IMG/VR virus record: IMGVR_UViG_3300037420_000593
Location: 1-38,482 of that record
Length of the DNA: 38,482 bases
Reading direction: 5' to 3' (one strand)
From: a virus
Lineage: Duplodnaviria; Caudoviricetes
How positions within the stretch are numbered: position 1 is the first letter of the stretch; every line of letters starts with the position of its first letter. Shown here piece after piece: positions 1 through 38,482 of the stretch. The translations under genes were made by a program, and so were the position numbers. Under the pieces are notes generated by a model that was not told where the DNA came from, ran no database searches, and was given only the letters and a program-made list of their open reading frames with translations.

Positions 1-117
1 CGGGCCAAGATCCGCACCGTCCTCCCGCCTCGTGATGGGCAGTCGAAGCCCTCGAGCAACGGCAAGGCTGCCTCGAAGGGCAAGAAGAAGAAGAAGGACG
101 GCGACACCCCGTTCTGA
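1..117 (+). CDS. 3' end of probable single-stranded DNA-binding protein (partial)
   Basis: Frame 1 reads ...RAKIRTVLPPRDGQSKPSSNGKAASKGKKKKKDGDTPF-stop. The acidic-Pro-Phe C-terminus is typical of SSB tails, and it lies upstream of the replication genes. Confidence 0.55.
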   Translation, partial: RAKIRTVLPPRDGQSKPSSNGKAASKGKKKKKDGDTPF

Positions 118-131
118 TCGAGGTGTTCCTA

Positions 132-170
132 GGAAGGGGCCTCCGGCAACTAATGTCGGTGGCCCCTTCC
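132..170 (+). terminator. Intrinsic terminator-like hairpin (no U tract)
   Basis: GGAAGGGGCC (132-141) pairs with GGCCCCTTCC (161-170), extended by inner CCGGCA/TGTCGG; 14 nt after the stop codon. Confidence 0.7.
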
Positions 171-345
171 GGCTGTGTGGGCCACCCCAGCCCACAACCC
201 CACCGCATCCGTGTTCTATCGGCCTTAGAAAGGCGGAAACCCCTATGGCTCGGCCCCTGGCTAGGTACCGATCTACGAAGACGCACAACCGCCTTCAGTC
301 TGCGGGGCGAGGTGATGCGCGGGAGGGTAGAACGACCGCTCTTCA

Positions 346-500
346 ACTTCTTGTCATTTCCGTCTCCCTCGGCCCCCAGGGAGCTATACCCCCACGGAGT
401 TGCAAAACACCGAGGACCTTGCGTATACGCGTGGGGCCTCTGCGTTTTTCCCGCAGGATCGGCGACGCGGTAGGCGGAGGAGACGGAAATGACAGGAAGT
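346..500 (+). repeat. 22-bp inverted repeat enclosing a 111-nt structured segment (possible ncRNA or cis element)
   Basis: ACTTCTTGTCATTTCCGTCTCC (346-367) vs GGAGACGGAAATGACAGGAAGT (479-500): 21 Watson-Crick pairs plus one U.G. Inner stems CCCCACG/CGTGGGG and CTGCG/CGCAG. Confidence 0.8.
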
Positions 501-623
501 CATTTTAGGGCGTTCGTTGTCGAGGGCAAAGATCGATATAGGCCCTCAACTTTGATGAAGATCGTTTGACTGCAGAGAACAGGTGGTTGCCGGTACAGTG
601 GGCAGCACACCGCAGTATCCGTA

Positions 624-677
624 CTACGTACTACTACTACCTCTTCTCAAAGAGAGAGAGATAGTAGTAGTAAGTAG
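624..677. repeat. Imperfect palindrome of (TAC)n and (GTA)n triplets; candidate replication-origin element
   Basis: CTACGTACTACTACTACCTCTTCTC-AAA-GAGAGAGAGATAGTAGTAGTAAGTAG; AT-rich relative to the genome; upstream of the primase-helicase operon. Confidence 0.6.
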
Positions 678-695
678 GTTAGTTAGGAGCTTGGC

Positions 696-977
696 ATGAC
701 TAGTACCCTCGAGGATTCTGACGCTGATTTGCAGCGTCGGAGGGAGCTCAAGGCGGCTCGTGTGAAGCGCGAACGGGCCAACCGCATCGGCACCAACCTC
801 AAGCCGCACATCAAGGAGATCGTGGAGGGCGAAGCTGCCGCCATGCACATCTCCTCTCGCACCTTCCTTCGGATCCTTGTGTGCGAGGCACTGGAGGCCC
901 GAGGCCACAATCTCGTTCATGCGCTGAAGGAGTGGAAGGAGCGCAACCCCAACGAGACCGAAGACGACGACGAGTGA
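696..977 (+). CDS. Putative ribbon-helix-helix (CopG/Arc-like) DNA-binding protein
   Basis: RBS AGGAG at 685-689. Pattern RIGTNL (strand) - PHIKEIVEGEAAAMH (helix) - ISSRTFLRILVCEAL (helix). Confidence 0.6.
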   Translation: MTSTLEDSDADLQRRRELKAARVKRERANRIGTNLKPHIKEIVEGEAAAMHISSRTFLRILVCEALEARGHNLVHALKEWKERNPNETEDDDE

Positions 978-1216
978 GCGCTGGGAAGCGGAAGCACGCT
1001 TCATCACCAGAGCGCAAAGAGATCAACAAACATCTCTGGCACATGCACGATCAGTTCGTGGGTTCCGGCAGCACCTTGAACCGCATTGTCGAACATGAGG
1101 CATTGCATGCCTCTGGCAACGATCAGGGTTACGCTGGCAAGCCGCTCCACCGGCACGAACCGGGCACCGAGGAGCGCATGGGCGGGGTTGTTCTACATGA
1201 GGGCGAGGGCACATGA
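974..1216 (+). CDS. Hypothetical His-rich protein
   Basis: GTGA overlap with the upstream stop and ATGA overlap with the primase start; fills the gap. Confidence 0.55.
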   Translation: MSAGKRKHASSPERKEINKHLWHMHDQFVGSGSTLNRIVEHEALHASGNDQGYAGKPLHRHEPGTEERMGGVVLHEGEGT

Positions 1217-4095
1217 ACGCAGTTCCGAAGTCCAGTGGGTGGCAAGAGAAGTTCGCCATGTTCCTGACTGGGGAAGTGAACGACAACGGCGAACAGCGGG
1301 GGTTCTGCCCTGTCCACGAGGACCCGGAACAGAGCAAGACTCCCAGCGCTAGTTACAACTTCAGCAAGGGTCAGTTCTACTGCTTCGGTGGTTGCGGTGG
1401 CATGAGCTTCAGCCGCCTATTCAACGTCTGCCGTGAGGAGTGGCCAGAGGCGTTCCCTCGAAAGGGCGGTAGCTCCTCCCCTCCCCAGTCGTCTTCCCGC
1501 AGGGTGCGGTCCATTGACGATGCCCCGTCTAAGAGAGGCGAGGGCGGTGTGCCCCTGCCAGATGATGAGGAAGTCCGTCGGTGGGTCGAGGCTCTCCAGA
1601 AGAGCCCCACGATGCTCGGTGTCATGATGAGCAAGCGAGGGTTGTCTGAGGCAACGATCGAGAAGTTCGAGATCGGCTGGCACAAGGACCGCTTCACCAT
1701 CCCGGTGCGCGACGCGGACGGCGTTCTTCAGAATGTGCGGCGGTACAAGCACAACGCAACGAAGTCCGCCGACAAGATGCTCAACCTGCAAGGGCATGGC
1801 GAGGCCCGTCTGTTCCTGCCGTGGATGCTGAGCGAGCCGGAGATCATCATTACCGAAGGCGAGCTTGACGCCATCATCGGTCAGCATCACGGCCTCCCCA
1901 CCATGAGCCACACAGCCGGGGCGAGTGTGTGGAAGACGCAGTGGAACCCTCTCTTCCAGGATAAGGAGGTGTTCATCTGCTACGACGTAGATGACGCGGG
2001 CACGAACGGTGCCTTGAAGGTTGCCGCTGGCATCAGTCGCTATGCCAAGGCGGTCTACATCATCAAGCTTCCCCTTACGGTAAAGGGGTCTGACCTCACC
2101 AACTACTTCGTCGATCAGGGCTACACCGCCTCTGACTTCCACGCCTTGATGGATGAGACGAGGAAGACGCCATACGGCAAGAAGGCGGCGAAAGACCGGC
2201 TCTCGATGGAGCCGAAGAAGGTCACGCTGGAGCACAGCCTCTCCTCGGACCACAAGGGAGAGCCGCTCGAGATCACTGTGACAGTTGCCGGTAAGGTACA
2301 GCCGCCGTATCTGCTTCCTCGCAAGGTTCGCTACATGTGCGACCAGAGTCTCTCGCAAGCCCAGTGCAGCAAGTGCCCGATGAGCAGTCTGGGCGGCGAC
2401 ATGACCGAGCGCATCAGCAAGGACGATCCGTTCCTTCTGGAGCTAATCGACGTGTCCAAGACCAACGCTGATGCTGCCCTCAAGAGGCGAGCCAACATCA
2501 CCACCCGATGCACGGTTGTCGACATTGAGGCCGAGACCGAGTGGAACGTTGAAGAGCTCGTTGTGCTGCCGTCGGTGGACAATCGCGACGAGCAGACCCA
2601 GACGCCCATCACTCGCAAGGTCTACAACGTCGGCGAGTATGCCACTCCTGTCAACACCACCAGTAGGCTCGTCGGCTTCAACACGGCGGAGCCTAAGAAC
2701 AGCCGGGCGGTGTTCCAGAGTTGGGAGTGCGAGCAGACCAAGACCAACATCGACATCTTCCAGTTGACGCCCGAGCTTCGTCAACAATTGAAGGTGTTCC
2801 AGCCTAGCAAGGGTCAGCCGGTGCTCAAGAAGATGGGCGACATCGCCCGCGACCTAGAGGCCAACGTCACCAAGATCTACGGGCGGGTGCCACTGCATGT
2901 CGCGTACGACGTGGTTTGGCACAGCGTCATGGACTTCAAGTTCAAGGACGTTGTCCTGGGCAAGGGATGGCTCGAGCTTCTGGTGCTCGGTGACACCAGA
3001 ACCGGCAAGAGTGAGGCTGCCCTCCGGCTCAGTGATCACTACAACGCAGGGGTTCTGAAGTCGTGTGAAGGGGCAACCTTCGCGGGTCTGGTGGGCGGTG
3101 CCGAGCAGGCTGGTTCGAAGTCCTGGATGGTGCGCTGGGGAACCATTCCCCTCAACGACAGGCGGCTCGTGGTGCTCGACGAAGTGTCGGGTATTGCGGA
3201 CAAGAACATCATGGAGCAGATGTCCGCCGTTCGGTCGTCAGGTCGTGCACAGATCACCAAGATCGTCAGCCAGGAAACCAGCGCACGAACGCGCCTCATC
3301 TGGATCGGCAACCCTGTCGACGGCACCACCCTCCGGCACATGAACGGGGCCATCGAGGGCATTCAGAAGCTGGTGAAGAACCCCGAGGACATCGCCCGGT
3401 TTGACATGGCGATGGCGGTGGCCAGCGATGAGGTAGAGAGCAGCATCATCAACAGCACCACCCCGCCTCAGGTGCCTCATGTCTACACGAGCGAACTGTG
3501 CAGTGCGTTGGTCTCCTGGGCCTGGAGTCGCAAGGCAGATCAGATCGTGTGGAAGGACGGCACCGAAGACTACGTCCTGCAGGTGGCCGAGGAGATGGGC
3601 GGGCGGTACGTACCGGAGCCACCGCTGATCCAGATTGAGAACGCCCGAGTGAAGCTGGCGCGTATTGCGGTGGCTATCGCTGCCCGCGTCTTCAGTTGCG
3701 ACAAGACGGGCGAGCTCGTTGTCGTAGGCAACGAACACGTTGACGCGGCGGTGCAGTTGCTCGACACGCTCTACGGTGCCGAGCGGTTCGGCTACCAGAG
3801 ACACAGCACCCGCGTCATTCGGGCTGCCAAGCAAGCCGAGCAGAACAAGCGGCAGGCTCGCCTCTACTTGATGGGCGAAGAGAACATCCTCTACACCCTG
3901 CTCCAGTCTCGCGGAGACCTGTTCAAGCCAAGGGACTTCGAGGAATCTGGCAGCATGCACAAGGAGCAAGCGCAAGAAGCAGTGCGGCAACTCGGTCAGC
4001 TCAAAATGATTCGCCGTAGGAGCAAGGGCTACCTCAGCATGGAGCCTGCTCTCGTTGACATTCTGACTGAGTTGGAGGACAGATTCGAAGAGTAG
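1213..4095 (+). CDS. DNA primase-helicase: CHC2 zinc finger + TOPRIM primase + MCM-like AAA+ helicase
   Basis: CPVHED...CFGGC zinc finger; TOPRIM ITEGELDA and YDVDDAG; Cys cluster CDQ...CSKC...C; Walker A LGDTRTGKSE; MCM-like GLVGG...WGTIPLNDRRLVVLDE; arginine finger IARFD. Confidence 0.9.
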   Translation: MNAVPKSSGWQEKFAMFLTGEVNDNGEQRGFCPVHEDPEQSKTPSASYNFSKGQFYCFGGCGGMSFSRLFNVCREEWPEAFPRKGGSSSPPQSSSRRVRSIDDAPSKRGEGGVPLPDDEEVRRWVEALQKSPTMLGVMMSKRGLSEATIEKFEIGWHKDRFTIPVRDADGVLQNVRRYKHNATKSADKMLNLQGHGEARLFLPWMLSEPEIIITEGELDAIIGQHHGLPTMSHTAGASVWKTQWNPLFQDKEVFICYDVDDAGTNGALKVAAGISRYAKAVYIIKLPLTVKGSDLTNYFVDQGYTASDFHALMDETRKTPYGKKAAKDRLSMEPKKVTLEHSLSSDHKGEPLEITVTVAGKVQPPYLLPRKVRYMCDQSLSQAQCSKCPMSSLGGDMTERISKDDPFLLELIDVSKTNADAALKRRANITTRCTVVDIEAETEWNVEELVVLPSVDNRDEQTQTPITRKVYNVGEYATPVNTTSRLVGFNTAEPKNSRAVFQSWECEQTKTNIDIFQLTPELRQQLKVFQPSKGQPVLKKMGDIARDLEANVTKIYGRVPLHVAYDVVWHSVMDFKFKDVVLGKGWLELLVLGDTRTGKSEAALRLSDHYNAGVLKSCEGATFAGLVGGAEQAGSKSWMVRWGTIPLNDRRLVVLDEVSGIADKNIMEQMSAVRSSGRAQITKIVSQETSARTRLIWIGNPVDGTTLRHMNGAIEGIQKLVKNPEDIARFDMAMAVASDEVESSIINSTTPPQVPHVYTSELCSALVSWAWSRKADQIVWKDGTEDYVLQVAEEMGGRYVPEPPLIQIENARVKLARIAVAIAARVFSCDKTGELVVVGNEHVDAAVQLLDTLYGAERFGYQRHSTRVIRAAKQAEQNKRQARLYLMGEENILYTLLQSRGDLFKPRDFEESGSMHKEQAQEAVRQLGQLKMIRRRSKGYLSMEPALVDILTELEDRFEE

Positions 4096-4137
4096 CAACC
4101 CCAACAGGTACTAGGCTTTCACCAAGGAGGGCACCAC

Positions 4138-4278
4138 ATGAAGAAGTTGATCAAGGCCATCTACGAGTTGGTCGATCAGTTGCATGATCTCGGCGTCAAA
4201 CTGGACGGCATCAGCCAGGAGATTGCCGAGGGCAACCGTCAGGCACAGGAGCGCTGGAACAAGAGCGAGGCCCGATGA
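4138..4278 (+). CDS. Small hypothetical helical protein (46 aa)
   Basis: Strong RBS AAGGAGG; MKKLIKAIYELVDQLHDLGVKLDGISQEIAEGNRQAQERWNKSEAR; ATGA overlap with the next gene. Confidence 0.75.
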   Translation: MKKLIKAIYELVDQLHDLGVKLDGISQEIAEGNRQAQERWNKSEAR

Positions 4279-5084
4279 ACGTTCTGATTCTGGGCTGTGG
4301 CCCAGCGGGTCTCATGGCCGCGCATGCGGCGGCGATGTGGGGTCACGACATCAAGATCGTCAGCAAGAAGCGCAAGAGCGAGATGTTCGGTGCGCAGTAT
4401 CTGCACCAGATGATCCCCGGGATCGACTGCGGCAAAGGGCAACTGATCGACTACGTGCTTCAGGGCACCGTCGACGGGTACCGCCGCAAGGTCTACGGGC
4501 CGAGCTACACCGGTAGCGTCAGCGTCGAAGATCTCACCGAGCGGCACATGGCGTGGAACATCCGACGGACGTACGACGAGCTCTGGGACATGTACGGCGG
4601 CTACGTGATCGACATGCTTGTCGAGGGCAACGATCTTCAGATCGGCGGCAAGCTGGCGGAGATCGGGGCCGATCTCGTGATCTCCAGTGTGCCCGCCCCG
4701 TTGCTGTGCATCCGCCCGGAGGAGCACGGCTTCGCTGCCGAGGAGGTCTGGGCCATCGGCGATGCGCCGGAACGCGGCCAGTTCGACCCGGTGCACGCCG
4801 CTCCCGCCAATTCGGTTGTGTGCAACGGAGAACCCGATGTGGGTTGGTACCGCAGCGCCAACGTGTTCGGCCGTTCTACGACCGAGTGGCCGCTGAAGCG
4901 TCGGCCTCCGTTTGAAGGGGTGGCTCAGGTGGTGAAGCCCCTGAAGACGACGTGCGACTGCTTCCCCGCAGTGATGCGCGTCGGTCGATACGGCAAGTGG
5001 GAGAAGGGTGTTCTGGCCCATACGGCGTTCTTCGACGTCGAGGAGAAGTTCTCGGCGATCGGCTTCCAAGAGGCCCTGTTCTGA
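4275..5084 (+). CDS. FAD-dependent oxidoreductase (Rossmann; UDP-galactopyranose mutase/protoporphyrinogen oxidase-like motifs)
   Basis: N-terminal VLILGCGPAGLMAA dinucleotide-binding motif, GAQYLH, DLVISSVP, C-terminal VGRYGKW. Confidence 0.8.
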   Translation: MNVLILGCGPAGLMAAHAAAMWGHDIKIVSKKRKSEMFGAQYLHQMIPGIDCGKGQLIDYVLQGTVDGYRRKVYGPSYTGSVSVEDLTERHMAWNIRRTYDELWDMYGGYVIDMLVEGNDLQIGGKLAEIGADLVISSVPAPLLCIRPEEHGFAAEEVWAIGDAPERGQFDPVHAAPANSVVCNGEPDVGWYRSANVFGRSTTEWPLKRRPPFEGVAQVVKPLKTTCDCFPAVMRVGRYGKWEKGVLAHTAFFDVEEKFSAIGFQEALF

Positions 5085-5719
5085 TGTGGCGGCAGCAGCC
5101 TCCGATCGTCGCCCTGGACGTCGACGGCACCATCGGTGTCTACCATCATCACTTCCATCAGTTCGCGGAGCAGTGGACGGGCAAGAAGCTCCGCAGCGGC
5201 TACGACGGCAGCATGCCGTTCTACAAGTGGCTCGGGTTGTCTAAGGCAACTTATCGAGAGTGCAAGTTCGCCTACCGACGCGGCGGACTGAAGCGTTCGA
5301 TGCCGCACTACACCGGGAGCCGGGAGTTCTCGGTAGCGGTTCGGAAGGCGGGGGCGAGGATCATCATCTGCACCACTCGGCCGTTCCGCTCGCTGGACAA
5401 CATCGAACCAGACACCGTCCACAACCTGAAGCGTCACGGTGTCCAGTTCGACTACATCATCAGCGGAGAGCGCAAGTATCACGACCTGCTCAAGATCCCT
5501 GGCGTACGTAGGGATCAGGTCGTGATGGTGCTTGAGGACCAGGATGACATGCTCGCCCAGGCCCTCCGACTCCGCCTCCCCGCAGTACGGATCCGCCATG
5601 CACACAACGACGTTTGCGACGTCAAAGTGGACGCCGAAGTTGGTAGTCTCGTGATGGCGCAAGAGGTAGCGTTGGCTCGTATTCAGCTTTACAACGAAGG
5701 GAACTGGGCGACCGCATGA
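5084..5719 (+). CDS. HAD-superfamily phosphatase (5'-nucleotidase-like)
   Basis: Motif I VALDVDGT, motif II ICTTR, K, motif IV LEDQDD; TGATG coupling to the upstream gene. Confidence 0.85.
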   Translation: MWRQQPPIVALDVDGTIGVYHHHFHQFAEQWTGKKLRSGYDGSMPFYKWLGLSKATYRECKFAYRRGGLKRSMPHYTGSREFSVAVRKAGARIIICTTRPFRSLDNIEPDTVHNLKRHGVQFDYIISGERKYHDLLKIPGVRRDQVVMVLEDQDDMLAQALRLRLPAVRIRHAHNDVCDVKVDAEVGSLVMAQEVALARIQLYNEGNWATA

Positions 5720-6081
5720 TCGACTACGAGTTCGTTGAGAGCACCGGCAAGACGCCGGTGTTGGTGCTCAAGATGCCGAACGGTATGGAGGGCACCGAAG
5801 CGGCAGCCACGTTGATCTCACTGGCCAGTGTGTTCAACGAGGCCCTGACGGTTGCCCACCACAAGAACGCGATGTACGGCAGCGCATGGCGGCGGCAGGG
5901 TTGGATGGGTAACCTCGCTCGCGTTATGAGCAAGGGCGAACGGCTCAAGAACCTGCTGTGGCGTGACCACGAGAAGTCGGGCGCGGAAGAGGCAGCCACT
6001 GACACCGCTCTCGACATGGTCAACATCATGGGCTTCTTCATGATCAACCGATCCGAGTCAAACAAGTGGGGTACCCGATGA
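5716..6081 (+). CDS. Nucleotide-modification-associated domain 1 (DUF1599-like) all-helical protein
   Basis: KNAMYGSAW...ARVMSKGERLKNL...DTALDMVN matches the remembered KNxDYGxxW...K..R...DT..D..NY pattern of DUF1599 and related dNTP pyrophosphohydrolase-like folds. Confidence 0.7.
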   Translation: MIDYEFVESTGKTPVLVLKMPNGMEGTEAAATLISLASVFNEALTVAHHKNAMYGSAWRRQGWMGNLARVMSKGERLKNLLWRDHEKSGAEEAATDTALDMVNIMGFFMINRSESNKWGTR

Positions 6082-6269
6082 AACAACTGCGTTCGAAGGA
6101 AGTGTGCCCGACGCACGACAGGTGCTCCGTGTGCCGCGAGGTACTCGGGCGGCTGCCAGGTGTCGCCATGCAGACCATCTTCGGGGTCCGGCTGTATCAC
6201 GTTCACTGCGCACCGCCAGCCCTGCGTAAGGCTTACCACGAAAGGGATCTGAGCCAAGATGTCCGGTGA
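6078..6269 (+). CDS. Small Cys/His (zinc-finger-like) protein
   Basis: ATGA overlap; CPTHDRCSVC...HVHC. Confidence 0.6.
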   Translation: MKQLRSKEVCPTHDRCSVCREVLGRLPGVAMQTIFGVRLYHVHCAPPALRKAYHERDLSQDVR

Positions 6270-6519
6270 CTACACCTGGGATCAGATGCCCGAAGAGCTT
6301 GCCCTTCAGTTGTTCGACTTCGCCCAGCGGAGCATCGAGGGCGGGTACGACAACAGTGCTCCGGCTGACGACCTCCTGGAGTGGCTGCAGAACGAGATGA
6401 AGAACTGCGCAGCTACGAAGCTTCAGTGGCCCCGGCTCTCGAGCTTCTGCCCCGACCTGCCCGTCCCGGGGTCGGAGTTCTGCCCCGCCCATCTTCCGAA
6501 GGAGGAAGTCGATGGCTGA
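6259..6519 (+). CDS. Hypothetical protein
   Basis: Phage-like codon usage, RBS AAAGGGA, overlaps its neighbours; C-terminal C..C..CxxH. Confidence 0.7.
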   Translation: MSGDYTWDQMPEELALQLFDFAQRSIEGGYDNSAPADDLLEWLQNEMKNCAATKLQWPRLSSFCPDLPVPGSEFCPAHLPKEEVDG

Positions 6520-6784
6520 CGTTAGTGGCCTCAAGCAAGCAATCTCGGAGATGGGCTACCTGCCGACGTGCACTGTGCGGGACCGCCGTAGCACGATGAA
6601 CGACGATGGGTTCTGGGCGGACGTGTTCGGGATGCCCGAGCCGTTGACCGAGGCCCAGGAGCTCGACGAGTGCTTCGGCATCGAAGCCCCGAACCCCTGC
6701 CCCGAGTGCGGTTCGATCGTTGCTTGCGGCTACGACTCCGAGGGTCGACCGATGATCCACGTCATCGAGGAGACCGATGAGTAG
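6512..6784 (+). CDS. Hypothetical protein with CPECG zinc ribbon
   Basis: RBS AAGGAGG; CPECGSIVACG. Confidence 0.7.
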   Translation: MADVSGLKQAISEMGYLPTCTVRDRRSTMNDDGFWADVFGMPEPLTEAQELDECFGIEAPNPCPECGSIVACGYDSEGRPMIHVIEETDE

Positions 6785-9700
6785 GTTCCACTCACTGCAC
6801 CATCACACGACGTACTCGTACATGGATGGCTACGGCACCGTCGAGGACCACGTAGCGGCGGCGGCAGATCTCGGGATGCCCAGCCTCGCGTTCACCGAGC
6901 ACGGCAACGTGTCCTCGCATGTCAAGGGAGAGCGAGAAGCCCTTGCCGCAGGCATCAAACCGATCTTCGGCTGCGAGCTCTACACCGGACCCGTCGGCGA
7001 GGACGCCAGCCGGTACAAGTGGCACCTGACGGTGCTCGCGATGAATCAGGTCGGGCTGAGTAACCTGTATGCCCTTGTTTCGAAGGGCTGGAAGGACGGG
7101 TTCTACTACGAGCCAACCGTCTCGGGTGACATGCTCGTCGAGCACAGCGAGGGCCTCATCGTGCTGTCGGGGTGCAGCGGCTCCAAGATGGCCTGCGACT
7201 TGGTGGGCGGCAAAGGGGTTGAGCCGCACGACGTGGACTACGGGGCAGCCCTGGACACCGCCCTCAAGTTCCGAGACCTGTTCGGCGATCGCTTCTACCT
7301 TGAGGCACAGGCGTTCCCCGAGCTAGAGCGCACTCGCAACATCAACCAAGCGTGGGAGCGCATGGCTGACCAGACGGGCATCCCGCTCGTCGTAACTGGC
7401 GATGTGCACTACCCGCGTCCGGGCGACAACGACATGCAGGTGATCCTTCACGCGGTCGACCGAGGCGGCAAGAACAACACCGTCGAGAAGCAGCAGCAGG
7501 GGTGGGGCTACGACATCCAGCTGACCGCCTTCAAGGACAAGATCATTCACAAGAAGCTCGTTGCCTCCGGCATCAGTTCGCGGAGGGCCGAGGCGGCGGT
7601 CCTGATGACGGAGGAGATCGCCAACCGCATCGACGTCAAGATCCCGAAGTTCAAGGAGCTTGAATTCCCCATCCCCACCAAGACTCCGAAGCAGGAGTTC
7701 TTCCGGCAGTTGGTGCGCGAGGGGTGGAAGTTCCGAGGCTTCGACAAGCTCCCGAAGAAGGAGCGCAAGCGGTACAGCGAGCGCATGAAGTACGAGCTCG
7801 GCCTCATTGAGCTGAAGGGGTTCGAGGACTACTTCATGGTCATCAGCGACCTCATCGTTCATGCCAAGAACAAGGGCATCGCGGTCGGCCCGGCTCGCGG
7901 TTCGGCGGCGGCTTCGCTGGTGTGCTACTGCCTCCGCATCACCGAGGTCAATCCGATGTTCTTTCCGAACCTGATCTTCGAACGGTTCATCGACATCAAC
8001 CGCCACGACCTGCCTGACATCGACATCGACTTCGATGACCAGCGGCGGCCGGAGATCCGCCAGTATCTCGTGGATTCCTACGGCGAAGAACGCGTCGGCA
8101 ACATCGGCACCTTCACCAAGTACAAGGGCAAGAACAGCCTCGACGACGTAGCCCGCGTGAACAAGGTCCCGGCATGGGCCACCAGTGCCATCAAGGACAA
8201 GCTGATCGAACGGTCCTCTGGTGACCTGCGTGGTAACCAGACCATCGAGGACACCATCGAGATGTTCCCCGATGTCAAGAAGGTGTTCGAGCAGTACCCC
8301 GTTCTATTCCAGGCGCAACGGCTGGAGGGCAACCTGCGGGGAGCGAGTGTGCATGCGGCTGGGTTGGTGGTGGCCAACGAGCCGCTCACGAAGAGCGTCG
8401 CGGTCTACAGCCGCATCGATAACAAGACCGGTGCCGAGAGCAACGTTCTTTCTATCGACAAGCACGACGCGGAGTACATCAACGCTCTGAAGATCGACGT
8501 ACTGGGCCTGACGACGATGGGTGTCATCAGCAACTGTCTCGACATGATCGGCATGTCGCTGCAGGAGCTCTACGACGTGCCGCTCGACGTACCCGAAGTG
8601 TTCGAAGGCTTTAAGCGCAACGAGGTTATCGGCATCTTCCAGTTCGACGGGCGGGCGATGCGTTCGGTGAACCGCGAGGTCAAGCCGGACAACTTCGCGG
8701 AGGTCTGTGACATCAACGCACTGGCCCGCCCCGGACCCCTTCACTCCGGTGCCGCAGCCGAGTACATCATGGTCAAGCACGGCAAGAAGAAGGCCGAGAT
8801 CCTCCACCCCGTCGTCGCGGAGATCACCGCCCACACGAACCAGCAGATCGTCTATCAGGAGCAGATCCTTCAGGTGGTGCGGCGGCTCGGTAACTTCTCG
8901 TGGGAAGAGGCCGCCCTTATCCGCAAGCTGATCTCGAAGAAGCAGGGCGAGCAGGCGTTCAACCGCATGATGAGCAAGTTCGTTGAAGGGGCCATGAGCA
9001 ACGGTCTCAACGAGACGAACGCGGTGAAGGTGTGGAAGCAACTCGTCACAGCGGGAGCGTATGCGTTCAACGCTGCCCACTGCGTGAGCTACGGGATGCT
9101 CGCGTACTGGACCATGTGGCTCAAGCAGAACTACCCGCTCGAGTTCTACTGCGCATCCCTGCAGAAGTACGACCCGAAGACGAAGGGCTTCGATCTGCTC
9201 AAGGAGGCCATCGACAAGGGCATTGAGATCCTGCCGCCGCACCCGAGGAAGTCCGGCCTGACGTGGTCGTACAGCAAGAAGAAGAACAGCCTCCGAGCGG
9301 GCCTCCTTCAGGTGAACGGCATCGGCGAGAAGACGGCCGAGGCGATGGTTGCCTACCGCAACGCGAACGACGTTCAAGACTGGGATGACTACACAGCGGT
9401 CAAGGGCATCGGCCCAGCCACGATGGAGAAGGTTCGCACCTTCTGCTCCGACCCCGACCCCTTCGGTGTGTACCGGCTGGGGCAGACGCTCAAGAAGGTG
9501 CGGCGGTATCTGTGGGAGATGGGCGAGATCGACAACATCCCCTTCCCACGAAGCAAGAGCGACGACGTACCGTACGAGCCGATCCAGGGCGAGCACATCT
9601 GGCTCGGGGTGGTGCGGGACCGCAACCTGAAGGACATCTACGAGCTACACCGCTCGCGTACTGGTGACGAGCTTGACCCGGACAAGGTGCGGGAGCCGCA

Positions 9701-9929
9701 GTACGTCAACTACGCGGTGATCGTAGGCGAAGACGACACTGGCCCGCTGACGATCACGGTACACCGGTACGGCGGTCTCTACGAGCGGTACAAGGACGCC
9801 ATCTGGGGCATCGACCCGAAGCGCGACGTGATCGTTGTCCGAGGCTACAAACGGAAGGAGTACCGCAGGGCTATCTACGCGAAGGAACTGTTCGTCATCA
9901 ACCCAGACAAGCTCCCCGAGATCCACTGA
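6777..9929 (+). CDS. dnaE: DNA polymerase III alpha subunit (DnaE, family C)
   Basis: PHP domain LHHHTTYS...TEHGN...GCE...DVHY; GPARGSAAASLV; FERF; catalytic PDIDID and KIDVLGL; YQEQ; YAFNAAH; HhH GIGEKTA; C-terminal OB-like region. Confidence 0.97.
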   Translation: MSRFHSLHHHTTYSYMDGYGTVEDHVAAAADLGMPSLAFTEHGNVSSHVKGEREALAAGIKPIFGCELYTGPVGEDASRYKWHLTVLAMNQVGLSNLYALVSKGWKDGFYYEPTVSGDMLVEHSEGLIVLSGCSGSKMACDLVGGKGVEPHDVDYGAALDTALKFRDLFGDRFYLEAQAFPELERTRNINQAWERMADQTGIPLVVTGDVHYPRPGDNDMQVILHAVDRGGKNNTVEKQQQGWGYDIQLTAFKDKIIHKKLVASGISSRRAEAAVLMTEEIANRIDVKIPKFKELEFPIPTKTPKQEFFRQLVREGWKFRGFDKLPKKERKRYSERMKYELGLIELKGFEDYFMVISDLIVHAKNKGIAVGPARGSAAASLVCYCLRITEVNPMFFPNLIFERFIDINRHDLPDIDIDFDDQRRPEIRQYLVDSYGEERVGNIGTFTKYKGKNSLDDVARVNKVPAWATSAIKDKLIERSSGDLRGNQTIEDTIEMFPDVKKVFEQYPVLFQAQRLEGNLRGASVHAAGLVVANEPLTKSVAVYSRIDNKTGAESNVLSIDKHDAEYINALKIDVLGLTTMGVISNCLDMIGMSLQELYDVPLDVPEVFEGFKRNEVIGIFQFDGRAMRSVNREVKPDNFAEVCDINALARPGPLHSGAAAEYIMVKHGKKKAEILHPVVAEITAHTNQQIVYQEQILQVVRRLGNFSWEEAALIRKLISKKQGEQAFNRMMSKFVEGAMSNGLNETNAVKVWKQLVTAGAYAFNAAHCVSYGMLAYWTMWLKQNYPLEFYCASLQKYDPKTKGFDLLKEAIDKGIEILPPHPRKSGLTWSYSKKKNSLRAGLLQVNGIGEKTAEAMVAYRNANDVQDWDDYTAVKGIGPATMEKVRTFCSDPDPFGVYRLGQTLKKVRRYLWEMGEIDNIPFPRSKSDDVPYEPIQGEHIWLGVVRDRNLKDIYELHRSRTGDELDPDKVREPQYVNYAVIVGEDDTGPLTITVHRYGGLYERYKDAIWGIDPKRDVIVVRGYKRKEYRRAIYAKELFVINPDKLPEIH

Positions 9930-9938
9930 AAGGCACCA

Positions 9939-10571
9939 ATGAGCACCGACAAGATCATCATGGACCTGGCCAACCGCAAGCGGGCGGCACAGGCAGCCCT
10001 CGACACCATCTTCAAGGACACCGAGCACCCGTTCGTCATCGACGAGGTCGCGTTGCTGTTCACCGGCAACATGTGGCCCTTCATCGAGGAGGCTGTCAAG
10101 CTGGACGGGGTCAACCTCTTCAACGTTGCCGACGACAACGTCAACACGTACCCGATCCGGCGCAACTACGACGTTCGGTACTACTTCCTCTCGACGCCGT
10201 TCGGCTTCCGCATGGAGTGCATGCGCCTGACGGGCGGGGTCAGCCCGCTGCACAACGGCTTCGTCGGTCTCAACGGCGAGATCGCCGGGGAGCCGCCTGT
10301 CGTGCACTACTCGTTCAAGTGCGCCGATCCGCACGAGTACGAGTACGCCACGAAGACGATGGCGGGCAACGAGTGGGGCTTGGCCCAGTCGTGCGAGTCT
10401 ACGTACGGGCGGTTCTCGTACTGGCTGACCAATGAGACGACGGACATGGAACTAGAGAAGGCGGGGTGGCCCTGGCTCTCGACGGGGTACGAGGCGTATC
10501 TCAAGCCTCGTGTCAACCTTCGCGACAGCGTTCCGGCGGCTGCTCTGGACTACCTGGAGTCGAAGGCATGA
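9939..10571 (+). CDS. Putative VOC/glyoxalase-fold protein (methylmalonyl-CoA epimerase-like)
   Basis: IDEVALLF...RMECMRLTGGVSPLH...GEPPVVHYSFKCAD parallels the IDHIAIAV...IELLEP..xSP...GEG.HHIAF.VDD pattern of VOC epimerases. Confidence 0.55.
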   Translation: MSTDKIIMDLANRKRAAQAALDTIFKDTEHPFVIDEVALLFTGNMWPFIEEAVKLDGVNLFNVADDNVNTYPIRRNYDVRYYFLSTPFGFRMECMRLTGGVSPLHNGFVGLNGEIAGEPPVVHYSFKCADPHEYEYATKTMAGNEWGLAQSCESTYGRFSYWLTNETTDMELEKAGWPWLSTGYEAYLKPRVNLRDSVPAAALDYLESKA

Positions 10572-11254
10572 CCGTCCTGGTGGTTGGCTCCCGCCCCGGC
10601 TCCCTCGGCACCGCAGTCCGGGATCTCCTTCAGAACAGGGGTCTTCGCGTCGTCACCGCTGGGGTGTCCGGCGAGATGTTCCACATGGACATCACCGACC
10701 CCGTTCGCATCGCGGAGACGATCAACGCAGTGCGGCCGAGTCAGGTCGTGTGCACCGCTGGCATCAACGAGAGCTACTCTCTGCGGGCGGAGGGCTTGAC
10801 GGGCGGGATGGAGAAGCACTTGGCGGTCAACGCGACGGGCATCATTTCTCTCCTCCAAGAGTGGGTACACATGCTGGAGAGCACCGAAGTCGGCACGATG
10901 ATGCGGCTCAAGCAGTTCGTTGCCATTAGCTCCAACTCGGCCCACATCGCCCGTAGGCAGTCGATCGCGTACTGTGCCAGCAAGGCAGCCCTCAGCATGG
11001 CGTTGCGCTGTGCCGCCCGAGAAATCGCGGGCGAGGGCATGCTGGTGTACGGCTACGAACCCGGTCTCTTGGCTGGCACACCGATGACGGCGGGCAGTGC
11101 TGACGCCTTCCCCGGTGCGCTGCACCGCATGCCAGGGGTGAAGCCAGAGGGCCTCTCGACAATGGACTTCGCAAGCACTATCGTTGCGAATCTGATTCAC
11201 CCTAACCTGGCTCTGCACGGCACGATGCTACGGCTTGACGCTGGCGAGCAGTAG
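10568..11254 (+). CDS. Short-chain dehydrogenase/reductase (SDR)
   Basis: VLVVGSRPGSLG, CTAGIN, ISSNSA, catalytic YCASK, PG, C-terminal HGTMLRLDAG; ATGA-coupled to the upstream gene. Confidence 0.92.
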   Translation: MTVLVVGSRPGSLGTAVRDLLQNRGLRVVTAGVSGEMFHMDITDPVRIAETINAVRPSQVVCTAGINESYSLRAEGLTGGMEKHLAVNATGIISLLQEWVHMLESTEVGTMMRLKQFVAISSNSAHIARRQSIAYCASKAALSMALRCAAREIAGEGMLVYGYEPGLLAGTPMTAGSADAFPGALHRMPGVKPEGLSTMDFASTIVANLIHPNLALHGTMLRLDAGEQ

Positions 11255-11335
11255 CTGAAGCTGGATGATGAGAAGTGCTGGCGGGTAGCCCGTCTACCCG
11301 CTAGCGTTACCCCGCTACGCAACAGGAGGGCACAA

Positions 11336-11800
11336 GTGAAAAGCACTTTCACGGGGATCTCGAGCAACATGGTTGCCGAGAGTTTGGTTGGCCGCAAGGT
11401 CATTCGCGCCAATCAGGTTGACGACGTCGCGGAGCCGCCACAGGGCAAGGTCGTGTCGGTCAACCAAGATCGCTTCCACGTATGGGTTCTCTGGCCCTTC
11501 GGCAAGGGCGACCCTCATCGACACCCCTTTCGCGAGTTGATGCTCGTGAAGGAGGACATGGGTCTCACCAAGACGATGAAGTGGTCCGGCAAGACGCTCG
11601 GTGCTCTCGAGAAGTTCGTGGAGCAGGTGCGCGTCGAGGGCGGAGACGAAGATACGGTGCTCAACCCTGGCAAGCCGGAGCACGTCGGCATCGTGGTTGA
11701 GTTGCCGCTGGCAACGAAGCCGCCGACGAAGCAGCCGGGGACCATCGAGAACCCCTTTCCGAACCCCGCCGATTTCGTGACGATCAAGAAGGCGGACTGA
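11336..11800 (+). CDS. Hypothetical protein
   Basis: RBS AGGAGG with GTG start; phage-like codon usage. Confidence 0.75.
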   Translation: MKSTFTGISSNMVAESLVGRKVIRANQVDDVAEPPQGKVVSVNQDRFHVWVLWPFGKGDPHRHPFRELMLVKEDMGLTKTMKWSGKTLGALEKFVEQVRVEGGDEDTVLNPGKPEHVGIVVELPLATKPPTKQPGTIENPFPNPADFVTIKKAD

Positions 11801-12219
11801 TGCGGAAGATCTACATCGCGGGGCCGATGGCTGGGCATCTCGACAAGAACAAGGCGTCCTTCCAGTTCGCCCAGGACATGCTCGAGAACCTGCACGGCGT
11901 ACCGAGCACCAGCATCGCCAACCCCATCAGCATCGCCCCGTACGACCACGAGGATCCGGTGTGTCCACAGGGCCAGCGGAAGGTCGACGAGTTCGACAAG
12001 CACTCCGCCGGTTGCTACCTGCGCACGGACCTCTTCGAGATGCTTCAGTGTCAGGCAGCGGTGTTCCTCCCCGGCTGGGAGAACAGCGTCGGCGCACGGC
12101 TGGAGATGCAGGTGGCAACGGCGTGCGGGATCAAGATCGTCTTCATGGACATGCAGACGGGCGAGGTCTACGACACCCTGGCCCGCACTCTCAAGCTTGA
12201 TTGGTGGGAGGTGATCTGA
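11800..12219 (+). CDS. DUF4406 / nucleoside 2-deoxyribosyltransferase-like protein
   Basis: KIYIAGPMAG...NP...DLFEMLQCQAAVFLPGWENSVGARLE...A...G signature. Confidence 0.85.
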   Translation: MRKIYIAGPMAGHLDKNKASFQFAQDMLENLHGVPSTSIANPISIAPYDHEDPVCPQGQRKVDEFDKHSAGCYLRTDLFEMLQCQAAVFLPGWENSVGARLEMQVATACGIKIVFMDMQTGEVYDTLARTLKLDWWEVI

Positions 12220-12281
12220 TGTACTTCTTCAACTGGGCCAAGCTCGTCCTCGCCGAGATGTCCTGCCTCGTCTGCTGGTAG
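12219..12281 (+). CDS. 20-aa micro-ORF MYFFNWAKLVLAEMSCLVCW
   Basis: TGATG coupling and a perfect anti-SD match GGAGGTGATC at 12207-12216. Confidence 0.5.
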   Translation: MYFFNWAKLVLAEMSCLVCW

Positions 12282-12433
12282 ATCCATCTCGTTGTGACGG
12301 GCAACAAACTCTGAAGTTTGCGGTAGCGTTTCACTTGTCGGGCCGGTGTAGGGGTGGGCGGACCCCCAGGACGAACAACAAACCGGGAGCGGGAGGGAAC
12401 CCCGCACTTCACAAATAGAGAAAGGGTGGGGCA

Positions 12434-12508
12434 ATGAGGGCACTTGGATACGGAGCCGTTCTGGTGGTCATGATCGTGGTCATGTACGCCGCGCAACCCT
12501 TGCTCTGA
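12434..12508 (+). CDS. 24-aa single-transmembrane micro-protein MRALGYGAVLVVMIVVMYAAQPLL
   Basis: Purine-rich RBS upstream; uninterrupted hydrophobic stretch. Confidence 0.45.
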   Translation: MRALGYGAVLVVMIVVMYAAQPLL

Positions 12509-12540
12509 GCAACCAACCAACCAACAGAAAGACAAGGCAC

Positions 12541-13365
12541 ATGAACATCAAGAACATCGGTACCCGCGTCTGGGCTACCCGCGTCGGCAAGGTCGCGGTC
12601 CTGGGTGCGGCGGCCATCGCGCTGACCACTGGTGGGGCGGTCGCGGCTACCGCGCTCCCGACCAACAGCGTCGGCCCGGACCAGATCCAGACGGGCGGCG
12701 TGTGGGGCGGAGACGTGCACCGCAACACCCTCGGGGAGGACAAGCTCGGATGGGCTGTCCGCGAGAAGCTCAACAAGGTCGGCGAGACGGGTCCGGCTGG
12801 GCCTGCTGGCCCGCAGGGTCCGAAGGGCGACACCGGAGCTACTGGTGCCCAGGGCGAGAAGGGTGCCGACGGCAAGGACGGGGCGGTCGGTCCGGCTGGA
12901 CCGAAGGGCGAGAAGGGCGACCCCGGAGACCCGGCGACCGACGTGTACGGCAAGCTCCAGTTCGAGGTCGAGGTGCCCCAGGCAACGATCACCAACATCG
13001 GCGGTCGGTTCGCGGATCGGGCGACCAAGCTCTACACCTTCAAGGTCCCGGCCGACGGTAGCTGGTGCATCCAGACCACCGCGAAGTTCACCCGTACCGA
13101 GACGGCGGAAGCCGGGGCGGCTCTCGTTCGCCCGATGCTGGCCCTCCGCGTGCCTTCCCTTGAGAACAAGGACGCTGGCACGATCATGGGCAACGACATC
13201 AGCCCGGCTCTCAACAACGACCTGACGAGCCAGGTGATGGAAAACCTCGTGCTCAGTGCGGGCACGGAGGTCGACGTCTACGGCTTCGGGTACGCCGATG
13301 ACCGTGGTTCGGCTGGCTCCGGCCAGATCGTCGCCGGGGCGAGCATCAACGGCTTCCTCTGCTAA
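12541..13365 (+). CDS. Secreted collagen-like protein
   Basis: Signal peptide (basic N-region, hydrophobic core, AVAA); 17 Gly-X-Y triplets at 12781-12933; beta-rich C-terminal domain. Confidence 0.85.
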   Translation: MNIKNIGTRVWATRVGKVAVLGAAAIALTTGGAVAATALPTNSVGPDQIQTGGVWGGDVHRNTLGEDKLGWAVREKLNKVGETGPAGPAGPQGPKGDTGATGAQGEKGADGKDGAVGPAGPKGEKGDPGDPATDVYGKLQFEVEVPQATITNIGGRFADRATKLYTFKVPADGSWCIQTTAKFTRTETAEAGAALVRPMLALRVPSLENKDAGTIMGNDISPALNNDLTSQVMENLVLSAGTEVDVYGFGYADDRGSAGSGQIVAGASINGFLC

Positions 13366-13398
13366 GCCACCCCTCCGACTATCTACCCTGCTAGGTAG

Positions 13399-13450
13399 TC
13401 CTGTCTGGCTCGGGGCATTACCCCCACCCCTCACCCCGAGCCAGGCGGGA
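13399..13450 (+). terminator. Long GC-rich hairpin between the collagen gene and thyX
   Basis: TCCTGTCTGGCTCGGGG (13399-13415) pairs with CCCCGAGCCAGGCGGGA (13434-13450), including two G.U pairs. Confidence 0.6.
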
Positions 13451-13479
13451 TCCCCTAACAAGAGAAGAGAGAGGGCACA

Positions 13480-14526
13480 GTGGCTCAGGGCAACGAACTT
13501 CAGAAGTGGGCAGACCCCGCAATGTTCCGCGCGGAGGAGATGCCGTTCAACGTCAACGAGCAAGGGCCTCAGGCTCACCTGATCGGTATGACCGCCGATC
13601 CACTTGGCCACATCGCGGCAGCCTGCATGATGTACGAAGGCAAGGTCGTTCGCAGCCTGTCCGACGTCACCCACGAACAGCGCAAGCACTACTTCGAGCA
13701 GGTGAAGAACACCAAGCTCAAGGCCCCGTTCGAATTCGTGAAGCTGCACTTCATGTTCGACGGCGTCACCCGCTCCTTCACGCATCAGATGGTCCGCCAG
13801 AGAACGGCGGTGTATGCGCAGGAGTCCCTGCGGTTCGCGGTGAAGGACGGCATCGATGAAGAGGTCGCGCTCCCGCCCTCCCTGGCCGCCCTTCCGCAGG
13901 ACGACCCTCGGGTGCGGGTGTGGAAGCGAGCGGTGAACGCTGTTGACGACAGCTACCACGCTCTCGTAGAGTCGGGTGTGCCAGCCGAAGATGCGCGGGG
14001 GCTGCTGCCGCACAACATCACGACTCGTCTGCACTACAGCACCGATCTGAGGGCACTACAGGACCACGCTGGGAACCGGCTGTGCACGCAGGCTCAGTTC
14101 GAATGGCGGGCGGTCTGGACCCGTATCGTTGAGGCGATCCGCAACTATCGCCCGCACGCCGCGATGATCAAGTCGGCGGTGAACATGGGCGAACGCTTCC
14201 GGGACGAGCTCGCCTTCATGGACGCCTCGGATGCGTGGCAGTACGAAGCCCTCGCCGACCTGTTCCGCCCGGTGTGCTACCTCACCGGCAAGTGCGAGTT
14301 CATGGCCAACTTCGACCGCTCGTGCAGCATCCGCGACCGCGTCGAGGCCAACCACCACATCGGCCGCCCGTCGTCGGAATGGGGCGAGGAGTACGACACC
14401 GTCGCGCCGGAGAAGGTGGTCGTCGGCGTCGGTCCGAAGTCCGTTGTCCTGGACAACGATCGACCGGTGTTCATCGGCGCGATCAAGCCTGCCGAGTGGC
14501 TGCTCGACCCCGGAGCCGCCCGATGA
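13480..14526 (+). CDS. thyX: ThyX-family flavin-dependent thymidylate synthase homolog (divergent active site)
   Basis: PFEF...GVTRSFTHQMVRQRTAVYAQESLRF, EDARGLLP, NRLCTQAQFEWR; the RHR motif is RQR. Confidence 0.88.
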   Translation: MAQGNELQKWADPAMFRAEEMPFNVNEQGPQAHLIGMTADPLGHIAAACMMYEGKVVRSLSDVTHEQRKHYFEQVKNTKLKAPFEFVKLHFMFDGVTRSFTHQMVRQRTAVYAQESLRFAVKDGIDEEVALPPSLAALPQDDPRVRVWKRAVNAVDDSYHALVESGVPAEDARGLLPHNITTRLHYSTDLRALQDHAGNRLCTQAQFEWRAVWTRIVEAIRNYRPHAAMIKSAVNMGERFRDELAFMDASDAWQYEALADLFRPVCYLTGKCEFMANFDRSCSIRDRVEANHHIGRPSSEWGEEYDTVAPEKVVVGVGPKSVVLDNDRPVFIGAIKPAEWLLDPGAAR

Positions 14527-14708
14527 TGCGGCGACTACTGCACATGAGGGGCGGGCATGGCACCCTCGGTCTGACGCTGACGGAGCTTGAGCAGATGCTT
14601 GCCCATGCCAAGGAGCTCGAGTACGACTTCGACAAGACCCGCGTCTGCACGAGCATCCAGCGAGACAAGGGCTTGATCGACGTGTACTTCGTGGAGGGCA
14701 ACGAATGA
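14523..14708 (+). CDS. Hypothetical protein
   Basis: ATGA coupling at both ends. Confidence 0.6.
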   Translation: MMRRLLHMRGGHGTLGLTLTELEQMLAHAKELEYDFDKTRVCTSIQRDKGLIDVYFVEGNE

Positions 14709-14932
14709 AGGTCAAGCGCAAGACGCTGATGAACTGGGCGGTCGGCACCCTCCAGGAATGGTTCGAGGGTTGGACCGATGCGTCGCTTGACACCGGCTTC
14801 ATGCAGTACAAGATCGTTCACGAGGAGTACACCAAGCGGGGTCTCATCTTCCGCTTGCAAGGTGGCCCTGGAGAACCGGACCCGGAAGGGGTCTACGAGA
14901 TCACCGTCAAGGTGAGAAAGCTGGGGAAATGA
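14705..14932 (+). CDS. Hypothetical protein
   Basis: RBS GGAGGG; ATGA overlaps. Confidence 0.7.
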   Translation: MKVKRKTLMNWAVGTLQEWFEGWTDASLDTGFMQYKIVHEEYTKRGLIFRLQGGPGEPDPEGVYEITVKVRKLGK

Positions 14933-15147
14933 ACAAGGCACATGTCGACGACGAACGGGACCTGCGGGTGCCCGGTGATGTGGGGGCGGCGATCCGGCTT
15001 GGCCTCGCCGAGATCGTGCAGCGGTTGGCTGCCTCCACCCCGTTGTCTACGATGCAGGCGGCGGGGCACGTCCAGTACGAGCTCAACGTTCTGAAGGAGA
15101 AGTGGTCGGCGGCGGCGAAGGTGGTGGACGGTCGTGGTTCCGAATGA
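14929..15147 (+). CDS. Hypothetical protein
   Basis: ATGA overlaps at both ends. Confidence 0.65.
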   Translation: MNKAHVDDERDLRVPGDVGAAIRLGLAEIVQRLAASTPLSTMQAAGHVQYELNVLKEKWSAAAKVVDGRGSE

Positions 15148-15698
15148 CGGATTCCCAAGATACGCTCCGCAACCTCTCGCAGACGGAGTTCTTCACGCGG
15201 TACCTTCAGCTGAAGGAGAGCGACTGGCAGGCGATGCCTCGCATGGAGATCGAAGCGTGGCGGACGGAAGTGAACCGACGCGGTCTCGGCCAGAGCCTGA
15301 TGGATCAGATCGGGGAGGTGACCCTGCCGTCGAGTCGTTGGCTGGAGCAACGGTCCCGCCCAGGGGAACCGTGCGAGGCATCGACGGCGAATGGCGGTCT
15401 CTCGATCACGCCGGAAGCTGTGCAGGCTGCGGAGCAACTCAGTCGGCTCGCCCTGCGATCTACCGAGGAGAGCTCTGGTGCTCCGACCGATGCCGGAAGT
15501 GGCTACGAGATCGTGGCGTATCGTCGGCTGCCGTTGCGGGCGAAGCGTGATGCCTTCATCGCGGAGGGCTTCCTGTACGTGCGCAACGACATCCTCAAGG
15601 AGTGGGTGAGCCACTTCATCCTCGGCAAGTGTTGCCACTCGCAACGAAGCGGTTTTTCGTATCACTCAACGGGGTGTTGGATCGATGGCAATCGTTAA
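15144..15698 (+). CDS. Hypothetical protein
   Basis: ATGA overlap; continuous + strand operon. Confidence 0.65.
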   Translation: MTDSQDTLRNLSQTEFFTRYLQLKESDWQAMPRMEIEAWRTEVNRRGLGQSLMDQIGEVTLPSSRWLEQRSRPGEPCEASTANGGLSITPEAVQAAEQLSRLALRSTEESSGAPTDAGSGYEIVAYRRLPLRAKRDAFIAEGFLYVRNDILKEWVSHFILGKCCHSQRSGFSYHSTGCWIDGNR

Positions 15699-15951
15699 GG
15701 TCGTTATCGCGGACTCTTCGCTTCCGCATCAGATCGTGCTGGGCAGCAAGAAGGACGGCAGCATCACGATGTCGTGCAACTGCATGCCGCAGGTTGCGGG
15801 CTGGCCGGAGCCGATGGAGACGTTCGAGTCGGGGTCGGTGGACGGACACCAACTCATGCATGCATGGGTGATGTCCCCGCTACATCGAGGGCTGTTTACG
15901 GCGGAGCACGTAGCCGCCGCACGGCGGGGTGTGCACTTCCGCCTTACCTAG
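15685..15951 (+). CDS. Hypothetical protein (CNC...H possible metal site)
   Basis: Overlaps the upstream gene; followed by a hairpin. Confidence 0.6.
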   Translation: MAIVKVVIADSSLPHQIVLGSKKDGSITMSCNCMPQVAGWPEPMETFESGSVDGHQLMHAWVMSPLHRGLFTAEHVAAARRGVHFRLT

Positions 15952-15990
15952 CCCGGATCGTCGGTAGATCGGCGTAGAACGCACGAATAG

Positions 15991-16022
15991 GGGTGGGGTC
16001 GGTGTAGGGGCCGACCCCACTC
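15991..16022 (+). terminator. Intrinsic terminator-like hairpin
   Basis: GGGTGGGGTCGGT / GCCGACCCCACTC stem followed by TTCT. Confidence 0.65.
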
Positions 16023-16043
16023 TTCTCAGCAAGGAGGGCACAT

Positions 16044-16613
16044 ATGGAGGTACCCCAGGGAAGGCTCGTGGTGTGCGCCTTCGACCCCGGCATTCGCACC
16101 GGCTGGGCGTGGTACGACGTGGATCGGGTTGACATGTGCAGCCTCGGAACGCGGCTGGGCTTGAAAGCGGCCGACGCCGAGTGGGGTGTCTTCGACACCA
16201 GCAAGGGCGAGCGGTATCACGTCGACCAGATGGTCCACGTCACTCGGGCGTGTTGGAACTGGGCGAAGGTGAACGAGGAGACCGACACGTTCATCGTCAC
16301 CATCGAGGACTTCATCCTGCAGATGATGTCGTCAGACCGCGAACTGCTGGCACCGGTTCGGCTGACCGCTCGCTTCCTGGACCGCATGGAGCCTAGCGGG
16401 CTGGCCATCTGGACGCGGCATACCGCCAGCGAGGCCAAGCGCACCGTCACCGATGAGCGGCTGCGCATCTGGAATCAGTACGACAAGAGCAGCGGAGACC
16501 ATGCTCGCGATGCCCAGCGGCACGCGATCCTCGTACTTCGCAAGTATGCAAGCGATCTCGGCTTCCGCAGTTGGGCGGGCGTCGGCCTTTCGAAGAAGGA
16601 GAAGTCAGCATGA
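16044..16613 (+). CDS. RuvC-like Holliday junction resolvase
   Basis: AFDPGIRTGWA, VTIEDF and HARDAQRHA acidic motifs of the RNase H fold. Confidence 0.8.
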   Translation: MEVPQGRLVVCAFDPGIRTGWAWYDVDRVDMCSLGTRLGLKAADAEWGVFDTSKGERYHVDQMVHVTRACWNWAKVNEETDTFIVTIEDFILQMMSSDRELLAPVRLTARFLDRMEPSGLAIWTRHTASEAKRTVTDERLRIWNQYDKSSGDHARDAQRHAILVLRKYASDLGFRSWAGVGLSKKEKSA

Positions 16614-16963
16614 CGGACAGCATCGTTGCCTCCGCCCCTCGCTCACCCGTCCCGCAGGACCTGCTCGGGATCTTGGAGTCGGTGATTGAGGAACGGGATC
16701 GGGCGATGGCGAAGTGGGGTGTGCAGTCGCACCCCGACGGAACGGGCGGTGGGGCGGCTGAGATCCTGCGTGATCAACAGCGCGAGCTCGTCGACGAGCA
16801 GAACCGCAAGGGGACTAGCAACTGGCGCGACATCCTCATGGAAGAGGTGCGAGAGGCGTTCGCCGAGACGGATCTCGTTGCCCTGGACAAGGAGCTCATG
16901 CAGGTGATGCAGGTGTGCTGTGTCTGGCGCGAGCACATCGCCCGACGGATGGCTCATGGGTAG
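16610..16963 (+). CDS. MazG-like all-alpha NTP pyrophosphohydrolase
   Basis: ERDRAMAKWGVQSH...WRDILMEEVREAF...KELMQV: EExxE...ELxQV motif. Confidence 0.7.
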   Translation: MTDSIVASAPRSPVPQDLLGILESVIEERDRAMAKWGVQSHPDGTGGGAAEILRDQQRELVDEQNRKGTSNWRDILMEEVREAFAETDLVALDKELMQVMQVCCVWREHIARRMAHG

Positions 16964-17153
16964 GCCGCGTTCTGCGGGGAGGCGATGGGGCTGGGCGAAT
17001 GTGCCGCAGCCCCTCGGTCTTTCCGACTTCGACAGAGACACCGAAGCTGAAGAGTCGGTGTCGGCTCCGTCCACTCCCCTCCCTGTGTCAAATAACGGGG
17101 CGGGAGAGAGCTCGGATTCTTGGTGGGACGACGACGACTGGGGAGACGACTGA
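16956..17153 (+). CDS. Hypothetical acidic/disordered protein
   Basis: Overlaps its neighbours; TGATG coupling to the next gene. Confidence 0.5.
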   Translation: MGRPRSAGRRWGWANVPQPLGLSDFDRDTEAEESVSAPSTPLPVSNNGAGESSDSWWDDDDWGDD

Positions 17154-17485
17154 TGATCAGCAATTTGACACCGTGGGATCCGGAGAACATTTCGGAAATC
17201 GAGCTGGACTGGAAGGAGGGTGTCTTCACCCGCTCGGCGGCGGTACCGGGCGGAGACCCGCGAGTAAACCTTGCTGTCTACCACGAAGCTCGTTGCCTGC
17301 TGTGTGAATGGGCTTACAACCCTGACGCTCGGCAGGTACAGGACTGGCCAGGGCATCGGGTGGTGTTCGACCGCTTCGAAACACCGGACGTATGCGAGGT
17401 GTGGAACTGGGCGGCTATGCATCGGGCCGAACCTACCCATATCCGAGCTCTATCTGAGTTCCGTAGAAAGAAGAAAAGTATCTAG
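17153..17485 (+). CDS. Hypothetical protein (CxxC...H)
   Basis: RBS GGGAGA; last gene before the AT-rich gap. Confidence 0.6.
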   Translation: MISNLTPWDPENISEIELDWKEGVFTRSAAVPGGDPRVNLAVYHEARCLLCEWAYNPDARQVQDWPGHRVVFDRFETPDVCEVWNWAAMHRAEPTHIRALSEFRRKKKSI

Positions 17486-17605
17486 TCGGCAGCGGCGTCA
17501 GAACCACGCTAATTAGTGAATTATCGTGTGTCTCTCTCAAGAAGAGATATGTATATATAGTTCTGTATTTATTTCTTCCCTGGGAAGTTTCTGCCTGTCG
17601 GGGAT
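17486..17605. other. AT-rich non-coding gap between the replication and packaging modules
   Basis: TCTCTCTCAAGAAGAGATATGTATATATAGTTCTGTATTTATTTCTT in an otherwise GC-rich genome. Confidence 0.65.
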
Positions 17606-17695
17606 TTGTGGTGGGATTTCGAGGATTGGATGAAGGGCGGATTGAGGTACGCTATTGACGTAGGAGTTATCGTCAGAATCAAGGGGTTCGAGCTA

Positions 17696-18181
17696 ATGGC
17701 TACTGAGGACTCGGAGTTCGGTGGGGCTGGTGGCCTGATACAGCCTCCCCCGCACAATCCTTCTCAATCGGCGGCAGAGACGGCGTTCCTGGAGCGGGCT
17801 ACGGACCCGTTCGACGACACGGTTGGTCCGTCGGACATCCTGGCCGAAGTGCTGGCTGGAACGTACGGTCGTGGGGCTACTCCGGAAGCGGCGATCATTG
17901 GTCCGCTGATGCCGGACGTGGCCTTTGTGGGTACGTCTCCGGCGACCGAGGGCTTCAGCTTCGTTGGCGTAGGCAACCAAGATCTTCGGACCGCCCGGCT
18001 GAAGGTGAGCGACAATCGGCAGATGCATCCGGCGACGTACGGTCCGGAGAAGGAAATCTCCCCGTCGGTCGCTCCAGTGGTGAACCTGTCCATCGGATCG
18101 CTTGCCCCCGGCCACTACTTCTATCAGGTCCTGATGAACGGTCTCCAGGTCACTGATGTTTGGGAGGTAGACGTTGTCTGA
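17696..18181 (+). CDS. Hypothetical protein with a C-terminal beta-sandwich (FN3-like) domain
   Basis: RBS AAGGGG before ATG 17696; ends ...VNLSIGSLAPGHYFYQV (LxPG..YxYxV FN3-like signature). Confidence 0.6.
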   Translation: MATEDSEFGGAGGLIQPPPHNPSQSAAETAFLERATDPFDDTVGPSDILAEVLAGTYGRGATPEAAIIGPLMPDVAFVGTSPATEGFSFVGVGNQDLRTARLKVSDNRQMHPATYGPEKEISPSVAPVVNLSIGSLAPGHYFYQVLMNGLQVTDVWEVDVV

Positions 18182-18935
18182 GACAACGAGCGAGCAGAAA
18201 CGGCGTATCCGCCGGATGCGCAAGGTTCGCCGGGGCCAGTGGGTCCGCGACATGACCGACGACGAGTGGGATCTGTACCTGGCCAACTGCGAGCTTACGG
18301 GGCAGCCTGTGAAGCCCCGAGAGGGCGGTTCATACGAACTACCGCCCGACAACGTTGTGACGCTCTACAAGGGCGAAGACCGCGTCGGGGTACCGGAGGG
18401 CGGCGGTCGGGCCGAAGACGGCGACCACCGTAAGCGGTACCGCATGAAGTACGCGGGGCGGCTCGGCAAGCGTTGGAGCGAGATCATCCAGGCGGTGCAG
18501 AACGGCGAGTACAACTGGGATGACTTCGTCTCCAGTCTTACCGCCGAGGAACTGGCTCGTGGCCAACTGATGGACAAGAACGGCAGCTTCAGCGGCAGAC
18601 CACCGCACTTCGTGCCGAAGGCGTTCCACGACGCCTGCATCCGCGAACTCCTTGCCCGAGGCAAGATTCTCTATAAGGAGAACTACGTCCAGGCCATCCA
18701 GGCGATGACGGAGATCGCGAAGTCCACCACAGCCAAGGAGAGCGACCGCATCAAGGCGGCTCAGTTCGTCATCGAACGGCTGGAAGGCAAGGTGCCCGAG
18801 CGTCTCGAGATCGGTGCGGCCGACCCCTGGCAGCAGATCATCGCTGGCATCGTAGCCGAAGTCGAAGACGACCAGATCGCCAGTGCTCAGCAGTACCTGA
18901 GCCGAATGGACCCAGGGGCCTCAGGCAACGACTAG
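18174..18935 (+). CDS. Probable terminase small subunit
   Basis: RBS GGGAGGT with TTG start; helical C-terminus ESDRIKAAQFVIERLEGKVPERLEI; upstream of terL. Confidence 0.55.
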   Translation: MSETTSEQKRRIRRMRKVRRGQWVRDMTDDEWDLYLANCELTGQPVKPREGGSYELPPDNVVTLYKGEDRVGVPEGGGRAEDGDHRKRYRMKYAGRLGKRWSEIIQAVQNGEYNWDDFVSSLTAEELARGQLMDKNGSFSGRPPHFVPKAFHDACIRELLARGKILYKENYVQAIQAMTEIAKSTTAKESDRIKAAQFVIERLEGKVPERLEIGAADPWQQIIAGIVAEVEDDQIASAQQYLSRMDPGASGND

Positions 18936-18962
18936 TAAGCTACTGCACACAAGGAGGGCACC

Positions 18963-19238
18963 ATGACTACAGAAGAGATGCTGGCCCAGGCCCAGCGGCA
19001 GGACCTCAACAGACAGCGCCAGATCGAAGCCCAGCAGATGTCGATCAATCGGTTGCTGGAGGCAAGGGAAAGTGAGGTTGACGACGCAACTGTGATCCAG
19101 GACCTCACCATCGCCCTGACCGACGAGCGCAAGCAGGTCCTCGACCTACAGGCCAAGATCGATGCCGTCGGCAACATCGTGTCGTCTTGGGACGACGAGG
19201 CCCGCGATCGGCTTGTGGAGGTCCTGGGTCGTGGCTGA
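18963..19238 (+). CDS. Hypothetical coiled-coil protein
   Basis: RBS AAGGAGG; Q/L heptads. Confidence 0.75.
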   Translation: MTTEEMLAQAQRQDLNRQRQIEAQQMSINRLLEARESEVDDATVIQDLTIALTDERKQVLDLQAKIDAVGNIVSSWDDEARDRLVEVLGRG

Positions 19239-19515
19239 CGACATGGATCTCCCCGGCATGTGGACACACGCCGACCTCTCCGGCGGTTGGGCCGACAGCG
19301 AGAACGTTGCCCCTGGCAACGAGAAGCCGGTACCAGTCGAGGTCAAGATGGTCGTCTGGGTGAAGCGGCAGGGCTGGGAGGCCGAGTACGGCGGCGTCAA
19401 CGACCTCACTGCCAACTACAACTTCGAAGAGGCTGTCCAGGATTGGTTCGTCGACGAGGTAGAGACGATCCGCGATCAGGGCGAGTGGCCAAACGTGACG
19501 GAGGTAACGCAGTGA
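19231..19515 (+). CDS. Hypothetical protein
   Basis: RBS GGAGGT with GTG start. Confidence 0.7.
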   Translation: MADDMDLPGMWTHADLSGGWADSENVAPGNEKPVPVEVKMVVWVKRQGWEAEYGGVNDLTANYNFEEAVQDWFVDEVETIRDQGEWPNVTEVTQ

Positions 19516-19787
19516 AGGCAACGGACTGGACCAAGGACGACGAGCTCATCGCCCAGGCACACAACTCAACGGAGCGCGGTCGCGAGTGTTGGTCGGTGCT
19601 CGTGGCCAACTGGCAGGGCAAGCGGGGTGCCGTGAAGTGTGTTGCCAAGGGCAACCATGACACCCACAAGGCGGCCAACGACGAGACGTGGTTCAAGGAC
19701 GCGTCGGGCTGCTGGACATACCAAGGCACCGAGCTCTCCGACATCAACACCAAGGGAGCGGAGGGACCCGTTGTCGAAGGCAACTAA
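19512..19787 (+). CDS. Hypothetical protein
   Basis: RBS GGAGGT; GTGA overlap; C...C...HxxH. Confidence 0.65.
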   Translation: MKATDWTKDDELIAQAHNSTERGRECWSVLVANWQGKRGAVKCVAKGNHDTHKAANDETWFKDASGCWTYQGTELSDINTKGAEGPVVEGN

Positions 19788-20205
19788 GGCCAGCCGCGTC
19801 AACTGGCCTCCGGCGGACAAGGGTCGGAAGCCAGCCCCTCGCCCCACTAGCGTCAAAGTGGGCTTCTACGAGCTCGCCATCCGGTGGATCCCCGACGGTA
19901 AGTGGGTCGTTCCCAACGGCAACGATCCGGGCCTCCAGGGTTCGTTTGACGCCAACGACGGATGCATCCGCATGCGCGTGCAGGAAGGCATTCACGATCA
20001 GCTACTGCGGGAGACGCTGTGGCACGAGATCCTTCATGCCTGCTGGTGGCACATGGGCCTCGTGAACCATCCCGTTGCCCCGGACAACCAAGAAGAAGAG
20101 ATCATCCTCCGCATCACGCACGCCAGTCTTCAAGTTCTGCAGGACAACCCCGAGGTCCTAGCCTACCTGTCGGCGGGGCTGTACCCGGAGAAGCATCGTG
20201 GCTAA
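19771..20205 (+). CDS. HExxH zinc metallopeptidase-like protein
   Basis: RETLWHEILHACW followed by QEEEII; RBS GGAGGG with TTG start. Confidence 0.75.
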   Translation: MSKATKASRVNWPPADKGRKPAPRPTSVKVGFYELAIRWIPDGKWVVPNGNDPGLQGSFDANDGCIRMRVQEGIHDQLLRETLWHEILHACWWHMGLVNHPVAPDNQEEEIILRITHASLQVLQDNPEVLAYLSAGLYPEKHRG

Positions 20206-20410
20206 GAGCAACGAAGTGGTCTACATCAACGTCTCCGGCGTCGACGACGAGCCGCTGTGGGTGGACGTCGACGAGATCGCGGCCATCGGCGTACGCGGGG
20301 CCAATGACACCGCGATCGTGCTGAAGAGCGGTACGACGATCATTGCCAAGGACAAGCATCCGAACGAGGTCATCGGGGAGGTGATGGCCAGTGCCGATCC
20401 AGAAGGCTGA
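20198..20410 (+). CDS. Hypothetical small beta protein
   Basis: Overlapping operon gene. Confidence 0.65.
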   Translation: MAKSNEVVYINVSGVDDEPLWVDVDEIAAIGVRGANDTAIVLKSGTTIIAKDKHPNEVIGEVMASADPEG

Positions 20411-20813
20411 CGACACGATCGCGTTCGTTGCCACGAGCATCGTTCGCTCCGCCGCCCGCCTGTCCTCCTGCCGCAGGAGGCAAGTGGGTGCGGCCATCTT
20501 TCAACTCGACGGCAAACTCGTTGCCACTGGCTACAATCGAGAGACGGACTTCCCGAATGGCACACCTCGTTCGTGTCTGGAAGGGGACTGCCCTCGTGGG
20601 ATGGCTCCCTACGATGCCGTTCCGGCAGACTCTCCGTACAGCGATTGCGTCGCTATCCATGCTGAGATGATGGCCCTGCAGAAGGCGGAGTTGCTTACGG
20701 CAACGGTCGGGCCGGTTGACCTTATGATGGTCGTTACGCACAAGCCGTGTCACGAATGCGCACCCGTCCTCGAGCATCTCGGAATGGACGTGTACTACCT
20801 GGAGGAGATGTGA
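20391..20813 (+). CDS. dCMP deaminase
   Basis: SSCRRRQVGA, ATGYN, IHAE and PCHEC zinc-deaminase motifs. Confidence 0.92.
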   Translation: MPIQKADDTIAFVATSIVRSAARLSSCRRRQVGAAIFQLDGKLVATGYNRETDFPNGTPRSCLEGDCPRGMAPYDAVPADSPYSDCVAIHAEMMALQKAELLTATVGPVDLMMVVTHKPCHECAPVLEHLGMDVYYLEEM

Positions 20814-20956
20814 AGCAGAAGCCCGAGGTCAAGACAGGCACCAACCGAGGGCGACGCGTCTACTGGGTCTTCTGCCCTCGTTGCGGCAACGGCAAGGAGC
20901 ACGTCTCGAAGGTGGCCGCTGGCAACGAGCTCAAAGCGCATACGTGCGATGGGTAA
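20810..20956 (+). CDS. Small zinc-finger protein
   Basis: RBS GGAGGAG; CPRCG...HTC. Confidence 0.55.
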   Translation: MKQKPEVKTGTNRGRRVYWVFCPRCGNGKEHVSKVAAGNELKAHTCDG

Positions 20957-22412
20957 GACACTTGCCATCAGCAAGGAAGCTCTCTGGCCTCACTTGAACT
21001 ACCGCCCGCATCAGGGCCAGGTACCCATCCACCGCTCCCGAACGCGCAACAGGGTGAATGCGGCTGGCCGCCGCTTCGGGAAGTCTCAGGTCGGTGGGCA
21101 CGAGCTAGTGCCCGAAGCGTTCCGAGCTCAGATGAACAAGAACCTGTTGAAGGAACTGGGCATCCGCATGGAGTTCTGGATCGTCGGCCCGAACTACACA
21201 GACGCGGAGAAGGAGTTCCGGGTCTTCTACAACGACTGCCGTCGCTTGAAGATGCCGTTCGACCGCCCTGGCACGTACAACGACAGTCGCTCCGGCAACA
21301 TGCAGGTTTCGCTATGGGAAGGGTCGTTCCTGCTTCAGGCGAAGTCTGCCGCCCACCCCGAAAGCCTTGTGGGTGAAGGGCTTCACGGTGTCGTGATGGC
21401 GGAAGCGGCCAAGCAGAAGGAGAGTGTCTGGACCAAGTACGTGCGGCCGACGCTCTCCGACTTCAAGGGCTGGTCCCTCTGGAACTCAACACCAGAAGGG
21501 AAGAACCACTTCTACGATCGGTGGATGGAGGGGCAGGACCCCCATAACCCCGACTGGGAATCGTGGCGGAACCCCAGCTGGATGAACAACTACGTCTTCC
21601 GGGGCGGGGCCAGCGAGGCAGGGCTGGCGGCTCTGAAGGACCCCACCAAGAAGCTGAGCCGGGAGGCGATCCTTGCCTTAGGCATCGATGAGGAGATTGT
21701 CTCCATGTACTACGACCTCGGCGAGCTCATGTTCGCCCAGGAAGTGGAATGCAGCTTCTCCGAGTACACCGGGCGGGTCTACTACGATTACGACGAGGAG
21801 CTCCACGTCAAGACGCTGGAGTACAACCCCTCTCGACCGTTGCACATAGCAACGGACTACGGCTTCACGAACCCGAACGTTGCGCTGTTCATCCAGACGG
21901 ACGTGTTCGATAACGTCTACGTCCTCGGCGAGTACTATCAGACCCACCGCACCGAAGACGAGTTCGCCCAGGACATCCTTGACGATCCGAAGCTGGGGCC
22001 GATGGCTCGGGCGGCGAAGAACCTGTACCCCGACCCCGAGGACCCTGGCGCGTCAGCCACCCTCGCGAACAAGTGGAAAGTAACCCCACAAGGGAATACG
22101 GGCGGTCTCATCAAGGATCGCATCAACCTGATCCGTCGCTGGATGAAGGTGCAGAACCCGCATCTGCCCTTCGGTCACCCCGACCGCCAGCCGAAGCTCT
22201 TCATCGACCGCTCGTGTAAGCATCTGATGTACGAGATGGATGCCTACCGCTACCCGGAGAAGGCCAGCGAGATCAAGGGTGCTCCCGAGAACCCCATGAA
22301 GAAAGACGACCATGCTCCGGAGGCCCTGAGTCGGTTCTTCGGCGGCTACTATGGCGTCAGTTCACTTACCGGAAGAAGGCCTCGTCAGCGGCGAGCCAAG
22401 GTCAACGGATAG
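20949..22412 (+). CDS. terL: Terminase large subunit
   Basis: Walker A AAGRRFGKS, SLVGEG, STPEGKNHFY, nuclease motifs DYGFTNP and DDHAPEAL. Confidence 0.95.
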   Translation: MGKTLAISKEALWPHLNYRPHQGQVPIHRSRTRNRVNAAGRRFGKSQVGGHELVPEAFRAQMNKNLLKELGIRMEFWIVGPNYTDAEKEFRVFYNDCRRLKMPFDRPGTYNDSRSGNMQVSLWEGSFLLQAKSAAHPESLVGEGLHGVVMAEAAKQKESVWTKYVRPTLSDFKGWSLWNSTPEGKNHFYDRWMEGQDPHNPDWESWRNPSWMNNYVFRGGASEAGLAALKDPTKKLSREAILALGIDEEIVSMYYDLGELMFAQEVECSFSEYTGRVYYDYDEELHVKTLEYNPSRPLHIATDYGFTNPNVALFIQTDVFDNVYVLGEYYQTHRTEDEFAQDILDDPKLGPMARAAKNLYPDPEDPGASATLANKWKVTPQGNTGGLIKDRINLIRRWMKVQNPHLPFGHPDRQPKLFIDRSCKHLMYEMDAYRYPEKASEIKGAPENPMKKDDHAPEALSRFFGGYYGVSSLTGRRPRQRRAKVNG

Positions 22413-22421
22413 GAGCCGCGA

Positions 22422-23957
22422 ATGGCCACCGGAGTCTACACCCCGTACAGCACCGTCTCGCCGTACTTCGGAGTTCTTCCTTCCTGGGTCTCCCCCGAGC
22501 ATCAGGAGCGGATCGCCAGCTATCAGGCGTACGAGGAGATCTACTGGAACGTCCCCGAGTCGTTCAAGCTCGTTCTGAGAGGCACCGAAAACAAGCCGAT
22601 CTACGTGCCCTCCGGCAAGATCATCGTCGAGACGGCGAACCGCTTCGTCGGCAAGAAGCTCAAGTGGCGGCCCGATCCGTTGCTCGGGACAACGAGTGAT
22701 CAGCAGAACATGATGCTGGCCTTCAACGACCTGTTCACCCGGGAGGCGTTCGCCAGCAAGTACAACTCGAACAAGCGCTTCGGCCTCATCCGTGGCGATT
22801 GGGTGTTCCACATCACCGGCGACGACACCAAGCCACAGGGCACCCGCATCTCCTTGCATGCCGTCGATCCGGCGTCGTACTTCCCCGTCCCCGAGGATCT
22901 CGTCATCAAGGGCGGCAGCCCGAACCGCACCGGCAAGGTTCACCTCGCCGAGCAGTTCATCGACACGAACGGCACGTACGGGGCCAAGGGCAAGACGTTC
23001 GTCCGACGGCAGACGTACGAGAAGCTGGAGAACGGTCTCATCCAGAGCTCCACCCTGATCGCCGACACGGACAAGTGGTTCGACGACGCCAAGGCGGGCA
23101 CCCTCTACGAGGTGAAGCCGTTCACGCTGGACCCCCGCATCACTCAGATCCCGGTGTTCCACATCCGCAACTTCGACGAGCCGGGGAACCCCTTTGGCTC
23201 AAGCGAGTTGCGCGGTCTCGAGCGCATCATGGCGGGCATCAACCAAGGCGTCTCCGACACCGACATCTCCCTGGCTCTGGAGGGGCTGGGCGTCTACACC
23301 ACCAGCGGCGGCGGTCCCGTTGATGACGAAGGCAACGACGTCGACTGGATCATCGGCCCTGGCCGCGTCATCGAGAACGTGACGGACTTCAAGCGGGTGA
23401 ACGGCGTCTCCAACGTCAAGCCAGCCTACGATCATGTCAACGCTCTCATGGGTTTCCTGAAGGAGGCCAGCGGTACCCCGGATGCAGCGGTCGGCAAGAT
23501 CGACGTCCAGGTAGCCGAAAGCGGCGTGGCCCTGGCGTTGGAGCTCGCCCCGATCATCAGCAAGGCAGGGGAGAAGGACCAACTGATCATCGACACGTTG
23601 GCCCAGATGGCGTTCAACCTGTCCACGATGTGGTTCCCCGTCTACGAAGGGATGGACTTCGGAGATGCGCGGCTCGTACCGGTCATCAACGAGGCGGACA
23701 AGCTGCCGATCAACCGGGCGGCGGTCCTGGCGGAGGTGACCACGATGATGATGACTGACCCTCCGTTGCTCTCAGCAACTACCGGGCGGGAGATCCTGTC
23801 GACAGAGCTCGGAATCCCCTTTGCTTCCGACGAGTTGACTCGGATCATTCAGGAACAGGCAGCCCTTTTGGAGGCCGCCCCCGCTTCTGCCTCCTCCGCA
23901 GACCCCCAGGGCGACAGGCTAGCGAGCGAAGATGGCAGCGCCGACACCGCTGAGTAG
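22422..23957 (+). CDS. Portal protein
   Basis: Follows terL; 511 aa; IPVFHIRN...FGSSEL and ESGVALAL motifs of SPP1-like portals. Confidence 0.9.
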   Translation: MATGVYTPYSTVSPYFGVLPSWVSPEHQERIASYQAYEEIYWNVPESFKLVLRGTENKPIYVPSGKIIVETANRFVGKKLKWRPDPLLGTTSDQQNMMLAFNDLFTREAFASKYNSNKRFGLIRGDWVFHITGDDTKPQGTRISLHAVDPASYFPVPEDLVIKGGSPNRTGKVHLAEQFIDTNGTYGAKGKTFVRRQTYEKLENGLIQSSTLIADTDKWFDDAKAGTLYEVKPFTLDPRITQIPVFHIRNFDEPGNPFGSSELRGLERIMAGINQGVSDTDISLALEGLGVYTTSGGGPVDDEGNDVDWIIGPGRVIENVTDFKRVNGVSNVKPAYDHVNALMGFLKEASGTPDAAVGKIDVQVAESGVALALELAPIISKAGEKDQLIIDTLAQMAFNLSTMWFPVYEGMDFGDARLVPVINEADKLPINRAAVLAEVTTMMMTDPPLLSATTGREILSTELGIPFASDELTRIIQEQAALLEAAPASASSADPQGDRLASEDGSADTAE

Positions 23958-24819
23958 ATACGTCCGCGTCCAGCGCACGGTTGACAAGGAGCTCGCGGCG
24001 GTTCTGCGGGACGCGGCCGATGAGGCGGAGCGAATGATCCTTGCCCTGGGCAAGCGAAAGGACGCTGGCGCGGTCATTCGGCGGTCTCAACTGTCGGCAA
24101 CGCTCAAGCAACTGCGCAAATTGCAGTCCGAGCTCTGGGGTTCCGTCACGAAGGCGACGGAAATGGGAATGCTCCGAGCCGCTGAGGCTGCTGCGGACGC
24201 GGAAATCGCCATCAATCGCGTCTTGTTCGAGGCAGCCGGGGTAATTCACGGAGATTTCGACGCGGCGATGCGCATTCAAGCCCAGGAAGGCGTCGCAAAC
24301 GTCATTGCTCGGGGTGCGAACGGGATTCCGCTGTCATCGCAGGTGTACCGCAGCCAGGCTCTTTCGCGGAAGCTGGTGGACAAGGCCATCAATCGCGCTC
24401 TCCTGCTGGGTTTCTCGGCAAAGGAGCTCGCGGCAACGGTCAAGGGCCTCATCAACCCCAACGTCGCAGGCGGTGTCTCGTACGCCAGCATGCGCCTAGC
24501 CCGTACGGAGATCAACAATGCCTTCCACCGAAGCCAGATCGACCTCAGGCAAGGCGATCCGTGGACAACAGGGTTCCGCTGGCACCTGTCCGGAAGCCAT
24601 CCTCGCCCTGACGAGTGCAACGACTACGCGGATCGTTCTCATTTTAGGGGAGGCGATCCGGGCGTATTCAAGACTGGAGATGTACCGGGAAAGCCGCACC
24701 CGCAATGCCTCTGCTGGCTCGAAACGGTGACAATGGACACCGAAGATTTCATTAACGCGATGGCTTCTGGTCGGTTCGATTCCTTCATGGATTCAAAGAT
24801 CGAAACGTACGGAGTTTAG
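23932..24819 (+). CDS. MuF/SPP1 gp7-like minor head protein
   Basis: RLARTEIN...W.LS.SH...C...PHPQCLC. Confidence 0.85.
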   Translation: MAAPTPLSRYVRVQRTVDKELAAVLRDAADEAERMILALGKRKDAGAVIRRSQLSATLKQLRKLQSELWGSVTKATEMGMLRAAEAAADAEIAINRVLFEAAGVIHGDFDAAMRIQAQEGVANVIARGANGIPLSSQVYRSQALSRKLVDKAINRALLLGFSAKELAATVKGLINPNVAGGVSYASMRLARTEINNAFHRSQIDLRQGDPWTTGFRWHLSGSHPRPDECNDYADRSHFRGGDPGVFKTGDVPGKPHPQCLCWLETVTMDTEDFINAMASGRFDSFMDSKIETYGV

Positions 24820-24887
24820 CGTTCTTTCCTCACGCTGATTCGTGTGTAGAATGTCTTCCAAGCAGACCAACTAACTAGGAGGATCTC

Positions 24888-25661
24888 GTGAGTCGGCGGC
24901 TCGGCGAATCCGCAGTGCGAGAACTGGAAGCGCGTGGGCTGGGAAGGTTCACGACTCCTCTCGGTTACAGGAAGGACGGTTCGCCGTTCTACCTCATCGG
25001 TGGTGCATCTCCCGACGACCCCAGCAACGACGAAGGCGGTACCGGCGGTACCGGTGACGGCGGGACTGGTGGTGGCTCTGAGGGCCAAGGCGGAGAAGGT
25101 GGTACCGGCAGTGGTTCTGATGCCGGAGGCAACGGAGGCGAAACGGTCTCCAAGTCGGAACTCGACAAGGTTCTGGAGCGGATGAAGGCAGCGGACCGCC
25201 GTGCGGCTGCCGCCGAAGCCAAGGCGAAGGAGCTTGAAGAGAAGGACCTCAGCGAGCAGGAGAAGGTCGCGAAGCGGCTCCCCGAGCTCGAGCAGCAGGT
25301 GAACGAGTTGTCCGAGGAGAACAAGGGGCTGAAGGCAAAGGTCGCCTTCCTCGAGAGCTCGACGCACTCCTGGCACGACCCCGAAGCTGCCCTGAAGCTG
25401 GTGGACCTCAGTGAGGTCTACGCCGAGGACGGCAGCATCGACAAGAAGGCCCTGAAGAAGGCGATGGACGATCTCGCGAAGGACAAGGCGTTCCTCGTGA
25501 AGTCGTCTGCCGACAACGGTCAGGGCGGTGGAAAGGGTGCCCAGGGCAACCAAGGCGGCACCGGCTCCAGCGGAACACCTGCGGGCAGCGGCACCAACAG
25601 CGGGAGCAACAACGGTCTCGATGAAGCCGCCCTCCGCAAGAAGTACCCCGCTCTCAACTGA
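24888..25661 (+). CDS. Capsid scaffolding protein
   Basis: RBS AGGAGG; Gly-rich linker, coiled coil, C-terminal LRKKYPAL; lies before the capsid genes. Confidence 0.85.
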   Translation: MSRRLGESAVRELEARGLGRFTTPLGYRKDGSPFYLIGGASPDDPSNDEGGTGGTGDGGTGGGSEGQGGEGGTGSGSDAGGNGGETVSKSELDKVLERMKAADRRAAAAEAKAKELEEKDLSEQEKVAKRLPELEQQVNELSEENKGLKAKVAFLESSTHSWHDPEAALKLVDLSEVYAEDGSIDKKALKKAMDDLAKDKAFLVKSSADNGQGGGKGAQGNQGGTGSSGTPAGSGTNSGSNNGLDEAALRKKYPALN

Positions 25662-25699
25662 GAGCAGGCCCTCAGAGCTTACAAAGGAAGGAGACCACC

Positions 25700-26068
25700 G
25701 TGGCTCGTTACGACAAGTACGACCCTATCGACGGCGGTTTCCGCGCACCCCTTGCGGCTGACTGGCTGGAGGCGGACCTCAACAAGGTCTTCGCCGTCGG
25801 CCTGGACGCGAACGGCAAGGTTGTCAAGGGTGCCGGGAACAGCGGCGTGAAGGGCGTTCTCGTTCTGTCGAAGGTCATCAAGGCGGACAAGATCGTGGAC
25901 GTCATGACCGACGGCGAGGTCGTCGAGATGGACGTCAACCACGCGGGCATCGTCGCCGGTACGAGCTACTACGGCTCGGCCGCTGGTGCGCTGACCACCG
26001 TCAACACCGACAAGCCCATCGGACACACCGTCGAGGCCACGCGCCTCGTCGTGCGAGTGGGGAGCTGA
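25700..26068 (+). CDS. Capsid decoration/cement protein
   Basis: 122 aa, beta-rich, between scaffold and capsid; GEVVE...AGT.YY...G.LT...IG pattern. Confidence 0.7.
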   Translation: MARYDKYDPIDGGFRAPLAADWLEADLNKVFAVGLDANGKVVKGAGNSGVKGVLVLSKVIKADKIVDVMTDGEVVEMDVNHAGIVAGTSYYGSAAGALTTVNTDKPIGHTVEATRLVVRVGS

Positions 26069-26071
26069 ATC

Positions 26072-27322
26072 ATGAGCAACCTCACTCTCCCGAAGCTGTA
26101 CTTCCCGACCACTCACGAGTTCGGTTCTGTTGCCTCCGGCCACAAGAACCTTCTCCGTGACGCCCGGCTGCGCAAGCAACTCGGCATCGTCACCGCGATC
26201 GCTGGTGGTGACCGAGGCTACAACACCGAGGGCGACGTCATCACCCAGACGGTGGATGGCGTTCAACTCAACAACATCTGGGCTGAGTTCCAGCAGACGC
26301 TGGCCATCCAGAACAGCCAGCGCAACACCCTCGTCTCGTTCCTGACCTACAACGTCAACGAGCCGATCGTCACCGTCCCGCAGTTCGGCGGCGGTGAGGA
26401 CTTCGAGATCGCGTCGGAGTTCGGTGTGCCGAAGTCGGTTCGGCCGACCTCCTCGTACTTCCAGATGGGCTTCGACTTCGAGTGGTACGACGTCGCGACC
26501 CGCTTCACCTGGAAGTTCCTCGCGGAGGCGACGGCGGCTCAGGTGGAGGCTGTGCACCAGTCGGTTCTCGAAGCGGACAACCGCCTTGTCTTCAACGAGA
26601 TCATGCGGACGCTGTTCCGCAACACCAACCGCGAAGTCGACATCCAGAACCGGGCGTACAACGTCTACGCCTTCTACAACGCGGACGGAACGGTACCCCC
26701 GACCTACCGCACGAACACGTTCGACGGCACGCACAACCACTACCTGACGAGTGGTGCGGCTACGGTCACCTCCGGCGACCTCGACGACGTGTTCAACCAC
26801 CTGGAGCACCACGGATACTCCCGCCAGAACGGTGCGGAGATCGTCCTCATGGTGAACCGGGCCGAGGGTGACGTCATCCGAACCTTCCGCACTTCCCTCA
26901 CGGGCGGTACGGCGAAGTTCGACTTCATCCCGGCAACCAACACGGCAACCTTCCTCCTCCCGAACACCTTCATCACCAGCACCGTCGACGGCGGTCGCCC
27001 GTCGAACTCGCTGCGTGGCATGACGGTCATCGGCTCGTACGGCGACATGCTCATCGTGCAGGAGGACTACATCCCGGCTGGGTACATGGTCGCGTTCGCC
27101 ACTGGTGGTCAGGAGTCTCTGACCAACCCGATCGGCATCCGCGAGCACGCTCGGCAGGAGCTTCGTGGCCTGCGCATCGTCAAGGGTCGCGAGCCGGACT
27201 ACCCGCTGCAGGACTCGTACTACCAGCGAGGCTTCGGCACCGGCATCCGGCAGCGTGGAGCGGGTGTGGTGATGCAGATCACCGCGAACGCCAGCTACAC
27301 GATCCCGGCTCAGTACGCCTGA
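26072..27322 (+). CDS. Major capsid protein
   Basis: 416 aa, strongly biased codons, position in the head module, followed by a terminator; FEIASEFGVPKS motif. Confidence 0.9.
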   Translation: MSNLTLPKLYFPTTHEFGSVASGHKNLLRDARLRKQLGIVTAIAGGDRGYNTEGDVITQTVDGVQLNNIWAEFQQTLAIQNSQRNTLVSFLTYNVNEPIVTVPQFGGGEDFEIASEFGVPKSVRPTSSYFQMGFDFEWYDVATRFTWKFLAEATAAQVEAVHQSVLEADNRLVFNEIMRTLFRNTNREVDIQNRAYNVYAFYNADGTVPPTYRTNTFDGTHNHYLTSGAATVTSGDLDDVFNHLEHHGYSRQNGAEIVLMVNRAEGDVIRTFRTSLTGGTAKFDFIPATNTATFLLPNTFITSTVDGGRPSNSLRGMTVIGSYGDMLIVQEDYIPAGYMVAFATGGQESLTNPIGIREHARQELRGLRIVKGREPDYPLQDSYYQRGFGTGIRQRGAGVVMQITANASYTIPAQYA

Positions 27323-27336
27323 GTCACCGGCTGAGT

Positions 27337-27368
27337 GAGGGGTCGGCTCTAACAAGGGTCGGCCCCTC
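27337..27368 (+). terminator. Terminator hairpin after the major capsid gene
   Basis: GAGGGGTCGGCTCT-AACA-AGGGTCGGCCCCTC, a 14-bp stem with G.U pairs. Confidence 0.75.
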
Positions 27369-27405
27369 GCTTCCGAGAAAACCGTTACAGAGAAGGGAGA
27401 AGACC

Positions 27406-27924
27406 ATGAGTCGCGAGATCGACTTGGACAAGCCGCTGTCGGCGGATGACCGTCAGTATCTGCTCGACCGCTGGGACACCACCCGACTCCGCCGGAACAT
27501 GGAAAACCTCGGAGTGGACCCGTCGGTGGCCTTCCGTGCGCAGAACATGAGCCACGAGGAGTACGAGTCGCACATCAGCAAGGCGAGCGGCGGCGACACC
27601 AGCACTCCGACCGAGCAGCCTCCGGCGGTACCGGGCGGCAGTGCCGACCCCCAGCCAGCCAGCACGAGCGGTGTGCAGGCGGCTCGGGCGGAAGGGGCTT
27701 CGGGCAACGAAGTTCCGGTGCGCTCCTTCGCCGATGAGTCGCTGGCGGAGAAGTCGTACGACGAGTGGACCAACGAGCAGCTTCGGGCCGAGATCACCAA
27801 GCGCAACGAGATGCGCGTCGATGACCCCGACTACGAAGGCGAAGATCCGATGGTCACTACCGGCAACAAGGGCGAGCTCGTAGCCCGCCTTCGCGAGGAC
27901 GACGAGGCCGACGCGCCGGAGTAG
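27406..27924 (+). CDS. Hypothetical protein with a C-terminal SAP/HeH-like motif
   Basis: YDEWTNEQLRAEITKRN...TGNKGELVARLRE. Confidence 0.7.
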   Translation: MSREIDLDKPLSADDRQYLLDRWDTTRLRRNMENLGVDPSVAFRAQNMSHEEYESHISKASGGDTSTPTEQPPAVPGGSADPQPASTSGVQAARAEGASGNEVPVRSFADESLAEKSYDEWTNEQLRAEITKRNEMRVDDPDYEGEDPMVTTGNKGELVARLREDDEADAPE

Positions 27925-27934
27925 TCCCCCGTCT

Positions 27935-27978
27935 GGTGGGTGGAGGCCTCCAGATGGCCTGCCCGGTCTCCACCCACC
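27935..27978 (+). terminator. Terminator-like hairpin
   Basis: GGTGGGTGGAGGCC / GGTCTCCACCCACC, 14-bp stem. Confidence 0.65.
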
Positions 27979-27998
27979 TACCCCGAGGAAGGTAGCTC

Positions 27999-28343
27999 AT
28001 GGCAACTACTGCGGAGATCGCCTACGTTCGCGAGCTCATCAACGAGGCGGACGACACAAACGGCTGGACCGACGACCGCATCGGCACCTTCATCGACAAC
28101 AGCCGCAACGCAGACGGCACCATCAATCTCAAGCTTCCGGCCTCCGACATCTGGGGTGTGAAGGCAACCACCTTCAGCCAGATGGTCGACGTGGCCGAGT
28201 CCGGTTCCAGCCGTAAGATGAGCGACCTCCTCAAGAACGCTCTCCTGCTCCAGAAGTCGCTGCGGGAGGGCGATGATGGGCTGCCGGACGTAGTTGATCC
28301 TCTCGCGAATCGGCCTAGAACAAGGGCGATCACGCGGCCATGA
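27999..28343 (+). CDS. Head-to-tail adaptor
   Basis: VRELI.E...WTDD.I pattern; position after the capsid. Confidence 0.7.
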   Translation: MATTAEIAYVRELINEADDTNGWTDDRIGTFIDNSRNADGTINLKLPASDIWGVKATTFSQMVDVAESGSSRKMSDLLKNALLLQKSLREGDDGLPDVVDPLANRPRTRAITRP

Positions 28344-28705
28344 CCGAGACCGACATCCTGCGGGCACAGACCAAGGCGTTCATCGACGCGGATGCCAAGG
28401 CGATAACGCTTGCCCGTCGCAACAAAGTGTCGAACGGCTCCGGCGGCTACGACGTCACGTACGTTCCGCTGATGACGCCTCAGACACTTCGGCTGATTCC
28501 CCAGCATGGCAACATGTCTCCGCTCCGAGAGACGCTGGATGGCGAGGCTGTGCAGCCCGACTACATCCTCCTCGGCGAGTGGAACGCAGACATCTCTCGA
28601 TGGGACACCTTCACGGACAACGGTCGCCGCTACATCGTGCTCTTCGTGCATGAGAAGGCGACCTACGAGAAGAAGGGCGAGGTCAAATACCTCGGGGAGG
28701 CGTAA
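28340..28705 (+). CDS. Head-to-tail stopper/closure protein
   Basis: ITLAR...G.GG...ADI...D.F...G.RY.V pattern; synteny. Confidence 0.7.
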   Translation: MTETDILRAQTKAFIDADAKAITLARRNKVSNGSGGYDVTYVPLMTPQTLRLIPQHGNMSPLRETLDGEAVQPDYILLGEWNADISRWDTFTDNGRRYIVLFVHEKATYEKKGEVKYLGEA

Positions 28706-29140
28706 ATGCCTCCGAAAGGGAAGCGTCCGAAGCTCCGCAACAGCGGCGGCAACGCGCAAGGAGCGAAGCAGTTCGCGCGGCTGACAATGGAGACGGACAC
28801 GCTGACGCCAACCCTGCAAGCCCTGCCGGGGATCATCGACAAGATCGCCGCTACGACCATGCGGTACTACGAGCCGAAGCTCGAGAACTACGCGAAGCTC
28901 AACGCTCCTTGGAAAGACCGGACTTCTAACGCTCGAAACGGGCTGGCGGCAAGGAGTGGTCGGGACTCCAAGACGCACTACATCGTGCTGTTCCATCAGG
29001 TGCCGTACGGCATCTGGCTCGAGACGCGGTGGTCTGCGAAGTACGCCATCATCATGCCGACGATCGATCACTTCGGTCCCGAGGTCATGGACACCTTTCA
29101 GAAGATTCTCGACCGACGGTTCCCTGGGGCAACGACATGA
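28706..29140 (+). CDS. HK97 gp10-like neck/tail component
   Basis: AKLNAPWKDRTSNARNGL...VPYGIWLE...YAIIMPT. Confidence 0.8.
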   Translation: MPPKGKRPKLRNSGGNAQGAKQFARLTMETDTLTPTLQALPGIIDKIAATTMRYYEPKLENYAKLNAPWKDRTSNARNGLAARSGRDSKTHYIVLFHQVPYGIWLETRWSAKYAIIMPTIDHFGPEVMDTFQKILDRRFPGATT

Positions 29141-29526
29141 GAAAAGCCATCTTCAACCTGCTCACTACGGACCCCACCCTGTCTGGCCTGCTCCCCGCAG
29201 AGAAATGGTACGAACGCGGGGCGGTCCCTGATACCCCCACCACCCCGTTTGCCGTTCTGGCGTGGCAAGGCGTAACAGCGGTCGGCAAAGGGCAGCGCAT
29301 GCCCCGGCTGACACTGTGGGTGTACCAAGCCAGGGGCAGTTACACGACCATCGACCGAGTGTTGTCAAGGGCAACAGAAGTCCTCGAGGCGGTGGAGCAG
29401 TATCAGTTCGGAGACGAGTATATCACGCAGGTGGATTTCGAAGGGTCGTCTGTCGATCTATTCGACGACATCTATCGAGCCAACGCTCGAAACGCGGGAT
29501 ACCGCGTGATCGGTTCCGGACTGTAG
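29137..29526 (+). CDS. Tail terminator protein
   Basis: MRKAIFNLLTTDPTLSGLL...P.TPFAV; synteny. Confidence 0.75.
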   Translation: MRKAIFNLLTTDPTLSGLLPAEKWYERGAVPDTPTTPFAVLAWQGVTAVGKGQRMPRLTLWVYQARGSYTTIDRVLSRATEVLEAVEQYQFGDEYITQVDFEGSSVDLFDDIYRANARNAGYRVIGSGL

Positions 29527-29555
29527 AATTCTCCCAAACGGAAGGAGGGTAGAAC

Positions 29556-29858
29556 ATGCCGAAGACAACCACGAACGCCGACACCGTCGAGGGTACGGAA
29601 GCCGTTGCCGACAGCAACGACTCCGGCGGCTCCAAGCTCATCGCTGAGTGGGTGGGTAGCGACCGCTCCCCGCGCATCAAGGGCCAGTCGGCTCGGGAAC
29701 TGAGCAAGAAGGATGTGAAGGATGGCCTCGTGATGGACATCACGAAGAACCTTCGCTGGGGTCCCGAGACCAACTACCGCGTCGACGTCACCGAGCAGCC
29801 GGAGCCGTTCCAGAACTGGCTTCGGGAGCAGGCGGAGTTCAAGGTCACGGAGGAGTAG
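29556..29858 (+). CDS. Hypothetical protein
   Basis: RBS AAGGAGGG; phage-like codon usage. Confidence 0.75.
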   Translation: MPKTTTNADTVEGTEAVADSNDSGGSKLIAEWVGSDRSPRIKGQSARELSKKDVKDGLVMDITKNLRWGPETNYRVDVTEQPEPFQNWLREQAEFKVTEE

Positions 29859-29859
29859 G

Positions 29860-30054
29860 GTGCACGAGCTACGCTGTCCGAACGGCATCAAGTTTGCAAA
29901 TCTCGATGAGAACTTCATTGAGGTTGTTTGCCGTTCGCAACGGTGTGGCAAGAGGCCCGGCGTCATCGTGATCCATCGTTTCTCCCACGAAGGTGAGTTA
30001 CTCCGAACAATGAAGTTCCGCGATCCAGCAGTTAGAGAGGAGGAAACGAGATGA
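29860..30054 (+). CDS. Small Com-like zinc-ribbon protein
   Basis: MHELRCPNG...IEVVCRSQRCG. Confidence 0.55.
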   Translation: MHELRCPNGIKFANLDENFIEVVCRSQRCGKRPGVIVIHRFSHEGELLRTMKFRDPAVREEETR

Positions 30055-30584
30055 CTTCACTTCCCTACGGTCTTCGGGATGTCAAGATCGCTCCGTTGGA
30101 CCCGGACGGTACTCCGGGCACGATGGTCGACCTTCCCAACAGCCAGACGATGTCGTTCTCGGAGAAGGAGGACTACCAAGAGCTCCGGGGTGACGACAAG
30201 GTCGTTGCCAAGCGGGGTTCTGGCGCGACTGTCGACTGGGAGCTCGACAGTGGTGGTATCTCTCTCGAGGCCTACGTCATCATGAACGGCGGCACCCTGA
30301 CTACGTCTGGGGTCACCCCGAACGTGGTCAAGAAGTACACCAAGAAGTCCACCGATCCCCGGCCCGATTTCTGGGCGGAGGGGCAGGCCATGAGCGAGTC
30401 CGGCGGAGACTTCCACATGACGCTCGAACGCTGCAAGGCGGACGGCGGCATCGAAGGCGAGCTCAACGACGGCGAGTTCTGGGTGACGCAGGCTAGCGGC
30501 ACCGCGATCGGCTCGGTTGTCGACGACGACCTGTACTCGTTCACTGACAACGAGACGTCGACGGCGATCATCCAGCCGACGTAG
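30051..30584 (+). CDS. Major tail protein
   Basis: LPYGLRDVKI...LRGDD motif; precedes the chaperones and tape measure. Confidence 0.88.
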   Translation: MTSLPYGLRDVKIAPLDPDGTPGTMVDLPNSQTMSFSEKEDYQELRGDDKVVAKRGSGATVDWELDSGGISLEAYVIMNGGTLTTSGVTPNVVKKYTKKSTDPRPDFWAEGQAMSESGGDFHMTLERCKADGGIEGELNDGEFWVTQASGTAIGSVVDDDLYSFTDNETSTAIIQPT

Positions 30585-30620
30585 TAGTTGTCCGAGGCAA
30601 GGAAAGAGAGGACCACACGG

Positions 30621-31208
30621 ATGGCAGCCTCAACCAGCAAGGCGAAGAAGAAGAGCGGCAACCCTGCCAAGCGGCCGACGTCTGCGGCGGGGTGGAAGCG
30701 GCAGCAGGGAGAGGAACTGGAGCTCCCCTCGGGCAACGTGGCTCTCGTCAAGAGGCCTGGCCCGCAAGCCCTTCTCAGCGAAGGCATCCTGCCGGACACC
30801 CTCATGCCGATCGTGCAGCAGGCGATCAGCAAGGGCAAGGGTCTCCGGCCCACCGACATGAACGCCATGCTCGAGGACCCGAAGGCTCTCGCGGAGATGC
30901 TGGACGCGATGGACCGCCTTCTGGTGAAGGTGGTCGTCGAGCCGAAGGTTGCCTACCACAAGCGTCAGGTGCCTCCGCCCGAGGGTCAGACCGTTGCCCT
31001 CGACAACCTTCCGTGGGAGACCATCTCGGAGGACGAGCGGGACACCGAGGAGAACGTCTACACCGACGAGATCGATCTCGAGGACAAGATGTTCATCTTC
31101 AACTACGCGGTCGGAGGTACCCGCGACCTCGAGCGATTTCGTAGCGAACACGAAGCTCGTCTGGGAGACATTTCAGATGGCTCGGGAAATGAGGATCCGA
31201 CCGAGTGA
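30621..31208 (+). CDS. Tail assembly chaperone (G)
   Basis: RBS GAGAGGA with ATG 30621; LELPSG motif; position. Confidence 0.8.
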   Translation: MAASTSKAKKKSGNPAKRPTSAAGWKRQQGEELELPSGNVALVKRPGPQALLSEGILPDTLMPIVQQAISKGKGLRPTDMNAMLEDPKALAEMLDAMDRLLVKVVVEPKVAYHKRQVPPPEGQTVALDNLPWETISEDERDTEENVYTDEIDLEDKMFIFNYAVGGTRDLERFRSEHEARLGDISDGSGNEDPTE

Positions 31209-31407
31209 CTTGGTTGGTCTTGACGTAGACGACCTGACGCGGTACTGCTTCGACAGGGCCATCAATGCCTTCGGGGATGCGCTCCTCGCAGAACTGAAAA
31301 ACATCGAAGCAAAGACCAAGAAGGAAGCCGAAAGCAAGACCAAGAAGATCCTCGCGAAGTGGTTGCCGGAGGCAAGGCGGGCAGGCCAACCCTCTAGGAG
31401 ACGGTGA
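31138..31407 (+). CDS. Tail assembly chaperone extension (T), probably reached by a +1 frameshift
   Basis: Overlapping +1 frame FVANTKLVWETFQMAREMRIRPSDL...YCFDRA...; slippery CGA TTT CGT at 31134-31142; alternative ATG at 31177. Confidence 0.65.
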   Translation, partial: FVANTKLVWETFQMAREMRIRPSDLVGLDVDDLTRYCFDRAINAFGDALLAELKNIEAKTKKEAESKTKKILAKWLPEARRAGQPSRRR

Positions 31408-34067
31408 TGGCAGGGGACTACAATCTCGGCACAGCCCGAGGGAAGCTCGAGATTGACGCCTCGGGTGCTGAAACCGGTGCCAAGAAGGGCGAGAAAGCCG
31501 TTGAAGGCTTTACCGGCAAGCTGACCAAGGCTGGCCCTGGCCTCGTCAAGGTCGGGGCTGCGGTCGGCGGCGTAGGGGCGGCCATCGGTGCCGCATTCGT
31601 CGGTGCCGTCAACGAAGCCGCTGGCTTCGAGAAGCAGATGTCCGCGATCCAGGCGGTCTCCGGGGCAACCGTCCCGGAGATGGATGCCGTTAGAAAGAAG
31701 GCTCTCCAGCTAGGAGCGGACACCGCCTTCTCGGCCGGTGAAGCTGGCTCCGCCATGGAGGAGCTCATCAAGGCAGGCATTCCGATCCCGGATGTCTTGA
31801 ACGGTGCTGCCGACGCCACCGTCGCCCTCGCCGCCGCAGGAGAGGTCGCCCTCCCGGAAGCTGCCGCCATCGCATCGAACGCGATGAATCAGTTCTCCCT
31901 GTCGGCACAGCAGATGCCGAAGATCGCGGACCTGATCGCGGGTGCCGCGAACGCCTCTGCCATTGACGTAACGGACTTCGGGCACTCGCTGTCGCAGGTT
32001 GGTGCGGTGGCTAATCTCGTCGGTCTGTCTTTCGAAGACACGGCGGTTGCCATCGCCGAGATGGGCAACGCAGGCATCAAGGGCAGCGACGCGGGTACGT
32101 CGTTGAAGACGATGCTCAGCAACCTCCAGCCCACCACCGACAAGGCCCTGGCCACGATGCAGGAGCTCGGCATCGTCACCAAGGACGGGGCCAATCAGTT
32201 CTTCGATGCAACCGGCAAGTTGAAGCCCCTGAAGGACATTCAGGACATCCTTGCCAAGAGCACCGCTGGGTTGACGCAAGCCCAGAAGCAGGTCGCCCTC
32301 CAGACCATCTTCGGGTCGGACGCGATCCGGGCGGCGGCTGTCCTCACGAAGGACGGTGCCAAGGGCTACGACGACATGGCCAAGTCGATCCACGGCGTGA
32401 CGGCCGAACAGGTGGCGGCGGCTCGGCAGAACAACTTCCAGGGTGACCTCGAGAAGCTCAAGGGATCCCTTTCTACAGTGGCGATCCAGGTCGGCACCAT
32501 CCTCCTCCCCGCCCTCCGCAAGCTCACGCAGGCCCTCAACGACGTCGTCAATTGGTTCTCGAATCTGTCCGAGGGGCAGAAGAAGACCATCATCACCATC
32601 GTCGGCATCATCGGTGTGGTGCTCACGGTGGTCGGAGCGTTCATCGCCTTCGCTGGTGCGATTGGGATTGTGCTCGGTGCCCTGGCACCCCTGGCGGCGG
32701 TTATCGGGATCGGTGTCGGTGCCCTGCTGGGCTGGATCGCCGTGATTGCTCTGGTGATCGTGGCGGTTGTGGTGCTCGCCGTCCTCATCATCAAGAATTG
32801 GGACAAGATCAAGGCGTTCACCGTCAAGGTGTGGAACGCGATTGTCGCCTTTCTGAAGGGCGTCTGGTCCGGGATAGCTGGGTTCTTCTCCAGCGTCGGT
32901 TCGTCGATCGCAGGCTTCTTCAGTGGCCTCTGGAACGGCATCAAGTCGGTCGCGATGACGGTCTGGAATGCCATCGCAGGGTTCTTTACCGCGATCTTCA
33001 ACGTCATCAAGGGCATCGTGATGGCGTTCATTGGTGTCATCACTTCGATCATCACTACCGGCCTCAACATCATCAAGGGGATCTGGCAGGCGATCTGGGG
33101 TGTGTTCGGTGGTCTGATCACCGCTGTCTTCAACCTGATCGTTGCGGTGATCACCCTGGCCATGAAGCTGATCCTGTTCGCGATCTCCTTTGTGGTGAAG
33201 CAGATCATTGCGATCGTGATGGCCTGGGTCAACCTGATCCGCACCGTCGTCTCCGCTGCCTGGAACTTCATCTCCGGCGTCACCTCAAAGGTCTGGAATG
33301 CGGTAGCGGGGTTCATCACTGGAGCGGTCAACCGGATCAAGGCCATCGTTACAACGGTCTTCAACGCAGTGAAGGCGTTCGTTACAACGATCTTCAATGC
33401 AGTGGCGGGGTTCGTTAGTTCCATCTGGAACAGCATCTACTCGCGAGTGGCTGGTCCGGTTGGCCGCATCAAAGACTTCATCGTCAACACCTTCAACTCG
33501 GCGAAGAACCTTGCTGTGTCGGCGTTCTCGAGCATGGCCTCGGCCATCGGCTCTTGGATTCAGACCGCCTACAACAAGGTCTCTGGTGTTGTCAGCAAGA
33601 TCAAGGACATCTTCGCCGGGGCGAGCAAGTGGTTGATCAACGCAGGCAAGGACATCATTCAGGGCCTGATCGACGGTATCACGTCGATGATCAACAAAGT
33701 CACGGGCAAGCTGAAGGAACTGACCGACAAGATCCCGGACTGGAAGGGACCAGAGGAGCGAGACAAGAAGCTGCTCCGCCCAGCCGGTGCTCTCATCATG
33801 GAGGGCTTCAACGACGCACTGGCTGAGGGCGTCGCAGACGTTCGTAGAACGCTTACTGGCGTAACGGGTGCCCTACCCACTTTTGTCCCCGTCTTCGCCG
33901 ACGCAGTCGGTAATGCGGGCGGATCTACCACGCTGGGGGCACCCACTCCGGCACCAACCGCCGCCGGACCGACGATAGTTGTCAACAGCTACAATCCTGT
34001 CGGTAAGACGGACGCGGAAACCCTCAGTGATGAGGTAACTCGCCTTGCTACGTTGGGAGTTCTGTGA
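31407..34067 (+). CDS. Tape measure protein
   Basis: TP901-type core (FEKQMSAIQAVSG...AGTSLKTML), hydrophobic segment, periodic W/F repeats. Confidence 0.95.
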   Translation: MAGDYNLGTARGKLEIDASGAETGAKKGEKAVEGFTGKLTKAGPGLVKVGAAVGGVGAAIGAAFVGAVNEAAGFEKQMSAIQAVSGATVPEMDAVRKKALQLGADTAFSAGEAGSAMEELIKAGIPIPDVLNGAADATVALAAAGEVALPEAAAIASNAMNQFSLSAQQMPKIADLIAGAANASAIDVTDFGHSLSQVGAVANLVGLSFEDTAVAIAEMGNAGIKGSDAGTSLKTMLSNLQPTTDKALATMQELGIVTKDGANQFFDATGKLKPLKDIQDILAKSTAGLTQAQKQVALQTIFGSDAIRAAAVLTKDGAKGYDDMAKSIHGVTAEQVAAARQNNFQGDLEKLKGSLSTVAIQVGTILLPALRKLTQALNDVVNWFSNLSEGQKKTIITIVGIIGVVLTVVGAFIAFAGAIGIVLGALAPLAAVIGIGVGALLGWIAVIALVIVAVVVLAVLIIKNWDKIKAFTVKVWNAIVAFLKGVWSGIAGFFSSVGSSIAGFFSGLWNGIKSVAMTVWNAIAGFFTAIFNVIKGIVMAFIGVITSIITTGLNIIKGIWQAIWGVFGGLITAVFNLIVAVITLAMKLILFAISFVVKQIIAIVMAWVNLIRTVVSAAWNFISGVTSKVWNAVAGFITGAVNRIKAIVTTVFNAVKAFVTTIFNAVAGFVSSIWNSIYSRVAGPVGRIKDFIVNTFNSAKNLAVSAFSSMASAIGSWIQTAYNKVSGVVSKIKDIFAGASKWLINAGKDIIQGLIDGITSMINKVTGKLKELTDKIPDWKGPEERDKKLLRPAGALIMEGFNDALAEGVADVRRTLTGVTGALPTFVPVFADAVGNAGGSTTLGAPTPAPTAAGPTIVVNSYNPVGKTDAETLSDEVTRLATLGVL

Positions 34068-34954
34068 TGGTCAACACGAGTAAGTGGCCTGTAACGGTAG
34101 ACGGGGTCCGTCTCGACACGTTGGCCTGGAACATCTCCACGAGGAACGGTCGGGATCTGGCTCCGGCCATCGCTGGAGAGGACATCGACACCGGGATGCG
34201 GGACGGCGTCATCCCTGTTTACAACAAGAAATACGGACCTGGCCGCCTCGTACTGAGCATGTGGGTAGGAGGGACCGATGCAGACGGAGCCGTTCCCGTC
34301 GGCAACGATGATTATCTCAAGTACACCCAGAATCTCGACGCTCTGAAGCGGATGTTCGGGGTGCAGCATCGCCTTCTCGACGTGCGCCTCCAAACAGACG
34401 TTGCCGGAAGCAACATTCGGCAGGCTCTTTGCCGCCTCGGAGCCGCCATCACGCCGGAGATGCACTCCGCTTACCCGTATACGGCCGAGTTCACGGTGGA
34501 GCTCATCGTTCCAGGGGCCTTCTTGCAGGATGTTGCCGACAGCAACTACGACTCGAACGTCGGTATCGCTGCAAACACCGACATCACCCTCCCTAGCCCC
34601 TGGCCCGCAGCAACCGCCCCGATGCGAGACCTCTACTTGGTGGTGGATGGGCCAGCCACGAACCCGAAGATCATCGACAATCGGAACGGGCATTACATCC
34701 AGTACAACGGGACCGTTGCCTCTGGCTCTCAATGGGTGGTGAACACCAGCCTGTGGACCAGCAAGGTCGGGATCGGAATCGCTTTCACACAAGGCGGAAC
34801 GGATGTGTACCCGCAGACGGTGTTCGCTGGCGGTCATGCACCCGCTATGTTTGGCATCACGGCCGATCCGCTCGGTCCGCAAGTGCGCATTGAAGGCTCG
34901 GCGTTCGGAGCAGGAACGCGGCTCCGTATCCGAGGGAAACTCAAGTACCTGTAA
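34067..34954 (+). CDS. Distal tail / minor tail protein
   Basis: Immediately after the tape measure; GPATNPKI motif of Dit-like proteins. Confidence 0.8.
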   Translation: MVNTSKWPVTVDGVRLDTLAWNISTRNGRDLAPAIAGEDIDTGMRDGVIPVYNKKYGPGRLVLSMWVGGTDADGAVPVGNDDYLKYTQNLDALKRMFGVQHRLLDVRLQTDVAGSNIRQALCRLGAAITPEMHSAYPYTAEFTVELIVPGAFLQDVADSNYDSNVGIAANTDITLPSPWPAATAPMRDLYLVVDGPATNPKIIDNRNGHYIQYNGTVASGSQWVVNTSLWTSKVGIGIAFTQGGTDVYPQTVFAGGHAPAMFGITADPLGPQVRIEGSAFGAGTRLRIRGKLKYL

Positions 34955-34963
34955 GGAGAAGAG

Positions 34964-36064
34964 ATGCCCAGCGGATACCCAGCGGCGATCGACAACTTCA
35001 CCAACCCTACCGGGGTCGACAATCTCTCGGACGCTCCGGTCCTCCACCACAGCCAGCACACCAACGTCAACGACGCGGTCAAGGCGATCGAGACGGAGCT
35101 TGGTGTCAATCCGAAGGGCACTGCCGCTTCGGTGGTGGCTCGCCTGAATGCGATCGACACCGCCCTCAGCACCAAGATGGCCGCGTCGGCGTTCCATCAG
35201 CCGTTCGGCGTTGCCACGTTGGACTCTGGGTCGATGCTCGTCGAGAACGTGGACGCTAGCAAGATCACTGCTGGCACCATCAACGTCGCCCGCATCCCGA
35301 ACCTGTCCGGCGCGAAGATCCTGGGCACTGGCTCCGGCGGGGCAGCCATTCCGCTCGACGCGGTGCCGAACCTGCCCGCCAGCAAGACGACCTCCGGAAC
35401 GTTCGGGACGACTCAGATCCCGAGCCTGGACGCCAGCAAGATCACCACTGGCATCTTCGACCCAGCCCGTATTCCTACGTCGATTTCGGCGAACGCGAAC
35501 AGCCGGGAGGTCGCCGACGTAGCGGCCATGAACGCCATCCCAGCCGGGGAGCGTGTCGACGGTCTGATCGTGACGGTCCGCACTCCGTGGACCCAGTACA
35601 CCTATCGAGCCGACAACGGAACATTCGTTCAATCTGGTGGCCCGGGATTCATCTCCGAAGGCCCAATTCAGACGGACGACCAGACCGACTATCTCAACCT
35701 CGCGATGACGACGTTCAACGCAGGTGTCAACTGCGGGTTCACCTTCAAGGCACCGCAGTCCGGCAAGATCAAGGTCACGGTTACCGCACATATGTCGACG
35801 GACTCGACCGGATACTGCTATCTGGCCTGGGAGTTGCGCTCCGGCAACGTGCTCGGCTCCGGTACCGTCATTCACGCGGCGAACACGGAAGACGGTGTTG
35901 GCACTGGTGGAGCGGCCAACATTCGCATAAGGGGTTCTGCCGCGACGCTGGTTCCCGAAGTGCTGACGGCGGGGAACGACTACAACATCCGATGCATGTA
36001 CCTCGTCACGTCCGGAACGTTTGACGTGTTCTCCAGGCAGATTCTCGTGGAGATGATGCACTGA
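34964..36064 (+). CDS. Minor tail/fibre protein with internal ~18-aa repeats
   Basis: DASKITAGTINVARIPNL / PASKTTSGTFGTTQIPSL / DASKITTGIFDPARIP repeats; beta-rich C-terminus. Confidence 0.75.
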   Translation: MPSGYPAAIDNFTNPTGVDNLSDAPVLHHSQHTNVNDAVKAIETELGVNPKGTAASVVARLNAIDTALSTKMAASAFHQPFGVATLDSGSMLVENVDASKITAGTINVARIPNLSGAKILGTGSGGAAIPLDAVPNLPASKTTSGTFGTTQIPSLDASKITTGIFDPARIPTSISANANSREVADVAAMNAIPAGERVDGLIVTVRTPWTQYTYRADNGTFVQSGGPGFISEGPIQTDDQTDYLNLAMTTFNAGVNCGFTFKAPQSGKIKVTVTAHMSTDSTGYCYLAWELRSGNVLGSGTVIHAANTEDGVGTGGAANIRIRGSAATLVPEVLTAGNDYNIRCMYLVTSGTFDVFSRQILVEMMH

Positions 36065-38482
36065 TGACAACCGCTTACGACGCTCCGATTCCGTACGACA
36101 GTGTCATCGCCTACGACGGCGGCACGTCGGTCGTCACGAGTGAACAACTCCCCACCTGGCAACTAGAGGTAGAGAACCCCTTCACCGGCGAGAAGTCTCC
36201 GTTGCCGGAGGCAAACATCGATCAGATGAGCTTCGAGAGCTCGGCGGTGTCGGCGATCTCGTTCGCGGTGGCCAACACCAGCGTCGGAGCCAGCCTGTGC
36301 GGGGATCTGGCGATCGTAAGCCTCAAGGCGAACGGGCAGGACGTCAAGGACGGGCGATGGCTTCTGCGGGGCCAGGGATGGGATGCGGGGCGGACTGCTC
36401 AGGTCAAGAAGTTCACCGGCCGAAGCCTGCTCTGGGATCGCCTGGAGCACACCGTCGTCCAGCCCGGAACTCGCAAGCTCTACACGACGAAGACGCCGGG
36501 GTACATCCTCAACGATCTGTTCGCCGAGGCCCAGCTACGCGACGTCGGCTTCTTCGACACGTTCACGTGGACGTTCGACCAAGGCAAGGACAGCAACGGC
36601 AACGCTTGGCCTGTCACGCTGGGGTCCATCGAGTACTTGCCTTCGGCAAAGTATTCGGACATCGTGAGCAACCTTGTCGACAAGGGCGTCATCGAGATCT
36701 CCCTTATGGGCAACGAGATCCGGGCGACCGTTCCGAACACCGATGGGGTTGTCACTCCCGCCCTGTTGGTTGTCGGCGAGGACGTGACCGATGCACCCCA
36801 GCAGAGCTCGGCGGACAATCTGGTCTCCGACGTAGTGGTCCTCGGAGACGACGGGGTAGCCGTTGTCCGAAGCAATACGGAGACGCGGGCGACGTACTGG
36901 CGCGAGGAGGCCGGTATCAGCCAGGGAGGCACGAAGGATGAGGGTACGCTCTCGATCTTCGGAGATGTTGCCCTGAGCACCGGAAATGCCCCGAGAATTC
37001 AGCGAACGTATGCACTGGTGGTCACCCAGGAGCGCACGTTCTTGCCGCTCCGGGACTACGCCGTAACCGACTGGGTGCGGGTGCAGCATGGCGACGGCAC
37101 GCCAGCCCTCAGCGTCCGTGTCAAGCAGATCGTACTCAAGCAGGACCCGACGGGATGGTCGGGAACCCTTGTTCTGAACGACAAATTCCTCGAGAACGAA
37201 CTGCGGCTGACTAAGAAGGTTGACGGCATCATCGGCGGGGCCACCATCACCGGTTCGGCTCAGACGTCCACCCCGGATGATCTCAAGGACACCGGCATCC
37301 CGAACAAGCCCTCGGGGCTGACGCTGGCCTTCAACACGTACGTCGACAACGGCGGTCAGACCAAGAACACGTTGATCGGTAGCTGGAACGCCGTTACCAC
37401 GAACACCGACGGTTCTGTTGCCAACGACATCGATCAGTACCTCTTTCAGTGGAAGTACTCGAACGAGGCCGACAACACCGTCAAGAGCGTCTGGACGTCA
37501 AACACGTTCGCTTCGGTCAGCCCGCTCGATCCTGGTCGCTCGGTTACGGCATGGGTGTCGGTCTACGATCAGAATCGCAACTGGAGCGGCTACAGCGCCA
37601 GCGTCAGCGGTGACAGCGCACTCGACACCACCCCGCCGCCTGCTCCGTCAGGTCCCTTGCTGCTAAGCCTTCTCCGGACGCTCGTTGTGGAGTGGAACGG
37701 GCTGACGGCAGCAGGAGGACAGATGCCCGCCGACCTTCATCACGTGGAGGTCTACACCAGCCAGATCAATAACTTCGACGTCTACATGGACGGCGACCTA
37801 CGCGGCACCCTTTCGGCTCCGGGCCAGTTGACGTTCTCCATGTACGCAGACTCCGTGGGATCGACCGTCTACGTGAAGATGGTTGCCGTAGACAACAGCG
37901 GCAATCGGAGCGTTGCGAGCTCCCAGAACTTCACGACGGTCAACGGTGTCTCTGGGGCGGACATCAACGCCAACAGCATCACCACGAACAACATCGCCGC
38001 CGGAGCGATCACCAGCCAGTTGATCAACGCAGGTGCGATCAACGCGGACAAGATCTCCCTGGGTCAGACGGTCAACCTCGTGCAGGACCCCAGCTTCAAT
38101 AACTCCGACTGGCGGGCGAAGCGGCTCACTACCGCTTGGTCCGACAAGCCCTCTCGCTGGTTCTTCAACAACTGGAGCGGCATTTCTCGGAACGGGTACT
38201 ACCTCCAGGCCCTGTCTACACCAGACGGGATCAACGGCGGTCGCATGTATATCTGCGACTGGATCTACGTGCAGCTAGGCGAGAGCTACTACGCCGGGAT
38301 CTACTTGCGCAACGGGGAGTTCACCCCGAACGCGGAAGCCACCGCACGGCTCGGCGTGGAGGTCACCAAGGCCGACGGCACGATCCTCAGCGACGGCATC
38401 AGCTACGTCCCGACGGGCACCTGGACCAAGCAGGGCTACCGCTTCACCATCATCGATCAAAGCTGGGTGAAGCTGCGGTTCT
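36064..38482 (+). CDS. Large minor tail protein / central fibre with FN3 domains (runs off the window)
   Basis: TGATG start; open in frame 1 to the window end: MTTAYDAPIPYDSVIAYDG...PNKPSGL...DTTPPPAPS...YVKMVAVDNSGNRS, AGAIT repeats, then a CBM-like region starting NLVQDPSF. Absent from the ORF track because it has no stop. Confidence 0.85.
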   Translation, partial: MTTAYDAPIPYDSVIAYDGGTSVVTSEQLPTWQLEVENPFTGEKSPLPEANIDQMSFESSAVSAISFAVANTSVGASLCGDLAIVSLKANGQDVKDGRWLLRGQGWDAGRTAQVKKFTGRSLLWDRLEHTVVQPGTRKLYTTKTPGYILNDLFAEAQLRDVGFFDTFTWTFDQGKDSNGNAWPVTLGSIEYLPSAKYSDIVSNLVDKGVIEISLMGNEIRATVPNTDGVVTPALLVVGEDVTDAPQQSSADNLVSDVVVLGDDGVAVVRSNTETRATYWREEAGISQGGTKDEGTLSIFGDVALSTGNAPRIQRTYALVVTQERTFLPLRDYAVTDWVRVQHGDGTPALSVRVKQIVLKQDPTGWSGTLVLNDKFLENELRLTKKVDGIIGGATITGSAQTSTPDDLKDTGIPNKPSGLTLAFNTYVDNGGQTKNTLIGSWNAVTTNTDGSVANDIDQYLFQWKYSNEADNTVKSVWTSNTFASVSPLDPGRSVTAWVSVYDQNRNWSGYSASVSGDSALDTTPPPAPSGPLLLSLLRTLVVEWNGLTAAGGQMPADLHHVEVYTSQINNFDVYMDGDLRGTLSAPGQLTFSMYADSVGSTVYVKMVAVDNSGNRSVASSQNFTTVNGVSGADINANSITTNNIAAGAITSQLINAGAINADKISLGQTVNLVQDPSFNNSDWRAKRLTTAWSDKPSRWFFNNWSGISRNGYYLQALSTPDGINGGRMYICDWIYVQLGESYYAGIYLRNGEFTPNAEATARLGVEVTKADGTILSDGISYVPTGTWTKQGYRFTIIDQSWVKLRF

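What the first reader, a model, noticed from the sequence alone, without database searches (positions are those of the whole stretch)
4275..14526. Candidate undescribed pre-replicative DNA base-hypermodification pathway interleaved with the phage DnaE
Seen: a flavoprotein, HAD phosphatase and Nmad1/DUF1599 protein (translationally coupled) sit before dnaE. A VOC-fold protein coupled to an SDR sits right after it. DUF4406 and a ThyX with a remodelled active site follow, with MazG-like and dCMP deaminase genes elsewhere in the window. Established: phages that replace a base typically carry a thymidylate-synthase-family enzyme, dCMP deaminase to supply dUMP, enzymes that destroy the canonical dNTP, and their own polymerase. 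Inference: redox (FAD, SDR), isomerase/lyase (VOC) and phosphatase steps are more than dTMP or hmdU synthesis needs. They would suit building a multi-carbon, possibly sugar-derived, side chain on C5 of dUMP, chemically reminiscent of the 5-dihydroxypentyluracil of Bacillus phage SP-15. No PurZ, Que/Dpd, ThyA-type hydroxymethylase or glycosyltransferase is visible in the window, so it does not match the standard Z, 7-deazaguanine or hmC/hmU systems.
Basis: partly seen in the sequence, partly recalled or inferred. Interest (0 to 1): 0.85.

Follow-up and report, generated by a model that had tools for sequence, protein, structure and literature searches.

The report
Phage sugar-thymine pathway around rewired ThyX
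This phage carries, around its own DNA polymerase gene, a conserved enzyme set built on a thymidylate synthase that has lost its folate-contacting residues, and the set likely puts a sugar-derived chain on part of the thymine in phage DNA, because related genes sit in Pseudomonas phages known to carry sugar-bearing thymine made by unassigned genes.

Summary
The genes are real, linked and mostly named correctly. The phage is related to cultured actinophages PBI1, Lambo and Wollypog. A core of flavoprotein, HAD, Nmad1-like protein, DnaE and variant ThyX recurs in 43-48 of 48 related loci. SDR (32), VOC (16) and DUF4406 (15) are optional. All 66 module ThyX sequences lack His53, His79 and Tyr91 but keep the dUMP- and FAD-side arginines. 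The flavoprotein's best structural match is UDP-galactopyranose mutase. Distant homologues of the core lie in Pbunavirus F8 and 14-1, whose DNA carries 362 and 390 Da sugar-thymidines with no genes assigned. This genome avoids G/C-only palindromes far more than T-containing ones (ratio 0.38; random viral controls 1.1), as SP-15 does. No glycosyltransferase or dNMP kinase was detected in the whole ~59.5 kb genome. Best reading (0.45): flavin-mediated coupling of a sugar to C5 of dUMP before replication, with SDR/VOC editing the chain. dU + pentose - O equals 362, but an O-linked isomer has the same mass. A modified T of some kind is about 0.8 likely. No chemistry is shown. This scan found the core module before on other DNA.

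The parts
4275..5084 (+). Core: small FAD flavoprotein, UDP-galactopyranose-mutase-like fold (269 aa)
   Evidence: AF2 pLDDT 95.7; VIA top hit UGM 4dsg Z 14.2, rmsd 3.7, 254 aligned, next 13.0; phrog_8720; full-length profile match to Lindbergviridae/Rhizobium-phage flavoproteins, prob 95%, E 7e-9
5084..5719 (+). Core: HAD phosphatase, NT5C/PNK-phosphatase-like (211 aa)
   Evidence: DxDGT at 12, motifs at 96, 129, 150; phrog_415 E 4e-17; 46 of 48 loci
5716..6081 (+). Core: Nmad1/DUF1599-like helical protein (121 aa); a similar domain is fused to a HAD domain in Lindbergviridae; function unknown
   Evidence: Pfam E 0.022; Atlas 0.92; HMM hits to the six fusion proteins E 3e-4 to 6e-3 in a 15-protein set; 47 of 48 loci
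6066..6784 (+). Three small overlapping ORFs (67, 86, 90 aa) linking Nmad to dnaE; not assigned
6777..9929 (+). Core: DnaE-type DNA polymerase (1050 aa)
   Evidence: Pfam PHP, pol3_alpha, finger; 48 of 48 loci
9939..10571 (+). Optional: VOC-fold protein, methylmalonyl-CoA-epimerase/glyoxalase-like (210 aa); invariant E36, E93, H123, K189
   Evidence: no match in cultured phages; 43 metagenomic homologues
10568..11254 (+). Optional: SDR with intact Ser and YxxxK (228 aa)
   Evidence: Pfam adh_short E 1.6e-12; motifs; homologues in 87 phage records incl. Myosmarvirus and Carpasinavirus
11336..11800 (+). 154-aa ORF, no family; stop overlaps DUF4406 start
11800..12219 (+). Optional: DUF4406, nucleoside-2-deoxyribosyltransferase-like; candidate NMP/dNMP N-glycosidase
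   Evidence: Pfam E 1.3e-16; phrog_355 E 1e-19; 15 of 48 loci
12541..13365 (+). Collagen-repeat ORF inside the cluster; probably not part of the pathway
   Evidence: Pfam Collagen; gaps of 321 and 114 bases
13480..14526 (+). Core: variant ThyX (348 aa): His53->Leu80, RHR->RQR (106-108), Tyr91->Phe119; Q103, R106, S116, R118, R173, R200 kept
   Evidence: Pfam Thy1 E 2e-31; under the TIGR02170 cut-off, 78.1 vs 87.9; alignments
16610..16963 (+). Possible MazG-like all-alpha pyrophosphatase (unconfirmed)
   Evidence: phrog_2831, unknown function, E 2e-17; no Pfam hit; EExxE-like motif by eye
20391..20813 (+). dCMP deaminase (would supply dUMP)
   Evidence: Pfam E 1.6e-14; phrog_174

Best explanation
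The cluster is a conserved phage module that likely replaces part of the thymidine in phage DNA with a deoxyuridine carrying a sugar-derived chain on C5, likely made as a nucleotide before replication. Shown: gene set, linkage, folds, ThyX residue pattern. Inferred steps: (1) dCMP deaminase supplies dUMP. (2) The variant ThyX binds dUMP and FAD as usual but takes a sugar aldehyde, probably a pentose phosphate, in place of folate-borne formaldehyde; flavin N5 carries it to C5 and hydride transfer gives 5-(polyhydroxypentyl)-dUMP. (3) The mutase-like flavoprotein prepares or activates the sugar by N5-sugar chemistry; DUF4406, where present, could release (deoxy)ribose 5-phosphate from nucleotides. 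(4) HAD removes the chain-end phosphate or trims nucleotides; Nmad's role is open. (5) SDR and VOC, present here, oxidise, epimerise or dehydrate, and reduce the chain towards a less hydroxylated product such as SP-15's dihydroxypentyl-dU. (6) The phage DnaE inserts the triphosphate opposite A, shielding T-containing restriction sites.
For: Linkage: HAD 46, Nmad 47, DnaE 48, ThyX 43 of 48 loci; VOC beside SDR in 34 of 34. ThyX: 0 of 66 module sequences keep His53, His79 or Tyr91, while Q75, R78, R90 are kept in 66, R147 and R174 in 65; 79 of 79 parsed L5-type controls keep both histidines. His53 stacks folate and bonds Tyr91; Y91 mutation slows flavin oxidation 1000-fold (PMC11940539 passages). 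ThyX can methylate dUMP from a free aldehyde without folate (PMC8316439 passages). UGM forms a flavin-N5-sugar iminium (PMC7662398 passages) and is the top fold match. F8 and 14-1 carry homologues of the core and 362/390 Da sugar-thymidines on about a quarter of T; dU + pentose - O = 362.133. SP-15 makes a C5-pentyl uracil before replication and has Thy1, SDR and NDT genes together. No glycosyltransferase detected in the genome. Palindromes: G/C-only 44 seen vs 139 expected, T-containing 654 vs 790, ratio 0.38 in both window halves; 22 GC-matched random viral loci minimum 0.86. All T contexts are spared alike here, 0.79-0.98. Relatives add UDG (27 loci) and dCTP deaminase (13), pointing to uracil nucleotides.
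Against: No enzyme was assayed and no DNA of this phage or of any actinophage carrier was found analysed. 362 and 390 fit O-linked hmdU-erythritol and hmdU-pentoside equally; the preprint describes them as tetritol and aldopentose derivatives of thymidine. F8's modification is TG-specific (echoed by palindromes), which suits a step on DNA. No P-loop dNMP kinase in the genome, so a bulky dUMP has no evident route to the triphosphate. Homology to the Pbunavirus core is distant: ThyX about 30-34% over part of its length, HAD and Nmad only weak HMM hits; their joint clade is unstarred, 86/78. 14-1 ThyX just passes the TIGR02170 cut-off. UGM leads unrelated monooxygenases by only 1.2-1.4 Z and E. 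coli Glf does not align beyond the Rossmann motif. SP-15 gp130 scores only E 0.035 with the module ThyX profile. Against 75 L5-like controls the palindrome contrast holds under one model (p 0.003) and not the other (p 0.35), and 18 of 75 fall below 0.7; host enzyme sets could cause the bias. Only formaldehyde, no larger aldehyde, appeared in the ThyX paper's passages.
Confidence: 0.45

Rival explanations
1. Handle first, sugar later: the variant ThyX makes a one-carbon handle (hydroxymethyl-dUMP), host kinases and DnaE put it into DNA, and an unrecognised transferase (perhaps the mutase-like flavoprotein or Nmad) adds an O-linked sugar or polyol on DNA; SDR and VOC shape the sugar donor.
For: Same masses; TG specificity in F8; no dNMP kinase; most known pyrimidine hypermodifications work this way (PMC13326640 abstract); a mutase would suit making an NDP-furanose donor; Sparcetus has a GT2 gene between dnaE and thyX.
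Against: A one-carbon handle would still need folate, whose contacts are lost in 66 of 66; the preprint passages mention no free hmdU; no transferase family detected in this genome; no TG preference here.
Confidence: 0.25
2. A modified thymidine is made, but not a sugar one: a small oxidised or otherwise substituted uracil, with the accessory enzymes tailoring it differently in each lineage.
For: Accessory genes vary: methyltransferase 6 of 48, asparagine-synthase-like ATP enzyme in 8 loci, GT2 in Sparcetus; flavin monooxygenases rank just under UGM; this ThyX subclade is far from the Pbunavirus one.
Against: The only analysed carriers of the core have sugar-type adducts; SDR, VOC and NDT folds suit polyol chemistry (inference).
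Confidence: 0.15
3. Ordinary nucleotide supply: a divergent but normal dTMP synthase with phosphatases and oxidoreductases that feed replication; DNA is canonical, and the Pbunavirus modification comes from other genes.
For: GenBank names these genes ThyX and oxidoreductase; catalytic Ser and arginines are kept; Phe at the Tyr91 place occurs in a canonical archaeal-virus ThyX; no gene-to-modification link found in print.
Against: Joint loss of His53, His79 and Tyr91 in all 66; tight linkage to a phage-only flavoprotein across three distant phage groups; selective avoidance of T-free palindromes.
Confidence: 0.12

Closest known systems
Pbunavirus F8 and 14-1 sugar-modified thymidine (PMC12191111; 14-1 gp66, gp60, gp58, gp56; F8 gp65, gp59, gp57, gp55)
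   Same: Flavoprotein, His-less ThyX (RTR), HAD plus Nmad-like domain, DnaE; T-directed palindrome bias
   Different: HAD and Nmad fused; no SDR, VOC or DUF4406 found in the 30-kb stretches read; TG-specific; myoviruses of Pseudomonas; genes not assigned to the modification in the text read
Myosmarvirus MTx, Carpasina, Wifcevirus SP13 (Lindbergviridae-type, family name recalled)
   Same: Flavoprotein, ThyX, HAD-Nmad, SDR, VOC, DnaE in one run: the nearest match in gene content
   Different: Their VOC is another sequence type, not alignable to this one; DNA chemistry not found reported
Cultured actinophages PBI1 (gp58-65), Lambo (gp67-81), Wollypog, Sparcetus, Yara, Terapin
   Same: Orthologous core, 38-50% identity, same order
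   Different: No VOC of this type in any cultured record; some carry a methyltransferase or GT2; no pathway annotated
Bacillus phage SP-15 5-(4',5'-dihydroxypentyl)uracil (PMC5977210)
   Same: Partial T replacement made before replication; divergent Thy1 gp130 beside SDR gp129, NDT gp127 near; strong avoidance of G/C-only palindromes
   Different: gp130 is not a detectable orthologue; no flavoprotein or VOC homologue found; PolA-type polymerase; separate glycosyltransferase cluster; the paper proposes gp130 as a hydroxymethylase
Flavin-dependent thymidylate synthase ThyX
   Same: Thy1 domain, dUMP- and FAD-side residues
   Different: RHR motif, His53 and Tyr91 lost; C-terminal extension; under the equivalog cut-off
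UDP-galactopyranose mutase (Glf)
   Same: Top fold match; five short motifs in the same order by eye
   Different: About 100 residues shorter than E. coli Glf; no significant sequence alignment; activity untested

Membership tests
ThyX dTMP synthase (TIGR02170) | Thy1 domain | tested here: met
   109.7 bits vs cut-off 24.8
ThyX dTMP synthase (TIGR02170) | Equivalog score cut-off | tested here: not met
   78.1 vs 87.9; canonical viral controls 175 and 205
ThyX dTMP synthase (TIGR02170) | RHR motif and folate-stacking His53 | tested here: not met
   RQR and Leu80
ThyX dTMP synthase (TIGR02170) | Q75, R78, S88, R90, R147, R174 | tested here: met
   all kept
ThyX dTMP synthase (TIGR02170) | dTMP formation from CH2-THF | not testable with these tools
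   needs assay or thyA complementation
UDP-galactopyranose mutase | UGM-type FAD fold | tested here: inconclusive
   top hit Z 14.2, rmsd 3.7, 254 aligned; other flavoenzymes at 12.8-13.0
UDP-galactopyranose mutase | Sequence family and active-site motifs | tested here: inconclusive
   no GLF Pfam hit; hhalign to Glf not significant; motif match by eye only, residue roles recalled
UDP-galactopyranose mutase | Mutase activity on an NDP-sugar | not testable with these tools
   needs assay
VOC superfamily (MMCE/glyoxalase) | Fold | tested here: met
VOC superfamily (MMCE/glyoxalase) | Canonical four-ligand metal site | tested here: inconclusive
   invariant E36, E93, H123, K189; mapping to MMCE ligands by eye and recall
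Nmad1/DUF1599 | Profile match | tested here: inconclusive
   15.5 bits vs cut-off 25; Atlas 0.92 to clusters with DUF1599 on 32-67% of members
DUF4406 / NDT superfamily | Profile match | tested here: met
   61.2 bits vs 22; phrog_355
Pbunavirus sugar-thymidine system | Homologues of flavoprotein, His-less ThyX, HAD, Nmad, DnaE | tested here: met
   HAD and Nmad links weak
Pbunavirus sugar-thymidine system | TG-specific protection | tested here: not met
   indirect: TG palindromes 0.79, TC 0.91, TT 0.98 here; F8/14-1 TG 0.95, TC 0.65
Pbunavirus sugar-thymidine system | 362 or 390 Da nucleoside in virion DNA | not testable with these tools
   needs LC-MS
SP-15 DHPU pathway | Orthologue of gp130 with adjacent SDR | tested here: inconclusive
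   gp129 hits the SDR profile at E 2e-10 (generic SDR level); gp130 E 0.035; the genome search that found no flavoprotein in SP-15 also missed the known distant homologues
Z, 7-deazaguanine, ThyA-type hmC/hmU, dioxygenase plus glycosyltransferase systems | PurZ, Que/Dpd, ThyA homologue, TET/JBP, glycosyltransferase | tested here: not met
   no Pfam or PHROG hit among 48 window ORFs and 38 ORFs of the missing 21 kb that I chose to scan; small or unscanned ORFs remain

The most novel reading that the evidence does not exclude
A ThyX that has swapped folate for a sugar: it forms a carbon-carbon bond between a pentose and C5 of dUMP through flavin N5. The bare core would give the 362 Da tetrahydroxypentyl-dU of F8; adding SDR and VOC, as here, would strip hydroxyls towards the 346 or 330 Da series that ends in SP-15's dihydroxypentyl-dU. 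One chemistry would then explain a 50-year-old orphan base, the modified DNA of therapeutic PB1-like phages, and an unnoticed modification in many actinophages.
Probability: 0.35. Interest if true: 0.9.

Novelty: new variant of a known kind. Interest (0 to 1): 0.72.

Why it matters
It names candidate genes for two modifications whose biosynthesis was not found assigned in the papers read: the sugar-thymidines of Pbunavirus, a family used in phage therapy and targeted by END nucleases, and by analogy SP-15's pentyl-uracil. It predicts modified DNA in well-known cultured actinophages, with masses that should track the SDR/VOC genes, so one LC-MS run tests it. If ThyX accepts a sugar, that is new flavoenzyme chemistry and a route to C5-modified dNTPs with a polymerase that accepts them.

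Tried and rejected
VOC homologue in SP-15: a weak hit (E 0.007) lies in a homing endonuclease gene; rejected. Sequence link between this VOC and the MTx-type VOC: not found; the 34-of-34 SDR adjacency counts both types and some contigs twice. Pairwise and small-profile links between this flavoprotein and the Lindbergviridae one covered only the Rossmann motif; the full-length match needed larger alignments. PDB sequence searches with the flavoprotein and VOC profiles gave nothing specific. Nmad structure search gave no TM over 0.5. Dinucleotide odds ratios showed no TG signal. Splitting module loci by SDR/VOC content did not change the palindrome pattern. No relative of the terminase in genome contigs. 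No tRNA. Literature: ten searches found no paper assigning this module to a modification; Wollypog gave 0 papers. The 2013 paper that I recall defining Nmad1 is not held, so a prior prediction there is not excluded; subscription papers, the journal version of the END preprint, its spectra figures and supplements were not seen. Complex prediction and read-mapping tools were not used.


Full report
Setting. The window is a 38.5-kb linear virus record, 65% complete, 61% G+C, with primase, DnaE, terminase, portal, capsid and tape-measure genes. Its flavoprotein matches 126 cultured phage records, all of actinobacteria, and its ThyX matches the same groups at 33-45%. A second contig, G001, matches both ends of the window at 100%, so the window and loci L246/L247 together cover a circular genome of about 59.5 kb. 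The extra 21 kb encodes HTH proteins, an SNF2 helicase, an exonuclease and a Sak4-like protein; no glycosyltransferase, ThyA, dioxygenase, PurZ, Que or UDG family was hit among the 38 ORFs I scanned. P-loop motifs occur only in the primase-helicase, terminase and Sak4.

Observation. The ORFs, overlaps and names hold, with the corrections listed under the observation check. The VOC call, invisible to Pfam, is confirmed by structure prediction. The flavoprotein model (pLDDT 95.7) matches UDP-galactopyranose mutase best (Z 14.2, rmsd 3.7, 254 aligned), with UGMs again at ranks 5 and 7 but other flavoenzymes at Z 12.8-13.0; Foldseek put D-amino acid oxidases first. Five invariant motifs fall in the order of five Glf motifs by eye, but hhalign does not confirm this. 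I call it UGM-like, not a UGM.

Co-occurrence. From 80 IMG/VR loci found with the flavoprotein alignment (best 80 of 171) I kept the 48 with at least 9.5 kb downstream. HAD was present in 46, Nmad 47, DnaE 48, ThyX 43, SDR 32, VOC 16, DUF4406 15, methyltransferase 6 (maps). These loci are related and include near-twins, so the counts show conservation, not independent origins. Among 95 loci, all 34 with a VOC have an SDR within 700 bases. Other optional genes are UDG (27 loci), dCTP deaminase (13) and an asparagine-synthase-like enzyme (8); Sparcetus has a GT2. The flavoprotein family is large (1,052 clusters at E 0.001) and viral in its nearest Atlas clusters.

Reach beyond actinophages. MTx, Carpasina and SP13 carry flavoprotein, ThyX, a HAD-Nmad fusion, SDR, VOC and DnaE in one run. 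F8 and 14-1 carry the same without SDR and VOC in the stretches read. Rhizobium phage RHph_TM3_3_6 has the flavoprotein, ThyX and fusion too. The two flavoprotein groups align full length by profile (prob 95%, E 7e-9); the Nmad and HAD links are weak.

ThyX. Of 71 distinct sequences aligned, 66 are module-linked and 5 canonical. None of the 66 keeps His53, His79 or Tyr91; Q75, R78 and R90 are kept in 66, R147 and R174 in 65, Ser/Thr88 in 66. Of 80 L5-type control loci, 79 parsed and all keep both histidines. In T. maritima ThyX, His53 stacks on folate and bonds Tyr91 and Asn85 (PMC11940539, passages), R174 activates dUMP (PMC8316439, passages), and formaldehyde can replace folate through a flavin carbinolamine. 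So the nucleotide side is kept and the folate side is lost; that the donor changed is inference. In a tree of 44 rows (subsampled by me; an intein-bearing row and a fragment left out) the 5 canonical rows lie on one side of a 97/84 branch, and the window's clade joins the Pbunavirus/Rhizobium group at only 86/78, with long-branch warnings.

What is known of carriers. PMC12191111 (abstract, sections 8, 26, 30 and passages) reports thymidine derivatives of 362 Da (F8; erythrose/threose alcohol type) and 390 Da (14-1; ring aldopentose type) on about a quarter of T, in a TG motif, and names no genes in the text read. By arithmetic 362.133 is both dU + pentose - O, the product of ThyX-type reductive alkylation with a pentose, and hmdU + erythritol - water; 390.127 is both dU + hexose - water and an hmdU pentoside. 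PMC5977210 (passages) says that SP-15's dihydroxypentyl-uracil is made before DNA synthesis, that SP-15 has two Thy1 genes, and cites a paper titled as showing label from ribose (title only seen). In the record, gp127 is NDT-family, gp129 an SDR and gp130 a divergent Thy1. This is the same trio of folds as here, but orthology is not shown.

A test on the sequence itself. If part of T is shielded, restriction-type palindromes without T should be lost more than those with T. Positive controls behave so: SP-15 has almost no CCGG, GCGC or GGCC (0.05, 0.06, 0.00 of expectation), and F8 and 14-1 spare TG-containing 6-mers (0.95, 0.94) but not other T-containing ones (0.68, 0.67), matching the published TG context. 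In this genome G/C-only 6-mer palindromes are at 44 of 139 expected and T-containing ones at 654 of 790: ratio 0.38 (0.19 under a second-order model), the same in both halves of the window. Of 80 listed random GC-rich viral loci 53 were long enough: median 1.10, one at or below 0.4; the 22 GC-matched ones have minimum 0.86. The 46 module loci have median 0.83 (p 7e-7 and 6e-4 against the matched set). Against 75 L5-like loci the median is 0.99, p 0.003 under one model and 0.35 under the other, and 18 are below 0.7. No T context stands out here. The test cannot tell T from A, ignores relatedness and depends on host enzymes; I count it as moderate support for a modification without strict context.

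Mechanism and odds. I put about 0.8 on a modified T/U made by this module. Within that, direct C5 coupling of a sugar before replication gets 0.45 overall, because it alone explains the lost folate contacts, the absent glycosyltransferase, the F8 mass and the SP-15 parallel. Its weak points are the missing kinase and F8's TG context. A handle-then-transfer route gets 0.25, another small modification 0.15, plain dTMP supply 0.12.

Novelty. Sugar-bearing thymidine in phages and pre-replicative C5-alkyl uracil are known; the genes are annotated one by one in GenBank. Ten literature searches (listed under Tried and rejected) found no assignment of this module. Repurposed ThyX has a precedent in polyoxin PolB (PMC5003785, search listing only). 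Other papers opened: PMC13326640 (abstract, outline), PMC8989533, PMC7662398, PMC13307970 and PMC5954106 (passages; the last two gave nothing used). Earlier notes of this scan describe the same core in other genomes; I had reached that reading before opening them. A second look-up for the SDR/VOC, SP-15 and palindrome points returned nothing. Verdict: new variant of a known kind, interest 0.72; categorically new enzyme chemistry if the C-C reading holds.

Noticed in passing
window 12541-13365: Collagen-repeat ORF with a hydrophobic N-terminus sits between DUF4406 and thyX, with its own intergenic gaps; looks like an inserted moron.
   Followed up: no
L032, thyX near 18500: An intein-like insert of about 300 residues interrupts the ThyX just after the RQRT motif.
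   Followed up: no
L103 527-1486, 3896-4696, 6667-7389 (Rhizobium phage RHph_TM3_3_6): A 207-kb Rhizobium phage carries the flavoprotein, His-less ThyX and HAD-Nmad fusion, loosely spaced; predicted carrier of a modified T.
   Followed up: partly
L114 43729-46910 (SP-15 gp127-gp130): NDT-family, SDR and divergent Thy1 genes lie together: a candidate DHPU-forming set apart from the published gene 146-155 cluster.
   Followed up: partly
L114-L116 (SP-15): G/C-only 4-mer palindromes are nearly absent.
   Followed up: partly
L047 11226-11852, L029 13613-14155, L009 10804-11688 and relatives: Optional UDG, dCTP deaminase and asparagine-synthase-like genes inside the module suggest further tailoring variants.
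   Followed up: partly
L030, L043, L050, L055, L058, L079: These loci carry the MTx-type VOC beside the SDR, a different sequence type from the window's VOC.
   Followed up: partly
PMC12191111 Extended Data Table 3: The site listed for DraI contains TG although the text says cutting enzymes lack TG; probably a listing slip.
   Followed up: no
G001:C1:1-24500 (L246, L247): Contig identical to both window ends; supplies the missing 21 kb of the genome.
   Followed up: yes
window 16044-16613: RuvC-like resolvase by homology to annotated genes of Lambo and Wollypog.
   Followed up: no
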